From assembly GCA_964555575.1 (NCBI GenBank), contig CAZKTH010000001.1:1-53711 (forward strand): 53,711 nucleotides of DNA, in the 5' to 3' direction. The translations under genes and the position numbers were made by a program. Below are positions 1 to 53,711 of this stretch, one piece after another; position 1 is the stretch's first letter; the number at the start of each line of letters is the position of its first letter. Below the pieces are notes generated by a model, which had not been told where the DNA came from, searched no databases, and saw nothing but the letters and a program-made list of their open reading frames with translations. The stretch comes from an uncultured Devosiaceae bacterium. GTDB taxonomy: Bacteria > Pseudomonadota > Alphaproteobacteria > Rhizobiales > Devosiaceae.

Positions 1-130
1 AGTTGATGCCGCTCAGGGCATGCACCGCCAGCGGCGCCTGCCCCATCAGCCGGCTGACGAAGCCCTGCGGCAGGGAGAAGTCCTTGGTGACGTCTTCGGC
101 GGTGATCAGCACATCGGGTGTCTCAATCAT
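1..130 (-). CDS. Peptide ABC transporter ATP-binding protein (DppF/OppF-like), N-terminal part only, runs off window
   Basis: Reverse complement of 1-130 reads MIETPDVLITAEDVTKDFSLPQGFVSRLMGQAPLAVHALSGIN. The ATG at 130 overlaps the stop of the upstream ATPase (ATGA). It sits as the second ATPase of a Dpp/Opp-type operon. Confidence 0.6.
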   Translation of the reverse strand, partial: MIETPDVLITAEDVTKDFSLPQGFVSRLMGQAPLAVHALSGIN

Positions 131-1140
131 GCGACTGGCGATCCTGCTGCGAGAACCTTGCGGTGGTGATGGCAGGCAACCAGCCGTCCCGTCGCGAACT
201 CGTTGAGTTCCGGCGCGTCGCTCCTGCAGATTTCCGTCGCGAACGAGCAGCGCGGATGGAACGGACAGCCCGACGGGATGGCGGTAAGGCTCGGCGGCGT
301 CCCCTCGATCGACAAGAGCATACTGCGTTCGGCGCCACGCCGCGGAACCGAACCGAGCAGGCCGCGCGTATAGGCGTGATGCGGCTCGGCGAACACCGTG
401 CCCACCTTGCCCGTCTCGACGATTCGTCCCGCATACATCACGGCAAGCCGGTCGCAGACGGCGGCGATGACGCCGAGGTCGTGGGTGACGAACAGCACCG
501 ACATGCCGAGTTCGCGCCTGAGTTCGAGGATGAGTTTGAGGATCTGGTCCTGAATGGTCACGTCGAGCGCCGTCGTCGGCTCGTCGGCCAGGAGCAGTTT
601 GGGATTGCTGGCGAGGGTAATGGCGATCATGGCCCGCTGGCGCATGCCGCCGGAGAACTGGTGTGGAAAATCGAGCAGACGGCGCGGCGCCTCGGGGATG
701 CCGACCAGGTCCATCAGTTCGCGGGCGCGCCGGATGCGGCCGGCGCTGTTGAGCGTGGTGTGGGCCTGCAGGCTTTCCTCGATCTGGACGCCGATCGGCA
801 GGACCGGATTGAGCGCGGTCATCGGCTCCTGGAAGATCATGGCGATCTGGCTGCCGCGCACCTTGCGCAGCTCGCGGTCCGACAGCTTCTGCAGGTCGCG
901 GCCGCGCCAGAACACTTCGCCCTCGATCCGGCCGGGCGGATGCACGAGCCGCATGATCGAGCGGAGCGTCACGCTCTTGCCCGAGCCGGATTCGCCGACA
1001 AGGCCGAGCACTTCGCCCGGCATGACGTCGAAGCTGACATGATCGACCGCCGTCAACCGGCCGGAGTGCGTATCGAAGGTCGTGGTCAGGTCGCGGACCG
1101 CCAGGGCAGGCTGGTTCTCTGATAGCGTCGGCTCGCTCAC
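127..1140 (-). CDS. Peptide ABC transporter ATP-binding protein (DppD/OppD-like)
   Basis: Walker A GESGSGKS, signature FSGGMRQR, Walker B LLLADEPTTALD, and a C-terminal oligopeptide-type extension. The likely GTG start at 1140 (VSEPTLSENQ...) overlaps the permease stop (GTGA). The upstream part of the 127..1284 ORF is Arg-rich read-through. Confidence 0.9.
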   Translation of the reverse strand: MSEPTLSENQPALAVRDLTTTFDTHSGRLTAVDHVSFDVMPGEVLGLVGESGSGKSVTLRSIMRLVHPPGRIEGEVFWRGRDLQKLSDRELRKVRGSQIAMIFQEPMTALNPVLPIGVQIEESLQAHTTLNSAGRIRRARELMDLVGIPEAPRRLLDFPHQFSGGMRQRAMIAITLASNPKLLLADEPTTALDVTIQDQILKLILELRRELGMSVLFVTHDLGVIAAVCDRLAVMYAGRIVETGKVGTVFAEPHHAYTRGLLGSVPRRGAERSMLLSIEGTPPSLTAIPSGCPFHPRCSFATEICRSDAPELNEFATGRLVACHHHRKVLAAGSPVA

Positions 1141-1988
1141 TTCTTGGTCCTCAGCAGTTCGGCCAGGCCGTCGCCGAGCAGCGAGAAGGAAAGGCCCGCC
1201 ACGACGATGGCGATGCCGGGGAAGACGGCGATCCACCAGGCGGTGCTCATGAAGTTCTTGCCGTCGGCGATCTGCACGCCCCATTCGGCCGCCGGCGGCT
1301 GCGCCCCGAGGCCGAGATAGCCAAGGCTGGAGCCGAGCAGGATGGCGAGCGCCATGTCGGTCATCCAGTAAACGATGGCCGGGGTGATCGAATTGGGCAG
1401 CAGGTGGCGGAAGATGATGCGCAGGGGCCTGTAGCCCATGACCTTGCCGGCCTCGGCATAATCGAGGCGTTTCTGCACCTTGACTTCGGCCGCCACCAGC
1501 CTTGCGTAGAACACCCAGCCCACCGCGCCCACGGCGATGTACATGTTGGTCAGGCCCGGGCCGAGCACGGCGACGATGGCGATCACCAGGACCAGGAACG
1601 GGAAGGTGATCACGGCATCGACGACGCGGCCGAAGAACGCCTCGACGTTGCCGCCGGCATAGCCGACCAGCGCCCCCACCGTCACGCCGATGGTGAAGGC
1701 GGGCAGGGTGGCGAAGATGGCGATCTGCAGATCGAGCCGATAGGCCCAGATCACGCGGGACAGCACGTCGCGGCCGAAATTGTCGGCGCCGAGCAGATGC
1801 ACGGCGCTGGGCGGCGCCAGCAGCGCATTGTAGTCGAACGCGGTCGGATCGTAGGGCGCGAACAGCTGCGGGAAGATCGCCAGGATCAGGCTGAGCAGCA
1901 GCATGATGCTGCCGGCCAGCAGCGTTGCCGGCAGCTTGAGAATGTGGAAGCGCGGGCGCGGGCGGACGGGATCGGCGGCTATGGTCAT
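1137..1988 (-). CDS. ABC transporter permease (DppC/OppC-like)
   Basis: MTIAADPVRP...LGADNFGRDVLSRVIWA... is a typical DppC N-terminus with multiple TM segments. The ATG at 1988 overlaps the upstream permease stop (ATGA). The rest of the 620-aa ORF 1137..2999 is out-of-frame overlap. Confidence 0.9.
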   Translation of the reverse strand: MTIAADPVRPRPRFHILKLPATLLAGSIMLLLSLILAIFPQLFAPYDPTAFDYNALLAPPSAVHLLGADNFGRDVLSRVIWAYRLDLQIAIFATLPAFTIGVTVGALVGYAGGNVEAFFGRVVDAVITFPFLVLVIAIVAVLGPGLTNMYIAVGAVGWVFYARLVAAEVKVQKRLDYAEAGKVMGYRPLRIIFRHLLPNSITPAIVYWMTDMALAILLGSSLGYLGLGAQPPAAEWGVQIADGKNFMSTAWWIAVFPGIAIVVAGLSFSLLGDGLAELLRTKK

Positions 1989-2938
1989 CTGCTGATCCTC
2001 GGGTCGAGCCAGGCCTGAACGATGTCGGTGAGCAGGAAGGTCACGGACACCAGCACCGCCAGGGCCAGCGTCATGCCCTGCACCACCGGATAGTCGCGCC
2101 CGTAGATGGATTCGATCATCAGCCGACCGGCGCCCGGTACGGCGAACACGGTCTCGGTGATCACCGCGCCGCCCAGCAGCGTGCCGATCGACAGGCCGAA
2201 CAGGGTCACCGTTGAAATCAGGGCGTTGCGCAGCACGTGCCGGATCAGGATCAGGCGCGACTTGAGGCCCTTGGCGCGGGCGAAATCGACATATTCGGCG
2301 CCCAGCACGCCGATGATCGCGGCCCGCAAATTGCGCATCAGCACCGCCGACAGGCTCAGCGCCAGCGTCACCGCCGGCAGGAACAGGTGATAGAGGTGAT
2401 CGAAAAAGCTCTGGCCGTAGCCACCGACCGGGAACCAGTGCAGCGTCGCGGCGAACACGGTCAGAAGGATCAGCCCGAGATAGAACACGGGTATGGACAG
2501 CCCGACCTGGAAGGCGCCCCTGATGGCGGTGTCGGCGATCCGGTCCTGGCGCATGGCGGCCAGGAAGGCAAGCGGCACCGCCAGCATCAGCGCGATGAGC
2601 GCGGCCATCGCGGTCAGCAGCAGCGTCACCGGCAGCCGTTGCGCGATCAGGTCGACCACCGGGGCCTTGAGATTGATGGAATTGCCGAGATTGCCGGTCA
2701 TGACCTGCTGGACGAACACCAGGAACTGCACCGGCAGCGGCTGGTCGAGCCCCAGCTCGTGGTTGATGCGGGCGACGTCGGCGTCCAGGGCCCGATCTCC
2801 GAGAATGGCGCTGGCCGGGTCGCCCGGCAGCAGCCGCACCAGCGCGAAGACGACGATGATGATGAAGATCCAGGTCGGGATCAGCTGCAGCACGCGCCGG
2901 AAAATGTAGGACAGCAGCGGCAAGGATACACTCCGCAC
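1985..2938 (-). CDS. ABC transporter permease (DppB/OppB-like)
   Basis: LLSYIFRRVLQLIPTWIFIIIVVFALVRLLPGDP is the classic DppB N-terminus. The start is GTG at 2938, or alternatively TTG at 2923 preceded by GGAG. Confidence 0.9.
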   Translation of the reverse strand: MRSVSLPLLSYIFRRVLQLIPTWIFIIIVVFALVRLLPGDPASAILGDRALDADVARINHELGLDQPLPVQFLVFVQQVMTGNLGNSINLKAPVVDLIAQRLPVTLLLTAMAALIALMLAVPLAFLAAMRQDRIADTAIRGAFQVGLSIPVFYLGLILLTVFAATLHWFPVGGYGQSFFDHLYHLFLPAVTLALSLSAVLMRNLRAAIIGVLGAEYVDFARAKGLKSRLILIRHVLRNALISTVTLFGLSIGTLLGGAVITETVFAVPGAGRLMIESIYGRDYPVVQGMTLALAVLVSVTFLLTDIVQAWLDPRISR

Positions 2939-3029
2939 CAGATTCGGCAGGCCAGCTCACCGGGTCGTGCCGAATGGGAAGAGGCGTCCCGGACCGCAAG
3001 GGTCCGGAACGCGTGAGATGAGGGTGGGT

Positions 3030-4607
3030 CTACTTCGACAGCCAGGTCGCGCGGAAGATGTTGTTTCCGAGCGGGATCTGCACGAAGTCGTTGACCTTCT
3101 TGCTCAGGGCCACCGGATAGGGGGTCTCGTAGAGCGAGACGGTCGGTCCGGTCGAGTTGAAGATCTGCTGGATCTTGGCGTATTGCTCGGCCCGCTTGGC
3201 GTGATCCATCTCGGACTGCGAGGCAACGTAGAGCGCGTCGACCTCGTCGTTCTTCCAGCCCGAATGCAGGGATTCAATGGTCGGATAATAGGCGTAGTAC
3301 GAGGTGATCTCGCTGGGGTCGGCGATGTCGTCGGTCCAGGCCCCGAGGCGCGCATCGAAGTTGCCCTTGCGATAAAGGTCGGTGCGCGTGGCGTTGTCGA
3401 CCTGCTGCAGGTTGAGCTTGACGCCGATCCCCTGCCACATCTGCTGCAGGGCGGTGCCGATGCCGACCTCGTCCTGGTTGCCGGCCAGGGTCAGCAGGTT
3501 CATCTCGAACCCGTTGGGATAGCCGGCGTCGATCATCAGCTGCTTGGCCTTGGCCACGTCGACCGGATAGAGCGGCGTGTCGCCATAGTGCAGCGGCGTC
3601 GCCGACGACATGAACGAGCTCAGCGGCGTGCCCACGCCGTGGGTGACGATCTGGATGATCGCCTGCTTGTTGGTGGCGTAGTTCAGGGCCTGGCGGACCT
3701 TTTCATTGCTGAGCGGGTTGTCCTTGCCGTTGATCTGCGGGCGCACGTTCAGGATCATGTCCTCGACGCGCGTTGACGGGAACAGTTCCATGTTGATCGT
3801 GTCGGAAGCCTGAAGCTCGGCGACGCGCGCATAGGGAATGAACTCGGCGCCCATCAGCTCGCCCGACTGCAGTTTGAGGATGCGGGTGGCGTCGTCCGGG
3901 ATCACCTGGAAGTCGATGCCGTCGAGGTAAGGCAGCGGCTGACCGTCGGCGCCGATGTCCCAGTACTAGGGATTCTTGGCCAGCTTCATGTCCGATCCCT
4001 TGTCCCAGGACTGGAACATGAACGGGCCGGATCCGACCGGGTGCGCGGCGAAGGCCTGCGCCTTTTCCGCGTCGGTCGCGCCGGGCTCGGCCTCGAACAG
4101 CTTCTTGGGCATGACGGCGGTGTTGAACACGGTCAATGCCGGCAGGATGGCCGGGTCGGGATGCTTGAGCGCGATGACGATTGTCTTGGCGTCGGGCGCT
4201 GTGACCTTGTCGATCGACTCGACCAGGAAGTTCCAGATGCCGTTATCGGGATTGGCGGCGCGCTCGAGCGACCAGATCACGTCGTCGGGGGTGATCGGCG
4301 AGCCGTCGGAGAACTTGATGCCATCCCTCAAGGTGAGCGTGACCTTCATGCCGTCCGGCGAGACGTCCCATTTGGTGGCAAGGCCCGGCATCAGCCCCTG
4401 GCCGTCATTGGTGGGCAGGATGAGGGTGTCGTAAAGGTTGCTCAGGACCCAGATGTCGACATTGGCGTCGTTCAGCACCGGATCCAGAAACAGGCTGTCG
4501 GCGTAGCGACCAAAGGTCATCACGCCGCCACGCTCGACCGCCAGCGCCGCTGAACTGGCCCCCAGCAGCAGGCTCGCGGCCAATACCGTCGAAAGTATGC
4601 TCTTCAT
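3030..4607 (-). pseudogene. Family-5 (DppA/OppA-like) periplasmic peptide-binding protein interrupted by one in-frame TAG (3966-3968)
   Basis: ORFs 3966..4718 and 3030..3905 are in the same frame (4718-3905=813). Reading through gives ...KLAKNP*YWDIGADGQPLPYLDGIDFQVIPDDATRILKLQSGE..., so the stop sits inside the conserved NPxYW motif. Signal peptide MKSILSTVLAASLLLGASSAALA starts at 4607. Confidence 0.75.
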
Positions 4608-4712
4608 GTTCGATTGTCCCCTGTCAACGTGGTCCACTGTTATAGTTGAGTGTAACGTTCCATGCGGTTTGGGTCGTGTCAACGGGAACGTTGCGCAAAA
4701 ACTAGGAAAAAA

Positions 4713-4726
4713 GGGCAAATTTGCCC
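4713..4726. promoter_or_regulatory. Perfect 14-bp palindrome GGGCAAATTTGCCC in the divergent promoter region between the binding-protein gene and the GntR gene
   Basis: Read directly from the sequence. The same intergenic region also has TGTCAACG twice (about 4621 and 4675) and CAACG-GGAA-CGTTG. It is a candidate operator for the adjacent GntR regulator. Confidence 0.3.
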
Positions 4727-4791
4727 GGACGTCTTGTGAGCTTCACAGCAAGCGTGATAGTTCTGTAGTACGGACAAGATGGACGAAACGA

Positions 4792-5781
4792 ATGGACTTT
4801 CATATCGATCGCGACCTCCAGGTCCCCTTGCGCTTGCAGCTCAAGGGTGTGATCGAATATGGCATCGCCTGCGGCGAGCTTCTGGTGGGCGACCCGCTGC
4901 CGTCGGTCCGTGATCTCGCCGAAGAGGTCGGTGTCGCGCCGATGACGGTCAGCCTTGTATACCGCGACCTCAAGAAGGACGGACTGATCGAAACGCGCCC
5001 GGGCGCAGGCACTTACGTCGCGGACAGTTTCCGGGCCCGCATCGCGGCGCAGCCGAGCGTGGTGGCGCTGCACCGGCAGATCGACGATCTGATCGACAAC
5101 GCCCTGAACATGGGCATCCGCTCCTCGGACGTGGCCGCCCTGATCAATGCCAGGCTGAACTACCGGCTGAACATCGGGCGCCGGGTCAGCGTCGTCATGG
5201 TCGGGCTCTTTCCCGAGGCAACCACGAGCTACGCCAAGTTCATCGCCGCCCATCTGGGCGCCGTCGCCACGGTCGAGCCGATGACCATGGACGCCCTGGA
5301 GCGCCAGGCCGAACTACGCAGTCGCGCCAGCTCCGCCGATCTGGCACTGACCTTTGCCAACCGGCATCGCGAGGTCTCGGCGCTGCTGCCCAACACCAAG
5401 GTCGTTTCCATCCGCTTCATTCCGTCCGAACACACGCGCCTGGCGCTCGCCTCGATCGATCCGATGGCGCGCATCGTGGCCGTGTCCCGCTTCCCCGACT
5501 TCCTGCCGACCCTCAAATCCGGCGTGCAGCGCTTCGCGGCGCACAACCAGAATCTGACCGCCGGCAATCTCGAGGACGCCAACCTGGCCGAGCTGCTGGC
5601 GGGCGCCGACGTCGTGGTCCACGCCACCGGCGCCGAGAAGGCGCTGGACCTGGCCCGCCCGGGCGTCACCGCCATCGAGTACCGGCATACCCCGGACCCG
5701 GGCGATCTCGAGAATCTCGTCAAGCCCTTCATCATGCAGACGGCGGACTCCGCCGCATTCGCACAAAAGGAAGCCTCATGA
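4792..5781 (+). CDS. GntR-family transcriptional regulator with a large uncharacterised C-terminal domain
   Basis: The N-terminal winged HTH LPSVRDLAEEVGVAPMTVSLVYRDLKKDGLIETRPGAGTYV is a GntR signature. ATG at 4792. The stop overlaps the next start (ATGA at 5778). Confidence 0.8.
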   Translation: MDFHIDRDLQVPLRLQLKGVIEYGIACGELLVGDPLPSVRDLAEEVGVAPMTVSLVYRDLKKDGLIETRPGAGTYVADSFRARIAAQPSVVALHRQIDDLIDNALNMGIRSSDVAALINARLNYRLNIGRRVSVVMVGLFPEATTSYAKFIAAHLGAVATVEPMTMDALERQAELRSRASSADLALTFANRHREVSALLPNTKVVSIRFIPSEHTRLALASIDPMARIVAVSRFPDFLPTLKSGVQRFAAHNQNLTAGNLEDANLAELLAGADVVVHATGAEKALDLARPGVTAIEYRHTPDPGDLENLVKPFIMQTADSAAFAQKEAS

Positions 5782-6479
5782 AAGTATCGGACATGAACTG
5801 GTCGGCGGTCGAAGCCTATCTCGAGCGCGACGACCGGGTGATCCTTCCCCTCGGCAGCACCGAGCAGCATGGCGGGCTGTCGCTGTCGGTCGATGCCATT
5901 CTGGCCGAAAAGGTCGCCGTCGACGCCGCCGAGCCGCTGGGTATCCCGGTCTTCCCGGTCGTCCCCTACGGCATCACGCCCTATTTCCTCGACTATCCCG
6001 GCTCGATCAGCCTGAGGGTCGAAACCTATATCCGCGTCGTGCGCGACGTTCTCGACGTCCTCAAGCGCCAGGGCTTCAAGCGCATCCTTTTGTGCAACGG
6101 CCATGGCGGCAACGCTCCGGCCGGTTCCGTGGCCATCGAGTGGATGGCCGACAATCCGGGTGTGCAGGTCAAGTTCCACAATTGGTGGAATGCGCCCAAG
6201 ACCTTCGCCAAGGTGCAGGAAATCGACCCCGTCGCCTCGCACGCCTCGTGGATGGAGAATTTCGCCTGGACCCGTCTGCCCGGCGTCGTCCAGCCGACCC
6301 AGCAGAAGCCGATGGTCGACCTCGCCTATATGCGCGTGCTCGATCCGGCCGGGGCGCGCAAGCTCCTCGGCGACGGCAATTTCGGTGGCTATTACGAGCG
6401 CTCCGACGACGAGATGCAGGCCATCTGGGACATCGCCGTAATCGAAACGCGCGCCCTTCTCGAAGAGGGATGGGCATGA
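5778..6479 (+). CDS. Creatininase-family amidohydrolase
   Basis: Motifs LPLGSTEQHG and CNGHGGN are typical of the creatinine amidohydrolase family. About 233 aa. Confidence 0.85.
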   Translation: MKVSDMNWSAVEAYLERDDRVILPLGSTEQHGGLSLSVDAILAEKVAVDAAEPLGIPVFPVVPYGITPYFLDYPGSISLRVETYIRVVRDVLDVLKRQGFKRILLCNGHGGNAPAGSVAIEWMADNPGVQVKFHNWWNAPKTFAKVQEIDPVASHASWMENFAWTRLPGVVQPTQQKPMVDLAYMRVLDPAGARKLLGDGNFGGYYERSDDEMQAIWDIAVIETRALLEEGWA

Positions 6480-7513
6480 GCAAACCGATCCTGATCTGGG
6501 GCGCCGGCGCCATCGGCGCCTCGTTCGGTGCGGTGCTGGCAGACCTGGGCCATGAGGTCGTGTTCGTCGACAACGTCCCCGAACACGTCGACGCCATCAA
6601 CAAAAAGGGACTCGAGATCGTCGGACCGATCACCCAGTTGGTGGTCAAGGCGCCGGCGCTTCTGCCCGAACAGGTCACCGGTCAGTTCGACCGCATCTTC
6701 CTCTGCGTCAAGGCGCTGCACACCAAGGCCGCGACAGAGGCGCTGGCCCCGCATCTGGCGCCGGACGGCTATGTCGTTTCGGCCCAGAACGGGCTCAACG
6801 AACTGGTGATTGAAAAGATCGTCGGCCGCGAACGCACGATCGGGTGCTTCGTCAATTTCGGCGCCGACTATCTCGAACCCGGCATCGTCCAGTATTCGGG
6901 ACGTGGCGCCTTCGTGGTCGGCGAACTCGACGGGCAGAAAAGCGAGCGGATCGTCGCCCTGCACGAACTGGTGCAGGAATTCGAGCCGAACGCCATCCTG
7001 ACCGACAACATCTGGGGCTATCTGTGGGGCAAGCTCGTCTATGGCGCGCAATTGTTCGCCACGGCCCTGACCAATGACGGTATCGCCGACTGCTTCGCCA
7101 ATCCTGAATTCCGCCCGGTGCTGACCGCGCTCGGCCAGGAGGTCGGCGCGGTCGCCAAGGCCAACGGCGTCACCACCGAAGGCTTCAACGGTTTCGAACC
7201 GGCGGCCTTCGCGCCCGGCGCGCCGCAAAGCCTCATCGACAGATCGCTCGACGATCTGGTGGCGTTCAACCGGCGTTCGGCCAAGTCGCATTCGGGGATC
7301 TGGCGCGACCTCGCCATCCGCAAGCGCAAGACCGAGGTCAGGGATCAGCTCGGGCCGATCGTCGATGCCGGCAAACGGCTTGGCGTGCCGACGCCGCTGA
7401 CGGCACGGCTGATCGACATGATCATCGAGATGGAAACCGGAGCGCGAAGCTTTTCCGCCGAAAGCATAAGCGAACTGGCAGCGGCGGCTCAGACTAGGGT
7501 AGAGAGCAAATGA
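6476..7513 (+). CDS. Ketopantoate reductase (PanE/ApbA) family oxidoreductase
   Basis: Rossmann N-terminus ILIWGAGAIGASFGAVLADLGHEVVFVD, SAQNGL, and NIWGYLWGKLVYGA. The ATG at 6476 overlaps the upstream stop (ATGA). Confidence 0.8.
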   Translation: MSKPILIWGAGAIGASFGAVLADLGHEVVFVDNVPEHVDAINKKGLEIVGPITQLVVKAPALLPEQVTGQFDRIFLCVKALHTKAATEALAPHLAPDGYVVSAQNGLNELVIEKIVGRERTIGCFVNFGADYLEPGIVQYSGRGAFVVGELDGQKSERIVALHELVQEFEPNAILTDNIWGYLWGKLVYGAQLFATALTNDGIADCFANPEFRPVLTALGQEVGAVAKANGVTTEGFNGFEPAAFAPGAPQSLIDRSLDDLVAFNRRSAKSHSGIWRDLAIRKRKTEVRDQLGPIVDAGKRLGVPTPLTARLIDMIIEMETGARSFSAESISELAAAAQTRVESK

Positions 7514-8250
7514 ATATCGATTTTGCCGGCAAGACCGTGCTGGTCACCGGCGCGGCACATGGTTTCGGCCGGGCGATTGCGCTCGCCTTTTCACGGAATG
7601 GCGCCAAGGTTCTTGCCTGCGACGTCAACGAGATTGGCCTCGCCGAAACGGCAAAGCTCGATCCGGGCCTTGAAATCTTCTTGCTCGATGTCGGCGATCG
7701 CGCGGCGGTGCAAAAAGCTGTTGACGGGCGCGATATCGACATCCTCGTCAACAATGCCGGTGGTGTGCGCGGCCAGGTCGGCCGGCCGATCGAGCAGATC
7801 AGCGCCGCCGACTGGCAGACGATCTTCGACGTCAACCTGTCCGGCGCCTTCTTCATGACCCAGGCGGTGGCGCCGGGCATGAAGGCGCGGAAATGGGGGC
7901 GTGTGATCAACATCTCCTCGGGTGCGGGCCTGGGCATTACCCTGACCGGCATCCAGGCCTATGCCAGCGCCAAGGCCGGCCAGATCGGCCTGACGCGGCA
8001 ACTGGCGCACGAGCTCGGACCCTTCGGCATCACCGTCAACAACATCGCGCCCGGGTTCGTCCGCTCCAACCCGACCACCGAGAAGCAGTGGGAGGCGATG
8101 GGCGAGGAAGGGCAGCAAGACCTCCTCAACAACATCGCCATGCGCCATCTCGGCACGCCCGACGACATCGCCAACGCCGTGATGTTCTTCGCCTCCGACG
8201 AGGCGGAATGGATCACCGGCCAGGTGCTGAGCGTGGATGGCGGCAAATGA
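7510..8250 (+). CDS. SDR-family oxidoreductase (FabG-like)
   Basis: TGAAHGFGRAIA, NNAG, YASAKAG catalytic Y-x3-K, C-terminal VDGG. ATGA overlap with the upstream gene. Confidence 0.9.
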   Translation: MNIDFAGKTVLVTGAAHGFGRAIALAFSRNGAKVLACDVNEIGLAETAKLDPGLEIFLLDVGDRAAVQKAVDGRDIDILVNNAGGVRGQVGRPIEQISAADWQTIFDVNLSGAFFMTQAVAPGMKARKWGRVINISSGAGLGITLTGIQAYASAKAGQIGLTRQLAHELGPFGITVNNIAPGFVRSNPTTEKQWEAMGEEGQQDLLNNIAMRHLGTPDDIANAVMFFASDEAEWITGQVLSVDGGK

Positions 8251-9623
8251 GCGCTGCCGTCGAGGATCATCTGGCCGCTCATGTTGACGAGGCGGTTGCC
8301 GAACTCGAGGCGCTTTGTCGCCTGCAAAGCGTTTCGACCGATCCGGCCTACAAGAGCGGCATCCTGGCGGCGGCCGATTTCATGGCCGATGCGCTGAGGC
8401 GCTCCGGTTTCCCGCTGGTCGAGATCGTTGAGACCGAGGGGCATCCGCTGATCTTCGCCGAGAGTGCGAAAATCCCCGATGTCCCGACGATTCTGGTCTA
8501 TGGCCACTACGACGTGCAGCCGCCCGATCCACTCGACAAGTGGCTCAGCCCGCCCTTCGAGCCGACCATCCGCGACGACCGGCTCTACGGACGCGGCGTT
8601 TCCGACGACAAGGGACCGCTGCTGATCCCGATCCTGGTTGCCCGTGCCTTTTCCGAGATCGAGGGCGGCCTGCCGCTCAACGTCAAGTTCCTGATCGAGG
8701 GCGAGGAGGAATCGGGCAGCCCGCATTTCGAACCGGCGGTCGCAAGGCTCAGGGAACGGCTCGACTGCGACCTCGTGGTATCGGCCGACGGCGCCATGTG
8801 GCGTGACGACCTGCCCTCGGTGACTGTCGCCGGGCGTGGCCTGGTCGCCATGGATGTCATCCTCCATGGTGCTGGCAAGGACCTCCATTCCGGCCGTCAC
8901 GGTGGCAGCGCCCCCAATCCCGTCCGGGCGCTCGCACATCTCATCGCGAGCCTGCACGATGCCGATGGCAATGTCGTTGTCTCCGGCTTTTTCGACGGCG
9001 TCCTGCCGTCCGATCCGGCGATCGCCGAAGCGATCGCGGCGCTCGATTTCGATACCGGCCGCTATTTCGACGAGATCGGCGCGCCCCGTCCCGATCCGTT
9101 GCCCGACGGCGTCGACCTCCTGACCCGGCAATGGCTCATCCCGACGCTTGAATTCAACGGCATTTCCGGCGGCTATGCCGGCCCCGGCACCAAGACGGTC
9201 ATTCCTGCGACCGCCTCGGCCAAGATCACCTGCCGGCTGGTGCGCGGCCAGGATCCGGACGCCGTGCGCGAAGCCATTGCCGCCCATCTCGAAGCGCGCC
9301 TGCCGAGCGGCTATCGTCTCGAAGTCAGGGGGCACGGACCGGGCGTTGCGGCCTTCGCCCTCGATCCCGACCTGCCGGGCCTCGCCATTGCCGAGGATAT
9401 CCTTGCCGAACTGCGCGGCGAAAAGCCTTTGCGCGTCGCCATGGGCGCGACCATTCCGATCCCGGGCGTCTTCGAGAAGCATCTGGGCAAGGGCACGATG
9501 TTCTTCTCGTTCTCGACCTCGGACGAGGACTATCACGCGCCCAACGAATTCCTGCGTCTCAGCAGTTTCCGCCTCGGCCTGACGGCCTGGGCCCGGCTGT
9601 TCGAGAGGCTGGCGGCATCATGA
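8247..9623 (+). CDS. M20-family metallopeptidase/dipeptidase
   Basis: YGHYDVQPPDP, GRGVSDDKGPLL and IEGEEESGS are typical M20 metal-binding motifs. ATGA overlap at 8247. Confidence 0.85.
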   Translation: MSAAVEDHLAAHVDEAVAELEALCRLQSVSTDPAYKSGILAAADFMADALRRSGFPLVEIVETEGHPLIFAESAKIPDVPTILVYGHYDVQPPDPLDKWLSPPFEPTIRDDRLYGRGVSDDKGPLLIPILVARAFSEIEGGLPLNVKFLIEGEEESGSPHFEPAVARLRERLDCDLVVSADGAMWRDDLPSVTVAGRGLVAMDVILHGAGKDLHSGRHGGSAPNPVRALAHLIASLHDADGNVVVSGFFDGVLPSDPAIAEAIAALDFDTGRYFDEIGAPRPDPLPDGVDLLTRQWLIPTLEFNGISGGYAGPGTKTVIPATASAKITCRLVRGQDPDAVREAIAAHLEARLPSGYRLEVRGHGPGVAAFALDPDLPGLAIAEDILAELRGEKPLRVAMGATIPIPGVFEKHLGKGTMFFSFSTSDEDYHAPNEFLRLSSFRLGLTAWARLFERLAAS

Positions 9624-10948
9624 CGGCCGCCACCGGCCTCGATATTTCCGAGCTTGGCCGGCGCTATCGCGACGGGTCGCTGACCCCGCGGCAGGCCGTC
9701 GAACACGCCCTTGCACGGCTTGCCGAATGGGAGCCCCGGCTCAACGCCTTCGCCCATGTCATGGGCGACAGCGCCCTCGCCGATGCCGACCGCCTTACGG
9801 CCGAACTTGCATCCGGACGCGACCGGGGGCCCCTGCACGGCATTCCCGTCGCCATCAAGGACCTGATCGAGGTCGAGGGCGCCCCGACCGGCTACGGCTC
9901 GAAGGTGCTGCCGCCGAAAATGGCAACCCTCGACGCAGAATTGGTTCGCCGTCTGCGCGAAGCCGGTGCCGTCATCGTCGGCAAGACGCAATTGCTCGAA
10001 TATGCCTATGGCATCGCCCATCCCGAGATCGGCCAGACCAACAATCCGCACGATCCGTCCCGCACCTCGGGCGGCTCGAGCGGCGGCTCGGCGGCAGCGG
10101 TTACCGCGGGCATCGTGCCGCTCGCCATCGGCACCGATACCGGCGGCTCGATCCGCATTCCCGCCGCCTATTGCGGCATTGTCGGCCTCAAGCCGAGCTT
10201 CGGGCTCGTGCCGCTCGACGGCGTCTTTCCGCTGTCGCAAAGCCTCGACCATGCCGGTCCCCTCACCCGCAGCGTCGCCGATGCCGCGCTTGCCCTTGCC
10301 GTGCTCTCCGGCACGGCCATGCCGCTGAAGCCCATCGCCCTTGACGGATTGCGCGTCGGCATGGTGACCCGGCACTTCGCCTCGCGGGAAATCACGCCGG
10401 GGGTCCGGCAGGTCATGGACCGGGCACGTGCGGTACTCGGTTCGGCCGGCGCGGCCTTTGTCGCCATCGACATCCCGAAACTGGCCGAGGCGAACCCGGC
10501 TCTTGGCACCATCCTCAGGCCCGAGGCCAGCGTCATCCATGCGGACCTGATGAAAACCAATCCCGGCGGCTACGCTCCCGGAACGCTGGCGCAGATCGAG
10601 GACGGCTTCAGGATTCCGGCCACCGACTATGTCGAGGCGCTGCATTTCCGCGACGAGATGCGGATCGATCTCGAGCGCATCTTCGGCCTGGTCGATGTCC
10701 TGGTCAGCCCGAGCGTTCCTTTCGTGGCCCCCTTCGCCGACCCGGTGATCGAGGAAGGCGAGGATGGTGAAATGCTGTCGAGCGGTCTCGGCAATTTCAC
10801 CGGCCACCCTGCCCTCAGTCTGCCGGCGGGCCTGAGCGACGGCTTGCCGGTCGGTCTGCAACTGATGGGGCCGCTGCAGCGCGACGGCCACCTGCTTTCG
10901 ATTGCCCGTGCCGTCGAAACGGCCCTCGCCTACCAAAGCGATCTCTGA
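9620..10948 (+). CDS. Amidase-signature family amidase
   Basis: [11 protein letters not shown] motif, [25 protein letters not shown] overlap at 9620. Confidence 0.9.
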
Positions 10949-11025
10949 TCCGGCGGCACCGTCACGCCCCCCGCATCGCCCGCCGCTGCCGTCATCGTCC
11001 GGTTCAGATCAACAAGTCCCGGGCC

Positions 11026-11290
11026 TCACGCAATCGGAAACGCGATCGAGAATTTCAGTCCGGGCCGGTTGTCGCCGAGTTCGGTCGTTGCCCGATGCAG
11101 ATCGGCAATCGCCTTGACCAGGCTCAGTTTCAGTTCCGTGCCCGGCGTCGTCGAGATGCAGGCGCGTCTCGCCCTTGGCCGGAACCGAAAAGCCGGTGAG
11201 ATCCTTGAAATAGGCTTCGGTCTGGCCGGTCGTGGTGTCCTTGATCGTGCAGTAGATCGAAAACCCGACCGGCAGCGTCACCGAGGCGCC
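11026..11290 (-). pseudogene. Decayed C-terminal remnant of a sensor histidine kinase (ATP-binding domain)
   Basis: The minus-strand frame ending at TGA (11026-11028) reads ...TTPGTELKLSLVKAIADLHRATTELGDNRPGLKFSIAFPIA*. This matches the G2-box and C-terminus pattern GTGLGLSLVKAIxxLHG...DNxPGL...FP with the glycines mutated. The upstream segment needs a frameshift (IKDTTTGQTEAYFKDL...). No H-box or start is present. Confidence 0.4.
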
Positions 11291-11400
11291 GGCAATGACC
11301 GGAGACCACCAGGACAACGGGCGCGCCGAAAACGGCAACGGGCAGGAGAACGAGTACGAGAACGAGAACGAAGGTGAAAACGGCGAAAACAGCGAAGGCC

Positions 11401-11505
11401 AGAGCGTTTTCAGGCGAAGTGGATACCGGTTCGCCGGTTCGAAAACGCGACCACTCAATAAGCTGGAGCTTCCGTTCTCACTCCATCAGAACGGAAAATG
11501 CTCCA
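11401..11505 (+). repeat. Intergenic hairpin repeat, module A (copy 1)
   Basis: 105 nt that match the reverse complement of 40586-40690 with 4 mismatches (hand alignment). Contains the stems GGCGAA/TTCGCC and TCCGTTCT/AGAACGGA. Confidence 0.9.
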
Positions 11506-11657
11506 GAGCATCGTGGGCAAAGGAGGATCCCGGTTTTGCGCCAACCGAGGACCGACCCGAAGGAACGGATCGTGCCGGCGGCACGATCTGAGGTTTGAAG
11601 GATGCGACAACAAGAACATGGAGCGGCGAAGCGATTCAACTTGAACGCGCGCCGCTC
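11506..11657 (+). repeat. Intergenic hairpin repeat, module B (copy 1, carrying an extra internal hairpin insert of about 55 nt)
   Basis: The last 56 nt (atgcgacaacaag...cgccgctc) are identical to 42123-42178. The left end gagcatcgtg... matches the B copies at 29161 and 42079. The insert holds a perfect 9-bp stem GATCGTGCC-GGC-GGCACGATC (11568-11588). Confidence 0.85.
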
Positions 11658-11683
11658 AAGAACACCGGGCCGATTGTTGGTTT

Positions 11684-11710
11684 GGGCGCGCTTCGGCGCC
11701 CCTTTTGTTG
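11684..11710 (+). terminator. Possible intrinsic terminator (GGGCGC-gcttcg-GCGCCC followed by CTTTTGTTG)
   Basis: A 6-bp GC stem, 6-nt loop and T-rich tail read on the plus strand just after the repeat. No CDS ends nearby, so its role is unclear. Confidence 0.3.
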
Positions 11711-11787
11711 AATGCGCTCGCTCTGACGCTTTGCGGCCCTCGGTCCGGATCAAGGCGTCCGGACGATGCGGCGCCTTCGCGCATTCC

Positions 11788-13155
11788 CTATTTGCGGGGC
11801 CGGGCGAACCGGGACCGTGACGAGGGCGGCAGAACGAAGCTGGCTGTCAGTCCCCTGCCGCCCGACCCGTTTTCCAGATCGAAACGCGCCCCCAGCTTGC
11901 CGGCGGCGGTCTCGACGATCGTCAGTCCGAGTCCGCTGCCGGTCTTGGATCTGTGACGGCCGCGATAGAACCGCTGGGCAACCAGGGCAAGTTCTTCCGC
12001 CGGGATGCCCGGTCCGTTGTCCGTGACCGCAACGCCATTTCCATCGGTGGTTGGCGCCCAAGCTACGGTGCCATCTTCGGGTGAATGCGCCAGCGCGTTC
12101 TCATGCAGGTTGCGCAGGGCAATGGTCAGGATCTCGCGGTTGGTGCACACCATCCGACCGGCAAGAGCCGAATCGATCTTGGTGGCGATCGCCCCCCGTG
12201 CATCGGCGTTCATTTCGGCAATCTCGGTCAGCAAGGCACCGAGATCGACGTCCTCGTCCTGTTCGGGGGCATCGGTCGCGTCGAGCTTGGCCAGGACGAG
12301 CAACTGCCGCACAAGCCGGCTGGTGCGATCGACCGAGGTCAGGATCTGCCGCAGGGCATCGTGTCGGACCGCTTTGTCGTTGCTGGCCAGGGCGATTTGC
12401 GCCTGGACTTTCAATCCGGCCAGCGGCGTGCGCAGTTCATGAGCGGCGAAGGCCGTCACATCGCGTTCGTGCCGCCGTGCCGCCTCGACCTTGTCGAACA
12501 GGCCGTTGATGGCCTGCGCCAACGGGCGGAGTTCTCCGGGCGCCCGGCCGGCGTCGAGCGGACGCATGTCCTCGGCCGAACGCGCGTGCAGGTCGGTGGC
12601 CATGTTGAGAAGCGGCCGCAGCCCCCGGCCAAGACTGCCCCAGATCAGAAAGGCCAGCGCCGGCACGACGAGGAGGATGGGGGCGATCAGACCCATGATC
12701 AGGTCACCGACCAGCTTGTCGCGCAGGCCGAGCCGGTCGCCGACCATCACGCGAAAGCCGGTCTGCTTGTTCTCGATGGCATAGATCCGCCAGGCCACGC
12801 CCCCGACCAGGTGGTCGGAAAAGCCGGACGCATCATCGGCCAGCCTTTGATCGGGGGCGCCGTCCGAACGGGCGACGAGCTGGCCGTTGAGCGACCAGAT
12901 CTGGCAGGAGAGCTGGCGCTCATAGCTGAGGGCATCCGTTTCCGCTCCGGCGGCGACCGAGGCCGCCCGCGAGGCGGTGAGATCGCCGCTGGCGATCAGA
13001 GAATTGACCATGCGGGCGGCTTCCTGCAGGCGGGTGTCGAGCACGTGTTCGAGCTCGGATTTTGTGCCGAAATAGATCCAGACCACCGCGCTCAGCCAGA
13101 TCAGACCCGTGGCGGCAACCAGGATGGCAAACAGACGGCCGCGCAGGGAATTCAC
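11788..13155 (-). CDS. Two-component sensor histidine kinase (QseC/PhoQ-like architecture)
   Basis: N-terminal TM helix, a second TM helix plus HAMP-like region, H-box AHELRTPLAGL, and G-boxes DNGPGIP and GSGLGLTIV. The start overlaps the response regulator stop. Confidence 0.9.
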   Translation of the reverse strand: MNSLRGRLFAILVAATGLIWLSAVVWIYFGTKSELEHVLDTRLQEAARMVNSLIASGDLTASRAASVAAGAETDALSYERQLSCQIWSLNGQLVARSDGAPDQRLADDASGFSDHLVGGVAWRIYAIENKQTGFRVMVGDRLGLRDKLVGDLIMGLIAPILLVVPALAFLIWGSLGRGLRPLLNMATDLHARSAEDMRPLDAGRAPGELRPLAQAINGLFDKVEAARRHERDVTAFAAHELRTPLAGLKVQAQIALASNDKAVRHDALRQILTSVDRTSRLVRQLLVLAKLDATDAPEQDEDVDLGALLTEIAEMNADARGAIATKIDSALAGRMVCTNREILTIALRNLHENALAHSPEDGTVAWAPTTDGNGVAVTDNGPGIPAEELALVAQRFYRGRHRSKTGSGLGLTIVETAAGKLGARFDLENGSGGRGLTASFVLPPSSRSRFARPRK

Positions 13156-13814
13156 GATCCAGCCCTCATTCGATAGCCAAGTCCACGCACGGTTTCGATC
13201 GCCTGGCGGCCGATCTTGGCACGTAGATTGTGGATATGCACTTCCACCGCATTGCTCTCGACCCCCTCCTGCCAGCCGTAGAGCCGGTCCTCGAGTTCGG
13301 AACGGGAACGGATGATTCCGGGCCGTTCCATGAGCGCGGCAAGGACCGCGAACTCGCGGCGGGACAGTTGAACGGGCTTGCCCCCGACGCTGACGGACAT
13401 GTCGGCCGGCTCGACAACAATGTCGCCCGCCACCATTCGCGGCGCGGCACGTCCGCTGCCGCGACGGGCGACGGCCCGCACGCGGGCCGAAAGCTCGTCG
13501 AGATCAAAGGGTTTGCCGAGATAGTCATCGGCACCGGCATCCAGTCCCCTGATCCGATCGGCGATCTCGTCCAGTGCGGTCAACAGCACGGTCGGCGTGC
13601 GATCGCCCCGGGCACGCATGTCGCCGAGAAGATCGAGGCCGGATCCGTCGGTCAGCATCAGGTCAAGCACCAGCACCGCATAATCGGTTGCCGCCAGCGC
13701 GGCGCCGGCGTCCTCGCACGTCGCCACGGTGTCGACCGTGAATCCTGCCAGACCGAGCCCGACCCTGAGGCCGTCGGCAAGAATGGCATCGTCCTCGACC
13801 ACAAGAATGCGCAT
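13152..13814 (-). CDS. OmpR/PhoB-family response regulator
   Basis: MRILVVEDDAIL...LDLMLTDGSG receiver domain and a C-terminal winged-helix VRGLGYRM. The ATG at 13814 is preferred over the upstream start of the 231-aa ORF. Confidence 0.9.
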   Translation of the reverse strand: MRILVVEDDAILADGLRVGLGLAGFTVDTVATCEDAGAALAATDYAVLVLDLMLTDGSGLDLLGDMRARGDRTPTVLLTALDEIADRIRGLDAGADDYLGKPFDLDELSARVRAVARRGSGRAAPRMVAGDIVVEPADMSVSVGGKPVQLSRREFAVLAALMERPGIIRSRSELEDRLYGWQEGVESNAVEVHIHNLRAKIGRQAIETVRGLGYRMRAGS

Positions 13815-13852
13815 CGCCTGTTTCCTAACTCTCGGCACGAGACCCAAGCCAC

Positions 13853-13869
13853 CTTAAGGCTGACTTAAG
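13853..13869. promoter_or_regulatory. Direct repeat CTTAAG-N5-CTTAAG (11-bp period) in the divergent regulator/dsbD promoter region, a candidate OmpR-type binding site
   Basis: Read directly from ccTTAAGgctgaCTTAAGc. OmpR/PhoB regulators are known to bind tandem hexamers one helical turn apart. No experimental support. Confidence 0.3.
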
Positions 13870-13921
13870 CTGGCGCGGCGACCGAACTGCCCTCTCAGGT
13901 GGGAAAGGCCCCGCATCGCCC

Positions 13922-15757
13922 ATGTTTCGCACAATATCGACCGCTCTGCTGCTGTGGATTGCCCTTGTTTCGTCCCCGGCCGCTGCGGCGGCCGCGCCGC
14001 CTTCAGCAGATGATGTGTTTCAACTGAGCGTATCGCGGGCAGCCGATGGCGGTCTTGTGCTGGGCTGGGCGATCCGTTCCGGAACCTATCTTTATCGCGA
14101 CCGGATTTCGGCACACGCGGCCGACGGCCAGGTCGTGCCCGTCGCGACCGAGCCGGGCGATGTCAAGAACGACCCGAATTTCGGACCGACCGAGGTCTAT
14201 CACACCGGAACGACCGCCCATATCGACGGCAGGGATCTGCCGGCGACCGGCACCATCACCCTCACCTACCAGGGGTGCGCCGAAGCGGGGATCTGCTATC
14301 CGCCGGTCAGCAGGATCGTCGACCCGGCAAGCCTTGCTGTTTCCGGTGCCGGTTTCGGACTGTTGGCAGCCGGGCCCGTCGCGTCCGCGTCTGCGGCAAC
14401 TTCTCCGTCCGCCGATGCCGCCCAAGTGCCCCTGACCGTGTGGGAGCCGAAGGCAAATTCCGGCGACGCGCCCGTTGCCGCAAAGACATCGCCGCTTTCC
14501 GGCAGTCTTCTTGCCGTTCTGGTCGGCTTTTTCGGGGTCGGACTGCTTCTGGCCTTCACCCCATGCGTTTTCCCGATGATCCCGATTCTTTCCGGCATTC
14601 TGGCCGGTTCGGGCGAGCGCCTGTCGGCAGGACGAGGTCTGATGCTGTCGACCAGCTACGTCATCGCCATGGCGCTGGCCTATGCGCTTGTCGGCGCGGC
14701 GTCGGCCTGGGGCGGCCTCAATCTGCAGATCGCCCTGCAAACGCCGCTGGCGCTGGGACTTCTGGCGGCGCTGTTCGTGGTCTTCGCCCTGTCCATGTAC
14801 GGATTCTTCGACCTCGAACTGCCCGGCGCCTGGACCGATCGACTGACAAGGACCACCAGCGGCAAGGGCGACTCGATCGGCGGGGCGGCCCTGCTCGGTT
14901 TCGTTTCGGCGCTGGTGGTCGGTCCCTGCATGACCCCCGCTCTCGCCGGCGCCCTTCTTTACGTGGCACAGACCGGCGACATCGCCCGGGGCGCCGGGGC
15001 GCTGTTCGTCATGGGGCTCGGGCTCGGCGTGCCGCTGATCGTGTTCGGCACCTTCGGCGGGCGCTTCCTGCCCAGGGCCGGTGCCTGGCTTGCCCAGGTC
15101 AAACAGGCCTCGGCATTCGTCTTTCTGGGACTGGCGGTGTGGCTGCTGGCGCGGATCGTGCCCGCTTCCGTGGCGCTCGCCCTGTGGGGAGCAATAGCCA
15201 TCCTGGCCGGAATCTGGCTTGCCGCGCTCGCCGTCGGGAGCAACCGCGTCCGTCCATCCCGTCTGCTGGCGCCCATGGCCGGCGGAGGTGCGGTGCTGGC
15301 TGGTCTTTTGCTGCTGGGCACCGCCGCCTTTCCAGCCGTTCTTCTCGATCTGGTGCCCGCCCCCCGCGCCGACGGCAGCCAGACAGTCGCCGGTTTCACC
15401 CGCACCGTCACCGACACGACCGAATTCGATGCCGCGCTCGCCGAGGCACGCCGGCTGAACCAGCCAATCCTTGTCGATTTCACCGCCCAGTGGTGCCTCA
15501 CCTGTCGGGAGATCGAGGCCAATGTGTTCGAGGACCCGGCCATCAGGGTGCGGCTTGCCGGAATTTCCGTCATCCGGGCCGATCTCAGCGTCTATGCCGC
15601 CAAGGGCCAGGCCCTCATGCAGCGCTTCGGCGTTGCCGGCCCACCGACCCTTTTCCTTCTCGATCCGGAAAGCGGGCGCGAACCGGGTGACGCCCGCGTC
15701 GTCGGTCCCCTTTCCGCCAAGGAGTTCGCCCGCCTGCTCGACCGGGCCGGGGCCTGA
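13922..15757 (+). CDS. dsbD: Thiol:disulfide interchange protein DsbD/ScsB-like (N-terminal periplasmic domain, TM core, C-terminal thioredoxin)
   Basis: Signal peptide, an N-domain with YQGCAEAGICYPP, a multi-TM core with FTPCVFPMIP and GPCMTP motifs, and a C-terminal thioredoxin FTAQWCLTCREIE. Confidence 0.85.
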   Translation: MFRTISTALLLWIALVSSPAAAAAAPPSADDVFQLSVSRAADGGLVLGWAIRSGTYLYRDRISAHAADGQVVPVATEPGDVKNDPNFGPTEVYHTGTTAHIDGRDLPATGTITLTYQGCAEAGICYPPVSRIVDPASLAVSGAGFGLLAAGPVASASAATSPSADAAQVPLTVWEPKANSGDAPVAAKTSPLSGSLLAVLVGFFGVGLLLAFTPCVFPMIPILSGILAGSGERLSAGRGLMLSTSYVIAMALAYALVGAASAWGGLNLQIALQTPLALGLLAALFVVFALSMYGFFDLELPGAWTDRLTRTTSGKGDSIGGAALLGFVSALVVGPCMTPALAGALLYVAQTGDIARGAGALFVMGLGLGVPLIVFGTFGGRFLPRAGAWLAQVKQASAFVFLGLAVWLLARIVPASVALALWGAIAILAGIWLAALAVGSNRVRPSRLLAPMAGGGAVLAGLLLLGTAAFPAVLLDLVPAPRADGSQTVAGFTRTVTDTTEFDAALAEARRLNQPILVDFTAQWCLTCREIEANVFEDPAIRVRLAGISVIRADLSVYAAKGQALMQRFGVAGPPTLFLLDPESGREPGDARVVGPLSAKEFARLLDRAGA

Positions 15758-15793
15758 AACCACCATCCCATCTCATCCACAGCGGAGATCAGA

Positions 15794-16423
15794 ATGAAAC
15801 GTCGTAGCCTTTTCCGATATGCCCTTGGCGCCAGCGCCGCCGGCGTGCTCGGCCTTGCCTTGCCGAAGCCCGCTTTTTCCCAGGGCGTTGACATCGATGC
15901 AGTCCTTCACGACCCGGACACCCCGACCGGCGGCAATCCGGACGGCGATCTGACGATCGTCACGTTCTTCGACTACAACTGTCCCTTCTGCAAGAAGGCG
16001 GCGCCCGCCCTCGACCGGATCGTCGAGACCGATGGCAATATCCGCCTGGTCTACAAGGACTGGCCGATCCTGACCGCCGCCTCGATCTATGGTGCCAAGC
16101 TTGCTCTCGGCGCCAGGTATCAGGATCAATATGAGGCAGCCCACAATGCCCTGATGGCCGTTCCGGGCAGCCAGGTCGGCCAGGCGCAGATGCGTGATGC
16201 GGTCGAGGCGGCGGGCATCGACATGGCACGGCTCGACAAGGACACGGGCGTGCACGAGACCGACATCACCGACCTTCTCAAGCGCAACTATGCGCAGGCC
16301 GATGCCCTGGGACTTCGCGGCACGCCGGTGTTTCTCGTTGGCCCCTATCTGGTGGCAGCCGCCCTCGACTATGACGGGTTCAGGGATGTGGTGAGCAAGG
16401 CGCGGGAGCGCCAGAAGGGATAG
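15794..16423 (+). CDS. DsbA-family thioredoxin-fold oxidoreductase (ScsC-like), secreted
   Basis: Signal peptide MKRRSLFRYALGASAAGVLGLALPKPAFS, active site FFDYNCPFCKK, and the GTPVFLVG motif. Confidence 0.8.
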   Translation: MKRRSLFRYALGASAAGVLGLALPKPAFSQGVDIDAVLHDPDTPTGGNPDGDLTIVTFFDYNCPFCKKAAPALDRIVETDGNIRLVYKDWPILTAASIYGAKLALGARYQDQYEAAHNALMAVPGSQVGQAQMRDAVEAAGIDMARLDKDTGVHETDITDLLKRNYAQADALGLRGTPVFLVGPYLVAAALDYDGFRDVVSKARERQKG

Positions 16424-16570
16424 AGCATCGTGCGCCGCCGGGAAATACGGCCGCGCGGAAACGGTGAGGATTTGCGCGCCCTTCAGCGGTCAGGCTGCGG
16501 GCCGATCACGAGACATAAACGCCTGGAAACGCAGCGCGCAATCCGCCCCGGACGGGCATTTGCCGCCCGC

Positions 16571-17329
16571 TCACCGTCCGAGATAGCCGCCGTCGACGGG
16601 CAGGATGGCGCCGTTGACATAGTCCGAGGCCGAGGAGGCCAGGAAAAGCAGCGGCCCCTTCATGTCCTGTGGCGTGCCCCAGCGATGGGTCGGGATACGG
16701 GCGGAGATTTCAGCGTTGCGTCCGGCGTCGGCCATGAGGGCGGCGTTCATTTCCGTCGCCATGTAGCCGGGCGCCAGGGCGTTGACGTTGATGCCCTTCG
16801 AGGCCCATTCGTTGGCCAGCGCCTTGGTCATCTGCATGACGCCGCCCTTGCTCGCGGCATAGGCGGGCACCGTGTAGCCGCCGAAGAAACTCAAAAGCGA
16901 GGCGATGTTGACGATCTTGCCGCTCCCTTGTGCCAGCATGACCCGGCCGGCGAGCTGGCACATGGCGAACACCGCCGTCAGGTTGACCTCGATCACCGCC
17001 GCCCAGTCCTCGAGCGGAAACGCCTCGGAGAAATGCCGGCGCTGGATGCCGGCGGAGTTGACCAGGATGTCGAGCCGGCCGCCGAGCAGGTCGAGCCCCG
17101 TGGCAAAGGCCGCCTCGCGCTCCGCCTTGTCGGCCAGGTCCGCCACCACGCCGTGGCAGGCAAGGCCCTTGCCGCGCCAGTCCTCGGCGATCGCCAGGAT
17201 ATCCTCGGAGATGTCGTAAAGCACCACTTCGGCGTCCTGTTCGAGCAGCGCCTCGGCCATGCCGCGACCGAGGCCGCGGGCGGCGCCCGTGACCATGGCC
17301 TTGTTGTCCCTGATGTCGAAAAAGCTCAT
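16571..17329 (-). CDS. SDR-family oxidoreductase (KduD/2-deoxy-D-gluconate 3-dehydrogenase-like)
   Basis: MSFFDIRDNKAMVTGAARGLGRGMA, NSAG, YAASKGGV, C-terminal VDGGYLGR. The ATG at 17329 is preceded by GAGGGAGAAA. The rest of the 371-aa ORF is read-through. Confidence 0.85.
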   Translation of the reverse strand: MSFFDIRDNKAMVTGAARGLGRGMAEALLEQDAEVVLYDISEDILAIAEDWRGKGLACHGVVADLADKAEREAAFATGLDLLGGRLDILVNSAGIQRRHFSEAFPLEDWAAVIEVNLTAVFAMCQLAGRVMLAQGSGKIVNIASLLSFFGGYTVPAYAASKGGVMQMTKALANEWASKGINVNALAPGYMATEMNAALMADAGRNAEISARIPTHRWGTPQDMKGPLLFLASSASDYVNGAILPVDGGYLGR

Positions 17330-17364
17330 TTTTCTCCCTCTCGGATCGGGTTCGGCCGGTGCCG

Positions 17365-18387
17365 TCAGGCGGCGCAGTCGACCAGAAGCTTGACCGTGTT
17401 GATGGCCGGATCGTTGATCATGTCGAAGATGTTTTCCGCACCGCTCAGGGGAACGACCTGGGTCACCACCCGGGCCAGATCCTCGGCGATCTGCGCGGCG
17501 TAGGTGACGGCCTGCCCGAACTCGCGCTTGGTGTAGACGCGCGAGCCGACAAGGGTCTGTTCCTTGAAATTGAGTTCCCTGAGATCGACGGCGTGCGGCG
17601 CCTTGTGAACGCCGGTCATGCAGATCATGCCGCCGACGCGGCAAAGTCTGGTCATCTCGGCCGCGGCGCTTTCGACGCCGGAGCATTCGAACACGACGTC
17701 CATGCCCGAGCCATTGGTGGTTTCATTGACATAGTCGACGACGCTGCCGTCCCTGGCATTGACCGTCTCGAAGCCGAGCTCGCGGCAAAGGCCGAGTCGG
17801 GCCTCGTCCACATCGGAGATGACGATCCGCGACGCGCCGGAATGCCTGAGCACGATGCCGGTCAGAACCCCGATCGGGCCGGCGCCAATGACGACCGCCG
17901 AATCCTGCAACTGGAAGCGGGCCTGATGCAGCGACCTGACAATCACCGCCAGCGGCTCGATCAAGGCGGCGATCTGGTCGGACAGGCTATCGTCGACCCT
18001 GAACAGCACGTCCTCGTCGACCCAGGCATAATCGGCCATGCCGCCATCGATGTCGATGCCGATCAGATGCAGCTTCTCGCACACATGCGGCGTTCCCGTC
18101 CGGCACGGCAAACAGGTGCCGCACGACAAAAGCGGATAGGCAACGACCCGGTCGCCGGGCTTGAAGCCCAGGGTGCCGCCGTTCATCTCCTCGATCGTGC
18201 CGACGAATTCGTGGCCGATGACGAGCGGCGGCCGGGCGCGCGGGTGCTTGCCGGCAACGATGGCGATGTCGGTGCCGCAGACACCGCAATATCGCATCCT
18301 GATCCTGGCGGCATGGGGGCGCGGCTCCGGGACCGGGATCTCGCGCACCTCCACTTTCGACGGGGCCACATACACAAGTGCTTTCAT
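17365..18387 (-). CDS. Zinc-dependent alcohol/polyol dehydrogenase (MDR family, sorbitol/threonine DH-like)
   Basis: CGVCGTDI, GHEFVGTI, structural-zinc CGTCLPCRTGTPHVC, and NAD fold VIGAGPIG. Confidence 0.9.
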   Translation of the reverse strand: MKALVYVAPSKVEVREIPVPEPRPHAARIRMRYCGVCGTDIAIVAGKHPRARPPLVIGHEFVGTIEEMNGGTLGFKPGDRVVAYPLLSCGTCLPCRTGTPHVCEKLHLIGIDIDGGMADYAWVDEDVLFRVDDSLSDQIAALIEPLAVIVRSLHQARFQLQDSAVVIGAGPIGVLTGIVLRHSGASRIVISDVDEARLGLCRELGFETVNARDGSVVDYVNETTNGSGMDVVFECSGVESAAAEMTRLCRVGGMICMTGVHKAPHAVDLRELNFKEQTLVGSRVYTKREFGQAVTYAAQIAEDLARVVTQVVPLSGAENIFDMINDPAINTVKLLVDCAA

Positions 18388-18461
18388 GATGCAATCCTTC
18401 TCGCAATCTCTTCGCCGCGCAAACCTGCCGGCGCCGCTCCGGCGCGCCGCAGAGGTCCCCT

Positions 18462-19424
18462 TCAGGCCGGAACCGGCGCGGGATGCAGGACCGGCCGGCC
18501 GGACAGAACCCGAACGACCTCCTCCGCCGCCATCACCGAACAGCGGCTGACTGACTCGGCGGTGTAGGCGCCGGCATGGGGGGTAGCGACCACGTTCGGC
18601 AGCTTCAGGAGCGGGTTGTCGGGATGGGGCGGCTCCGCGCTGAAGGTGTCCGCTCCGTAGCCGGCGATCCGTCCCGAGGCGAGCGCGTCGTGAAGATCGG
18701 CTTCATCGATGAGGTCGCCGCGCGCCGTGTTGACGATGATGGCAGTGCCTTTCATCGTCGCCAGCGTGGCCGCGTCCACCATGTGGCGGGTCTCGGGCGT
18801 CACCGGCAGATGCAGCGTGAGGTAGTCCGCCTCGGCGAACGCCGTCGCGCGATCGACGTAACGGACGCCATGTTGCTCGATCAGGTCCGGATTCTGCACG
18901 AGGTCGTTGGCCAGGATCGACATGCCGAAGGCACGGGCGCGCTTGATCACTTCGCTGCCGATGGCGCCGGTGCCGATGATCGCAAGGGTCTTGCCGAAAA
19001 GCTCGCAGCCGAGCGCGCGTTTCCACAATCCGTTGCGAACGTCGATGTCCTGGGCGGGAATCCTGCGGGCAACCGAAAGCATGAGGCCGAAGACAAGCTC
19101 GGCGACCGAAACGGTGTTGGCGCCCGGCGCCAGCGTCACGGCAATGCCGAGCCGTGCCGCCGCCGCGACATCGACGGCGTTGTATCCGACGCCGTTCCTG
19201 GCGACGATCCTGAGGGTGGGGGCTCCTGCGGAAAGGACGGCAGCGGTTATCGAATCAAGGCCGACGATCGCCGCATCCATGCCGACGACGGCACCGAGCA
19301 TTTCACTTTCCCGCCACGGCCTGTCGCCGACATGGGTGACGATCTCGTGCCCTGCCGCCTCGAGGATGGCGAGTCCCTCCCTGTTGGCGGCGACCGAACG
19401 CGCGGTGATCAGTACTTTGCCCAT
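18462..19424 (-). CDS. D-isomer-specific 2-hydroxyacid dehydrogenase family protein
   Basis: IIGTGAIGSEV NAD-binding motif, ARGDLIDE, and C-terminal VATPHAGAYT. Confidence 0.85.
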   Translation of the reverse strand: MGKVLITARSVAANREGLAILEAAGHEIVTHVGDRPWRESEMLGAVVGMDAAIVGLDSITAAVLSAGAPTLRIVARNGVGYNAVDVAAAARLGIAVTLAPGANTVSVAELVFGLMLSVARRIPAQDIDVRNGLWKRALGCELFGKTLAIIGTGAIGSEVIKRARAFGMSILANDLVQNPDLIEQHGVRYVDRATAFAEADYLTLHLPVTPETRHMVDAATLATMKGTAIIVNTARGDLIDEADLHDALASGRIAGYGADTFSAEPPHPDNPLLKLPNVVATPHAGAYTAESVSRCSVMAAEEVVRVLSGRPVLHPAPVPA

Positions 19425-19467
19425 TTGAGCCCCTATGCGTTACGCGAACAGATGCAGACATCACGGC

Positions 19468-21000
19468 TCAGCCATTCTGGAAGGCCGAGATGTCGGCGAA
19501 TTCCTTTTGCAGGTTCCAGTAGATGCGCTCGTAGATGCCGTAGAGCCGCCTGTAGGTGGCGGCCTCGGCAGGGCGCGGTTTGTAGGTTTTCCGCGCCGCG
19601 ACGAAATCGCCCGTCACGGAGATATCGGAGAGAACGCCCGTCGACACGAATCCGAGCACGGCGGCACCAAAGGCCGCGCCCTCGTCTATAGCCGGAACCG
19701 TGATCGGCTGGTCGAAGATGTCGGCCAGGATCTGGATCCACAGTTCCGAACGGGTGAAATTGCCGCTGACACGGATTTCGTCGGCCGGACCGGCGACCTC
19801 GGCCAGGGCTGTGGCCACGGAGTGCATGCGGTAGCCCACGCCTTCCAGAACGGCGCGGATGATGTGCTTGTTGGTATGCGCCAGGTTGAGGCCCAGCAAG
19901 GTTCCGCGCGCGTCGGCGTTCCAGTAGGGCGCGCGCTCTCCGGCCAGGAAGGGCAACATGATGAGCCCGTCGGCGCCGGCGGGCACTTCGGCGGCGGCCT
20001 GCGTCATCATCGTATAGATGTCGCTGCTGGCCTGGTCGGCCAGGGCCGGCGAGGCTTCGGTCAGCCGGTCGCGCAACCAGCTCAGGACGATTCCGCCATT
20101 GTTGATGGCGCCGCCCAGAACCCACATCCTGTCGGTCAGGTTGTAGCACCAGGTCCGTCCCCTGGGATCGGTCAGCGGCTCGGAATTCAGCATGCGCACC
20201 GCGCCGCTGCTGCCGACGGTACAGCTCATCTGGCCATGGTGGACGGCACCGATCCCGACATTGACCAGCACGCCGTCGCCGGCGCCGATCACCACGGGAA
20301 TTCCGGCGGGAAATCCGATGGATTCGGCGATATCGGTCCGCAAGGGCGCGCTGTGGTCGGTGGAAACGATCGGCGGCAGGGCATCCGTGTCGATGCCGAG
20401 ATAGGCGACGAGTTCGCGATCCCATTCGGCCCGGAACAGGTTGTACAGGCCGGAGCCGCTGGCGATCGAGCGGTCCACCACCCATTCGCCCGTTAGCGTG
20501 CGGAAGACAAAATCCTTGATCGAGCCGAAATGGGTGGCGCGGGAATAGGCCTCGGAGTCCTCGCGGCGCATCCAGGCGATCTTGGTCACGGGATAGATCG
20601 GATTCATCGGACAGCCGGTGCGGGCGTAGACGGCGAAAACGTCGCCAAAGGCGCCTTTCATCTCCTCGACCGACCGCTGGCTGCGAATATCGGCCCAGGT
20701 CATCAGCGTCGAGGCCGGGCGCCCGTCGCCGTCATAGGCCAGGAAGGTGTGAAAGGCCGAGCTGATGGCCAGCCCGTCCGGACGCAGATTCCGTTGGGCC
20801 AGCGCCTCGCCGAAGCCGCGCAGTACCGCCATTGCGGCGTCCAGGATCTGTCCGGCATCCTGTTCCGCCCAGCCCGGATGCGGCGAGTTGAGCCGGTATT
20901 CCCGGGCAACACTGCCGACCGAGGTGCCGTCGGGGTGATACCCGACCACCCGAACACCCGTCGTTCCGATGTCTATTCCGATCCACAGCGGCTTTCGCAT
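19468..21000 (-). CDS. FGGY-family carbohydrate kinase (gluconokinase/xylulokinase-like)
   Basis: MRKPLWIGIDIGTTGVRVV N-terminus and GGAINNGG in the C-terminal domain. The ATG at 21000 is chosen over the upstream start of the 550-aa ORF. Confidence 0.85.
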   Translation of the reverse strand: MRKPLWIGIDIGTTGVRVVGYHPDGTSVGSVAREYRLNSPHPGWAEQDAGQILDAAMAVLRGFGEALAQRNLRPDGLAISSAFHTFLAYDGDGRPASTLMTWADIRSQRSVEEMKGAFGDVFAVYARTGCPMNPIYPVTKIAWMRREDSEAYSRATHFGSIKDFVFRTLTGEWVVDRSIASGSGLYNLFRAEWDRELVAYLGIDTDALPPIVSTDHSAPLRTDIAESIGFPAGIPVVIGAGDGVLVNVGIGAVHHGQMSCTVGSSGAVRMLNSEPLTDPRGRTWCYNLTDRMWVLGGAINNGGIVLSWLRDRLTEASPALADQASSDIYTMMTQAAAEVPAGADGLIMLPFLAGERAPYWNADARGTLLGLNLAHTNKHIIRAVLEGVGYRMHSVATALAEVAGPADEIRVSGNFTRSELWIQILADIFDQPITVPAIDEGAAFGAAVLGFVSTGVLSDISVTGDFVAARKTYKPRPAEAATYRRLYGIYERIYWNLQKEFADISAFQNG

Positions 21001-21103
21001 GGCGCTATCGGTTGCCTGTGGCCCCCCCCTCCCGACGGCCCGAACCAGCCCTGTTGCCGTGTCGTTGCCGTCCGGTTCCTCACCTTTATGACGAAAGCAG
21101 TTA

Positions 21104-21140
21104 GCATACTTGCATACCACCGGTCAATTGTGTAGTATGC
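21104..21140. promoter_or_regulatory. GCATAC-TT-GCATAC direct repeat plus an inverted GTATGC, a candidate FadR/GntR-type operator in the divergent promoter
   Basis: Read directly (21104-21117 and 21135-21140). A near-identical GCATACTTCCATAC lies at 46837-46850, at the start of another GntR gene. Confidence 0.3.
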
Positions 21141-21223
21141 CACTCGTTCGCCGACGCCTGGGGAGGGATTGCGTCGACAATCTCTCCAGTGCGCGGGCTC
21201 TGCGATCCATGTGACGAGGAACC

Positions 21224-22258
21224 ATGCACAGCACAAATTCACGCTCCGACACGCTTGTCAAACAGACAACGGACACCGTTCGGCGCATGATCGTCGAGGG
21301 CGATCTGCAGCTCGGCGAGGCCCTGTCGGAAGCCCGCGTGGCCAAATGGCTCAATGTCAGCCGCACGCCTGTTCGCGAGGCATTTGCCAAGCTTCAGATC
21401 GAAGGTCTGGTTGTTTCCGAACCCCAGAGAAGAACTTGCGTATTCTTCCCGACATCAAAAGACCTCGACGACATCTGTGATGCAAGATGCTGTCTTGAGG
21501 CACGAGCCCTGACACTTGCCATAGAAAGAAACGGCGAAAAGCTCGGAAGAATTCTAGTCGATATTTATCGAAAAATGGAAGGTGCGATGGAAAGCGGCGA
21601 TATGAAGGAATATCATCGACTTGATATCTATTTTCATCAGGCCGTTTTCGATTTGGCCGACAATGAATTTCTCAACGACGCCTATCAGACGATTTCGGCG
21701 AAACTCGCCACTTTCAGGACACGTCTCGCCACGCACAAGGACTATATGCAAAAAGGATTTGCCGAGCACCGCGATCTCGGCACGCTGGTTCTGGCGGGAG
21801 ATCTCGATGCGGCGCTGGCCGTTCTGGAAGGGCATATCTCGCGCAGCGCCGATTCCTACTGGCGGCTGAACATCCGGTCGGAATCGGCCGGGATGCGCCA
21901 CGACCACCCCGAATACAATGAATTCGACACGCCGGCAACGCCCGCTATTTCGTCTATAACAAATAGACGAAATAACGAGGAAACGGTGCAGGAAATCGAC
22001 AAAACCGGCCAAAAAGCCGACGACGAAATCAATAAAATCGACGAAACATGGGCCGATAAAAATTGCGTAGACGAAAAACGCAGGGGCCGGCCGCGGCGTT
22101 ATGTCGACGATGCGGCACGGAAACGCGTCTGGGCGGCGCGCCGGCGCGAACGCCAGCGGCTGGAGCAGGCGGCCCAGGGCCTTCCGGTGCCGAAGCGGGG
22201 CCGGCCGCGCAAGTCGCAGACCGAAGGCGATGCGGAGGACCGGTCGGCGGGGGCGTAG
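21224..22258 (+). CDS. GntR/FadR-type (FCD) regulator with a C-terminal extension of about 125 aa carrying two AT-hook-like RGRPR motifs
   Basis: wHTH LSEARVAKWLNVSRTPVREAFAKLQIEGLV, then an FCD-like helical domain ending near HISRSADSYW, then the tail ...KRRGRPRRYVDDAARKRVWAARRRERQR...PKRGRPRKSQ. GAGGA lies upstream of the ATG. G+C is markedly lower than in the neighbours. Confidence 0.8.
   Translation: MHSTNSRSDTLVKQTTDTVRRMIVEGDLQLGEALSEARVAKWLNVSRTPVREAFAKLQIEGLVVSEPQRRTCVFFPTSKDLDDICDARCCLEARALTLAIERNGEKLGRILVDIYRKMEGAMESGDMKEYHRLDIYFHQAVFDLADNEFLNDAYQTISAKLATFRTRLATHKDYMQKGFAEHRDLGTLVLAGDLDAALAVLEGHISRSADSYWRLNIRSESAGMRHDHPEYNEFDTPATPAISSITNRRNNEETVQEIDKTGQKADDEINKIDETWADKNCVDEKRRGRPRRYVDDAARKRVWAARRRERQRLEQAAQGLPVPKRGRPRKSQTEGDAEDRSAGA
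21947..21973. repeat. Perfect inverted repeat ATTTCGTCTAT-AACAA-ATAGACGAAAT inside the 3' extension of the GntR gene
   Basis: Read directly from the sequence. It is followed by further direct GACGAAA copies at 22022, 22040 and 22070, and a GACAAAA variant at 21998. Confidence 0.85.
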
Positions 22259-22583
22259 CATGAAACACGGCGATGCGAGCTTTGTGACCTTTCGCGCCGG
22301 CACCGGCGGCACCGAAGACGCCGTGCCCGCCGATCGCTTCGCCGCCGCGGCAGGACCTTTTTTGCGTCGTCGCCCGGCCCGCCCTTCGGCATGCGGGGCC
22401 GAACGGCGCATGTCTGCAATGCTGTTCCGCCGCAAAGGCTATCGGCCTCGGCCAGAGCGGAACGGCTGTCTATCCCGTCATCACGAAGTGACGGCTACGT
22501 CGCCCTCAGCGGGCGGCAAGGAAACGCGTGCCAGCAAAAAAGCTGACCGCAAGGATGCGTAATATCAATCGGGAGGAGAACCC

Positions 22584-23570
22584 ATGAAGTCCCTATTTTC
22601 ATTGAGCCTTGCCAGCCTGCTGGCGCTTGGCATCATCGCCGCTCCGGCGCTTGCCGCCCCGGTCACGCTCAAGATGGCCAATGTCACATCGCTGTCGGCC
22701 AAGGATGCCGGCGTCGAGTTCAAGAAGATCGCCGAGGAGGCTTCGGGCGGCACGCTGACGGTGGAACTGTTCCCCGACAACCAGCTCGGCGACGACCGCA
22801 CCGCCGTCGAGTCGACGGTGTTCGGCGACATCGACATCACCGTTTCCTCGACCAGCCCGATGGCGACGATGTTCCCGGACCTTTTCGTGTTCGATGCGCC
22901 CTTCCTCTTCCTCAGCCCGGACGATGCCTACAGCGCGCTCGATGGCGCCGGCGGCAAGCAGGCCTTCACCTCGCTCGAACCCAAGGGCCTCAAGGGGCTC
23001 GCCTATTGGGAGAATGGCTTCCGCAACCTGACCAACAACAAGAAGGAAGTGCACGTTCCGTCCGAACTCGACAACATGAAGATCCGTGTCATGCAGAACG
23101 AGATCCAGCTGGCGGCGTGGAAGGCCTTCGGCGCCAATCCGACGCCGATGGCGTTCACTGAGCTGTTCACCGCCCTGCAGCAGGGCACGGTCGACGGCGA
23201 GGAGAACCCGCTCGGCATCATCGACGGCAACAAGTTCTGGGAAGTGCAGAAATTCGTGTCGCTGACCCAGCACGTCTACACGCCCTATATCGTCGTGATG
23301 AACCTCGACAAGTTCAATTCGCTCGACGACACGCAGAAGGCGGCGATCCTGAAGGCGTCGGTGGAATCGACGGTCTATCAGCGCAACCGCTCGCAGGAAC
23401 TCGAGGGTGAAATCCTCAAGAAGATCCGGGACAAGGGCATGACCGTGACAACGCTGACGCCCGACCAGAAGGCGGCCTGGCAGCAAAAGATCGTCGACGC
23501 CAACCTCTACGACATGGTCAAGGCGAAGATGGATCATCCCGAAATCCTCGACACGCTGTTGGCCAAATAG
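22584..23570 (+). CDS. dctP: TRAP transporter substrate-binding protein (DctP family)
   Basis: Signal peptide and LKMANVTS...FPDNQLGDD..., the typical DctP pattern. GGGAGGAG RBS. Confidence 0.9.
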   Translation: MKSLFSLSLASLLALGIIAAPALAAPVTLKMANVTSLSAKDAGVEFKKIAEEASGGTLTVELFPDNQLGDDRTAVESTVFGDIDITVSSTSPMATMFPDLFVFDAPFLFLSPDDAYSALDGAGGKQAFTSLEPKGLKGLAYWENGFRNLTNNKKEVHVPSELDNMKIRVMQNEIQLAAWKAFGANPTPMAFTELFTALQQGTVDGEENPLGIIDGNKFWEVQKFVSLTQHVYTPYIVVMNLDKFNSLDDTQKAAILKASVESTVYQRNRSQELEGEILKKIRDKGMTVTTLTPDQKAAWQQKIVDANLYDMVKAKMDHPEILDTLLAK

Positions 23571-23815
23571 GCCGAACGTCCGGTCCGGCGCGACCGATCC
23601 CGTCCTCGCGGACCCCCTCCCCCAACCGGGTCAAGGGAATGTCCGCGGGGACCTGGTCGAAAGCGCCGGCCCCACGTCACCGGTCCGGCATCCGGCCTGA
23701 AACCCGACGGCCCGCATGAGTCCGTGTCCGAAAGCGTTGCCCGTGGCGCGCCCATCCGGATCCGTGGCAGGCCAGGCGGAAATGGCCGGATGCGACACAA
23801 GTTGAGTGGGAAGAC

Positions 23816-24298
23816 ATGAAGACAATTCGCTACTTTCTCGACAACTTCGAAAGACTGGTGAGTATTGCTCTCATGTCGATCATGACCGTCATCCTGGCCA
23901 TTCAGGTCTTCATGCGATACGTCATGAACAATTCCCTGTCCTGGTCGGAAGAAATGGCCAGATACATCTTTGTCTGGCTGATCTATATTTCGATCAGCTA
24001 CGGCGCCCAGTCGATCAAGCACATCAAGATCGATGCGGCCATGGCGCTGTTCCCGGCCAAATGGCGGCGCTGGGTGGCGATTCTTGGTGACGTGCTCTTC
24101 CTTCTGTTCTGCCTGTTCATCGTCTGGACGGCCTGGGGAATCATCGGCCGCCAGCTGAAGCTCGGCCAGTATTCGCCAGCCATGCAGATGCCGATGTGGA
24201 TCCTTTACGCGGCGCCGATGGTGGGGTTCGGCCTGACGGCGATCCGCGAGGTGCAAACGATCTATCGTCGCCTCACCGATCCCGACATGGACGTCTGA
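23816..24298 (+). CDS. dctQ: TRAP transporter small permease (DctQ family)
   Basis: 160 aa with 4 predicted TM segments. The motif SWSEEMARYIFVWLIYISISYG is typical of DctQ. It lies directly upstream of DctM. Confidence 0.9.
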   Translation: MKTIRYFLDNFERLVSIALMSIMTVILAIQVFMRYVMNNSLSWSEEMARYIFVWLIYISISYGAQSIKHIKIDAAMALFPAKWRRWVAILGDVLFLLFCLFIVWTAWGIIGRQLKLGQYSPAMQMPMWILYAAPMVGFGLTAIREVQTIYRRLTDPDMDV

Positions 24299-24300
24299 TC

Positions 24301-25584
24301 ATGATCGTCGCCACCCTCTTCATCGGCATGACGCTGTTCATCATTCTCAGCGTCCCTGTCGGTATCGCCATTGGCATGGCTTCGGTGGCCTCGATCATCG
24401 TCGGCCAGACCCTGTCGCCGGGCTTTGTGGCCCAGACACTGGTCACCTCCACCGACTCGTTCCCGATCATGGCCATCCCGCTGTTCATCCTGGCGGGCGA
24501 ACTGATGGGGGCCGGCGGAGTGTCGCGGCGGATCCTTGATGCCGCGAACTGCTTTTTCGGGCGCATGACCGGCGGCCTCGCCATCGTCACGGTCGTGGTG
24601 TGCATGTTCTTTGCCGCCGTATCGGGCTCGGGTCCGGCGACCGTCGCCGCCGTCGGCGGCATGGTCGTTCCGACCATGCTGCGCGAGGGCTACTCCAAAT
24701 CCTTCACGCTGGCCCTGATCGCCACCGCCGGCTCGATCGGCGTCATCATCCCGCCGAGCATCCCCATGGTGATCTACGGCGTTTCCACCTCCACCTCGAT
24801 TTCCGACCTGTTCCTCGGCGGCTTCGGCCCCGGCATGCTCATCGGCATGGCGCTGATCGGCTGGTCCTATTTCTATTCCAAACGCATGGGCTGGCGCGGT
24901 CTTCACGACGAGTTTTCCTGGCGCCACACCGGGCGGGCGCTGTGGGACGCCAAATGGGCCCTGATCAATCCGGTCATCATCCTGGGTGGCATTTATGGCG
25001 GCGTCTTCACGCCGACCGAAGCGGCCGCCGTGGCGGCGAGCTATGCCTTTGTCGTCGGCGTGTTCATCCACCGCGAACTCGATCCGCGCACCCTGTTCAA
25101 GTCGATCGGCGGCGCCTGCTCGACCACCGGCACGACCATGGTGATCCTTGGCTGCGCCTCGGCCTTCACCCGCATCCTGACCATCGAGCAGGTGCCGGTG
25201 CAGGTGTCGGAAATGATCATCCATCTGACCGACAACCCCTATCTGCTGCTGATCATGATCAACGTGCTGCTGCTGATCGTCGGCTGCGTCATGGACACCA
25301 CGCCCGCCATTCTGGTGCTGGCGCCGATCCTTTTCCCCGTCGCCACCTCGTTCGGCATCGATCCGGTCCATTTCGGCCTGATCATGGTGGTGAATCTCGC
25401 CATCGGCTTCATTACCCCGCCGCTCGGCATCAATCTGTTCGTGGCGGCACGCGTCGGCGACTCGCCGATCGGGGTGGTCATACGCGGACTGGTGCCGTTC
25501 CTGGTCACCATGATCGCCTGTCTGCTGATCATCACCTACGTGCCGGATCTGACCATGTTCCTGGTCGACAGGTTCGGCCTTTGA
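24301..25584 (+). CDS. dctM: TRAP transporter large permease (DctM family)
   Basis: MIVATLFIGMTLFIILSVPVGIAIG..., FPIMAIPLFILAGELMG, TPTEAAAVA. ATG at 24301, 2 nt after the dctQ stop. Confidence 0.9.
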   Translation: MIVATLFIGMTLFIILSVPVGIAIGMASVASIIVGQTLSPGFVAQTLVTSTDSFPIMAIPLFILAGELMGAGGVSRRILDAANCFFGRMTGGLAIVTVVVCMFFAAVSGSGPATVAAVGGMVVPTMLREGYSKSFTLALIATAGSIGVIIPPSIPMVIYGVSTSTSISDLFLGGFGPGMLIGMALIGWSYFYSKRMGWRGLHDEFSWRHTGRALWDAKWALINPVIILGGIYGGVFTPTEAAAVAASYAFVVGVFIHRELDPRTLFKSIGGACSTTGTTMVILGCASAFTRILTIEQVPVQVSEMIIHLTDNPYLLLIMINVLLLIVGCVMDTTPAILVLAPILFPVATSFGIDPVHFGLIMVVNLAIGFITPPLGINLFVAARVGDSPIGVVIRGLVPFLVTMIACLLIITYVPDLTMFLVDRFGL

Positions 25585-25594
25585 AGGTGAGGCA

Positions 25595-25621
25595 CCGGAG
25601 GGCGTGCTCCCCGCCCTCCGG
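25595..25621. terminator. Strong hairpin (10-bp perfect stem CCGGAGGGCG/CGCCCTCCGG, 7-nt loop) at the dctM 3' end
   Basis: Read directly. There is no T-tract on either strand, so it may be a Rho-dependent, stabilising or REP-like hairpin rather than a canonical intrinsic terminator. Confidence 0.35.
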
Positions 25622-25743
25622 CAATGCTGCATGGATCGGACAGGCATCGGCCATCGCCTGCGAGACGCGCGAGGCGTAGCGTTTCCATTTCCGACGGCCA
25701 GGGCGCCCGGACATTCAAGCCCGCGACGACATCGCGGGCATCA

Positions 25744-26541
25744 TCAAATCACGCCACTTTTCACCGACAGGATATGGTCGAGCAATGCCTTTTCGTTGAA
25801 GGGCTTGATCGTATTGACATGGAGACGGCGGATGGAAACGCCCGCATTTGCCAGGGCACCGCGCGCTCATCGCTTCTTCGGTGGCAATGCCGGAGGTGAC
25901 GACGAGAACATCGGTTCCTGGCGCCAGTTCCCGCATCTGGCCGAACCTGATCGGCGTGTCGAACAGACGCGGCACCGCTCCGCGCAATACGTCGATGCCA
26001 TGAAAGACACTCGCCTGCACGGTTTCCCAGGTCTGGCCTTCCTCCACCTCGCCATCGGACATGAAGACCCAGACGCGTCCCGTGTCGCTCCGGTCGACAG
26101 CCCGATGCCGAGCGTGCCGTTGTGGACTTCCATTCCGGGCGAGTGTTCGGCGCCGATCATTTCGACCGAAGAGCCGTCCTTGTTGAACATCTCGAGCCCT
26201 TCGGGCGCCATGCGCCCCACTTCGATCAGCGTGGTGCAGGCGACCAGCGCCTAGTGGGCCGGCGCCAGAAACAGGCGATCATATTGGGGTTCCGCCGGGC
26301 CGTTATCGCCTGCCCCGGTGTGATAATCCGTGTTGCCTTCGGACGGCATGCCGCCGAAAGGCTCCGGGACCATCGGCAAGGTCGGCTCGCCGAGATTCGG
26401 TTCTTCGCCGTAAAGCCACGCCAGCTGTTGGGCAGACGAACACGCCTTGCTCATATAGCCGCCATTGTTGCGGATTGAGTGCTCGAACACCAGACGCCTG
26501 ATCCCCGGGGCGACCTCTTCTGTTGGCTTCACGTTTCGCAT
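25744..26541 (-). pseudogene. Shattered transketolase: an N-terminal-subunit fragment fused to the tail of the C-terminal subunit, with one in-frame TAG and at least two frameshifts
   Basis: From 26541: MRNVKPTEEVAPGIRRLVFEHSIRNNGGYMSKACSSAQQLAWLYG...DRLFLAPAH*ALVA... (TAG at 26251-26253, same frame continues) ...GAEHSPGMEVHNGTLGIGLS. A frameshift follows, then ...VWVFMSDGEVEEGQTWETV..., which then runs directly into ...FGQMRELAPGTDVLVVTSGIATEEA. Another frameshift gives ...GVSIRRLHVNTIKPFNEKALLDHILSVKSGVI*. The central part of a normal transketolase is missing. Confidence 0.65.
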
Positions 26542-26653
26542 TGGTGCTTCTCCAGTGCTATGCTCCATTCGCCACAAGAGCTGACATATGGCGTAAATTT
26601 TATCATGTGTAAAAAGATGGACCGCCTTCTTTTTCCGCCTCAGGAGAGCCGCA

Positions 26654-28954
26654 ATGCCTGACAATCGCTACACGAGCGCTCACTGGGGCAGCTACCGGTT
26701 CCAGGGCGCCGGCAGCGACCTGCGACTGGTCCCGCTCGCCGACGATCCGGCGCCATCGGTCATCGGCGCGGGCTGGCTCGCGGCGGCGCGCGATACCAAC
26801 GCACGCATCCTCGCGCCCGTGGTCCGAAAGGGCTGGCTCGAGAACCGCGACAGGCAAAGATCGGGTGACGACGGTTTTGTGGAGGTGAGCTGGGACGAAG
26901 CGCTCGACCTGGCGGCCGGGGAACTGGATCGTGTTCGCCGCGAACGGGGAAACGCCGCCATCTTCGGCGGCTCCTATGGCTGGGCGAGCGCGGGGCGGTT
27001 CCACCATGCCCAGTCGCAGCTGCACCGGTTCCTGAACACCATCGGCGGTTACGTGTCGTCTGCCAACACCTATTCCCACGCCGCTGCCGAAGTGCTTTTC
27101 CCTTATGTGACAGGCCTGTCGAACGAAGAATTCCTGAACCGGATGACAAGCTGGTCCTCGGTTGCCGAGCATTGCCAGCTGCTGGTGAGTTTCGGTGGCC
27201 TTTCGGGCCGGACGGCCCAGATTGCTTCCGGCGGCACGTCCTCGCACGAGGTCGAAGCCTGGCTCGCACGGGCGCGCGCCAACGGCGCGGAATTCGTCAA
27301 TGTCTCGCCGCTGCGATCCGACATGGCGGATGCGCATGAAGCCACGCAACTGGCGATCCGTCCGAACACGGACACAGCGCTGATGCTGGGGCTCGCCCAT
27401 TGTCTTGTCGAGCAGAACCTTTGCGACCGCGCCTTTCTCGAGCGCTACACCAGCGGCTGGCCGCGTTTCGAACGCTACCTGACGGGCGCAGCCGATGGCA
27501 CGCCGAAATCCGCCGAATGGGCGGCATCCATCTGCGACATCGAAGCGGACCGGATTCGCGCTCTGGCGCGCCGGATGGCGACGCGCAAAACCATGATCGC
27601 CATGACCTGGGGCATCCAGCGCGCCGATCACGGCGAACAGCCCCTGTGGATGGGGATCACGCTTGCCGCCATGCTCGGGCAGATCGGCAGACCGGGAACG
27701 GGATTCGGGTTTGGCTATGGGTCCACCGCGCCGATCGGTCGACCGGCAAAGCTGATCGCGCGCCCTTCATTGCCGCAGGGCAGAAATCCGGTCGCCGATT
27801 TCATTCCGGTCGCCCGCATCGCCGACATGCTGCTGTCGCCAGGGGGCACCTACACCTTCGACGGCGAAACGCGGACCTATCCCGATATCCGCCTTGTCTA
27901 TTGGGCAGGTGGAAATCCGTTCCATCACCATCAGGATCTTTTCCGCCTGCAGAAGGCCTGGTCCAGACCGGAAACCATCATCGTCAACGACATCTGGTGG
28001 ACGGCCACCGCGCGCCGCGCCGACATCGTCTTTCCGGCCACCTCCAGCTTCGAGCGTACGGATATCATGATGAGCCGCCGCGATCCGACGCTCATTTTCA
28101 TGGAAAAGCAGCTTGAACCCCTGGGACAGGCCCGCAACGACTTCGATATTTTCCGCGGTCTGGCGCAACGTCTGGGGACGCGCGACGTCTTCACCGATGG
28201 CAGGGATGAAGACCAATGGCTCCGTCATCTGTGGGACCGGGCCGGCGAACGCTCGCGACAGCATGGCGTTGTGCTCCCCGACTTCGACGCCTTCCGGGCA
28301 ATGGGGCGCTTCGACACCCCGGACGCAAACGAGGAGCGCATCCTGTTCGATGCCTTCGTCGCCGACCCGGGCGGCAATCCGCTTCAAACCCCGAGTGGCA
28401 GGATCGAAATCTACAGCGAGACGATCGCCGGCTTCGGTCTTTGCGACTGTCCCGGTCATCCGACCTGGATCGCGCCGGCCGAATGGCTGGGGCAGAAAGG
28501 CGGCGGTGCATTCCCGCTGCATCTGATTTCCAACCAGCCGCTCACCCGTCTGCACGGGCAGCTCGACAACGGACCCGTATCAGGGGCCGCCAAGATCGCC
28601 GGACGCGAGCCGGTTCGCATTCACCCGCAGACGGCCCGGCAGGCCGGCATCGAGGAGAACGACATCGTGCTGCTGTCGAGCCCGCGCGGTCGGTGTCTGG
28701 CCGCGGCAACGCTGACCGACGGCATTCGGCCCGATACGGTGGCGCTGGCAACAGGCGCCTGGTTCGATCCGCAAATCCTTGATGGCCAGGAGACGGAGGT
28801 GCACGGCAACCCCAACGCCCTGACCCTCGACAAAGGCTGTTCGGGACTGTCGCAGGGCAATATCGCGCACACCACGATGGTCGCCATCGAAAAGTGGAAT
28901 GGCCCCCTTCCCGGGATCTCCGTGCACAGCCAGCCCAGGATCGAGCAAAGGTGA
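26654..28954 (+). CDS. Molybdopterin (bis-MGD) oxidoreductase of the DMSO-reductase family, cytoplasmic BisC/TorZ-like S-/N-oxide reductase
   Basis: 766 aa with no Tat signal. The N-terminus SAHWGSYRF...VVRKGWLE, and GGSYGWASAGRFHHAQSQLHRFLN, are typical of biotin-sulfoxide/TMAO reductase relatives. AGGAGAG RBS. Confidence 0.85.
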   Translation: MPDNRYTSAHWGSYRFQGAGSDLRLVPLADDPAPSVIGAGWLAAARDTNARILAPVVRKGWLENRDRQRSGDDGFVEVSWDEALDLAAGELDRVRRERGNAAIFGGSYGWASAGRFHHAQSQLHRFLNTIGGYVSSANTYSHAAAEVLFPYVTGLSNEEFLNRMTSWSSVAEHCQLLVSFGGLSGRTAQIASGGTSSHEVEAWLARARANGAEFVNVSPLRSDMADAHEATQLAIRPNTDTALMLGLAHCLVEQNLCDRAFLERYTSGWPRFERYLTGAADGTPKSAEWAASICDIEADRIRALARRMATRKTMIAMTWGIQRADHGEQPLWMGITLAAMLGQIGRPGTGFGFGYGSTAPIGRPAKLIARPSLPQGRNPVADFIPVARIADMLLSPGGTYTFDGETRTYPDIRLVYWAGGNPFHHHQDLFRLQKAWSRPETIIVNDIWWTATARRADIVFPATSSFERTDIMMSRRDPTLIFMEKQLEPLGQARNDFDIFRGLAQRLGTRDVFTDGRDEDQWLRHLWDRAGERSRQHGVVLPDFDAFRAMGRFDTPDANEERILFDAFVADPGGNPLQTPSGRIEIYSETIAGFGLCDCPGHPTWIAPAEWLGQKGGGAFPLHLISNQPLTRLHGQLDNGPVSGAAKIAGREPVRIHPQTARQAGIEENDIVLLSSPRGRCLAAATLTDGIRPDTVALATGAWFDPQILDGQETEVHGNPNALTLDKGCSGLSQGNIAHTTMVAIEKWNGPLPGISVHSQPRIEQR

Positions 28955-28974
28955 CACGCAAGTATCCGTTTTGG

Positions 28975-29131
28975 TCAAGCTTGCTTAGGTGACCACATTC
29001 TGTTGTCGCGGATCAGGGCGCTTGCGAGCTCGATGAGTTTTCGCATGACGGCAGTGATTGCGAGCTTTGCCGGTTTTCCTGAGCTTCGCATGGCGTTGTC
29101 CGGATTGAAGCGGATGGCGACCGGCGCCCGC
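28975..29131 (-). mobile_element. 3'-terminal remnant of an IS110-family transposase gene
   Basis: The minus frame reads ...KMRAPVAIRFNPDNAMRSSGKPAKLAITAVMRKLIELASALIRDNRMWSPKQA*. This matches the conserved IS110-family C-terminus pattern (RFNP...GKPAKVAL.AVMRKLL...). No upstream catalytic region or IS ends are present. Confidence 0.55.
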
Positions 29132-29160
29132 ATCTTCAAATGAAGCAAAAAAGGCTCCTA

Positions 29161-29259
29161 GAGCATCGTGCGCAAAAGTGGGTCCCGGTTTTGCGCAAAA
29201 ACGATGCGACAACAAGAACATAGAGCGACGAAGCGATTCAACTTGAAGGCGCGCCGCTC
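29161..29259 (+). repeat. Intergenic hairpin repeat, module B (copy 2)
   Basis: 99 nt. Hand alignment to 42079-42178 gives 6 mismatches and a 1-nt gap. There are two hairpins: GCATCG..GCGCAAAA/TTTTGCGC..CGATGC and GAGCGACG.../...CGCCGCTC. Confidence 0.9.
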
Positions 29260-29500
29260 CATGTCCGGACGCCCGACGCAAGCTTCACCGTGCCGGCCTT
29301 CAAGGTCACCGTTTCCGATACCACCAGATGTGGCGACAGCTGTTGTGGCGGGTTTGTCGCCGGACTATCCATGGGCTACGATTTGGAGAAAGCATGCCGG
29401 CTCGGCACAGCCGTTTCGGCGCTGGTGGCAACGGGATCGGGATCCGACGCCGGCGTCGAGAATCTCGAGCACACACTTCAATTCATGGCGGACACGTCAT
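29260..29500 (+). pseudogene. 5'-truncated PfkB-family sugar kinase remnant (C-terminal ATP-binding region only)
   Basis: The frame of 29290 reads ...FTVPAFKVTVSDTTRCGDSCCGGFVAGLSMGYDLEKACRLGTAVSALVATGSGSDAG.... This fits the PfkB C-terminal signature (DTTGAGD..GGF..G) with the glycines degraded. The homology begins exactly where repeat copy B2 ends. Confidence 0.5.
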
Positions 29501-29581
29501 GGCGGACACGAAAATCCTTTGAAGAAGCCCTCGCGAACGGAAGCCGAAAGGATCGAGCGCAACAGCGCGCAGAAGAACGAC

Positions 29582-30520
29582 ATGCTGCTCGCGCATGTGG
29601 CCATCCTTTACTACAAGGACGGGCTGACGCAGAGCGAGATCGCCAAACGTCTCGGCGTCTCCCGCGCGACGGTGGTGAATTACCTGCGTTCGGCGCGCGA
29701 GCAGAACATCGTCGATATCCGTATATCCGGTTCGTCCTTTGTTGGGTCGCGACTGTCCAGGGACCTCAAGGAACGCTTTGGGCTCGAGGACGTCTATATC
29801 GCGATTGTGTTTCCGGGCACCGCGCTCAGCCTGGCGAAGCAGGCGGCGGAAATCCGTCGTCAGGTCGCGCGGGTCGGCGCCATGGCGCTTTGCGACCTGG
29901 TGCAGGCCGGCAACGTGCTGGGGGTTGCCTGGGGCGAGACCATCCGGCGTCTATCGGAGGAACTTCCAAGGAGCTCGGTACGCAATCTGACGGTGTGCCA
30001 GTTGATCGGCTCGATGAAGTCCCCCCTGCTTTCGGCGGCGGAAACCTGCGCGATCCGCATCGCCTCGAACCTTGGCGCCGACTGCTACACCCTGCATGCG
30101 CCGGCGGTTCTGACCAGTGCCAAGCTGGCCGAGGAGCGCAAGGTCGAGCCGATCATCCAGACACAGTTGCAGCGTTTGAACACCCTGACCAAAACGCTGT
30201 TTTCGGTGGGCAATTGCGAAACATCGACCCACATCATCCAGGCCGGAATCACCACCCAGAAGGAACTGGACTGGTATCGCTCGCAAGGCGCGGTCGGCGT
30301 CATTTGCGGACGCTTCATCGATGCCTCGGGGCGGCATATCGAGGGCAAGGTCGATGCGCGCATGATCAGCATCACGCCGGCTCAGATGAAGAAGGTCAAA
30401 ACCGGCATCCTGGTCGCATCCGGCACCGAAAAGATCGAGGTGATCAAGGCAGCGCTTGCCGGCGGCTACGCCACCCACCTCATCATCGTTGAGCCGACGG
30501 GCAAACAGCTCCTGAGCTGA
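29582..30520 (+). CDS. SorC/DeoR-type sugar-binding transcriptional regulator
   Basis: LLAHVAILYYKDGLTQSEIAKRLGVSRATVVNYLRSAREQNIVDIRI HTH and a C-terminal sugar-phosphate-binding domain. The start is ATG at 29582, or alternatively TTG at 29519. The N-terminal 138 aa of the 450-aa ORF is read-through of the repeat and kinase stub. Confidence 0.8.
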   Translation: MLLAHVAILYYKDGLTQSEIAKRLGVSRATVVNYLRSAREQNIVDIRISGSSFVGSRLSRDLKERFGLEDVYIAIVFPGTALSLAKQAAEIRRQVARVGAMALCDLVQAGNVLGVAWGETIRRLSEELPRSSVRNLTVCQLIGSMKSPLLSAAETCAIRIASNLGADCYTLHAPAVLTSAKLAEERKVEPIIQTQLQRLNTLTKTLFSVGNCETSTHIIQAGITTQKELDWYRSQGAVGVICGRFIDASGRHIEGKVDARMISITPAQMKKVKTGILVASGTEKIEVIKAALAGGYATHLIIVEPTGKQLLS

Positions 30521-30881
30521 GTCCGCGTGCCGAAGGCGATCGATTATTCCCCGTCCGCGCCCTCCTGCCTGGCATAAAGCGCATCGTCGCGCGCCCGGTC
30601 AGCTTTCGCAACCCTTCGGCGCCGAAACGCGCGCCGGCAAAGCGGCACGGGCCTCAGCATCCGCCCGGTCGTCCGCGAGGACCCTGTAGGTGACGGTGAA
30701 CCTGTCCATGTTCCTTTCTTCCTCGCCGGTGGTGCAGCGCGGTGGCGGAAAAGGACGCCTCGGCAAGTCACTACTGCCTTTTGTCACCTCGGGCGTGTGG
30801 CGGTTTGACCGGATTGCCGGCGATTGTCCGTCGAGCCCAGGACGGATAGCCTGACGATTCATTTTCAGGAGATCTGCGGGA

Positions 30882-32675
30882 ATGGAGTCCGCATCCGAAA
30901 CGCCACGTCAGAGGGTTCGCAGTCTTTTCGGCGCCGCGCGCCGTCGCGGCGAGTTTCTGGTCGGCGCCGCGATCGGGGCGGGCATTCTTGGACAGGCGGC
31001 CGAAAAGGGCGGGGCGGATTTCGTGTTGGCGCTCGGTGCCGGCCGTTTTCGCATCATGGGTGCCGCCTCGGTGGCGTGCATGCTGCCAATCCGCGACAGC
31101 AACCAGTTCGTCACCCAGTTCGCTTCGTCGGAAATGCTGAGTCAGATCTCGATCCCGGTCTATTTCGGAGCCTCGACGCTCGACCCCGGACTGTCGGTCG
31201 AGACGCTGGCCGACGAAATCGCCGATCTCGGATTTGCCGGGGTCGTGAACTTTCCGACCGTCGGGCATTATCCGGCCCGGATGCGTGCCGCCCTCGATGC
31301 CGCCGGCATCGGCTTTTCCAAGGAACTGTCGCTGTTTTCCGCCGCTCACGATCGCGGCCTCAGCACGCTCGCCTATGTGCGTACCGGCGAACAGGCGCGG
31401 GCGGCAGCGGCGTGCGGGGTCGATATCGTCTGCTTCAATTTCGGCTGGAACGCCGGAGGCGTCCAGGGACTGGTCAGCGAGATCGGCATCGAGGAAGCGG
31501 CCGTGCAGTCGCGCGAGATATCGCGGATCGTCGCCCGCGAAAATCCGGACAGCTTCTTCGTTCTCGAGGGCGGACCGATCGAGGATCCGGATCAAGTGGC
31601 GGCGATCTGCCGGGTCGCGCATATTCATGGCTATGTCGGCGGTTCGACCATTGACCGGCTGCCGCTGGCCGAATCCGTCGCCAGCCAGACCCTGCGCTTC
31701 AAGTCGGCGGCAGTTCTGGCCCGCGTGCTCTCCAACGAGGAAAGCGCCCTGATCTCTTTCGGTCATCGCATCGGGCTGGCCGGCAGATCCGAGGCCATGA
31801 TCCGGGTCTACGAGACCATCGAGCGGTTCAGCGACTCGAACGAGTCGATGCTCGTGGCCGGTGCCCCTGGCAGCGGACGCCAGACCACCGTCGAGGCACT
31901 CCACACCCTGTCGGGCGGCAACCCGCAGCAGCTCGCCGTGGTCCACGCCGCCGAGACCTCGGGCCAGCAGGTCATGATCACCCTGTTCGGGCGCAGGGCC
32001 GTGGAGGGTGGCGGTTTTCTGACGGGCCTTGCCGGACGCGACGACATCGCGACCATCGTCGTTCGGGGGATCGAGCACATTCCCACCAAGATGCAGGCCC
32101 GCATCGCCGTCTACATGGAACGGGGCCGGTTCACCCCGATCGGCGGACGACGCTCGGTGCAGTGGGGCAAGCGGCTTCTGTTCATCGCCGACGCGCCGCT
32201 CGCAACGCTGCTCGCCGAGGGCCGCATCGACCCGGGTCTGGCCCAGCAGATCGAGGGATACGAGATCGTCCTGCCCGCACTCAGCGACCGGGCCGAGGAC
32301 ATCGAGGAACTGATCAATGACGCCGTCTCCCGCCTGATCGAAAAGGAATCCGGGCAGCGGCCGGTGCTGTCGCCACTCGCCATGCGGCGGCTCAGGCGCC
32401 ACGACTGGCCGGGCAACCTGCCGGAGCTCAGGGCTTTCGCTGCCAGGCTGGTGTCGCACCATGCCGGCAGTCGCGTCGATGAAGAGGCGGTGGAAAGCCT
32501 GCTGTCCGGCGAGACCGACCGCGGTCGTCGTCGCGTCGCTTCCGAGCGCGACATGGTGCTCGATGCCCTGTGGCGCCACGGCTTCCACCGCGGCCACACC
32601 GCAGCCTTTCTCGGCATTTCGCGCAAGACGCTCTACAACAAGATCCAGCGCTACCATCTCACCCGGCAGCGTTGA
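30882..32675 (+). CDS. bEBP-like transcriptional regulator: N-terminal PEP-hydrolase-like TIM-barrel domain, degenerate sigma54-interaction AAA+ module, and Fis-type HTH
   Basis: Residues about 25-270 resemble the protein encoded at 39559 (GFAGVVNFPTVGHYPARMRAALDAAGIGF). Residues about 300-530 are colinear with the NtrC-type AAA+ module (WPGNLPELRAF) but carry altered Walker A, Walker B and GAFTGA motifs. The C-terminus is AAFLGISRKTLYNKIQRY. Confidence 0.8.
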   Translation: MESASETPRQRVRSLFGAARRRGEFLVGAAIGAGILGQAAEKGGADFVLALGAGRFRIMGAASVACMLPIRDSNQFVTQFASSEMLSQISIPVYFGASTLDPGLSVETLADEIADLGFAGVVNFPTVGHYPARMRAALDAAGIGFSKELSLFSAAHDRGLSTLAYVRTGEQARAAAACGVDIVCFNFGWNAGGVQGLVSEIGIEEAAVQSREISRIVARENPDSFFVLEGGPIEDPDQVAAICRVAHIHGYVGGSTIDRLPLAESVASQTLRFKSAAVLARVLSNEESALISFGHRIGLAGRSEAMIRVYETIERFSDSNESMLVAGAPGSGRQTTVEALHTLSGGNPQQLAVVHAAETSGQQVMITLFGRRAVEGGGFLTGLAGRDDIATIVVRGIEHIPTKMQARIAVYMERGRFTPIGGRRSVQWGKRLLFIADAPLATLLAEGRIDPGLAQQIEGYEIVLPALSDRAEDIEELINDAVSRLIEKESGQRPVLSPLAMRRLRRHDWPGNLPELRAFAARLVSHHAGSRVDEEAVESLLSGETDRGRRRVASERDMVLDALWRHGFHRGHTAAFLGISRKTLYNKIQRYHLTRQR

Positions 32676-32695
32676 GCTTCCCAAGGGTGCGGGTG

Positions 32696-33382
32696 TCAGT
32701 CGAGCAGGACGCCGTCGGCGCCGGCCTCATGCGCCTGCGCGGCGGACAGGCCCAGACGGCCGCCGAACAGGACAATCGGAATTTCCAGTCCCGCCCGTTC
32801 CTCCAGGTCCGCCACCTGGCGGCAGAAGCCCAGCAACCCTTTCGAATCGAAGCTGCCTTCGTTCCACAGATCGAAACTCGGTACGATGAAAAGATAGGAC
32901 GGCTCGAGCGCGAACGCGGGAACGACGTCGTCGACATGGGCGACGGCAACAGAAATGGCAAAACCGAGATCCGCGAACCGCTTGAGCACCTGCCGCTCGC
33001 GTATCGGCCCGACATTGAGGTCATTGAGGATCGATCGGAAGCTGGAGCCGTACTGGGCGGCGTTCGGCAGGTTCACAAGGTTCCGGTAACCCTTGTCCGC
33101 CAGACGCTCGGCAAGCTGGTCGACCCGCAGAAACGGATCGGCGGCAAGGATGCCGATGATCGGATGCTCGCCGGGCGGGCAGTAGGGCATGGCCTCGAGC
33201 TCCAGCAACAGATCGTTGTTGTGATCCCGATTCGGCATCAGGCCCGACAGTTCGATCGGCAGGTCCGGGACGCGCCGGATGGGCGGCAGGACGATGTCGC
33301 CGCTGCGCGCAACGCTCGGCGTGACGTGACCCGCCCCCATCACGATACGATTCCAGGCTGAAGGATTCTGCAAATTCACCAC
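32696..33382 (-). CDS. Short, divergent PEP-hydrolase-like TIM-barrel paralog (228 aa)
   Basis: IVMGAGHV..., PIIGILAADPFLRVDQLAERLADKGYRNLVNLPNAAQYGSSFRSILNDLNVGPIRERQV aligns by eye with the 39559 product and the regulator N-domain. Third-position GC is high. GTG start at 33382, with an alternative ATG 14 codons in. Confidence 0.6.
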   Translation of the reverse strand: MVNLQNPSAWNRIVMGAGHVTPSVARSGDIVLPPIRRVPDLPIELSGLMPNRDHNNDLLLELEAMPYCPPGEHPIIGILAADPFLRVDQLAERLADKGYRNLVNLPNAAQYGSSFRSILNDLNVGPIRERQVLKRFADLGFAISVAVAHVDDVVPAFALEPSYLFIVPSFDLWNEGSFDSKGLLGFCRQVADLEERAGLEIPIVLFGGRLGLSAAQAHEAGADGVLLD

Positions 33383-33591
33383 GGCAATTACCCGATTTTA
33401 CCCAACTGTCATTCCAATCCCGCTTGGCGGTCCTGTCAAGCAGGCATACAGTCTCCGGCGTAGACAGGGAGGCAGGAGAAGCGGAACGACGGCCCGGAAA
33501 CAAAGAATCCGGCCCGTTTCCAGCAACTCTTTCCAACAGACAACAACGAACCGCACGTGAAAGGCGCCCGCTTCGTCGGGGCGGCGACTGC

Positions 33592-34455
33592 ATGGATTCG
33601 CGCTACGTCATACTTGTGCTCAATGGCCTTACGCAGGGGGCGTTGTTCTTCGTCCTCGGCAGCGGACTGACATTGGCCTTCGGGCTCATGCGCATCGTCA
33701 ATATGAGCCATGGCGCCTTCTATCTCCTCGGGGGCTATCTGGGCCTTGCGACCCTGAGGGTCACGGGGAGTTGGGTTCTGGCGCTGGCGGCCGCCGGCCT
33801 TTCCATCGCCGTGCTCGGCTTTGCGATCGAACGCGGCATGCTGGCACGGGTCCGCGAAGGCGGGGATCTGTCCCAGACCCTTTTGACGATTGCGATCTCG
33901 ATGATCATTGCCGACCTCGCCCTTGCCATGTGGGGCGGACATCCGCTGTCGATCACGTCGCCCGCGGCCATCAGCAGGCCGGTCACGCTGTTCGGACTGA
34001 CCTATCCCGGCTTCCGCTATGTGCTGATGGCCATCAGCGTCGTGATCGCCTTTGTGCTGTGGTTCATCCTGTTCCGAACCAAATTCGGCATCGCCGTGCG
34101 CGCCAGTGTCGATGATCGCGAGACGGTCAGCGCGCTTGGCGTGCGCATCGACGTGATCTATTCGCTGATGTTCATGCTGTCGGCCTTTCTCGGCGGCGTC
34201 GCGGGCGTGCTCGGCGGCACCTATCTCCAACTCAGTCCGGGCGAGGACACGACCATCCTCACCTATTCGCTGGTTGTGGTCATCGTCGGCGGCCTTGGCA
34301 GCCTGACCGGCGCCATCGTCAGTTCGCTGATCCTCGGGCAGATCCTGTCCTTCAGCCTGGCTTTCGCGCCGCAATTGTCGATGTTCCTGGTCTTCGTGCC
34401 CATGGCCCTGGTGCTCGCGCTCCGCCCCGAAGGTCTTTTCGGGAGGCGGCTGTGA
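33592..34455 (+). CDS. Branched-chain-amino-acid-type (HAAT family) ABC permease, LivH-like
   Basis: MDSRYVILVLNGLTQGALFFVLGSGLTLAFGLMRIVNMSHGAFYLLGGY is the classic LivH N-terminus. Confidence 0.9.
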   Translation: MDSRYVILVLNGLTQGALFFVLGSGLTLAFGLMRIVNMSHGAFYLLGGYLGLATLRVTGSWVLALAAAGLSIAVLGFAIERGMLARVREGGDLSQTLLTIAISMIIADLALAMWGGHPLSITSPAAISRPVTLFGLTYPGFRYVLMAISVVIAFVLWFILFRTKFGIAVRASVDDRETVSALGVRIDVIYSLMFMLSAFLGGVAGVLGGTYLQLSPGEDTTILTYSLVVVIVGGLGSLTGAIVSSLILGQILSFSLAFAPQLSMFLVFVPMALVLALRPEGLFGRRL

Positions 34456-35498
34456 TGGCCAACCTGCTCGAGAGCCTCGGCAAGACCCGGCTGGCGGTCT
34501 CGGCCGTCATCATTCTGGCGCTGGTGGCGCTTCCCGCCTATGGCGACCAGTACACGCTGACGACCTTCATCCGCATCGGCTATTTTGGCTTCCTCGCCCT
34601 GAGCGTCGGCCTGCTGCTGGGCCAGGGCGGCATGATCAGCCTCACCCAGACCGCCTTTTTCGGCATGAGCGGCTACGCCATCGGACTGCTCGGCACCGAA
34701 CGGGGCATACCGTTCCCCATTCCCGAACTGACGGGCCTGGTTCTGGTCGCCGCGGCCGCCTTCCTGTTCGGCCTGGTGGTCATGCGCACGCACGGGATCG
34801 TCTTTCTCATGCTGACGCTGGCGCTCGGACAGATCTGCTGGTCCTTCGCGCGCCAGAACACCAGCCTTCTGCACGGCTGGGCCGGCATCAGGGACATCCA
34901 TCCGCCGCAACTGTTCGGAATCGATCTGACCCAGAACGCCAATTTCTACTGGATGACGCTGATCCTGTTCGGCCTGGCACTTTTGTTCCTGTGGCGATTG
35001 ATCGAATCGCCCTTCGGCCTGGCGCTGAACGGGATCCGCGAAAGCCCCCGCCGCATGAGCGCCCTCGGCTACCCGGTATTCTGGCTGCGCGTGACGATCT
35101 TCGTCATCGCCGCCGTGCTGGCCGGCGTCGGCGGCATACTGGCGGCCTGGTCATCCGGGATCGTTACCCCGACCGCACTTCAGCTGAGCCGGACGATCTG
35201 GATCCTGCTGATCGTCATCCTGGGCGGCGCCCAGTATTTCTGGGGCCCGGTTCTGGGAGCGGTCATCGCGGTCTGGCTCGATGTCATCATCAGCCAGATG
35301 ACCCCCCGCTACAACACCGTGGTCGGCCTGATCTTCGTCATCGTCATCATGCTTGCCCCGACCGGCATTCTCGGGGTGTGGCACAAAATCAAGGCCAGAC
35401 GACAGGCCCGCCGCGAAGCGCTGGCCACATCCGCACAACCCAACCACAGGAAGGCGCCATCGGCCGAGCCGCATGGGACAGCCAAGGAGGAGGAGTGA
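34452..35498 (+). CDS. HAAT-family ABC permease, LivM-like
   Basis: Multi-TM protein with GQGGMISLTQTAFFGMSGY. The start overlaps the livH-like stop. It has a basic C-terminal tail. Confidence 0.85.
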   Translation: MMANLLESLGKTRLAVSAVIILALVALPAYGDQYTLTTFIRIGYFGFLALSVGLLLGQGGMISLTQTAFFGMSGYAIGLLGTERGIPFPIPELTGLVLVAAAAFLFGLVVMRTHGIVFLMLTLALGQICWSFARQNTSLLHGWAGIRDIHPPQLFGIDLTQNANFYWMTLILFGLALLFLWRLIESPFGLALNGIRESPRRMSALGYPVFWLRVTIFVIAAVLAGVGGILAAWSSGIVTPTALQLSRTIWILLIVILGGAQYFWGPVLGAVIAVWLDVIISQMTPRYNTVVGLIFVIVIMLAPTGILGVWHKIKARRQARREALATSAQPNHRKAPSAEPHGTAKEEE

Positions 35499-35503
35499 AG
35501 ACC

Positions 35504-36817
35504 ATGAACTACAACAAACTCAGAAGAACGCTTGCGGCCATCGCCGCGGCAGGCGTGATCGCGGCACCGGCAGCCGTTCTGGCTGCCGAAGACAGCATCA
35601 CCATCGGCATGCTGAGTGCTTTCACCGGGGCGTTCGCCTCGTTCGGACAGCTGCAGAAGGAAGGCGCGGTGCTGGCGCTCGAGCAGTGGGACTACACCGC
35701 TGGCGGCAAGACCATCAAGATGATCTATGCCGACGACCAGCTCGACAACGAACTGGCCGTCACCAAGGCCAAGCAGCTCGTCGAGCAGGACAAGGTCGAC
35801 GTCGTCACCGGTCTGGTGTCCGGCGACGAGGGTCTGTCGGTCGGCGCCTATATGAAGGGCAAGGACATTCCGGTCGTGCCCATGTACTCGGCCTCCGAGG
35901 ACATGACCATGCGCGAATGGTATTCCTTCATCGTTCGCCCGACCTGGACCGGCGCCCAGCCCATGGACGTTTTCGGCTACTGGCTTGCCAAGGAAAAGGG
36001 TCTCAAGAAGATCTACATGATCGGCGAGGACTACTCCTATCCCTACAATCAGGCCGGCGGCTTCAAGCGCGGTTTCCTCAGGGGCGGCGGCGAGGAAGTG
36101 ACCACCATCTGGCACCCGGTGCCGACCTCGGACTATTCCTCGATCATCGCCTCGATCCCGCTCGATCAGGGCTATGACGCCGTGCTCTACAACGGCGCCG
36201 GCTCGGACGCGGTGGCCTTCGTCAAGCAGTATGTCGAATTCGGCATGCAGAACCAGATTCCGCTGCTCGGCCAGTCCAACACCTTCGAAAAGCCGGATCT
36301 CGATTCCATGCCGACGGCCATTGTCGGTTCGTACTCGGCACACCTGACCGCCGACGACATGAACACGCCCAACTGGAACAAGTTCCGTGATGCTTTCGTG
36401 GAACGCTGGGGCCACAGCCCGTCGGCCGCTTCCGAGTTCGCCTATGGCTCGATGGAACTGATCCTCAGGGCGATTGACGCGCTTTCCGGCAATGTCGCGG
36501 ACAAGGCTGCCCTGATCGAGGCCATGAGAAACGTCAATCTCACCGACGAGCCGCGCGGACCCGTGACGCTCGACGAATACAATGCGGCGGTCGAGAACGT
36601 CTATATCCGCGAAGTCGCCCTCGCCGACGACGGCACCATGTACAACAAGGGTCTGTTCACCGCCGAGGCCGTGAGCCAGTTCGGGCCCTATGACTCCGTG
36701 GTCTACATGGCCGAGCCGGCCGACGGCCGCGACGAGCCGACCGGACTGCGCAGCAAGATGCCCGAAGAAATGCTGAACGTTGCGAAGGACTACCAGTTCG
36801 TGCCCTTCGGGCAGTAG
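35504..36817 (+). CDS. Periplasmic substrate-binding protein, Leu/Ile/Val-binding (Peripla_BP_6-like) type
   Basis: Signal peptide MNYNKLRRTLAAIAAAGVIAAPAAVLA, then ITIGMLSAFTGAFASFGQ...GAVLALEQ..., the typical LivK-type pattern. AAGGAGGAGGAG RBS. Confidence 0.85.
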   Translation: MNYNKLRRTLAAIAAAGVIAAPAAVLAAEDSITIGMLSAFTGAFASFGQLQKEGAVLALEQWDYTAGGKTIKMIYADDQLDNELAVTKAKQLVEQDKVDVVTGLVSGDEGLSVGAYMKGKDIPVVPMYSASEDMTMREWYSFIVRPTWTGAQPMDVFGYWLAKEKGLKKIYMIGEDYSYPYNQAGGFKRGFLRGGGEEVTTIWHPVPTSDYSSIIASIPLDQGYDAVLYNGAGSDAVAFVKQYVEFGMQNQIPLLGQSNTFEKPDLDSMPTAIVGSYSAHLTADDMNTPNWNKFRDAFVERWGHSPSAASEFAYGSMELILRAIDALSGNVADKAALIEAMRNVNLTDEPRGPVTLDEYNAAVENVYIREVALADDGTMYNKGLFTAEAVSQFGPYDSVVYMAEPADGRDEPTGLRSKMPEEMLNVAKDYQFVPFGQ

Positions 36818-36844
36818 GTGCTTTCCCGGTAGCATGGTGCATCA

Positions 36845-37609
36845 ATGACCAACCCCGATCAGAAGCTCGCCATCGTCACCCGGCAGGTGTCCAAGACCTT
36901 CGGCGGCGTCAAGGCGGTCCAGGGCGTGGATCTTTCCATTGCCGTGGGCGAACGGCGTGCCCTGATCGGGCCGAACGGTGCCGGCAAGTCGACGCTGTTC
37001 AATCTGATCACCGGAGAAATTCCGGTCGACAACGGACAAATCGAAGTTCTCGGCCGGGACGCGACCCGCCTCAGCGTACAGCGTCGCGCCCGGCTGGGGC
37101 TGGGACGCACCTACCAGATTTCCCAGCTTTTTCTCAATCTGACGGTAGAACAGGGCCTGTTCCTCGCCTGCGGGGCAGGAACCGGCATCGCCTTTTCCAT
37201 GTTCAGCCGATGGCGCGATCGCGGCGAGGATCTCGAATGGATCCGCGACGTGGCCGAACAGGTCGGCCTGACCGAGCATCTTCATCGAACCGTCGGCGAA
37301 CTGGCGCATGGGCTTCAACGCCAGCTCGAACTCGGCATGGCGCTCGCCATGCGCCCCAGGCTCGTCATGCTCGACGAGCCGGCAGCGGGACTTTCCCCGG
37401 CCGAACGCCAGACGCTTGTGGGGCTCATCCTCAAGATGGCGCCCGACATCACACTCATCCTGATCGAGCATGACATGGACATCGTCATGGAACTGGCACA
37501 GCGCATCACCGTGTTGCATCGGGGCGCCGTGATCACGGAGGGCACGCCCGAGGAAATCCGCCAGGACGAGACGGTGCAGCGCATCTACCTGGGAGAGGTC
37601 CATGCCTGA
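36845..37609 (+). CDS. HAAT-family ABC ATPase, LivG-like
   Basis: Walker A GPNGAGKST, Walker B LVMLDEPAAGL, and a LivG-type C-terminus (YLGE). Confidence 0.9.
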   Translation: MTNPDQKLAIVTRQVSKTFGGVKAVQGVDLSIAVGERRALIGPNGAGKSTLFNLITGEIPVDNGQIEVLGRDATRLSVQRRARLGLGRTYQISQLFLNLTVEQGLFLACGAGTGIAFSMFSRWRDRGEDLEWIRDVAEQVGLTEHLHRTVGELAHGLQRQLELGMALAMRPRLVMLDEPAAGLSPAERQTLVGLILKMAPDITLILIEHDMDIVMELAQRITVLHRGAVITEGTPEEIRQDETVQRIYLGEVHA

Positions 37610-38324
37610 CACCGCCGCCACCGCGCCGGTTCTCGTTCTCGAGGATCTGCATGCCTCCTATGGCGAAAGCCACGTCTTGCAGGGCTGTTCGCTTACCGTC
37701 GGCCACGAATGCGTCACGGTTCTGGGACGCAACGGCATGGGCAAGACGACGCTGCTGCGCGCCATTCTCGGTCTGACCCCGCCGAGTTCGGGACGCGTGC
37801 TGCTGAACGGCGAGGAGATGACCCATCTCAAGCCGTTCCAGATCGCCGAACACGGCATCGGCTACGTGCCGCAGGGACGGCGCCTTTTTCAGTCGCTGAC
37901 GGTGCAGGAACACCTCACCCTGACCTACGCTGCCAGACGCGGGACGGACGAATGGACGCCCAAGCGGGTGTTCGACCTGTTCCCCGAACTGTGGGACCGG
38001 CGGAACATCAGCGGCACGCGCCTTTCCGGCGGCGAACAGCAGATGCTGGCGATCGGCCGGGCGCTGGTCACCAATCCCAGGATCCTGATGCTGGACGAAC
38101 CGTCCGAAGGATTGTCGCCGGTTGCCAATGAGCGGGTCATCGAAACCTGCCGGACGTTGCAGCGCGAAGGACTCTCGGTGTTGCTCGTCGAACAGAATAT
38201 CCACGTCGCCGAAGCGCTGGCGGACCGCATCTACGTCATCCTGAGCGGCAGGACCGTTTACGAATCCCCTGCCCCGGAATTCCTCTCGAACCGGGAGCTC
38301 CGGCAGAAATATCTCGGTGTTTGA
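37602..38324 (+). CDS. HAAT-family ABC ATPase, LivF-like
   Basis: GRNGMGKTT, LSGGEQQMLAIGRAL, ILMLDEPSEGL, and the C-terminal YLGV. Confidence 0.9.
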   Translation: MPDTAATAPVLVLEDLHASYGESHVLQGCSLTVGHECVTVLGRNGMGKTTLLRAILGLTPPSSGRVLLNGEEMTHLKPFQIAEHGIGYVPQGRRLFQSLTVQEHLTLTYAARRGTDEWTPKRVFDLFPELWDRRNISGTRLSGGEQQMLAIGRALVTNPRILMLDEPSEGLSPVANERVIETCRTLQREGLSVLLVEQNIHVAEALADRIYVILSGRTVYESPAPEFLSNRELRQKYLGV

Positions 38325-38336
38325 AGGAGAAAATCC

Positions 38337-39554
38337 ATGAAAACCGTCGCAATTGTGGGAACGCTTGATACCAAGGGCGCCGAGTTCGGCTTCCTCAAGG
38401 CCGAGATCGAACGGCATGGCTGCGCCACCCTGGTGCTCGATGCGGGCGTTTCGGGCAAGCCGGCCTTTGCCCCGGATGTCACCGCCGAGGAAATCTGTGC
38501 CGAGGGCGAAAACACCATCTCGTCGCTGCAGGCGCTCGAGCGTGGCGCCGCTCTCGACATCATGGCCAGGATGCTGCCGGTCGCCGTGAAGCGCTTGTTC
38601 GAGCAGGGGCGGTTCGACGGCATCATTTCGATGGGCGGCGGCGGCGGTACGGCCCTCGGCACAAGTGCCATGCGGCCACTGCCCATCGGCGTGCCCAAAA
38701 TCATGGTGTCGACCCTCGCTGCGGCCGATACCAGTCCCTATGTCGGTTCGAGCGACATCATCATGATGCCCTCGATCGTCGACGTCTCGGGGCTCAACCG
38801 TATTTCGCAAACGATCTTCGCCAATGCCGCCGCGGCGATCTGCGGCATGGTTGCGAACAGGGACGAAGCGCCGGCGGCTGCCGATGAGCGTCCGCTCGTT
38901 GCCGCCTCGATGTTCGGCAATACCACGCGTGCCGTCGATCATGCGCGCAAGCTCATCGAGCAAGCGGGCTACGAGGTCCTGGTCTTTCACGCCACCGGCG
39001 CCGGCGGGCGGACAATGGAACGCCTGATCGGCGAAGGCTATTTCGCCGGCGTTCTCGACATCACCACAACCGAATGGGCCGACGAATTGTGCGGCGGCGC
39101 CCTCAGCGCCGGACCGGCGCGTCTCGATGCGGCGGCGGCGGCAGGCGTTCCGCAGGTGGTGACGCCAGCCTGCATCGACATGTGCAATTTCTGGGCGCCG
39201 GAGACCATTCCGTCCCGCTATGGCGACCGCAAGTTCCATCACTGGAGCCCGAACGTCACGCTGATGCGGACCACACCGGAGGAGAACGCCGCCATCGGGC
39301 GCGTTTTCGCCGAAAAGCTGTCGACCGCCGCGGGACCGGTTGCCGTACTCGTGCCGATGAAGGGGTTCTCCGAAATCGATGCGCCGGACAAGCAGTTCTG
39401 GTGGCCCGAAGCCGACCAGGCATTCGTCGATGCACTGCGCGCCGGGCTCCGTCCGGACATCCCGGTGATGCTGCTCGACTACAACGTCAACGACGCGGAA
39501 TTCGCCGAACAGGCGGCAAACACGCTGCTGCAAATGCTGAACAAAAGGAAGTGA
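38337..39554 (+). CDS. UPF0261-family protein (Tm-1 N-terminal-domain-like, putative nucleotide-binding)
   Basis: [21 protein letters not shown]..., MGGGGGT, MFGNTT and [12 protein letters not shown] are the characteristic UPF0261 pattern as I recall it. GAAGGAGA RBS. 12 nt after the livF-like stop. Confidence 0.8.
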
Positions 39555-39558
39555 CAAA

Positions 39559-40392
39559 ATGGCCATCGCACGAGCGGACATCCTGCGGAAACTGAACGAG
39601 CAGGCAAAGGCGGGCATCCCAATCGTCGGGGGTGGCGCCGGCACCGGCATTTCGGCCAAATGCGAAGAAGCCGGCGGCGTCGACCTCCTGGTGATCTACA
39701 ATACCGGCCGCTACCGCATGGCGGGACGCGTCTCGATCACCGGTCTTTTCGCCTATGGCGACGCCAACCAGATTGTCGTCGAGATGGCGGGCGAGGTCCT
39801 GCCCGTGGTCAAGAAGACCCCCGTCCTGGCCGGGGTGAACGCGACCGACCCGTTCCGGTCGATGCCGGTCTTTCTGAAGCAGATCAAGGAACTCGGATTC
39901 TCGGGCGTGCAGAACTTCCCGACCGTCGGCCTGTTCGACGGCAGGATGCGGGCGAACATGGAAGCGACCGGACTCGGCTATGCCAAGGAGGTCGAGATGA
40001 TCCGCCTCGCCCACGAGATGGATCTGCTCACCACGCCCTATGTCTTCAATGCGGAAGAGGCAAAGGCCATGGCCGAAGCCGGCGCCGATATCATCGTCGC
40101 CCATGTCGGCCTGACGACCGGCGGCTCGATCGGCGCCGCCGACGCCTTCTCCCTGGACGACGCGATCGATACCACGCTCAAGATCGCCGCGGCCGCCCGT
40201 TCGGTTCGTCCGGACCTCCTGATCATCTGCCACGGCGGGCCCTTCGACGAGCCGGAGAACGTGGCCGAGGCGATGAAACGCATGCCGGGCATCAATGGCT
40301 TTTTCGGCGCTTCCAGCATGGAACGGCTTCCTGTCGAGCGGGCCATCACCGCTCAGGTGGCGAAATTCAAGGAAATGCGGCTGACGCGATAG
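39559..40392 (+). CDS. PEP-hydrolase-like TIM-barrel protein (Tm-1 C-terminal-domain-like)
   Basis: [27 protein letters not shown]..., [16 protein letters not shown] and [17 protein letters not shown], the family pattern as I recall it. 4 nt after the UPF0261 stop. Confidence 0.75.
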
Positions 40393-40585
40393 CGTTCGCC
40401 GTCATTCGGTCTCCCGGGGACGCGGCAAGAGCGTCGGACCGCGCGGCCAGACGCGAAAGAGGCAGAAAGTCCTCCCTTCTGCGAGCTTTCGCAAGTGCCG
40501 AGCGGTCCGCGGTTTTTCCGGACTTCGCGCGCAATGCGATGCTTTTCCCGGCTGCATGCGGCCATCGACATATCCAGCCCGCCAT

Positions 40586-40690
40586 TGGAGCATTTTCCGT
40601 TCTGATGGAATCAGAACGGAAGCTCCAGGTTATCGAGTGGTCGCGTTTTCGAACCGGCGAACCGGTATCCACTTCGCCTGAAAACGCTCT
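40586..40690 (-). repeat. Intergenic hairpin repeat, module A (copy 2, inverted relative to copy 1)
   Basis: The reverse complement matches 11401-11505 with 4 mismatches in 105 nt. It contains a perfect 11-bp stem TCCGTTCTGAT-TCC-ATCAGAACGGA. Confidence 0.9.
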
Positions 40691-40733
40691 TCGTAAAAAA
40701 AATGCCGGCTGACCGGCACAGTCGGAACAAGAG

Positions 40734-41123
40734 ATGATCTACGGGCTTTTCGTGCTCTTCGTCAGCCAGCTCGTCGGCGAGGTTGTCGCGCGTTGGCTCG
40801 GGCTGGCGCTTCCGGGGCCGGCCATCGGCATCCCGATCCTGCTCGTCTGGCTCTTCGTCCTGTCGCGGCTCCGGCGCGTCGGTCACAACCGGGATGACAT
40901 CCTGGACGAGGGGGCGATCGGCAAGGCTGCCGACGGCCTGATCGCCTATCTCGGCCTTTTCTTCGTGCCGGCGGGCGTCGGCGTCGTCCAGCATGTCGAC
41001 CTGATCCTTGCCAATGGCGTCGCACTTGTCGTCGCCCTGATCGGCTCGGCGGCCCTGACGCTCGTGGTAACCGTGCTGACCTACCGGCTGGCCGCCCGCC
41101 TGCTGCCGGAAGAGCCGAAATGA
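40734..41123 (+). CDS. lrgA: CidA/LrgA-family holin-like membrane protein
   Basis: 129 aa with 4 TM segments. LVGEVVARWLGLALPGPAIG is typical of LrgA. Its stop overlaps the LrgB start. Confidence 0.8.
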   Translation: MIYGLFVLFVSQLVGEVVARWLGLALPGPAIGIPILLVWLFVLSRLRRVGHNRDDILDEGAIGKAADGLIAYLGLFFVPAGVGVVQHVDLILANGVALVVALIGSAALTLVVTVLTYRLAARLLPEEPK

Positions 41124-41845
41124 ACACCCCGCCTTCCGACAGTGTGTGGGGCGATCTTTCCACCAGCCCGCTTTTGTGGGTCACGGTGACCCTCGGGGTC
41201 TATCTCCTGGCGCAGCGGTTTGCCCGCATCAGCGGCAATCACCCGCTCGTCAATCCGATCCTCATTTCGATCCTTGTCATCGCCGGCATGGTACACCTGA
41301 CCGGCCTGAGCTATGCCGACTACATGGCGGGTGCCGGATTCATCCATTTCCTTCTCGGTCCGGCGACGGTGGCGCTCGGCGTACCGCTCTGGCGCAACCG
41401 CCACATGGTTCGCGAAAGGCTCGTTCCGATTCTTGCGGCGCTGGCGGTCGGCGCGCCCTTCGCCATTCTGTCGGCGGTCTTCATTTCGGCCTGGCTTGGC
41501 GCTCCCCGATCCGTGCAGCTGGCGCTGGCACCCAAATCCGCCACGGCGGGCTTCGCGGTGGGAATTGCCGGCCAGATCGGCGCGGAACCGTCGCTGACGG
41601 CCGTGCTGGTCATCTTCACCGGCATCATCGGCGCCATCATCGTCACGCCGCTCATGAACACCCTCGGCATCAAGGACTACACGGCACGCGGATTTGCCGT
41701 CGGCCTCACCGCGCACGGGATCGGCACCGTCCGGGCCTTTCAGGTCAATGCCGTTGCCGGCACTTTTTCCGGGTTGGCCATGACGCTCAACGGCATGCTG
41801 ACCGCAGCGCTGGCCCCGATCCTCGTCGGCTGGCTCGTCGGCTGA
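41120..41845 (+). CDS. lrgB: LrgB-family membrane protein
   Basis: NPILISILVI, LGPATVALGVPL, APKSATAGFAVGIA and TGIIGAI, the LrgB pattern. Confidence 0.85.
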   Translation: MNTPPSDSVWGDLSTSPLLWVTVTLGVYLLAQRFARISGNHPLVNPILISILVIAGMVHLTGLSYADYMAGAGFIHFLLGPATVALGVPLWRNRHMVRERLVPILAALAVGAPFAILSAVFISAWLGAPRSVQLALAPKSATAGFAVGIAGQIGAEPSLTAVLVIFTGIIGAIIVTPLMNTLGIKDYTARGFAVGLTAHGIGTVRAFQVNAVAGTFSGLAMTLNGMLTAALAPILVGWLVG

Positions 41846-42078
41846 GACCAAGGGCTGCAATGGCTCACGGGGGAGCCCCATGCGGCTGGATGCCGACGCT
41901 TGCGGCGAGCGAAACCGAGGACGGATCGGCGGGGTTGCCGCCATGGCCGATTTCCGTTCAGCCGCGGCCGGCCCGATCCGGATGGATTCCCGCCTGCCCT
42001 TGCGCCCTTCAACCGCGCCATCGCCAGCCGGCCAGGCACCGGCAAGCGCGTCTGCGCGGGTCCTTCATGCCTTGCCCG

Positions 42079-42178
42079 GAGCATCGTGCGCAAAAGTGGG
42101 TCCCGGTTCTGCGCAACGAACAATGCGACAACAAGAACATGGAGCGGCGAAGCGATTCAACTTGAACGCGCGCCGCTC
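42079..42178 (+). repeat. Intergenic hairpin repeat, module B (copy 3), abutting the stop codon of the convergent dehydrogenase gene
   Basis: See copies 1 and 2. The last base of the repeat (42178) is the first base of the TAG stop (42178-42180, minus strand). Confidence 0.9.
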
Positions 42179-43236
42179 TAATCGGCGGCGAACGTCAGCT
42201 GGACCTTTACCGCCTTGCTTCTGTCCAGGGCGATCTGAAACGCTTCCTGCACGTTTTCGAGCGGGAAACGGTGCGTCACAACTTTGGCCAGCGGCAGATC
42301 GCCCGAATTGATCAACGCCACCGCTTCGGCGAACTCGCGATGGAACCGATGCGTGCCGACAAGGTTGATTTCCTTGGCGACCAACTGGTTCAGCGGCATG
42401 GGAACGTCACCCGTGACACCGACCTGCACGATCGTGCCGAGCGGACGCACCGTCTGTATTGCGGCACGTATTGCCGCGCTTGCGGCCGAGCACTCGAATG
42501 CCAGATCGAACTGCCCCTTGTCTTTCATCCAGGGATCGAGCCCGGCGCTTTGTGTCGACACATTGATTGTCCGCGTCGCGCCGACCTGCCCGGCCACGCC
42601 AAGCACATTGTCCTCGATATCGGTGACGACGACTTCGTCGGCGCCGAAATGGCGCGCCAGCGCCGCGCACAACACGCCGATCGGGCCGGCGCCGGTAACC
42701 AGAACGCGCTTGCCGTTGATCGGGCCGGCGATCTGACTGGCCCGGCCGATGGCGCGAAGACACACCGACAGGGGTTCGGCAAGCGCCGCTTCATGCAATG
42801 AAATCCCCTCGGCAATCGGATGGCACTGACTGGCGCCGATGACCAGCCGGTCGCGGAACATGCCCTGTTCGTGCGGCAGGCGTATCGCCGAACCCTTGAA
42901 ACGCATTTCGAGGCAATGCTGGTAGTTGCCGGCCTTGCAGTGCACGCAGGTACCGCAGGGGTGGGAGGGATTGAGGGCAACCCTGTCGCCGACGCCGACC
43001 GTGTCCACCCCCGGCCCGCAGGCTATTACGGTTCCGGCGACCTCATGGCCGAGAATGATCGGCTCGCGCACCCTTATGGTGCCGATGCCGCCGTCACGCC
43101 AATAGTGCAGGTCCGAACCGCAAATGCCGCCGGCACCGACCTGAATCTGAACCTCGTCGCGCCCGGGGGTCGGAACGGGCTGACTCTCTATGCGGAGATC
43201 GTTCTTGCCGTGCAACCGGCAGATGCGTGTTTGCAT
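42178..43236 (-). CDS. Zinc-dependent dehydrogenase, L-idonate 5-dehydrogenase/sorbitol DH-like
   Basis: GICGSDLHYWRDGGIG, GHEVAGTV, CGTCVHCKAGNYQHC, VTGAGPIG. ATG at 43236. The remainder of the 812-aa ORF is an alternate frame across dctM. Confidence 0.85.
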   Translation of the reverse strand: MQTRICRLHGKNDLRIESQPVPTPGRDEVQIQVGAGGICGSDLHYWRDGGIGTIRVREPIILGHEVAGTVIACGPGVDTVGVGDRVALNPSHPCGTCVHCKAGNYQHCLEMRFKGSAIRLPHEQGMFRDRLVIGASQCHPIAEGISLHEAALAEPLSVCLRAIGRASQIAGPINGKRVLVTGAGPIGVLCAALARHFGADEVVVTDIEDNVLGVAGQVGATRTINVSTQSAGLDPWMKDKGQFDLAFECSAASAAIRAAIQTVRPLGTIVQVGVTGDVPMPLNQLVAKEINLVGTHRFHREFAEAVALINSGDLPLAKVVTHRFPLENVQEAFQIALDRSKAVKVQLTFAAD

Positions 43237-43244
43237 GTTTGTAC

Positions 43245-44522
43245 CTAGCGCGTGAGAACCGAGGGCAGCCAGGTCGCGATCTCGGGAACGTAGGAGACCA
43301 ACAGCAGGACGCCGATATTGGTCAAAAGGAACGGCCAGATGGCACGAACCACGGGCATCAGCGGCAGGCGGGCGATGCCGGAGACGACGAAAAGGCAAAC
43401 CCCGACCGGCGGGGTCGTCAGCCCGATCATGAGATTGAGGACCGCGAAGGTGGCGAAATGGAGCGGCTCTATCCCGACCGCCTGCGCGAGCGACAGCAGG
43501 GGAACGAACAGGATGATCAGCGCCGCGATGGTCTCCATGAACATGCCGACGAACAGCAGCAATATGTTGATGATCAGGATCACCGCATATTTGTTGTCGG
43601 TGATGCCGAGCACGGCATTGGCGATGGCCTGGGGAATGTGTTCGGCAACCAGAATCCAGCCGAAGACATTGGCGAACCCGACCAGAGCCAGAATGCCCGC
43701 CGAGGAAATGGCACTGTCGACGAGAATCTTCGGAACCGCCTTGATCGGCAGCTCGCGATAGATGAACGCCCCGACGAAAAAGGCGTAGACGCTGGCGACA
43801 ACCGCCGTCTCGGTCGGCGTCGCCAGTCCACTCAACAGGCCGTAGATGATCAGGAAGGTCATGGCCAGGGCCCAGAAGGCACCCAGGAACGAGCGCGCCA
43901 CCTCGCCCACCCCCATCCATGGCTGACGGGGGAAATTGCGGCGAACCGAAATGATGTAGGTCGTGACCATCATGGCAAGGCCCATCAGGACGCCCGGAAC
44001 CGCACCGGCCATGAACATCTTGCCGACCGAAATGCCCGACAAAGCGCCCACGATGATCATCGGAACGCTTGGTGGAATGATCGGCCCGACCGTGGAAGAC
44101 GCGGCGGTCACGGCGGCCGAGAAATCGCCCGGATAGCCGGCCTTTTTCATGCCCGGGATCAGGACGCTGCCGAGTGAGGCCGCGTCGGCGACGGCGGTGC
44201 CGGTAATGCCGCCGAACAGCATCGATGCGGCGACATTGGTCAATCCGAGGCCGCCACGGATCCACCCCACCAGGGAATTGGCGAAACGGATGATGCGACT
44301 GGTGATGCCGCCGCGATTCATCAGGTTGCCGGCCAGGACGAAGCCGGGAATGGACAAGAGGACGAATACGTCCATGCCCGCATAGATCTTTTGCGGCATG
44401 GCCACCACGGGAATGCCGGTCAGCAAAAGATAGGCCAGCGAAGACAGGCCAAGCGTGATGGTGACCGGGATTCCGACGACAAGACCGACGACGAATACCG
44501 TGATCAGAACCGTGACGGCCAC
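43245..44522 (-). CDS. dctM: TRAP transporter large permease (DctM family)
   Basis: LLSIPGFVLAGNLMNRGGITSRII, TPTETAVVAS. GTG start at 44522, 2 nt after the dctQ stop. Confidence 0.9.
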   Translation of the reverse strand: MAVTVLITVFVVGLVVGIPVTITLGLSSLAYLLLTGIPVVAMPQKIYAGMDVFVLLSIPGFVLAGNLMNRGGITSRIIRFANSLVGWIRGGLGLTNVAASMLFGGITGTAVADAASLGSVLIPGMKKAGYPGDFSAAVTAASSTVGPIIPPSVPMIIVGALSGISVGKMFMAGAVPGVLMGLAMMVTTYIISVRRNFPRQPWMGVGEVARSFLGAFWALAMTFLIIYGLLSGLATPTETAVVASVYAFFVGAFIYRELPIKAVPKILVDSAISSAGILALVGFANVFGWILVAEHIPQAIANAVLGITDNKYAVILIINILLLFVGMFMETIAALIILFVPLLSLAQAVGIEPLHFATFAVLNLMIGLTTPPVGVCLFVVSGIARLPLMPVVRAIWPFLLTNIGVLLLVSYVPEIATWLPSVLTR

Positions 44523-44524
44523 GT

Positions 44525-45028
44525 TCAGTTCTCTCCGGAAATTTGCGGCCGGCCGTCTTCCGCGCCCGCCAGCATGCCGACGACGCGCAGGACTGCGAAC
44601 AGTGCAAGAACGGCAAGCAGCAAGAACATGGTGAAATAGATGAAGCTCATTCTGATCCCCAGAGCGGGCGAGGTCTGCATCTGTCCGATCGAAACGAACC
44701 GCCACGCCTGCGGCAGCAGATAAAGGGTCAGCCCGGCCGTCGCGATGGCCGCAAACAGTCGCAGCCACCAGGGCAGGCGTCCCGGAAGGGCTTCGCAGAC
44801 GACGTCCACATTGACCAGGTCACCCGAACGCAGGGCGAGTCCGGCGCCGAATGCCGCCATGTAGAGAAGGGCATAGCGGGTGAGTTCTTCGGTCCAGACC
44901 AGCGATGAACCGATCAACCGGCCGACAACCTGAAGGAGAACGGCGCCGATCAATACCGAAAAGGCCAGTCCGATACCCAATCGGCAAATGCGTACGAACA
45001 CATCGATCCATCTGCTGGCGGCGCGCAT
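44525..45028 (-). CDS. dctQ: TRAP transporter small permease (DctQ family)
   Basis: 167 aa with 4 TM segments and the motif LVWTEELTRYALLYMAAFGAG. Confidence 0.9.
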   Translation of the reverse strand: MRAASRWIDVFVRICRLGIGLAFSVLIGAVLLQVVGRLIGSSLVWTEELTRYALLYMAAFGAGLALRSGDLVNVDVVCEALPGRLPWWLRLFAAIATAGLTLYLLPQAWRFVSIGQMQTSPALGIRMSFIYFTMFLLLAVLALFAVLRVVGMLAGAEDGRPQISGEN

Positions 45029-45100
45029 CTTTCCCCTTCCCTCGGCCAGGTCCGGCGCCGCCTGGGGCGGCGCCGGATACGGGCATTGGACTTGATACGC

Positions 45101-46078
45101 TTACTCGGCAAACAGCTTGTCGACAATCGGCTGAATATCCGACGAGACGTTGGCGAGGACGGCGTCCTTGGCCTTGGCCTGGAAGGCGGCCGCATCCACG
45201 TCGACGAAGGTCATGCCATGTGCCTCCAGGAAGGCGCGATCGTCCGCCAGGCTCTGGTTGAACAGTTCGCGCTCATAGGCCTGCGCGGTTGCGGCAGCCT
45301 GCATGACGGCATCCTGGTCGGCCGGGGAAAGCTTGTTCCAGGTGCTTTCGGCGATGGTCAGGTAGATCCAGGACCGGACGTGGTCGGTGAGGTTCACATA
45401 TTTCTGCACTTCATAGAAGCTGGCGGAACGGATCAGCGCCAAAGGATTTTCCTGGGCTTCGATCGTGCCGTTCTGCAGGGAGGTGAACACTTCGGAGAAG
45501 GCCATCGGGCCGGGATTGGCGCCCAGTGCCTTCCACACGTCGATGAAGAGCGGAACGTTGGGAACGCGCATCTTCAGGCCGTTCAGGTCATCCGGCGACG
45601 CGATCGGCCGGTTGGAGGTCAGATCCCGTGCGCCGCGCGCGAAATAGGCGATCGGTCGGATCTGGACCTTGTCGATGATTTCGGCCTTGATCTGGTCGCC
45701 AACCGGGCCGGCGGCGAACGCATCCATGTCCTCGATGGTCTTGAAGGCATAGGGGATGGCCAGAAGCGCCGCCATCGGTGCCCAGTTCTGCAGGCTTTCG
45801 CCGGTGATGGTCATGTCGACCGTCCCCAGCTGCATGCCGTTGACCAGGTCCATCTCCTTGCCCAGGGACTCGTTGGGATAGACCTCAACCTTGATGCGCC
45901 CATCGGTCAATTTGGAGAGTTCTTCACCGAATTTCAGCGAAGCCAGATGCCAGGAATTCTGCTCGTTGGCCAGGTGGCCGAGCTTCAAAGTCATTTCCTG
46001 AGCATTTGCGGCAGTGCCGAGCGCTCCCGCAATCAGTCCGATAGCCACAAGTCTGGCTACGGTTTTCATGACAGTCAT
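45101..46078 (-). CDS. dctP: TRAP transporter substrate-binding protein (DctP family)
   Basis: Signal peptide, LKLGHLANEQNSWH, VYPNESLGKE. Confidence 0.9.
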   Translation of the reverse strand: MTVMKTVARLVAIGLIAGALGTAANAQEMTLKLGHLANEQNSWHLASLKFGEELSKLTDGRIKVEVYPNESLGKEMDLVNGMQLGTVDMTITGESLQNWAPMAALLAIPYAFKTIEDMDAFAAGPVGDQIKAEIIDKVQIRPIAYFARGARDLTSNRPIASPDDLNGLKMRVPNVPLFIDVWKALGANPGPMAFSEVFTSLQNGTIEAQENPLALIRSASFYEVQKYVNLTDHVRSWIYLTIAESTWNKLSPADQDAVMQAAATAQAYERELFNQSLADDRAFLEAHGMTFVDVDAAAFQAKAKDAVLANVSSDIQPIVDKLFAE

Positions 46079-46111
46079 GGTTTCCTCCCTTTCTACTGTC
46101 TGTTGGCCCGC

Positions 46112-46840
46112 CTATTCGGAGGGCTCGAAATACTCCGGGAAGGCTTCCCGGATTTTGGGAATAAACGGGAAAATCTCCCGCAGATGTTTTCGCATCGCCC
46201 GTTCGGCCGCCGCCGGATCGGCCTTGGCCACGGCGGTGACGATCGCGGTATGCTGACTGATGAGTTTTGCCGCCGGAAAACGGGAGGCGCGCAGGTGACG
46301 CACGCGGTCCATCGGCGTTTTCAGCCCTTCGAGGACCCGCCAGGCGTTCCGCTTGCCGGCGGCCTCGGCCAGGGTCCGGTGAAAGCTGTCATCGAGATGC
46401 ACGAACTCTCCGACGGCACCATTGGCAACCACCTTCTGCGCATCCAGCAGCGCATAGAGCTCCGTCAGAACCGCCCGATCGGCCTTTTCGGCCACAAGCC
46501 TGACAACATCGGCCTCGACGGCCTCGCGAAGAAACCGCGCGTCCAGAACCGCGTCCAGCGAAATCTTGCGTACGAACGTGCCGCGCTGCGGCCGGACTTC
46601 GAGAAGCCCCTCATTTGCCAGCTTGATGAATGCCTCGCGAACCGGCTGGCGGCTGACGCCAAAGGATTGCGCGATGGTGGATTCGGTCAGTCGCGTGCCA
46701 GGGACATATTCCCCGAAAACGATATTCTCGCGCAGAACCCGATAGATCTGCGGCGCAACCGGCGCCGCCTTCTCCTTCAGCTCGAAAATGTCGCCGGTCT
46801 TGGCCAAAGGTCCACCCTCTCTGCGCCAACTATCTTGCAT
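46112..46840 (-). CDS. GntR/FadR-type (FCD) transcriptional regulator
   Basis: LTESTIAQSFGVSRQPVREAFIKLANEGLLEVRPQRGTFV and a helical FCD domain. Confidence 0.85.
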   Translation of the reverse strand: MQDSWRREGGPLAKTGDIFELKEKAAPVAPQIYRVLRENIVFGEYVPGTRLTESTIAQSFGVSRQPVREAFIKLANEGLLEVRPQRGTFVRKISLDAVLDARFLREAVEADVVRLVAEKADRAVLTELYALLDAQKVVANGAVGEFVHLDDSFHRTLAEAAGKRNAWRVLEGLKTPMDRVRHLRASRFPAAKLISQHTAIVTAVAKADPAAAERAMRKHLREIFPFIPKIREAFPEYFEPSE

Positions 46841-47061
46841 ACTTCCATACTAGTCAACAACCAATCCGAGTAGTTTCACCGTCGTAAAAATCTGGAAATC
46901 GGAGGGGCGATGACGCAGGCTTGACGGCAGCAAATGGCACATCGCCGAGACTGTCCCTGGAAGCTGTCGAAAGCCTGCCGGTTTCCAAGGACATCCGGAA
47001 GCCGATCGGGAACCGGCGCAAACACATCGCCAACTGGAAAACCTCGAGAGCAGCGAGGTCG

Positions 47062-47748
47062 TCACACGTTCTTCGACTTCTGGTCGGCGGCCGCGATGTC
47101 TTCGATCTCCAGGGAATAGGTCTCTTCGGTACGGCCGATATGTCGGCGCAAAAGCGCTTCGACGTCTGTGTCGCTGCCCGTCTCGATGGCGTCAAGGATC
47201 AGCTTGTGCTCCTCGAAAGACAGGCGCGTGTGCATCGCCTTGGATGCCAGACGGGTTCTGAGGGCGGCGATCTTTCCGACGTAGCGGGCGTAGCTGTCGG
47301 CCAGGTACTGGTTGCCGCAATGGGCGAAAATGGCATTGTGGAAGGCGGTATCGAGCGTCAGATAGGCGCGCGTGTCGCCTTTCCTGAGCGCCTCTTCCAT
47401 CTTCTTGACGACCGCGGACAAATCCTTGGCCAGGCCGGTGCGATCACGCTGGATGGCCAGGGTCAGCCCTGCCCCTTCCAGCGCCAGCCTGAATTCGCAG
47501 ATCTGCACGACCTCGCGGGCGCTCAGCGTGAAAACATAGGCGCCTTTTTGCGGAACGATCGTGACTAGCCCCTCGCCCCGCAGCTGGACGAGCGATTCCC
47601 GAACCGGTGTCTTCGAGACGTTGAGACTCTCGGCAAGAACACGCTCGGACAGGGCCGCTCCCAAACCGAAATCGCCGCTGACGATGGCTTCCCGCAGCCG
47701 TTCGAGCACCGTTTGCGTCAGAGATTTGGGGCGATTTATGGCGTCCAT
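47062..47748 (-). CDS. GntR/FadR-type (FCD) transcriptional regulator
   Basis: LSERVLAESLNVSKTPVRESLVQLRGEGLVTIVPQKGAYV plus an FCD domain. The start is taken at MDAINRPKSL (47748). The ORF also allows a start at 47796. Confidence 0.8.
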   Translation of the reverse strand: MDAINRPKSLTQTVLERLREAIVSGDFGLGAALSERVLAESLNVSKTPVRESLVQLRGEGLVTIVPQKGAYVFTLSAREVVQICEFRLALEGAGLTLAIQRDRTGLAKDLSAVVKKMEEALRKGDTRAYLTLDTAFHNAIFAHCGNQYLADSYARYVGKIAALRTRLASKAMHTRLSFEEHKLILDAIETGSDTDVEALLRRHIGRTEETYSLEIEDIAAADQKSKNV

Positions 47749-47873
47749 TGGCACTTTTTTTTCTTGCGCCGCACCGGGTTGACTGACATATGACATCTGA
47801 GATATCAGTTGTCAATCGCATCGATCGGAGGCCGGCGTTGGCGCATGGCGGAACGCGGGCCGGGAGGGGACAG

Positions 47874-48746
47874 GTGGTCGCAGCGGAACTCGTACTCGAT
47901 TGTCGCAACACGCACGGCGAAGGCGTTTTCTGGAACGCCGCGGACGCGCGCCTCTGGTGGACGGATATCCACGGCAAGAAGCTGTGGTGGTTCGATCCGG
48001 CGACAGAGGATGCCGGTTCGATCGACATGCCGGACCGGGTCTGCTGTTTCGCGCCGCGCGCCACGGGCGGCTTCCTGCTGGCCTTGGCCCATGAACTCGC
48101 CTTGTTCGATCCGAAATCGAGGGCGTTCGAAAGCTTTTTCCCGTTCGAGCCCGACAATCCGAACACCCGCCTCAATGACGGACGGACCGACCGCAACGGC
48201 AATTTCGTCGCCGGTGGCATGAACGAGATCACCGAGGAGGCCGATTCGAGCGTCGTCCTGGTCACCCCCGACCTTCAGGTCCGGACCGTGATTGAAAAGG
48301 TTTCCTGCGCCAACTCGATCTGCTTCTCGCCGGACGGGCGCACGATGTATTTCACCGACACGCCCGACCAGCAGATCCTCGCCTATGACTACGACGCCGC
48401 GGCGGTGGCACTCTCGACCCCGCGCCCGATCGTCGACATGCACGGCGAGCCCGGCATCCCGGACGGCTCCTGCGTCGATGCCGAGGGTTATGTCTGGAAT
48501 GCCGAATGGATGGGGCGGCGGGTCATCCGCATCGCCCCCGACGGGCGGATCGACCGCGTTGTCGAGGTGCCGGTCGACAAGCCGACCTGCTGTGCTTTCG
48601 GCGGTACCGATCTCGACACGCTCTACATCACCACGTCGCGTTTGGGCAGCACGCCCGAGCGCCTTGCCCAAGAAGCGAATTCTGGCGGCCTGTTCGCCAT
48701 GAAAACCGGCGTCAAGGGGCTCGAGGATGTCCCTTTCGCCGGCTGA
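47874..48746 (+). CDS. SMP-30/gluconolactonase/LRE-family lactonase
   Basis: GEGVFWNAADARLWWTDIHGKKLWWFDP, RLNDGRTDRNGNF, PDGSCVDAEGYVWNA, CCAFGG. GTG at 47874 preceded by GGGAGGGGA is preferred. The ORF allows ATG at 47790. Confidence 0.8.
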   Translation: MVAAELVLDCRNTHGEGVFWNAADARLWWTDIHGKKLWWFDPATEDAGSIDMPDRVCCFAPRATGGFLLALAHELALFDPKSRAFESFFPFEPDNPNTRLNDGRTDRNGNFVAGGMNEITEEADSSVVLVTPDLQVRTVIEKVSCANSICFSPDGRTMYFTDTPDQQILAYDYDAAAVALSTPRPIVDMHGEPGIPDGSCVDAEGYVWNAEWMGRRVIRIAPDGRIDRVVEVPVDKPTCCAFGGTDLDTLYITTSRLGSTPERLAQEANSGGLFAMKTGVKGLEDVPFAG

Positions 48747-48944
48747 TTGGCCCATGGGGAGGCAAAACATGAAGAGACTGATGCACCAGCCTGGCCGCGA
48801 CGGTATCCGTCCTGGCGCTGACCGTCGCCGTTGCGGCTGCCGACTATCCGCAGCCCCAGCCGCCAGACCCGAGCGGCCAGGCGGTGACGGTAGGGCTTTC
48901 CAAGGGCGATCTCGTCGATCCGCTCAAGGCGCTCGAAATGGGCC

Positions 48945-49265
48945 GGGCGGGACACCGACGAGCTGGAGGATATCGGCCGGCCGATCTGGACGCGTGCGAT
49001 CACGCCGCGTGGCACCCGCACCATGTTCTCGGGTAGAAAGGAAGAGCTTTCGATCAACGTGCCGATCGCCTGCGGCGGTGTGACGGTCAATCCGGGCGAC
49101 TTCATCGTCGCCGACCTCATGGGGGTTGTCGTCATCCCGCTGGCGCGTGCCGAGGAAGTGGTGGCCCTGGCAAAGGAACAGGCCGACCGCGAGGAGGAGA
49201 TGCGTGCCTGGGTCAAGCAGGGCAAGACAATCGAAAACCTCCTGGAGGAGTTCGGCCGAATTTGA
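48945..49265 (+). pseudogene. 5'-truncated RraA-family (4-hydroxy-2-oxoacid aldolase/RraA-like) remnant
   Basis: The frame of 49023 extended upstream reads ...RDTDELEDIGRPIWTRAITPRGTRTMFSGRKEELSINVPIACGGVTVNPGDFIVADLMGVVVIP.... This matches only the C-terminal third of RraA-like proteins. Upstream (48769-48930) is an unrelated frameshifted start with a signal-peptide-like segment. Confidence 0.5.
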
Positions 49266-50191
49266 CCATTTCCGATACGTCCCTGATCGCCATTGACTGG
49301 GGAACCAGTTCGTTCCGTGCCTGGGCGTTGGCGTCGGACGGCGGCGCACTGGACGAGGTCAGCACGCGAAACGGCATTCTGGCGGTGCCCGACGGCGATT
49401 TCGACGGCACGTTCGAGGCCGCGATCGGACCGTGGCTGGCCGACGCTCCGGACACGCCAATCATCGCTTCGGGCATGATCACCAGCCGCAATGGCTGGTG
49501 CGAGACGCCTTACCTTCCCCTACCGCTCGACGCGGGCGACCTGGCGAACGCCCTGATGCCGTTCCGCACCGGGAAAGGCCGGACGATCCATTTCGTCACC
49601 GGCACGGCGCGCAATCCTGAAGTGGGCCTGCCCGACGTCATCCGCGGCGAGGAAACCGAACTGGTCGGTCACCTCGCGGCAGGCGGGAGCGGCGACGGTC
49701 TTTTCGTGATGCCCGGCACGCACAGCAAATGGGCACTCGCCGCGCGGGGCGCTCTTGTCGCGTTCGAGACCTACATGACCGGCGAGATCTACGCCGTTCT
49801 CTGCAGGCATTCGATTCTCGGCCGGTTGATCGTCGAAAACGCACCGCCGTCGCATGAAGCGTTCCGACGCGGCGTCGAAGCGGCCGGCAACGCACGGTCC
49901 TCGATCACGAGCACCCTGTTTTCGGCGCGGTCGCTTGCGCTGTTCGATCGGCTGAAAGGCGAAGAAATCGCCGACTATCTTTCCGGCCTGCTCATCGGCG
50001 AGGAGTTGCGTTCCGGCCTTGCGACGCATCCGGGCATCGGCACTGTCAATGTGATCGGCCGCGGAGACCTCTCCGACCGCTACGGGGCTGCGTTCGACGT
50101 TTTCGGCACAAGGGTGAACCGGGTGTCCTCCGGCATGGCGCGATTCGGTCTTTTCGAGATCGGAAAAAGGGCCGGGCTGGTGCGATCATGA
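49262..50191 (+). CDS. dgoK: 2-dehydro-3-deoxygalactonokinase
   Basis: IAIDWGTSSFRAW, FVMPGTHSKW and YMTGEIYAVL are the characteristic DgoK motifs. The TTG start overlaps the preceding stop. Confidence 0.8.
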   Translation: MTISDTSLIAIDWGTSSFRAWALASDGGALDEVSTRNGILAVPDGDFDGTFEAAIGPWLADAPDTPIIASGMITSRNGWCETPYLPLPLDAGDLANALMPFRTGKGRTIHFVTGTARNPEVGLPDVIRGEETELVGHLAAGGSGDGLFVMPGTHSKWALAARGALVAFETYMTGEIYAVLCRHSILGRLIVENAPPSHEAFRRGVEAAGNARSSITSTLFSARSLALFDRLKGEEIADYLSGLLIGEELRSGLATHPGIGTVNVIGRGDLSDRYGAAFDVFGTRVNRVSSGMARFGLFEIGKRAGLVRS

Positions 50192-50273
50192 ACTGGCACG
50201 ACACCTTCGGGGTCTGTCCCTGAAGCATTGTTTTTGCCTTTTCCGCCAATGAATTACCAGCTTTTCACTGTCC

Positions 50274-50817
50274 TTATCCGACGATCAGTCCTGGCAGCCA
50301 CAGGGCGATTTCCGGGAATGCCATCAGAATGCCGATGGCGACGACCTGCATGATGATGAACGGCCAGACCGAGCTGAAGATGTGGATGAGTGTGATCTCC
50401 GGCGGCACTACCGATTCCAGATAGAAGCCGGCCGGTGCGAAGGGCGGCGACAGGCCCGATGGTCACCAGCGGCGGCAGATCGGCACCGAGGATGAGCCCG
50501 TGCATGAACGCGCGACCGCCCGAAAGGTTGTAGACCCTGACCAGGACGGAAACCCCGAAGGTCACCCACAAAAACATGCCGCAGGCTTTCAGGGTCTGCA
50601 CCATGCCGTCATTGAGCGGGGCAAAGCCCAATTCGCCGCGCAATGCGATGAGGAGAAGCGCGCCGACCACACCGACAACCGCCGCCTCGGTGATCGAGGT
50701 TACACCGCAATAGTTGAGCCAGGCGTGCAACTGCATCGGGTTTTCATAGCCGCCCATGACGTCACCGATGAACTGGAAGGCGGGGTCCTTGCCGGTCTGA
50801 TAGCTGGCACCGGTCAT
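50274..50817 (-). pseudogene. 3' fragment of a TRAP DctM-family permease gene with a frameshift near 50455-50462
   Basis: ...SITEAAVVGVVGALLLIALRGE...GMFLWVTFGVSVLVRVYNLSGG...LILGADLPPLVTIG, then one frame over ...LSPPFAPAGFYLESVVPPEITLIHIFSSVWPFIIMQVVAIGILMAFPEIALWLPGLIVG* (TAA at 50274-50276). The N-terminal two thirds of a DctM and the partner dctQ/dctP genes are absent. Confidence 0.6.
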
Positions 50818-51005
50818 GTCGATGTCGAGAATGCCCGATGCTGCGGCGCCATCGCCAAGGGCCGGTCCGCAGACGCTGTCATCGCTTCGGGAAATATCGT
50901 AAGCTTGGCCGAGACCATGTTCTATAGCCTTTCCGACAACATCGATCCTGCCCTGCTGGACGTCAGCATCGAGCCGCTTCCGGCCTCACTCACGGAATCA
51001 TATGT

Positions 51006-51989
51006 ATGATGTCTCTCCGCATCGTTTTCCACGGCGGCAATATCGCGGCGTTTCATGACGGGTTCGCCGGGCTGCTCGCGTCCGCCCACGACATAAGCAT
51101 TCTGCCCGATGCCCTGACCGACGAGGCCATGCGCGCCGCCTATCGCGATGCGGACGTGATTGTCGGCACCAGGATCGATGCCCGCCTGCCGCGACCGGTT
51201 CGACTGAAGCTTTTTCAGGTTGCCGGCGCCGGCACGGACCAGGTGGATCAGCAGCTTCTTCCCCCCGGATGCACCGTGTGCAACTGTTATGGCCACGACG
51301 TGCCGATTGCCGAATACGTCATGACGGCGATCCTGAATGCGCGGGTTCCGATCCGGGATGCCGATGCCCGGCTGCGCAAGGGCGACTGGACCTATCAATC
51401 CGGCCACAAACTGCATGGCGAGATCGCCGGCGAGGTGATCGGTCTGGTCGGCTTTGGCCATATCGGGCGTGCGATCGCACAGCGTGCCGCCGCCTTCGGC
51501 ATGCATGTCCACGTCGCCAATCGCAGCAGGGTGCCGGCCGATGATCTGGTGGAGAAATCGTTTGGTCTCGACGCGTTGCCGCAATTGCTGTCGGGTGTCG
51601 ACTATGTGGTGGTGGCCCTGCCCCATACGCCCGAGACAGAGGGTCTGATCGGCGTTGCGGCTTTTGCGGCCATGCGACCAAACGCCTATCTGTGCAATGT
51701 CGGCCGTGGACCGGTCATTGATGAAAAGGCGCTGTTCGACGCCCTCAAGGATGGGCGGATCAGGGGGGCGGCCATAGACACCTGGTATGTCTATCCCTCC
51801 GCGGCCAATGATGCGCCGCGGCCGGCCACTCTGGCCTTCGAGACGCTGCCGAACCTGACCATGACGCCGCACATGTCAGGATGGACGCGCGGCACCATTG
51901 CCCGACGCCGACAGGCGATCGCCGACAATGTCAATCGGCTGGCCAACGGCGGAGAATTGCAGAACATCGTCTGCCGCATTGAAGGCTGA
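51006..51989 (+). CDS. D-isomer-specific 2-hydroxyacid dehydrogenase family protein
   Basis: LVGFGHIGRAIA NAD motif, NVGRGPVIDE, MTPHMSGWT. Confidence 0.85.
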   Translation: MMSLRIVFHGGNIAAFHDGFAGLLASAHDISILPDALTDEAMRAAYRDADVIVGTRIDARLPRPVRLKLFQVAGAGTDQVDQQLLPPGCTVCNCYGHDVPIAEYVMTAILNARVPIRDADARLRKGDWTYQSGHKLHGEIAGEVIGLVGFGHIGRAIAQRAAAFGMHVHVANRSRVPADDLVEKSFGLDALPQLLSGVDYVVVALPHTPETEGLIGVAAFAAMRPNAYLCNVGRGPVIDEKALFDALKDGRIRGAAIDTWYVYPSAANDAPRPATLAFETLPNLTMTPHMSGWTRGTIARRRQAIADNVNRLANGGELQNIVCRIEG

Positions 51990-52547
51990 ACGGTCTCGGT
52001 GCGGCGTGCGGCAATGGCGAAAGACTGCGCCGGCAGCTGCTTGTGACGCAACAGGAGCAATACCGGCGCGTATGCGCCTTTCCGCTTGCCCCGTTGTTGT
52101 GACACCGCGTCGTGGAAACGATCCTTAACGCAAGTCATGGACGCGCGCGACCGGCCCGATATGGGTGATCCTTGATCGATCGGCCGCATCTGGAGACGGG
52201 ATGACATCCATTTTCCGTTCTGGCGCGGCGTTGCCGCTGCCGGAATTCTGGTGTTGGTGACGGCAAGCCGATGGAAATGGACAAAAGACAGAAAACAGGA
52301 CGGCAGTACCGGAAAGATGCTGCATTCTATACTTGCCAGCTCCGCCCTCTTCCTGTTGCGAATGGAGGCGGGGTCCGTTGCTGAGGAGCCCGAAAAGGGC
52401 GCGCCAGTGCGAACGGACGGCGCCATTGGGGAAGGAACATCGCCTCACCATTCAACGACCACATTCGCCGGAGCGCCATGCACTTGAACGGGAGCGGATG
52501 CCAGTGACGACGATATTCTCCATTACGTCGTCGCCACGCTGAATGCG

Positions 52548-53170
52548 GTGGATATGCATGCCGAGCACGCGACTCGCCCGGCCATACACCGCAGCTTTGG
52601 GCCAAAGGCGCTTCCGGCTTGTATGGAAATACTGAAAAGTCCGGAACACTTCCGCGCCAATTTCGCATCCATGACCAATCTCGGCCTTTTGGGCGCTGCT
52701 GCCGCTCCGGCAGTTTCCCGGATCGAGGCCTGTCTTGACGCGAAAATGGACTATCCGGCGCAGGCCACCCTGTCCTGCATCGACCCTGCCGCCGTCTTGC
52801 GGACGTTTTCCGCCAAGGTGACGCAATCGGACCAGAACCATCCGGATCTGGGGCTCGCCAATGTCGGGCCCGCCGCAATTCCCGCGCTTCTCGACTGGAT
52901 GCAAAGCCCGGATCCCAGACTCCGGCGCGCGGCGGGCTGGTCGCTCGACGAGATGGGACTGGTGGCGGTCGAGGCTGTTCTCAATCTCATCCGGCAGATG
53001 GGCGACGGCAATGACGACGCGCGGCGTTCGGCACTCAGGGCGTTTGCCGAGATGACCTGTTTCGCCGAGGCGGTGGCGCCCGATGATGCCGGTCCGGTTG
53101 CCGAGCCACGCCGCAGTCTCTGGACAGGTTTCTGCCGAACCAGGGCAGTTCGGGAAGGCAGCCAATCGCC
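52548..53170 (+). CDS. HEAT/PBS-lyase-repeat-like hypothetical protein, 3' end undefined
   Basis: Repeats such as FGPKALPACMEILKSPEHFR and VGPAAIPALLDWMQSPDPRLRRAAGWSLDEMG. Third-position GC is good to about 53080. The frame then has no stop until 53684, running antisense through the convergent gene, so the true end is unknown. Confidence 0.35.
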
Positions 53171-53174
53171 GTCT

Positions 53175-53711
53175 TCAGCTGGCCGAAACGAAGGCATCCA
53201 GTCGATCGAAGCTCATGGGCTTTTCGGTCAGCCGACCGAAATCCTCAAGGACCGCGGCGCGCAGCATCGGCGCGTCGATCGAGCGTCCCCAGAACGCGGT
53301 CTCGGCAAGATAGGCCGCGATCATCGCTTCGCGCCCGGCAGCCGTTCCGTCGTCCAGCGCGCCGATGGCCGAGATCCTTTCGAGGATATCGGCTGCGTCG
53401 CGTGGCGGATATTTCTCGGCCCCCGGATAGCGCCCGAGGTAGAAGACCAGCCAGGCCGCCAGCGACAGCGTCATGAGCGGCGCCGGCTTCCCGTGGCGCG
53501 CCATGTAGGCGGTCAGACGGTCGAGATTGCGCGTCTGGTATTTGACCAGGCCGTTCAGGCTGATGTCGTACCAGAGATGCCGGACGAAGGGATTGGCGAA
53601 GCGCCGCCGCACGGCCGCCGCGAAACTCCTGAGTTCGTCTGCCGGCAGGGTCAGAAACGGCGAATCCGCTGGTGGTCACGATGAGTTCGAGGAATTCGCG
53701 GGCCATGTCGA
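53175..53711 (-). CDS. Mannitol-dehydrogenase-family C-terminal domain protein (tagaturonate/altronate oxidoreductase UxaB-like), partial, with an apparent frameshift near 53655-53678
   Basis: ...PFLTLPADELRSFAAAVRRRFANPFVRHLWYDISLNGLVKYQTRNLDRL... is the UxaB-like pattern. This frame hits TGA at 53676-53678, while the upstream part (..AREFLELIVTTSGF) is in another frame. The gene runs off the window. Confidence 0.55.

What the first reader, a model, noticed from the sequence alone, without database searches (positions are those of the whole stretch)
21224..22258. Low-GC GntR/FCD regulator fused to a basic tail with two AT-hook (RGRPR) motifs
Seen in the sequence: the wHTH plus FCD domain ends near residue 218 (HISRSADSYW), but the frame stays open for about 125 more codons. 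The tail is first acidic (EIDKTGQKADDEINKIDETWADKNCVDEK). It is then strongly basic, with KRRGRPRRYVDDAARKRVWAARRRERQR and PKRGRPRKSQ. Hand counts of 60-nt lines inside the gene give 45% (21541), 38% (21601), 45% (21961) and 40% (22021) G+C, against about 60% or more in sampled flanking genes. Established knowledge: R-G-R-P flanked by basic residues is the AT-hook minor-groove DNA-binding core, and it is uncommon in bacterial one-component regulators. Inference: this is a horizontally acquired regulator, possibly a fusion of a GntR gene with a small AT-hook protein of mobile-element origin. It would have two DNA-binding modes and controls the divergent FGGY-kinase operon and/or the TRAP operon.
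Basis: partly seen in the sequence, partly recalled or inferred. Interest (0 to 1): 0.6.

Follow-up and report, generated by a model that had tools for sequence, protein, structure and literature searches.

The report
GntR repressor with portable AT-hook tail
This is a real sugar-acid repressor that long ago gained a second, AT-hook-type DNA-binding tail also found in plasmid-like proteins, and the DNA encoding the tail's flexible linker carries a conserved array of short DNA words that look like binding sites hidden inside the gene.

Summary
ORF 21224-22258 encodes a 344-aa VanR/FadR-type GntR regulator (wHTH plus FCD). It is followed by a disordered acidic linker and a basic module with two RGRPR AT-hooks.

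The tail is not an artefact. 24 homologues carry it, its dN/dS matches that of the core domains, and a tree of the core domains needs one gain and one loss.

The same module ends an unannotated ~570-830-aa protein family and a 164-aa protein. Those whose loci were read lie in plasmid-like loci (KfrA, resolvase). So the "fusion with a mobile-element AT-hook module" idea is supported, but the fusion is old.

Low GC is real: 56.6% against 63.5% for the genome. Orthologues share it, including one in a syntenic locus, so recent transfer of the regulator is not shown.

A tandem GCATAC box overlapping the -35 element is conserved in all nine tail-bearing loci whose DNA was read. It is the likely wHTH operator.

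The unexpected result is in the linker-coding DNA. It carries 3-6 copies of TAGACGAAA, 47-fold enriched across 13 loci. Copies occur in different reading frames and on both strands and are built from rare codons. This is nucleic-acid-level selection.

The most likely reading is that these words are the tail's own binding sites. No binding has been tested.

The parts
21224..22258 (+). Complete gene for the 344-aa GntR/FCD regulator with its C-terminal tail
21260..21442 (+). Winged helix-turn-helix (residues 13-73)
   Evidence: Pfam PF00392, 52.7 bits. AF2 pLDDT is 90-97.
21470..21841 (+). FCD effector domain (residues 83-206), a six-helix VanR-type fold. D134, H138, H182 and H204 are invariant.
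   Evidence: Pfam PF07729, 79.6 bits. Invariant columns. Foldseek matches to 7u5q, 4p9f, 3fms, 6za7 and 9isw.
21878..22075 (+). Disordered, net-acidic linker (residues 219-284). Its protein sequence is nearly unconstrained.
   Evidence: AF2 pLDDT is below 50 for residues 218-287. Linker dN is about equal to dS. Net charge is -10.
21947..22077 (.). Array of (T)AGACGAAA words inside the linker-coding DNA. Copies lie at 21948-21956 (-), 21964-21972 (+, out of frame), 22022-22028, 22040-22046 and 22068-22076 (+). A variant ATCGACAAAA lies at 21996-22005. The first two copies form the palindrome 21947-21973.
22082..22096 (+). AT-hook 1, RGRPR (residues 287-291), invariant in all tail-bearing homologues
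   Evidence: It gives no Pfam hit on its own.
22103..22174 (+). Basic alpha-helix DDAARKRVWAARRRERQRLEQAAQ (residues 294-317) following hook 1
   Evidence: AF2 helix 294-317 with pLDDT about 92. R20, K21, R22, W24, A25, A26 and R29 of A2 are invariant.
22196..22210 (+). AT-hook 2, RGRPR (residues 325-329). The helix that follows it in other clade members is lost here.
   Evidence: Pfam PF02178 above its cut-off. Alignment.
21104..21140 (+). Candidate wHTH operator. GCATAC-TT-GCATAC lies at 21104-21117 and an inverted GTATGC at 21135-21140. It overlaps a -35-like TTGCAT (21110-21115) and a -10-like TAGTAT (21133-21138) with a 17-nt spacer.
21090..21096 (+). Single GACGAAA word 8 nt upstream of the operator box, in the divergent intergenic region
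   Evidence: It is not conserved in the other GntR loci, except for one 17-bit hit in the L014 promoter.
19468..21000 (-). Divergent FGGY carbohydrate kinase. Its likely start is at 21000, giving 510 aa as in the syntenic locus. It is the probable target operon, together with the 2-hydroxyacid dehydrogenase at 18462-19424.
22584..25584 (+). Downstream TRAP transporter genes dctPQM, 325 nt after the regulator's stop codon

Best explanation
The gene encodes a genuine, full-length VanR/FadR-type GntR repressor.

1. Core function (inferred). The wHTH most likely binds the tandem GCATAC boxes that overlap the -35 element of its own promoter. From there it controls its own gene and the divergent kinase/dehydrogenase operon. 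The metal-type FCD pocket would sense a sugar-acid-like effector.

2. The tail (shown). A disordered acidic linker tethers a conserved basic module to the core. The module is an AT-hook plus a basic helix, followed by a second AT-hook. This module was gained once, early in a small alphaproteobacterial clade. It comes from a two-unit module otherwise found in plasmid-type proteins. It has since been kept under purifying selection.

3. What the tail does (inferred). It acts as a second DNA anchor, with the hook in the minor groove of an A/T run and the helix contacting neighbouring bases.

4. Likely target (inferred). The preferred targets are most likely the GACG-AAA(W) words that fill the DNA encoding the protein's own linker, about 850 bp from the operator. 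A dimer could then be tethered to, or loop across, its own gene.
For: Domains and fold:
- The GntR, FCD and AT_hook assignments come, the AF2 model, and the VanR-type fold matches.

The tail is translated and selected:
- 24 homologues of 322-393 aa cover 87-100% of the query.
- RGRPR (twice) and the RKRxWAA motif are invariant.
- Module dN is 0.09-0.39 against dS 0.75-2.7, like the core, while linker dN is about equal to dS.
- The tree of core domains puts 25 tail-bearing and 8 tail-less proteins in one clade (support 100/96) and needs 2 changes.

The module is portable:
- A profile search of 1.84e9 proteins gave 43 hits, among them an unannotated ~570-830-aa family and the 164-aa P0127.
- Their neighbours include KfrA and a resolvase.
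- P0127 is not a split fragment of the larger family.

Operator:
- One GCATAC-NN-GCATAC box lies in the 5' control region of the regulator's gene or operon in all 9 tail-bearing loci read.
- In this window 2 such sites occur against 0.05 expected by chance.
- A tail-less relative has the same half-site as a palindrome.

Word array:
- GACGAAA occurs 39 times in 3.16 kb of pre-hook DNA from 13 loci, against 41 times in 155 kb elsewhere. This is 47-fold enrichment, Poisson p = 2e-50.
- PWMs trained with one locus left out rank the linker hits first in all 7 loci scanned.
- Copies occur in frames 0, 1 and 2 and on both strands. Nine out-of-frame or inverted AGACGWWW copies were seen against 0.3 expected.
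- The codon before GAC is an NTA codon in 14 of 19 units, against 24 of 458 in the core (Fisher p = 3e-13). Linker Arg-Arg pairs are AGA CGN in 7 of 10 cases.
- The four loci of the other module-bearing proteins also have 1-2 copies 70-90 nt upstream of the start codon, and in three of them a copy abuts a CTTG -35-like element.
- In this genome both the array and the module are unique.
Against: - No binding has been measured. The link between the tail and the words rests only on their co-occurrence.
- Most copies (29 of 43 in the GntR clade and 14 of 15 in the other proteins) are in frame as Asp-Glu-x. Part of the enrichment could therefore reflect an acidic peptide motif.
- The linker is more AT-rich than the background used for the expectations.
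- L020 has lost the copy next to the hook and keeps only two out-of-frame copies.
- Only 2 of 9 GntR loci have a clear word in the promoter region.
- Hook 1 alone does not reach Pfam's AT_hook threshold.
- L022 and L023 are related loci, so the promoter-copy count is not four independent cases.
- Repression rather than activation, and the identity of the effector, are assumed from the family.
Confidence: 0.6

Rival explanations
1. A low-GC regulator recently arrived by horizontal transfer as a fresh fusion of a GntR gene with a small AT-hook gene. The low GC marks its foreign origin.
For: - The gene lies in the lowest 0.8% of genome windows for GC, and its GC3 is 0.63 against 0.80-0.88 in neighbouring genes.
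- No orthologue of the regulator was found in 40 relatives, and none of the kinase in 25 relatives.
- The module was found in 0 of 400 genomes of the class.
- Stand-alone and plasmid-borne carriers of the module exist.
Against: - The fusion is shared by a clade with only 47-61% identity and needs a single gain.
- The syntenic locus L013 has the same low-GC regulator (58% against 68% for the locus) between neighbouring genes that are 73-88% identical to those here.
- All six orthologues measured lie below their loci in GC.
- The neighbouring genes have host-like GC3.
Confidence: 0.1
2. The tail is an arginine-rich RNA-binding or protein-interaction segment, and the words act in the mRNA. The hairpin at 21946-21974 would be an example. 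The result would be translational or mRNA-stability autoregulation rather than DNA binding.
For: - The helix AARKRVWAARRRERQR resembles arginine-rich RNA-binding helices (from my own knowledge).
- RNA folding of 21930-22090 gives -47.3 kcal/mol with z = -4.3, including a 12-bp hairpin.
- Most word copies are in the sense orientation.
Against: - The inverted pair is seen only at the 5' edge of the array, in 4 of 9 loci.
- Copies upstream of the start codon in the other module-bearing loci abut -35-like elements in three of four cases, which suggests promoter DNA rather than mRNA.
- RGRP hooks are classic minor-groove DNA binders.
- No Rfam family matches the region.
Confidence: 0.12
3. The word array has no function of its own. 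It is left over from repeated slippage or duplication of a short V-D-E-K coding unit in a low-complexity acidic linker. That linker may act only as an intramolecular mask for the basic hooks, as the acidic tail of HMGA does.
For: - Most copies are in frame and encode an acidic tripeptide.
- Spacings of 15, 30 and 45 nt recur.
- The linker protein sequence is otherwise unconstrained.
- Acidic regions flank the AT-hooks in HMGA and CarD (PMC2919716).
Against: - Only the 9-10-nt core is conserved between units, not the whole unit.
- The same word, built from the same rare codons, persists across lineages whose synonymous sites are saturated.
- Out-of-frame and inverted copies are 30-fold over expectation.
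- Copies also lie in the non-coding DNA or the end of the preceding gene, 70-90 nt upstream of the start codon, in the other module-bearing loci.
Confidence: 0.15
4. Annotation or assembly artefact. The true protein would stop near residue 220, and the tail would be untranslated or belong to another frame.
For: None was found.
Against: - 24 independent homologues from different assemblies keep the frame open.
- They conserve the module with dN well below dS.
- AF2 predicts a confident helix in the tail.
Confidence: 0.02

Closest known systems
VanR/FadR-subfamily GntR regulators with an FCD domain. Examples are TM0439 (3fms/3sxy), E. coli McbR/YncC (4p9f), Atu1419 VanR (6za7), AlkR (9isw), DhdR (9jpj) and the Brucella regulator 7u5q.
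   Same: - N-terminal wHTH plus an all-helical FCD domain, with fold matches at TM 0.75-0.84 normalised to the target.
- Invariant D/H/H/H positions.
- Divergent arrangement with a catabolic operon.
   Different: - All the solved relatives listed are 198-278 residues long, and the fold alignments stop at about column 230.
- None has the 125-aa linker plus AT-hook module.
- The operator here is a tandem direct repeat with an 8-bp period, not a simple palindrome.
WhiB7 of actinobacteria (PMC3905903)
   Same: A bacterial transcription factor whose C-terminal AT-hook gives an auxiliary contact with A/T-rich DNA next to a -35 hexamer.
   Different: - The core is unrelated. WhiB7 is an Fe-S Wbl protein bound to sigma A.
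- It has one hook, no following basic helix and no acidic linker.
- Its sites are in promoters, not inside its own coding sequence.
HMGA-like C-terminal domain of Myxococcus xanthus CarD (PMC2919716, PMC4374960)
   Same: An acidic region next to repeated RGRP AT-hooks, appended to a bacterial transcription factor.
   Different: - CarD has four hooks, no basic helices, and an RNAP-binding N-domain.
- No sequence relationship was detected here.
- No cognate word array is known for CarD.
Phage lambda O protein and ori-lambda (iterons inside the O gene; from my own knowledge)
   Same: An array of short repeated DNA sites lies in the part of a gene that encodes a flexible linker of a DNA-binding protein.
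   Different: - Lambda O is a replication initiator, and its N-domain binds the iterons.
- Here the host gene is a chromosomal metabolic repressor, and there is no evidence of origin function.
Minor-groove arm next to a major-groove element in one DNA-binding unit: the Hin recombinase GRPR arm with its HTH, and the SKN-1 arm with its basic helix (from my own knowledge)
   Same: A GRPR-type arm directly precedes a helix. The word GACG + AAAW would suit one element reading bases and one reading an A/T minor groove.
   Different: There is no homology. A single long helix replaces the HTH. The bZIP-type N-x2-AA-x2-(C/S)R signature is absent.

Membership tests
GntR superfamily (PF00392) | N-terminal winged helix-turn-helix | tested here: met
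   PF00392 scores 52.7 bits against a cut-off of 27, at residues 13-73. AF2 shows the HTH plus two strands at pLDDT 90-97.
FadR/VanR subfamily (FCD, PF07729) | All-helical FCD effector/dimerisation domain | tested here: met
   PF07729 scores 79.6 bits against a cut-off of 24.3, at residues 83-206. The model has six helices. Foldseek gives probability 1.00 to VanR-type structures.
FadR/VanR subfamily (FCD, PF07729) | Asp/His/His/His metal site in the FCD pocket | tested here: inconclusive
   D134, H138, H182 and H204 are invariant in 29 sequences. Equating them with the TM0439 ligands rests on spacing recalled from memory and was not checked by superposition.
AT-hook (PF02178) | R-G-R-P core flanked by basic residues | tested here: met
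   Hook 2 scores 18.3-23.2 bits against a cut-off of 17.4. Hook 1 has RRGRPRR but gives no Pfam hit alone. Both are invariant in the clade.
AT-hook (PF02178) | Binds the minor groove of A/T-rich DNA | not testable with these tools
   This needs EMSA or footprinting with netropsin or distamycin competition.
HMGA-like domain (CarD C-terminus) | Several AT-hooks plus a contiguous highly acidic region, intrinsically disordered | tested here: inconclusive
   Two hooks sit next to a linker of net charge -10, and the linker is predicted disordered. However, a confident 24-residue helix follows hook 1, and no sequence relationship to HMGA or CarD was found.
WhiB7-type AT-hook regulators | Wbl Fe-S cluster domain that binds sigma region 4 | tested here: not met
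   Pfam finds only GntR, FCD and AT_hook.
Iteron-in-gene arrangement (lambda O / ori-lambda type) | Array of a repeated DNA word inside the coding DNA for a flexible linker, conserved at the nucleotide level | tested here: met
Iteron-in-gene arrangement (lambda O / ori-lambda type) | The words are bound by the gene's own product and serve as a replication origin | not testable with these tools
   No binding data exist. The chromosomal metabolic context argues against origin function in the GntR loci.
bZIP-like basic region | N-x2-AA-x2-(C/S)-R signature in the basic helix | tested here: not met
   The helix reads HAD-x-AARKRAWAARER. There is no Asn at the -3 position and no Cys or Ser at the signature position.

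The most novel reading that the evidence does not exclude
The tail and the TAGACGAAA array form a portable cassette of a DNA-binding module plus its own cognate sites. The two-unit AT-hook/basic-helix module travels together with iteron-like sites written into the DNA that encodes its linker. The cassette would have been captured once from a plasmid-type protein by a metabolic GntR repressor. That repressor now binds its own coding sequence, giving cis-tethering, looping to the operator about 850 bp away, or a transcriptional roadblock.
Probability: 0.35. Interest if true: 0.8.

Novelty: new variant of a known kind. Interest (0 to 1): 0.62.

Why it matters
AT-hooks are well studied in eukaryotes but documented in only a few bacterial regulators, such as WhiB7 and CarD. 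I found no report of a GntR/FCD regulator with one.

This case shows a conserved two-unit "hook plus basic helix" module that no Pfam, NCBIfam or PHROG model covers. It is shared between chromosomal metabolic repressors and plasmid-type proteins.

The more unusual point is that the module always comes with a nucleotide-level conserved word array in the DNA encoding its own linker. If the tail binds that array, this would be a compact example of a DNA-binding domain and its sites moving as one unit inside an ORF. It would also show a one-component regulator tethered to its own gene.

The idea is directly testable with two proteins, with and without the tail, and three DNA fragments.

Tried and rejected
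- **MITE or inserted element:** The repeat finder found no terminal inverted repeats bracketing the tail.
- **Known RNA:** Rfam gave no hit at E <= 1 over 20900-22700.
- **Host-factor regulon:** TAGACGAAA occurs only 18 times in 3.5 Mb, against about 8 expected from my own base-composition estimate. The only other 3-copy GACGAAA cluster (C26) is incidental.
- **Other module carriers in this genome:** none were found.
- **Naming the ~570-830-aa module-bearing family:** Pfam, NCBIfam and PHROGs gave nothing. A homologue search found only 2 unnamed relatives. tblastn against plasmids gave one distant hypothetical protein for the N-terminal part and nothing for the module. The AF2 model was too poor for a fold search, with mean pLDDT 47.
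- **More DNA loci:** the genome contigs and metagenome-contig scans returned one locus each. 400 class genomes had no module and no close relative of tail-less P0030. I therefore could not test whether the array disappeared when the tail was lost.
- **Literature:** there was no paper on GntR plus AT-hook or on the peptide or DNA words. The DNA-word hits listed were unrelated eukaryotic or biomedical studies.
- **Second long FCD protein in L014 (326 aa):** it has no hooks.
- **P0127 as a split fragment of the large family:** rejected.
Full report
**1. What is there**

The ORF 21224-22258 (+) encodes 344 residues.
- Pfam places a GntR winged helix at residues 13-73 and an FCD domain at 83-206.
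- It also places an AT_hook at 324-333, above its gathering score (19.6 bits in the whole protein, 23.2 in the tail alone, cut-off 17.4).
- NCBIfam gives only sub-threshold matches to GntR/FCD equivalogs.

AlphaFold with a 29-sequence alignment folds residues 4-217 confidently. It leaves 218-287 disordered (pLDDT below 50). It predicts one confident helix at 294-317 (pLDDT about 92), right after the first RGRPR. The core superposes on VanR-type FCD regulators such as 7u5q, McbR, TM0439, Atu1419, AlkR and DhdR. None of these has a tail.

The linker 219-284 has net charge -10 and the module 285-333 has +15.

**2. Composition**

- The gene is 56.6% GC against 63.5 +/- 2.5% for the genome, which puts it in the lowest 0.8% of 1035-nt windows.
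- Its GC3 is 0.63 against 0.80-0.88 in the five neighbouring genes and 0.73-0.77 in two GntR paralogues in the window.
- The deviation sits in the core (wHTH 56.7%, FCD 51.7%) and the linker (49.7%). The basic module is GC-rich (73.8%).
- All six orthologues examined are also 3-10 points below their own loci.
- The closest one, L013, lies in the same gene order: dehydrogenase, FGGY kinase, regulator, dctPQM. Its neighbours are 73-88% identical to those here, while the regulator is only 61% identical.
- The low GC is therefore long-standing and a family trait, not a fresh scar of transfer.
- The kinase-regulator unit as a whole is accessory. No orthologue of the regulator was found in 40 relatives, and none of the kinase in 25 relatives.

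**3. The tail is real, old and selected**

- 24 homologues (322-393 aa, 47-61% identity) cover 87-100% of the query. More distant homologues (207-259 aa) end after the FCD domain.
- The alignment shows a variable linker followed by VDEKRRGRPRxHADxAARKRAWAARERAKKK ... KRGRPRKYATQAERQKAYAxRRR. This is two units of [AT-hook + basic helix].
- RGRPR (twice) and the RKRxWAA motif are invariant.
- The window's protein and its subclade have lost the second helix.
- Nei-Gojobori estimates give module dN of 0.09-0.39 against dS of 0.75-2.7, like the core. The linker has dN about equal to dS.
- A maximum-likelihood tree of the core domains puts all 25 tail-bearers and 8 tail-less proteins in one clade (support 100/96). 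The tail-less proteins are nested inside it, which implies one gain and one loss.

**4. Where else the module occurs**

- A profile of the module searched against 1.84e9 representative proteins gave 43 hits. Apart from the GntR fusions and eukaryote-like multi-hook proteins, these fall into three groups.
- The first is an unannotated family of about 570-830 aa with the module near the C-terminus (P0121, P0128, P0132-P0134, P0156; P0140, 409 aa, looks like a fragment). It has no Pfam, NCBIfam or PHROG hit.
- The second is a 164-aa protein, P0127, with an acidic N-terminal half plus the module.
- The third is a set of small proteins carrying single or double units.
- The loci of these proteins hold KfrA_N, resolvase, a D12 methyltransferase, a PDDEXK protein, an SNF2 helicase or an ars operon. 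P0127 is not a split piece of the big family.
- The module is rare: 0 of 400 class genomes carry it, and nothing was found in PLSDB by tblastn.

**5. Operator**

- The 5' control region of the regulator's gene or operon in all nine tail-bearing loci read holds exactly one tandem box, (T/C)WGCATAC repeated 2-4 times with an 8-bp period.
- The last repeat overlaps a -35-like hexamer, and a -10-like element lies about 17 nt downstream.
- In the window the box is at 21104-21117, with an inverted GTATGC at 21135-21140. Two sites with at most one mismatch occur in 53.7 kb, against 0.05 expected.
- A tail-less homologue in a relative has GCATAC-A-GTATGC. The box is therefore read by the shared wHTH, not by the tail.
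- The gene partners differ between subclades: FGGY kinase with dehydrogenases in one, and a 990-aa FAD/Fe-S oxidase in the other.

**6. The unexpected part: a DNA word array inside the linker-coding sequence**

An earlier first-reader note (e1-4160737, seen) prompted me to compare the linker DNA across loci.
- In the 240 nt before hook 1, GACGAAA occurs 39 times in 3.16 kb pooled from 13 loci (9 GntR loci and 4 loci of the other module-bearing proteins).
- Elsewhere in those loci it occurs 41 times in 155 kb. This is 47-fold enrichment, Poisson p = 2e-50.
- The fuller consensus in the GntR clade is A-rich, then (G/A)TAGACGAAA(W).
- PWMs trained with one locus left out place their top hits in the linker of the omitted locus in all seven loci scanned.

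Three observations show that the constraint is on nucleic acid, not on the peptide.
- (i) Copies occur in all three frames and on both strands. Examples are the window's ATAGACGAAAT read as N-R-R-N, with an inverted partner that forms the palindrome 21947-21973. L020 has only out-of-frame copies. Nine out-of-frame or inverted AGACGWWW copies were seen against 0.3 expected.
- (ii) Codon choice is skewed. The residue before Asp uses an NTA codon (GTA or ATA) in 14 of 19 units, against 24 of 458 V/I/L codons in the cores of the same genes (Fisher p = 3e-13). Asp is GAC in 19 of 19 units. Linker Arg-Arg pairs are AGA CGN in 7 of 10 cases. GTA, ATA and AGA each make up about 3% of their codon families in this genome.
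- (iii) The residue after Asp-Glu varies among T, K, N and I, all of which have A-initial codons. Meanwhile the adjacent RRGRPR codons vary freely at synonymous sites.

In the four loci of the other module-bearing proteins, 1-2 further copies lie 70-90 nt upstream of the start codon. In three of them a copy abuts a CTTG -35-like element. In this genome the array and the module are each unique.

**7. Interpretation**

- Shown: domain content, conservation, single origin, purifying selection, portability of the module, the conserved box, and nucleotide-level selection on the word array.
- Inferred: the wHTH binds the box and represses its own promoter and the divergent operon. The tail is a second DNA anchor. 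Its preferred sites are the GACG-AAA(W) words, with the helix reading bases and the hook lying in the adjacent A/T minor groove. This would tether the dimer to its own gene.
- The co-travel of module and words in unrelated proteins, and the promoter copies in the other module-bearing loci, are the main support.
- Rivals are an RNA-level role (hairpin z = -4.3), a functionless slippage product or an acidic mask, recent horizontal transfer, and artefact. These are weighed in their own sections.
- The closest precedents are WhiB7 (C-terminal AT-hook next to the -35 element; PMC3905903) and CarD (acidic region plus four hooks; PMC2919716). For sites inside a linker-coding region, the precedent is lambda O and ori-lambda (from my own knowledge).

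**8. Limits**

- No binding or expression data exist.
- All carriers but one are metagenome-derived.
- The background used for word expectations is more GC-rich than the linker.
- L022 and L023 are related loci.
- DNA of the tail-less descendants could not be fetched.

Noticed in passing
window 46837-46850: A second GCATAC-TT-CCATAC box, followed by GTCAAC, lies about 90 nt upstream of another FCD/GntR gene (46181-46750, minus strand; 32% identical to this regulator). The two regulators may share operators or cross-regulate.
   Followed up: partly
window 47104-47733 (-): A tail-less paralogue, 40% identical. Its upstream region has a different repeat type (TGATATCTCAGATGTCATATGTCA), which is also seen upstream of its relatives in L005 and L006.
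   Followed up: partly
L021 439-2586, L023 4001-6154, L024 4001-5971: An unannotated ~570-830-aa protein family ends in the same two-unit hook-plus-helix module. It sits next to KfrA, a methyltransferase, a PDDEXK protein, an SNF2 helicase or ars genes. It has no Pfam, NCBIfam or PHROG model, and only its N-terminal 125 residues fold confidently in AF2.
   Followed up: partly
L022 3912-3934 and L023 3914-3935: Two GACGAAA words 15-16 nt apart lie directly upstream of a CTTG(C/A)(C/A) -35-like element in front of the module-bearing genes. This looks like an autoregulatory operator.
   Followed up: partly
L020 2028-2060: The orthologue P0007 has four tandem 8-bp operator repeats (GCATACGC TGGCACAC TGGCATAC TGGCATAC) instead of two.
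   Followed up: no
window 21001-21120: The mechanical ORF for the FGGY kinase starts at GTG 21120. However, the ATG at 21000 gives the 510-aa length of the syntenic orthologue. With that start the intergenic region is 223 nt and contains the operator.
   Followed up: partly
window 22256-22583: The frame of the regulator stays open for a long way past its TAG stop. The genome search reports a 443-aa open frame with one TAG. In L013 dctP was called at 449 aa, overlapping the regulator's end. This is probably a high-GC artefact and was not examined further.
   Followed up: no
L015-L017, 4849-7899: In the Xanthobacteraceae-type subclade the regulator is divergent from a 990-aa FAD-binding/Fe-S oxidase. 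The fold search lists the D-2-hydroxyglutarate regulator DhdR among the structural relatives. This hints at a 2-hydroxy-acid effector for that branch.
   Followed up: no

Follow-up and report, generated by a model that had tools for sequence, protein, structure and literature searches.

A conserved nine-gene locus joining a HAAT-family importer, a UPF0261 protein and three PF09370 barrels in an uncultured Devosiaceae bacterium

Organization of the Locus

The locus lies within a 53,711-nucleotide stretch of DNA from an uncultured Devosiaceae bacterium (the window) and comprises nine genes and a short control region (Table 1). A preliminary description, made from the sequence alone, had listed nine open reading frames, most of them packed into a co-directional series; an ORF check bore out every coordinate and strand, as well as the overlaps and short gaps, the successive junctions being an overlap at 34452/34455, gaps of 5 nt before 35504 and 27 nt before 36845, an 8-nt overlap at 37602, and gaps of 12 nt before 38337 and 4 nt before 39559. 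The Pfam families predicted at that time were likewise recovered (PF09370 three times, the UPF0261 N-terminal part, Peripla_BP_6, Sigma54_activat, and HTH_8), together with the UPF0261 C-terminal part, two BPD_transp_2 domains, two ABC ATPases, and an AAA_lid_14 domain in the regulator, and the three peptide stretches originally quoted as a shared module align as stated when the three PF09370 products are compared. Within 9.5 kb lie three PF09370 paralogs and the known partner of this family, a grouping seen again in every related locus and far beyond chance; the locus is a well-defined but uncharacterized system.

Table 1. Genes and control elements of the locus, with positions in the window.
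Feature	Coordinates	Strand	Basis
Regulator, 597 aa: sensor-type PF09370 barrel, degenerate AAA+, AAA lid, HTH_8	30882..32675	+	Pfam
Mini-barrel, 228 aa, PF09370-like; convergent with regulator, divergent from operon	32696..33382	-	Partial Pfam match
Direct repeat TTACCCGATTTTACCC, TTACCC spaced 10 bp; presumed operator/UAS of regulator	33388..33403	.	Sequence conservation
Tentative sigma-70-type promoter for operon, TTGGCG-N17-TACAGT	33424..33452	+	Inferred by reading the sequence
HAAT-family ABC permease, LivH/UrtB-like, 287 aa	33592..34455	+	BPD_transp_2, 109 bits
HAAT-family ABC permease, LivM/UrtC-like, 348 aa	34452..35498	+	BPD_transp_2
Periplasmic solute-binding protein, Sec-type signal peptide	35504..36817	+	Peripla_BP_6, 212 bits
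ABC ATPase, LivG/UrtD-like	36845..37609	+	ABC_tran, BCA_ABC_TP_C
ABC ATPase, LivF/UrtE-like	37602..38324	+	ABC_tran
UPF0261/Tm-1-like ATP-binding protein, predicted ATP-dependent kinase	38337..39554	+	PF06792, PF23189
Enzyme-type PF09370 TIM barrel, UPF0261 partner	39559..40392	+	PF09370, 411 bits

Conservation of the Gene Block

Gene order, whose lack of conservation had been named beforehand as refuting, is kept in related loci: the nine-gene block is identical in L002 and L081, where the flanks differ, and the seven-gene order from importer through UPF0261 to barrel is retained in 14 of 80 related loci at 56-88% identity, spanning three phyla (Alphaproteobacteria, Chloroflexota, and Verrucomicrobiota). 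The split Tm-1-like enzyme pair proposed at the outset gains support from the 62 of these 80 loci in which UPF0261 adjoins PF09370. Linkage to HAAT components has arisen independently in L013/L019 and on Haloferax pHV3, and UPF0261-barrel cores stand next to sugar-type importers in sister modules, so substrate and chemistry may differ among modules.

The UPF0261 Protein and Its Barrel Partner

The 38337 product matches NF002674 above the cut-off (557 bits), and its PDB matches include Tm-1 (3WRY, 275 bits) and MarK (9MPY, 208 bits). The original remark that no bacterial substrate had been assigned is outdated: in 2025, biochemistry and structure identified the UPF0261 protein MarK as an ATP-dependent kinase (ATP to ADP) acting on phenolic ketones and aldehydes (PMC12624787). 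MarK and the 38337 product are not orthologs, and MarK has no barrel partner. The ATP motif and the catalytic His persist in the 38337 product, where D11-T12-K13 and H218 align with D14-T15-K16 and H219 of MarK, and five of seven MarK substrate-pocket residues are changed (T196 to N, F283 to M, I285 to N, H304 to W, and H348 to I). In L084 and L089, the ortholog of the 37602 ATPase is fused to UPF0261 through a Pro/Ala linker of about 80 aa.

The 39559 barrel, which has more than 8000 homologs (the best 120 at 79-92% identity), matches 2P10 (Mll9387) with 361 bits over 270 residues and a Foldseek identity of 56-58%. The fold neighbors that follow (PanB, IGPS, TIM, Pdx1, and methylisocitrate lyase, TM about 0.53) single out no one chemistry.

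Control Region, Regulator and Mini-barrel

The repeat TTACCC-N4-TTACCC has its sole match within the window in the control region (expected 0.04), is present as a single copy in all 10 loci that bear the regulator, is missing from the 80 other loci compared, and takes one-mismatch forms in L088 and on pNGR234a; on this pattern of conservation, it is presumed to be the operator of the regulator. The candidate sigma-70-type promoter is conserved in L002 and L081, and relative to it the repeat would span about -57 to -72; it fell under the threshold of a consensus scan and is weak by consensus.

The regulator (a 100% match to P0001 in NCBI) carries its PF09370 barrel at aa 19-275 (240 bits). Throughout the sensor barrels of 115 regulators, the enzyme-invariant K34, Y47, D127, H182, T186, and H225 are replaced, and R51, R53, S59, N70, N119, R131, E144, and D177 are kept along with the GGP motif; in Enterococcus, the gene immediately preceding a UPF0261-barrel pair joins a sensor-type barrel to an AraC HTH. 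The retention of residues resembling ligand contacts, the replacement of enzyme-invariant ones, and the Enterococcus fusion support the earlier idea that the regulator may sense its ligand through a paralog of the enzyme. The accompanying PF00158 assignment stands as a Pfam match, though a nominal one (52.8 bits), and does not extend to a working sigma-54 activator: alignment with PspF reveals a Walker A of GAPGSGRQ (K to R), no GAFTGA, a Walker B of IVVRGI (DE to RG), and lost arginine fingers, and a family-wide motif table shows these AAA+ motifs to be lost in about 110 of 115 members. A search of the control region (33383-33591) for TGGCAC-N5-TTGC, with up to two mismatches allowed, returned no site. 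With these AAA+ motifs lost and no -24/-12 promoter, the regulator is judged not to be a working sigma-54 activator; by contrast, P0082, one of the rare family members that keep the motifs intact, has a perfect TGGCACGGCTCTTGC in the equivalent intergenic region, which supports sigma-54 independence here.

The mini-barrel match to PF09370 is partial and scores 35.3 bits (cut-off 33.8), yet conservation among 30 homologs (36-70% identity, with LPNRDHN, ADPF, NLPxxxQYG, and GPxRE conserved) and an AF2 model (pLDDT 87.7; best fold match 2P10, TM 0.74) indicate that this weak third match is real. The NCBI gene call is 214 aa from an ATG at 33340; the 228-aa form from a GTG at 33382 is favored since its N-terminal peptide is conserved. 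The gene adjoins the regulator in every regulator context examined, and also on pNGR234a; in L090 the two genes share a strand and overlap by 4 bp at the regulator start, and the mini-barrel gene is absent from GntR-regulated versions of the cassette. The product, initially described as one of three copies of the same module, is a genuine PF09370 copy, but as a regulator-linked mini-barrel rather than simply a third enzyme copy. In L082, the mini-barrel gene closes the enzyme operon, an arrangement as compatible with a subunit of the enzyme as with a regulatory function.

Proposed Mechanism

We give about even credence to the following scheme taken as a whole, under which the locus would be a self-contained, horizontally mobile module for the uptake and activation of a small organic solute. 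The importer would bring in the solute, and the UPF0261 protein, acting as an ATP-to-ADP kinase that in some relatives is physically fused to the importer ATPase, would phosphorylate the solute on entry, at an oxygen of hydroxyl or enol type; the 39559 barrel would then convert the phosphorylated intermediate. Expression would be controlled by the 597-aa regulator, whose N-terminal barrel, a catalytically altered paralog of the enzyme barrel, would recognize either the solute or, as seems likelier, the phosphorylated intermediate. Since its AAA+ core appears to have lost both ATP hydrolysis and sigma-54 contact, the regulator would serve as a sigma-54-independent activator bound at TTACCC-N4-TTACCC upstream of the sigma-70-type promoter. 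The mini-barrel, whose divergent gene shares this control region, would most likely modulate the regulator by barrel-barrel association, as a co-sensor or a feedback anti-activator. Counting against the scheme are the activity of MarK without a barrel, the five differing residues of its pocket, and the weakness of the sigma-70 promoter.

Candidate Solutes and Alternative Explanations

The 287-aa form of the 33592 permease aligns end to end with its homologs, and UrtA-E are the best-scoring models for all five transporter components, every score falling under its curated cut-off (UrtB 126 bits for the 33592 product, UrtC 132 bits for 34452, and UrtD 230 bits for 36845). HAAT systems are known carriers of amides and urea. 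Among solved structures, the 35504 binding protein is closest to 4EY3/4EYG/4EYK, 4ZPJ, 4EVS, 4F06, and 4EVQ (128 to 78 bits). Apart from 4ZPJ, these matches (E values of 3e-36 to 7e-21) are to benzoate-derivative binders of Rhodopseudomonas palustris, as reported by Michalska 2012; RPA0668 is cited in PMC6079105 as binding benzoate. As the binding protein is nearest to aromatic-acid binders, yet sister modules use sugar-type importers, the amino-acid-like or organic-acid-like solute class suggested originally should be taken as tentative. One candidate, possible but rather doubtful, is an aromatic acid bearing a hydroxyl group (a phenolic acid) or a similar planar compound, whose phenolic OH would be phosphorylated as by MarK, with the barrel processing the aryl phosphate: these structural relatives, the action of MarK on phenolics, W303 of the 38337 product in place of the pi-stacking His304 of MarK, and the genes that neighbor sister modules, namely a phenol hydroxylase in L086, an FAD_binding_3 hydroxylase in L088, and SRPBCC proteins in L086, L088, and L090, argue for it, whereas the binder structures are only about 30% identical to the 35504 protein, the ketone- and ring-holding residues of MarK are mostly changed (two to Asn), ring-cleavage and carboxylase genes are absent in and near the window module, and sister cores keep sugar importers, Gfo/Idh/MocA, and xylose-isomerase-like genes. 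We consider unlikely a small amide, ureide, or N-heterocycle (lactam/lactim), on which the kinase and barrel would act like ATP-dependent lactam-opening enzymes by lactim O-phosphorylation followed by hydrolysis. The Urt ranking, the HAAT carriers of amides, the presumably phenol-like chemistry of a lactim OH, and the recurrence of creatininase-family hydrolases, Xaa-Pro/creatinase-family hydrolases, and small cupins beside UPF0261-barrel pairs are consistent with such a solute, but all Urt scores are under cut-off, urea-binding PDB entries match the 35504 protein far more weakly than aromatic-acid binders (about 56 versus 128 bits), the window module holds no amidohydrolase, and the suggested parallel with 5-oxoprolinase and hydantoinase is speculative.

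On the side of control, we regard as very improbable the reading in which the regulator works like any sigma-54 enhancer-binding protein and drives a -24/-12 promoter. Its matches to PF00158, AAA_lid_14, and HTH_8, the naming of relatives as "sigma-54-dependent Fis family transcriptional regulator", a GG-N10-GC string (CGGCCCGTTTCCAGCA) that precedes the operon by about 70 nt, and the perfect sigma-54 promoter of one family member, P0082, are outweighed by the motif losses (the GAFTGA loop being deleted), the low PF00158 score, and the empty promoter search given above. The mini-barrel might instead belong to the UPF0261-barrel enzyme, as its third subunit or as an adaptor, an explanation we hold as tenable though somewhat improbable: the gene comes last in the enzyme operon of L082/L083 (barrel-UPF0261-mini-barrel), an additional PF09370 paralog lies between UPF0261 and barrel in L003 and L009, and the six chains of the 2P10 crystal make barrel hetero-oligomers plausible. 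A modulator of the regulator, as favored here, agrees better with the absence of the mini-barrel from 14 of 14 cassettes that lack the regulator family, even though their enzymes are 60-80% identical, with its constant position a few bases from the regulator gene (translationally coupled in L090), and with its lack of most enzyme-invariant polar residues and of the C-terminal GASSxERLP segment.

Comparison with Known Systems

Mll9387 of Mesorhizobium loti (2P10, a structural-genomics entry) is the founding PF09370 structure; its label, "putative phosphonopyruvate hydrolase", is a fold-based guess, and no ligand or activity has been reported for it. MarK (Saro_1862 of Novosphingobium aromaticivorans, PDB 9MPY) shares with the 38337 product its family and two-domain fold (aa 4-400), the ATP-site D-T-K, and the His that hydrogen-bonds the phosphoryl-acceptor oxygen, but is a stand-alone homodimer whose gene belongs to an acetovanillone carboxylase cluster and which lacks a PF09370 partner, an importer, and a barrel-sensor regulator. 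The known role of tomato Tm-1, viral replicase binding, is unrelated, and its native enzymatic role is not established in the literature (PMC5028733). The UPF0261 part of Tm-1 and plant Tm-1-like proteins (PDB 3WRV-3WRY) is nonetheless the closest solved relative of the 38337 product, and UPF0261 and PF09370 domains are functionally linked in both settings, as one fused protein in plants and as two genes 4 nt apart here. The HAAT-type aromatic-acid binders of R. palustris (4EVQ, 4EVS, 4EY3, and 4F06) share the Peripla_BP_6 fold with the 35504 protein end to end, but at an identity of only about 30%, so that the likeness given here is one of overall alignment; we know of no linkage between these transporters and genes for UPF0261 or PF09370 proteins.

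TyrR and Rhodobacter capsulatus NtrC are sigma-54-independent relatives of enhancer-binding proteins (EBPs) that lack GAFTGA, act at sigma-70 promoters, and retain nucleotide binding. The 597-aa regulator resembles them in its EBP-like domain order and loss of the sigma-54 contact loop, and differs in also lacking an intact Walker A, Walker B, and arginine fingers. In the DhaR/DhaK/DhaL system of E. coli, one of several in which enzyme-like partners govern an EBP, EBP activity depends on real kinase subunits, and DhaR has sensor domains of its own. The present regulator departs from DhaR in that its sensor is a fused pseudo-enzyme barrel and its AAA+ core is dead, yet an EBP-type regulator controlled by proteins that are homologs of the pathway enzymes or those enzymes themselves offers a working analogy for how the sensor barrel and mini-barrel may operate together.

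Organization and Conservation of the Module

The system encoded by the module is sharply defined though uncharacterised, and it remains, in kind, an inducible uptake-and-conversion operon with a one-component regulator. All nine open reading frames (ORFs) of the preliminary description were borne out at their coordinates and on their strands, a Pfam search of the nine proteins returned every family predicted there, and the alignment of three barrels (the enzyme, the N-domain of the regulator, and the 228-aa protein, hereafter the mini-barrel) was reproduced, each of the three reaching the PF09370 gathering cut-off of 33.8 bits. The observations are thus confirmed, whereas the interpretation built on them, a self-contained importer, enzyme pair, and sensor, is only partly supported. 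The UPF0261 protein carries both N and C domains and scores 557 bits against NCBIfam subfamily NF002674 (cut-off 335), and the two BPD_transp_2 permeases, two ABC_tran ATPases, and Peripla_BP_6 protein of a single cluster constitute a HAAT-family importer (TC 3.A.1.4).

Coordinates of features in the window and at related loci
Feature	Locus	Position	Strand	Remarks
SorC-type regulator ORF	window	29168-30520		450 aa as a mechanical ORF
Regulator, N-domain	window	aa 19-275 of 30882-32675	+	PF09370, 240 bits
Regulator, C-terminal part	window	within 30882-32675	+	Sigma54_activat, AAA_lid_14, HTH_8
Mini-barrel, 228 aa	window	32696-33382	-	PF09370 partial match, 35.3 bits
TTACCC repeat, TTACCCGATTTTACCC	window	33388-33403		single match in window, 0.04 expected
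Seven co-directional genes	window	33592-40392		overlaps 4 and 8 nt, else gaps 4-27 nt
UPF0261 protein	window	38337-39554	+	PF06792, 213 bits; PF23189, 295 bits
Enzyme barrel	window	39559-40392	+	PF09370, 411 bits
Sigma-54 promoter, TGGCACGGCTCTTGC	L088	11709-11723		intergenic
AraC-fused barrel and UPF0261-barrel	L073	8699-12053
ATPase-UPF0261 fusion	L084	16775-18931		718 aa
ATPase-UPF0261 fusion	L089	11410-13602		730 aa
Extra PF09370 paralogue	L003	11276-12224
Extra PF09370 paralogue	L009	11277-12192
Bufferin-type RiPP cluster	L081	1201-3730
Methyltransferase region	L084	641-9412
Phenol hydroxylase cluster	L086	1-5283
pNGR234a locus	L093	4009-14691

In the window (G+C ~64%; 53,711 bases, the entire NCBI contig), the module is flanked by genes for a molybdopterin oxidoreductase, a SorC-type regulator, LrgAB, a Zn-dehydrogenase, and a TRAP transporter, which bear no relation to it, and other flanks surround the same block elsewhere. 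Pfam domains of the SorC-type regulator begin at ~aa 145, and the N-terminal ~130 residues of its ORF are probably untranslated. Neither an Rfam scan nor a tRNA scan of the whole window gave a hit, and hence no riboswitch is placed in the ~130-nt leader.

A scan with the window UPF0261 protein (one genome per species) gave 80 loci, onto which the nine window proteins were mapped and whose ORFs were clustered. UPF0261 and barrel genes are adjacent in 62 of these 80 loci, and the order binding protein, ATPase(s), UPF0261, barrel recurs in 14 of the 80 at 56-88% identity per protein, with a permease gene upstream in the same order in 12/14; one of these cassettes belongs to a Rhodospirillales MAG and the others to Chloroflexota and Verrucomicrobiota. 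All nine genes are found in the same arrangement, with other neighbours, at L002 (Rhodospirillales) and L081 (metagenomic). Since the gene order recurs across these loci, an unconserved gene order, the objection anticipated in the preliminary description, does not count against the module. The nearest relatives are a Rhodospirillales MAG, an Ancalomicrobiaceae MAG, and Shumkonia mesophila. The Chloroflexota cassettes carry a GntR/FCD regulator instead of the barrel regulator and are devoid of the 228-aa gene. At L013 and L019 the UPF0261-barrel pair is joined to a HAAT system of different arrangement, and Haloferax volcanii pHV3 likewise holds the pair with a HAAT system; other pairs accompany CUT1 sugar importers and Gfo/Idh/MocA, xylose-isomerase-like, creatininase, FAD-oxidase, and cupin genes.

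Several further contexts were encountered among these loci. A second recurrent setting, in Aggregatilineales/Anaerolineae (L025, L030, L033, L040, L051, L052, and L058-L061), comprises, in order, a sugar ABC importer, two xylose-isomerase-like barrels, Gfo/Idh/MocA, UPF0261-barrel, a GntR/FCD regulator, a second UPF0261 gene without a barrel, a creatininase-family protein, an FAD-linked oxidase, and a cupin. In two Anaerolineae cassettes (L003 and L009), an additional PF09370 paralogue of full length separates UPF0261 from the enzyme barrel. On its upstream side, the 84%-identical module at L081 has BufA1, MbnB-TglH-ChrH, HvfC_N, and DoxX genes, a bufferin-type RiPP cluster that appears unrelated to it. 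Directly upstream of the module at L084, a JGI metagenome contig, are three MTTB-family methyltransferase genes together with an aldehyde:ferredoxin oxidoreductase, a DAO oxidase, and a GntR/UTRA regulator. In Azospirillum halopraeferens (L086), a multicomponent phenol hydroxylase cluster with an XylR/DmpR-type sigma-54 regulator lies ~2 kb from the module, with an alpha/beta hydrolase, a GntR/FCD regulator, and an SRPBCC gene in between. Finally, pNGR234a of Sinorhizobium fredii NGR234 (L093, y4pA region) carries a CUT1 sugar ABC importer, a 196-aa mini-barrel, the element TTTACCCAATTCTACCCA, UPF0261, barrel, cupin, and Gfo/Idh/MocA genes, and a regulator of the same type (PF09370 joined to an enhancer-binding protein, EBP); functional data for y4o/y4p genes or for the family's COG/InterPro identifiers were not found in the literature. 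The control set of regulator, mini-barrel, and operator is thus also available on the symbiosis plasmid of a model rhizobium, a genetically tractable host.

Enzyme Barrel and Proposed Sensor Barrel

The enzyme barrel matches the structural-genomics entry 2P10 with 361 bits across 270 residues (Foldseek identity 56-58%), and its model has the (beta/alpha)8 fold, with a TM of 0.80 to the same entry. The next fold neighbours are heterogeneous (PanB, IGPS, triosephosphate isomerase, Pdx1, and methylisocitrate lyase; TM ~0.53). Because this search singled out no superfamily beyond 2P10, an argument from a "standard phosphate-binding motif" or from PEP-mutase chemistry was dropped. No reported activity of any PF09370 barrel member was found in the literature, and the family name "PEP hydrolase", which replaced the name TIM-barrel signal transduction and implies hydrolysis of phosphoenolpyruvate or phosphonopyruvate, is best taken as no more than a label. 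Among the best 120 of >8000 homologues (P0151-P0270), the barrel keeps 79-92% identity across Alphaproteobacteria, Castellaniella, Spirochaetia, and Anaerolineae, whereas the UPF0261 partner in those loci is only 60-68% identical, a disparity pointing either to exceptionally tight constraint or to a recent transfer.

When 65 enzyme barrels were aligned together with the N-domains of 115 regulators and with 29 mini-barrels, the regulators proved to retain R51, R53, S59, N70, N119, R131, E144, D177, the GGP motif, and the GxGG[ST] segment, while the enzyme-invariant residues K34 (variable; Q in the window), Y47 (L), E79, D127 (P), H182 (N), T186 (N), and H225 (E) are replaced. Such a pattern is that expected of a ligand-binding pseudo-enzyme. 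In Enterococcus dispar ATCC 51266 (L073), the gene immediately preceding UPF0261-barrel joins a PF09370 barrel with the same sensor-type signatures to an AraC-type HTH, which is a further, independent way of building a regulator on this sensor barrel; conjugative-transposon genes (TcpC, NlpC/P60-lysozyme) adjoin it. Given this fusion, the barrel would serve as the operon's sensor with two different DNA-binding outputs, and the fusion and the residue pattern together favour the earlier proposal that the regulator senses through a paralogue of the enzyme.

Regulator Core and Control Region

Alignment with PspF indicates that the AAA+ core of the regulator has been extensively eroded. Walker A reads GAPGSGRQ (GERGTGKE in PspF), with Arg replacing the Lys of GxxxxGK; the GAFTGA loop that contacts sigma-54 is deleted or replaced (RRAVEGGGFLTG); the hhhhDE pattern of Walker B is missing, IVVRGI standing where PspF has LFLDEL; and the arginine fingers are lost (IDPGLAQQI vs FRADLLDRL). 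The Fis-type HTH is kept (HTH_8, 41 bits, aa 555-591). In a motif table over 115 full-length family members, the canonical motifs are retained in P0069 and P0082 only and partly in P0072; the pNGR234a regulator keeps the Walker A Lys and has no GAFTGA.

No -24/-12 promoter (TGGCAC-N5-TTGC) was found at <=2 mismatches in window positions 33383-33591. As a positive control, the locus of P0082 (L088), the one examined locus whose regulator retains canonical AAA+ motifs, has a perfect sigma-54 promoter before its transporter operon, a site without mismatches that is unique within 19.9 kb; two copies of the TTACCC-type element, inverted relative to each other, flank it. From the motifs of P0069 and P0082 and the perfect site at L088, it may be concluded that the regulator family descends from a true sigma-54 activator. 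The branch of the window regulator appears to have lost ATPase activity and sigma-54 contact and to have kept the fold, lid, and HTH; the module would thereby document an EBP family losing sigma-54 dependence yet retaining its scaffold.

The cis element common to all regulator-bearing loci, the presumed operator, is the direct repeat TTACCC-N4-TTACCC, which occurs exactly once in each of the ten regulator loci compared (10/10) and in 0/80 other loci, and with one mismatch in L088 and pNGR234a. A further element, TTGGCG-N17-TA(C/G)AGT, is conserved 20 nt downstream of the repeat in the window, L002, and L081; if it is a promoter, the repeat would be centred near -65, a usual position for an activator. 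A sigma-70 promoter and terminator scan of the control region gave nothing useful.

The Mini-barrel

The mini-barrel has 30 homologues (36-70% identity) in which the LPNRDHN, ADPF, NxP, and GxxxE motifs are invariant, and its predicted model (pLDDT 87.7) best matches 2P10 (TM 0.74). Missing from the protein are the region of the first strand, the C-terminal GASSxERLP segment, and most of the polar residues that are invariant in the enzymes. As it possesses a conserved family and a confident fold, the idea of a pseudogene fragment was rejected. Its gene lies beside the regulator in every regulator context examined and is absent where the regulator is absent: it is convergent with the regulator in L002, L081, L084, L086, L088, and L089, on the same strand with a 4-bp overlap of the regulator start in L090, at the operon's end in L082, and divergent from UPF0261 across the operator in pNGR234a. 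The protein is read as a partner of the regulator, a subunit of the enzyme being the alternative. The start is ambiguous, as NCBI annotates 214 aa from ATG 33340 and GTG 33382 gives 228 aa; the peptide from GTG 33382 (xxLQxPSAWNRI) is conserved among the homologues, and this start places the operator just 5-8 nt upstream of the start codon.

A Predicted Kinase and Its Proposed Place at the Importer

UPF0261 (COG5441) and PF09370 (COG5564) are among the most consistent unexplained gene pairs, occurring in bacteria, archaea, fungi, and plants (Tm-1). Their association is established (STRING-type score 0.988; PMC8963296), and plant Tm-1-like proteins contain both in one fused chain (PMC5028733). 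An activity has been assigned to one stand-alone UPF0261 enzyme only and to zero barrel partners: MarK (Saro_1862; PDB 9MPY), reported in 2025, is a kinase that converts ATP to ADP and phosphorylates acetovanillone and related compounds at their phenolic OH, which its authors call the UPF0261 family's first catalytic function (PMC12624787). The statement in the preliminary description that no bacterial substrate or pathway had been assigned is superseded by this later report. The window UPF0261 protein matches Tm-1 with 275 bits and MarK with 208 bits over aa 4-400.

At two loci (L084 and L089), a single unbroken ORF encodes the LivF-like ATPase and UPF0261, connected by a Pro/Ala-rich linker of ~80 residues; the regulators there are 50% and 36% identical, respectively, to that of the window. 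These fusions provide Rosetta-stone evidence that the predicted kinase works at the importer. A joint reading, put forward as speculative and rather improbable, would unite a hitherto undescribed mode of import-coupled activation with a regulator of dead barrel and dead ATPase. The UPF0261 kinase would dock on, or be fused to, the ATPase of the importer and phosphorylate the emerging solute, which would make the ABC system the basis of a trap resembling group translocation; the phospho-intermediate would be sensed by the dead-enzyme barrel carried on the dead-ATPase EBP scaffold; and the free mini-barrel would compete for barrel-barrel contacts and so tune the output of that scaffold. No earlier description was found for five features: the module as a composite, the dead AAA+ core together with the lost -24/-12 promoter, the mini-barrel linked to the regulator, the repeat of TTACCC, and the fusions of ATPase and predicted kinase.

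Substrate and Comparison with Known Systems

In the window the gene pair stands in a minimal and self-contained context, served by its own importer and its own regulator and provided with a recognisable operator, so that the substrate could be sought directly through ligands of the binding protein and the sensor barrel. The transporter proteins score nearest the NCBIfam UrtA-E models, but an assignment as urea transporter UrtABCDE was rejected because all five scores fall below the curated equivalog cut-offs (bits/cut-off 86/493, 126/250, 132/296, 230/304, and 229/286), and the binding protein reaches ~56 bits against urea binders. Its best solved relatives are 4EY3/4EYG/4EYK, 4ZPJ, 4EVS, 4F06, and 4EVQ (128 to 78 bits, ~30% identity, end to end), most of which we take to be R. 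palustris binders of benzoate derivatives. Benzoate is bound by RPA0668 (PMC6079105).

A phenolic or planar acid is consequently the leading single guess, albeit a doubtful one, and an amide or N-heterocycle comes second. The presumed ligands of the solved relatives, the chemistry of MarK, a tryptophan (W303) where MarK has a stacking His, and aromatic hydroxylase and SRPBCC neighbours at some sister loci speak for a phenolic or planar acid, but ring-cleavage genes are absent, sister cores stand in sugar-type contexts, and the MarK pocket itself is changed in the window protein.

In the alignment with MarK and Tm-1, the D-T-K motif of the ATP site (D14-T15-K16 in MarK, K20 in Tm-1) is kept as D11-T12-K13; H219 of MarK, which is bonded to the acceptor oxygen, corresponds to H218 within a conserved VFHATGAGG stretch; and G195 of the pocket is kept as G194. 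Conversely, five residues of the acetovanillone pocket are replaced (T196→N195, F283→M282, I285→N284, H304→W303, and H348→I347), from which we infer a kinase with a substrate other than that of MarK. Should the joint reading of import-coupled activation hold true, solving this module would reveal the native chemistry of the plant Tm-1 family.

What the first reader, a model, noticed from the sequence alone, without database searches (positions are those of the whole stretch)
31779..32675. Enhancer-binding-protein scaffold whose ATPase and sigma54-contact motifs are all degenerate
Seen in the sequence: regulator residues about 300-530 are colinear with the NtrC-type sigma54-interaction module (LAGRSEAMIRVYETIERFSDSNESMLVAG..., ...LPALSDRAEDIEELI..., ...WPGNLPELRAF...), followed by a Fis-type HTH (AAFLGISRKTLYNKIQRY). 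Every functional signature I know for this module is altered. Walker A GESGTGKE becomes GAPGSGRQ (Lys to Arg). The GAFTGA loop becomes GGFLTG. Walker B LFLDEIGE becomes IVVRGIEH (Asp-Glu lost). The FRxDLYYRL arginine segment becomes IDPGLAQQI. Inference: this is a pseudo-ATPase that probably no longer remodels sigma54 holoenzyme. It may act as a conventional activator or repressor gated by its enzyme-like TIM-barrel sensor. That would be an unusual evolutionary state for a bEBP.
Basis: partly seen in the sequence, partly recalled or inferred. Interest (0 to 1): 0.65.

Follow-up and report, generated by a model that had tools for sequence, protein, structure and literature searches.

The report
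Dead-ATPase enhancer-binding regulator rewired to sigma70
This regulator keeps the fold of a sigma54-activating motor protein but has lost every catalytic and sigma54-contact residue, and comparison with intact relatives suggests that its target promoter changed from the sigma54 type to an ordinary sigma70 type while the DNA site and sensor domain stayed the same.

Summary
ORF 30882-32675 (+, 597 aa) has four parts: a PEP_hydrolase-like TIM barrel, a weak Sigma54_activat AAA+ core (52.8 bits, against 229-239 in intact relatives), an AAA lid and a Fis-type HTH.

All tested signatures are gone. Walker A Lys is Arg333. Walker B DE is Arg395-Gly396. The GAFTGA loop is absent and shortened. Both arginine fingers are lost (Asp450, Gln456), and so is the sensor II Arg (Pro514).

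It is not a pseudogene. The AAA+ core has dN/dS of 0.13-0.22, and the AlphaFold model keeps the AAA+ fold.

About 200 relatives share this architecture and the same target operon (Liv-type ABC transporter, UPF0261, PEP_hydrolase). About 10% are intact, and all 9 intact loci with context carry a TGGCAC-N5-TTGC promoter. The degenerate majority do not (3/68 unconserved weak matches, Fisher p about 7e-8). They instead carry a conserved TTG-17/18-TAnnnT promoter exactly 20 nt downstream of the same TTACCC-N4-TTACCC site.

Best reading: an "atypical EBP" acting as a sigma70-dependent, ligand-gated activator from about -64. This is a new variant of a known kind, and the family is a natural sigma54-to-sigma70 rewiring series. 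No experiments were done.

The parts
30882..32675 (+). Regulator CDS, 597 aa: TIM-barrel sensor, dead AAA+ core, lid and Fis-type HTH
   Evidence: ORF; Pfam domains; 120 homologs with the same architecture
30936..31706 (+). PEP_hydrolase-like (PF09370) TIM-barrel sensor domain, residues 19-275. It is a paralog (34% identity) of the last enzyme of the target operon.
   Evidence: Pfam E 4e-71; BLASTP against window 39559-40392, E 3e-48; Foldseek TMt 0.86 to 2p10
31668..31769 (+). Long linker helix (residues 263-296) joining the sensor to the AAA+ core
   Evidence: AF2 model secondary structure, pLDDT 80-95
31779..32264 (+). Degenerate Sigma54_activat AAA+ core, residues 300-461
   Evidence: PF00158 scores 52.8 bits, against 229-239 bits in intact family members; dN/dS 0.13-0.22; TMt 0.82-0.85 to NtrC1 and PspF AAA+ domains
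31860..31883 (+). Walker A remnant GAPGSGRQ (residues 327-334). Arg333 replaces the catalytic Lys and Gln334 replaces Glu.
   Evidence: Alignments
31992..32027 (+). Shortened L1 loop (residues 371-382, RRAVEGGGFLTG). There is no GAFTGA sigma54-contact motif.
32052..32075 (+). Walker B remnant TIVVRGIE (residues 391-398). Arg395-Gly396 replace Asp-Glu.
32223..32255 (+). Arginine-finger segment RIDPGLAQQIE (residues 448-458). Asp450 and Gln456 replace R162 and R168 of PspF.
32406..32429 (+). Sensor II segment WPGNLPEL (residues 509-516). Pro514 replaces R227 of PspF.
32544..32654 (+). Fis-type HTH (HTH_8), residues 555-591. It is nearly invariant across the family (FLGISRKTLYNK).
   Evidence: Pfam; invariant columns; dN/dS 0.02-0.05
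32696..33382 (-). Short, divergent PEP_hydrolase-like ORF (228 aa; the true start may be the internal ATG near 33340). It is a conserved convergent neighbour of the regulator and is transcribed divergently from the target operon.
   Evidence: Weak PF09370 hit; conserved position in intact and degenerate loci
33388..33403 (+). Predicted operator TTACCCGATTTTACCC (TTACCC-N4-TTACCC direct repeat). It is the only copy in the window.
   Evidence: Unique exact match; invariant block in alignment A2; found upstream of the target operon in 67 loci
33424..33429 (+). Predicted -35 hexamer TTGGCG, 20 nt downstream of the operator
   Evidence: TTG is invariant in 7/7 close loci and present at this exact offset in 70-78% of 60 non-redundant degenerate loci
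33447..33452 (+). Predicted -10 hexamer TACAGT after a 17-nt spacer. The predicted start of transcription is about 33459.
   Evidence: TA...T is invariant in 7/7 close loci. At 8/12 consensus matches it falls below the simple scanner's threshold, as expected for an activator-dependent promoter.
33592..40392 (+). Predicted target operon: livH, livM, solute-binding protein, livG, livF, UPF0261, PEP_hydrolase
   Evidence: Pfam; the same gene set is linked to the regulator in nearly all 85 loci

Best explanation
The protein is an 'atypical' enhancer-binding protein: a pseudo-ATPase derived from a sigma54 activator.

Shown from sequence:
- It keeps the ligand-sensing TIM barrel, which is a paralog of the operon's own PEP_hydrolase-like enzyme.
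- It keeps the AAA+ fold and the Fis-type HTH.
- It lacks every residue needed for ATP hydrolysis and for contacting sigma54.

Inferred:
- It binds the single TTACCC-N4-TTACCC operator at 33388-33403.
- When its TIM barrel binds the pathway's small molecule, it activates a weak sigma70-type promoter (TTGGCG-17-TACAGT) from about -64. This would be by recruiting or contacting RNA polymerase in a class I-like way, not by ATP-driven remodelling.
- That turns on the Liv-type ABC transporter, UPF0261 and PEP_hydrolase operon.
- The dead AAA+ domain is kept as an oligomerisation or allosteric relay module between sensor and DNA-binding domain.

Evolutionary reading: the ancestral family member was a true sigma54 activator. 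It had two dyad-arranged operator copies 45-55 nt and further upstream of a -24/-12 promoter. In at least two lineages the promoter was replaced by a sigma70 promoter placed 20 nt from one operator copy, the distal copy was lost, and the ATPase decayed.
For: Motif loss is shown.

PF00158 bit scores form a gradient: 229-239 for intact members, then 122, 90, 52.8 (window), 37 and 20. PEP_hydrolase and HTH_8 scores stay constant across the same proteins.

Purifying selection acts on the dead core: dN/dS is 0.13-0.22, against 0.09-0.14 for the TIM barrel. The AAA+ fold is retained (pLDDT 90.6; TMt 0.82-0.85 to NtrC1 and PspF).

The same cassette occurs in intact and degenerate loci. All 9 intact loci with context have TGGCAC-N5-TTGC 75-160 nt upstream of the first target gene. 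Only 3/68 degenerate loci have even a match with 2 or fewer mismatches, and none is conserved (Fisher p 7e-8). The window has no -24/-12 match in either intergenic region.

The alignment of 7 close loci conserves only three things: the operator, TTG, and TAnnnT after a 17-nt spacer. Across 60 degenerate loci TTG sits at a fixed +36 to +38 from the operator start. None of the 6 intact loci listed has TTG at that offset.

The inverted distal operator copy is present only in intact loci (p 1.6e-5).

Precedent: VpsR lacks GAFTGA and the Walker B DE, has no ATPase activity, and activates a sigma70 promoter (PMC6158489).
Against: - There is no transcription start, binding, ATPase or rpoN-dependence data. 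The promoter assignment rests on phylogenetic footprinting.
- The -35/-10 pair matches consensus at only 8/12 positions.
- In some distant degenerate subclades the -10 is not obvious, and the -35-position hexamer reads (C/G)TGGCA, which resembles a -24 element.
- The operator is a direct repeat, which is unusual for Fis-type HTH dimers.
- The conserved glycine-rich P-loop with Arg (GxGSGR) leaves open residual nucleotide binding.
- The same site abuts the divergent short gene, so repression is possible there.
- The tree used to infer two or more independent losses is neighbour-joining without support values.
- Whether the window's organism has rpoN could not be checked.
Confidence: 0.7

Rival explanations
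1. The same pseudo-ATPase regulator acts mainly as a repressor, or as a dual regulator. Binding at 33388-33403 would block the divergent short PEP_hydrolase-like gene or hold the liv-UPF0261 operon off until ligand releases it, as NtrX does at its own promoter.
For: The operator lies only 6-48 nt from the start of the divergent short ORF. NtrX, the best sequence and structure match, is reported as a repressor.
Against: The operator ends 20 nt upstream of the -35 and does not overlap the -35, the -10 or the start site. The fixed helical-phase spacing in 60 loci and the weak promoter hexamers are typical of activator-dependent promoters.
Confidence: 0.2
2. The AAA+ domain is not fully dead. It still binds a nucleotide or another phosphorylated ligand without hydrolysing it, and this acts as a second allosteric input. 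E. coli TyrR, R. capsulatus NtrC and c-di-GMP-binding FleQ and VpsR are comparable. This reading is compatible with the sigma70-activator model.
For: The glycine pattern G-x-x-G-[ST]-G-R is conserved through the window's subclade. From general knowledge, Lys-to-Arg in P-loops often keeps binding while losing hydrolysis. The core is under purifying selection.
Against: The Walker B Asp that holds Mg2+ is replaced by Arg, and sensor II and both arginine fingers are gone. Deeper members of the same clade have lost the P-loop glycines altogether (for example EPGQSTG and EQGIDPV) yet keep the same operator and promoter layout.
Confidence: 0.25
3. It is still a sigma54-dependent activator. It would work either through an unrecognised contact surface or as a hetero-oligomer with an intact EBP that supplies ATPase and GAFTGA in trans.
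For: PF00158 homology is above the Pfam threshold. One database names a degenerate homolog 'sigma-54-dependent'.
Against: No -24/-12 promoter exists at the target in the window or in 65/68 degenerate loci, while all intact loci have one. An operator 20 nt from the promoter leaves no room for enhancer looping. All seven functional signatures are missing.
Confidence: 0.03
4. The central region is a decaying remnant, either a pseudogene or a neutral spacer with no function.
For: The extreme loss of conserved motifs.
Against: The ORF is intact. The core has dN/dS of 0.13-0.22, similar to the sensor domain. The state is conserved from 36 to 84% identity across many genera. The AAA+ fold is predicted with confidence.
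Confidence: 0.02

Closest known systems
Vibrio cholerae VpsR (atypical EBP; PDB 7v2b)
   Same: It has the EBP architecture without GAFTGA and a non-catalytic Walker B. It shows no ATPase activity and activates a sigma70 promoter from a site just upstream of the -35 without ATP (PMC6158489). It is also a structural hit.
   Different: VpsR has a receiver-domain sensor and needs c-di-GMP. It keeps more of the AAA+ signature (Walker B is ND, Walker A is present). The window protein has a PF09370 TIM-barrel sensor and has lost the Walker A Lys, both arginine fingers and sensor II as well.
Brucella abortus NtrX (PDB 5m7n)
   Same: It is the best sequence and fold match for the AAA+-HTH part. It is an alphaproteobacterial EBP lacking GAFTGA and acts independently of sigma54.
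   Different: NtrX is a two-component response regulator. It still has GPSGAGKE and the Walker B DE (alignment) and was crystallised with ATP and with ADP (entry titles). It is reported as a repressor.
TyrR / PhhR, HupR, HsfA, and GAFTGA-less NtrC of Rhodobacter capsulatus and Caulobacter
   Same: These are EBP-derived regulators working at sigma70 promoters. The first four are listed as atypical EBPs in PMC6158489. The abstract of the Caulobacter NtrC paper, listed, introduces that protein with 'Notably'. That both NtrC proteins lack GAFTGA is from my own knowledge.
   Different: They have different sensor domains, and most retain nucleotide binding. To my knowledge, none has been shown alongside intact sigma54-dependent orthologs that regulate the same operon through the same operator.
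Intact PEP_hydrolase-EBP regulators of the same family (P0082/L001, P0069/L003, L072, L050 and others)
   Same: They share the sensor, the lid, the HTH, the TTACCC-N4-TTACCC operator, the target operon and the convergent short partner gene.
   Different: They keep GTGKE, GAFTGA, LDE, FRxDLYYRL and WPGNxREL. They have two dyad-arranged operator copies and a perfect -24/-12 promoter.
PF09370 'TIM-barrel signal transduction' / PEP_hydrolase-like domain (Mll9387, PDB 2p10; C-terminal half of plant Tm-1)
   Same: The N-terminal domain is a clear member of this family (TMt 0.86). The older Pfam name for this domain is 'TIM-barrel signal transduction' (TBST) (PMC5028733). That the name refers to this fusion with sigma54-activator domains is my recollection, not something I read here.
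   Different: No biochemical function is established for the domain. Its usual partner UPF0261 was only recently shown to be an ATP-dependent phenolic kinase (MarK, PMC12624787).

Membership tests
Canonical bacterial enhancer-binding protein (sigma54-dependent AAA+ activator) | Central AAA+ domain homologous to PF00158 | tested here: met
   PF00158 E 4.8e-14 at 52.8 bits, which is weak (intact relatives score 229-239 bits). The fold has TMt 0.82-0.85 to NtrC1 and PspF.
Canonical bacterial enhancer-binding protein (sigma54-dependent AAA+ activator) | Walker A GxxxxGK[ST] | tested here: not met
   The sequence is GAPGSGRQ, with Lys replaced by Arg333. No GK[ST] P-loop exists anywhere in the protein.
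Canonical bacterial enhancer-binding protein (sigma54-dependent AAA+ activator) | Walker B hhhhDE | tested here: not met
   The sequence is TIVVRG, with DE replaced by Arg395-Gly396.
Canonical bacterial enhancer-binding protein (sigma54-dependent AAA+ activator) | GAFTGA sigma54-contact loop (L1) | tested here: not met
   The aligned residues are VEGGGF and the loop is 2-3 residues shorter. No GAFTGA-like string exists.
Canonical bacterial enhancer-binding protein (sigma54-dependent AAA+ activator) | Arginine fingers (PspF R162, R168) and sensor II Arg (R227) | tested here: not met
   The equivalent residues are Asp450, Gln456 and Pro514.
Canonical bacterial enhancer-binding protein (sigma54-dependent AAA+ activator) | Target promoter of the -24/-12 (TGGCAC-N5-TTGC) type, with upstream enhancer sites | tested here: not met
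   There is no match in 33383-33591 or 30521-30881 at 2 or fewer mismatches. Intact relatives have one in 9/9 loci.
Canonical bacterial enhancer-binding protein (sigma54-dependent AAA+ activator) | ATP hydrolysis and rpoN-dependent activation | not testable with these tools
   This needs an ATPase assay and an rpoN mutant with a reporter.
Atypical EBPs (TyrR, PhhR, HupR, HsfA, NtrX, VpsR) | EBP domain order (sensor, AAA+, HTH) with GAFTGA missing or altered | tested here: met
   The class is defined in PMC6158489.
Atypical EBPs (TyrR, PhhR, HupR, HsfA, NtrX, VpsR) | Acts at sigma70-type promoters | tested here: inconclusive
   A conserved TTG-17/18-TAnnnT lies at a fixed 20-nt offset from the operator. 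No transcription start or in vitro transcription data exist.
Atypical EBPs (TyrR, PhhR, HupR, HsfA, NtrX, VpsR) | Regulation independent of sigma54 in vivo | not testable with these tools
   This requires genetics.
PF09370 PEP_hydrolase-like / TIM-barrel signal-transduction domain | Full-length HMM match and (beta/alpha)8 fold like Mll9387 (2p10) | tested here: met
   E 3.7e-71 covering 9-266 of 267 profile positions. TMt 0.86 and 30% identity to 2p10.
Pseudoenzyme (pseudo-ATPase) | Catalytic residues lost while the fold is kept under purifying selection | tested here: met

The most novel reading that the evidence does not exclude
The PF09370-EBP family would be a natural rewiring series. A sigma54-dependent, ATP-driven activator was converted into a sigma70-dependent pseudo-ATPase activator, at least twice independently. 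In each case the sensor, the DNA-recognition helix, the operator half-site and the target operon were kept. What changed was promoter type, operator number and operator distance (two dyad copies at about -70 to -130 became one copy at about -64). Intermediates in ATPase decay survive in extant genomes, with 4, 3, 2, 1 or 0 of the 7 scored signatures left. This would allow direct reconstruction of how an enhancer-dependent circuit becomes a recruitment-type circuit.
Probability: 0.55. Interest if true: 0.72.

Novelty: new variant of a known kind. Interest (0 to 1): 0.6.

Why it matters
Sigma54 activation by ATP-driven remodelling and sigma70 activation by recruitment are usually treated as separate regulatory logics. 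Only a handful of 'atypical EBPs' hint at a bridge between them.

Here one family controls one conserved operon through one conserved operator, and it exists in both states with graded intermediates. That makes the order of events (promoter swap, loss of GAFTGA, loss of Walker B, loss of arginine fingers, loss of the P-loop) inferable and testable by swapping orthologs and promoters.

It also flags an annotation problem. Close homologs are named only 'phosphoenolpyruvate hydrolase family protein', while at least one degenerate homolog is named 'sigma-54-dependent'. Regulon predictions that count EBPs would therefore be wrong for this family.

Finally, it provides a regulator and operator handle on the still-uncharacterised bacterial UPF0261 / PEP_hydrolase (Tm-1-like) pathway.

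Tried and rejected
- **Intact motifs elsewhere in the protein.** I looked for them and found none.
- **Sigma54 promoter in the window.** TGGCAC-N5-TTGCW gave 14 matches at 2 or fewer mismatches against 22 expected by chance. The 1-mismatch hit at 34975 lies inside livM.
- **L004 match.** AGGCACCCGCATTGC sits 30 nt before the livH ATG. I rejected it as a promoter because it is not conserved in the window and leaves no room for a leader.
- **Simple sigma70 consensus scan.** It returned nothing in 30400-33700. The promoter call rests on conservation instead.
- **Metagenome scan for close relatives.** It returned only one irrelevant locus. I used exact-protein look-ups instead.
- **Rfam search of 30400-33700.** It found no RNA family, so the roughly 130-nt leader is not a known riboswitch.
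- **Literature searches** for PF09370, TIM-barrel signal transduction, UPF0261 and atypical EBP. They found no description of this regulator family. VfmH and PexR turned out to keep intact or near-intact motifs (VfmH has GAFTDA in place of GAFTGA), so neither is a precedent.
- **Pseudogene idea.** Rejected on dN/dS.
Full report
**1. What is there**

The finding lies in ORF 30882-32675 (+), 597 aa. Pfam gives four domains:
- PEP_hydrolase (PF09370), residues 19-275, E 4e-71.
- Sigma54_activat (PF00158), residues 300-461, only 52.8 bits.
- AAA_lid_14, residues 469-548.
- HTH_8, residues 555-591.

The best NCBIfam and PDB sequence matches are NtrX, which is itself an atypical EBP. FleQ, NtrC1, ZraR and PspF follow.

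**2. The observation**

I used HMMER alignments to solved EBPs and MAFFT alignments anchored on PspF. They place the window residues as follows:

| Signature | Canonical | Window |
|---|---|---|
| Walker A | GxxGxGKE | GAPGSGRQ (K42 to R333, E43 to Q334) |
| Asn64 | N | H355 |
| L1 loop | GAFTGA | shortened, VEGGGF at the aligned positions |
| Walker B | hhhhDE | TIVVRG (R395, G396) |
| R162 / R168 | R / R | D450 / Q456 |
| Sensor II R227 | R | P514 |

No G....GK[ST], hhhhDE or GAFTGA-like string occurs anywhere else in the protein.

**3. Not a wreck**

Against three relatives at 81-84% identity, the AAA+ core has dN/dS of 0.13-0.22. The TIM barrel has 0.09-0.14 and the HTH 0.02-0.05.

An AlphaFold2 model built on 62 homologs has mean pLDDT 90.6. 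It shows the normal five-strand AAA+ core and a long helix (263-296) linking sensor and core. Foldseek gives TMt 0.82-0.85 at 2.6-2.9 A to the NtrC1 and PspF AAA+ domains, and TMt 0.86 to the TIM barrel of Mll9387 (2p10).

**4. The family**

A protein search returned 120 homologs, nearly all with this architecture (one is C-terminally truncated). A scan of species-representative genomes returned 80 loci. Most are Alphaproteobacteria. There are also Gammaproteobacteria, a Castellaniella MAG, MAGs labelled 'delta proteobacterium' and Desulfobacteraceae, and single MAGs labelled Verrucomicrobiota, Vicinamibacterales and Flavobacteriaceae. Close homologs occur in Shumkonia mesophila and in Rhodospirillales MAGs.

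I scored seven signatures in each regulator: K42, D107, E108, R162, R168, R227 and GAFTGA.
- Intact on all seven: 2 of 119 database proteins and 8 of 80 genome loci.
- The rest range from 4/7 down to 0/7.

PF00158 bit scores fall in step: 229-239, then 122, 90, 52.8 (window), 37 and 20. PEP_hydrolase and HTH_8 scores stay flat.

**5. Conserved context**

In the window and in intact and degenerate relatives alike, the gene order is the same:
- the regulator;
- a convergent short PEP_hydrolase-like gene;
- an intergenic region;
- livH, livM, a solute-binding protein, livG, livF, UPF0261 and PEP_hydrolase.

The sensor domain is 34% identical to the operon's own PEP_hydrolase enzyme. That is the usual signature of a sensor derived from a pathway enzyme. 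UPF0261 was recently shown to be an ATP-dependent phenolic kinase (MarK; PMC12624787). The TIM-barrel partner has no known activity.

**6. The decisive comparison**

*Intact loci.* They carry textbook -24/-12 promoters upstream of the first target gene. Examples are L001 TGGCACGGCTCTTGC, L003 TGGCACGCGGATTGC, L072 TGGCACAGCTCTTGC and L050 TGGCACGGCATTTGC, with 1-2-mismatch versions in L009, L011, L018, L069 and L077.

Under a uniform rule, the script scored 8/9 intact loci positive. The ninth, L003, was mis-targeted by the script and does have a perfect site at 12584.

*Degenerate loci.* Only 3/68 scored positive under the same rule, and none of those matches is conserved (Fisher p about 7e-8). 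The window has no such site.

**7. What replaced it**

I aligned the upstream regions of seven loci whose regulators are 56-100% identical to the window's. Exactly three blocks are conserved:
- ATTACCCAATTTTACCCAA
- TTG
- TAnnnT, 17 nt further on

In the window these are 33388-33403, TTGGCG at 33424-33429 and TACAGT at 33447-33452.

The TTACCC-N4-TTACCC site occurs once in the window. It lies upstream of the target operon, in operon orientation, in 67 loci of both kinds.

I then anchored 60 non-redundant degenerate loci on the site without gaps. TTG occupies +36 to +38 in 70-78% of them, and a T marks the end of a -10 at +65. None of the 6 intact loci listed has TTG at that offset.

In intact loci the -24 element lies 44-55 nt downstream of the site, and a second, inverted tandem copy lies 14-37 nt upstream of it. 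Degenerate loci lack that copy (Mann-Whitney p 1.6e-5).

**8. Phylogeny (approximate)**

I built a neighbour-joining tree of the TIM domain, rooted on the stand-alone enzymes.
- An intact Verrucomicrobiota sequence is basal.
- The window falls in an all-degenerate clade.
- The remaining intact regulators form a clade that is sister to a second degenerate clade.

The two degenerate clades also differ in which residues they lost. The window's clade mostly lost R227, which is P in the window, while the other clade mostly keeps it and has D107 changed to E. Together this suggests at least two independent decays. The tree has no support values.

**9. Mechanism**

*Shown:* loss of all catalytic and sigma54-contact residues; a retained fold under selection; a retained sensor, HTH and operator; no -24/-12 promoter; and a conserved sigma70-like hexamer pair at fixed spacing.

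*Inferred:* the protein binds the tandem TTACCC repeat centred about -64. When the TIM barrel is liganded, it activates a weak sigma70 promoter by contacting RNA polymerase. The dead AAA+ domain serves as an oligomerisation or relay module.

*Alternatives:* a repressor or dual role at the divergent short gene, and residual non-hydrolytic nucleotide binding, remain open. Continued sigma54 dependence and pseudogenisation are very unlikely.

**10. Relation to known systems**

Atypical EBPs are an established class: TyrR, PhhR, HupR, HsfA, NtrX and VpsR (PMC6158489). VpsR is the closest functional precedent. It has no GAFTGA, its Walker B reads ND, it shows no ATPase activity, and it activates through sigma70.

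The window protein fails six sequence or promoter tests for a canonical bEBP. It fits the atypical class, with a different sensor and more complete decay. I found no paper describing this family or its two-state promoter architecture.

**Verdict:** It is a new variant of a known kind. Its value is as a natural sigma54-to-sigma70 rewiring series. Interest 0.6.

Noticed in passing
window 32696-33382 (-): A short (about 214-228 aa), very divergent PEP_hydrolase-like ORF. It is conserved as the convergent neighbour of the regulator in both intact and degenerate loci, and is absent where the operon is directly divergent from the regulator (L005, L089). Residues 193-223 resemble the N-terminal strand and helix (12-42) of the stand-alone enzyme (E 0.01), which could be a circular permutation or chance. 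It might be a partner or co-sensor of the regulator.
   Followed up: partly
window 33388-33403 and 67 related loci: The operator is a direct repeat, TTACCC-N4-TTACCC, with a 10-bp period. Some loci have three repeats. This is unusual for Fis-type HTH domains, which normally bind inverted repeats. Intact loci add a second tandem in inverted orientation.
   Followed up: partly
L019, L026, L048, L051, L054, L078 and others, 20 nt downstream of the operator: In one degenerate clade the hexamer at the -35 position reads (C/G)TGGCA, which resembles a sigma54 -24 element, but there is no matching -12 TTGC. It could be a relic of a relocated -24 box or simply a -35 variant.
   Followed up: no
window 33592-40392: The target operon couples a branched-chain-amino-acid-type ABC importer to a split Tm-1-like pair (UPF0261 plus PEP_hydrolase). 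UPF0261 was recently shown to be an ATP-dependent phenolic kinase (MarK). The substrate of this widespread cassette is unknown.
   Followed up: partly
window 33497-33525: An inverted repeat, GGAAAC-N14-GTTTCC, lies in the roughly 130-nt leader between the predicted -10 and livH. It is not conserved in relatives and has no Rfam match.
   Followed up: partly
Database names of homologs (P0031, P0085, P0090, P0122): Annotation is inconsistent. Close homologs are named only 'phosphoenolpyruvate hydrolase family protein', which hides the regulator. The degenerate Azospirillum halopraeferens homolog (2 of 7 signatures) is named 'sigma-54-dependent Fis family transcriptional regulator'.
   Followed up: yes
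window 34975-34990 and 47749-47764: There are one-mismatch matches to TGGCAC-N5-TTGCW (TGGCACTTTTGTTCCT and TGGCACTTTTTTTTCT). The first is inside livM. The total number of matches in the window is below chance expectation.
   Followed up: partly
window 29588-30520 (+) and 26654-28954 (+): A SorC-type regulator (HTH plus sugar-binding domain) lies immediately upstream of the regulator gene, and a molybdopterin oxidoreductase lies before that. These neighbours are not conserved in related loci.
   Followed up: no
L084, L068 and L076, about 300 nt inside the UPF0261 gene: TGGCAC-N5-nnGC-like matches recur at the same position inside the UPF0261 coding sequence in three related loci. This is probably conserved coding sequence rather than a promoter.
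   Followed up: no
L003 3177-8777 (-): The intact-regulator locus L003 carries a second, divergently placed Liv-type transporter plus PEP_hydrolase cluster with an AraC-type regulator. This suggests paralogous copies of the pathway under different regulators.
   Followed up: no
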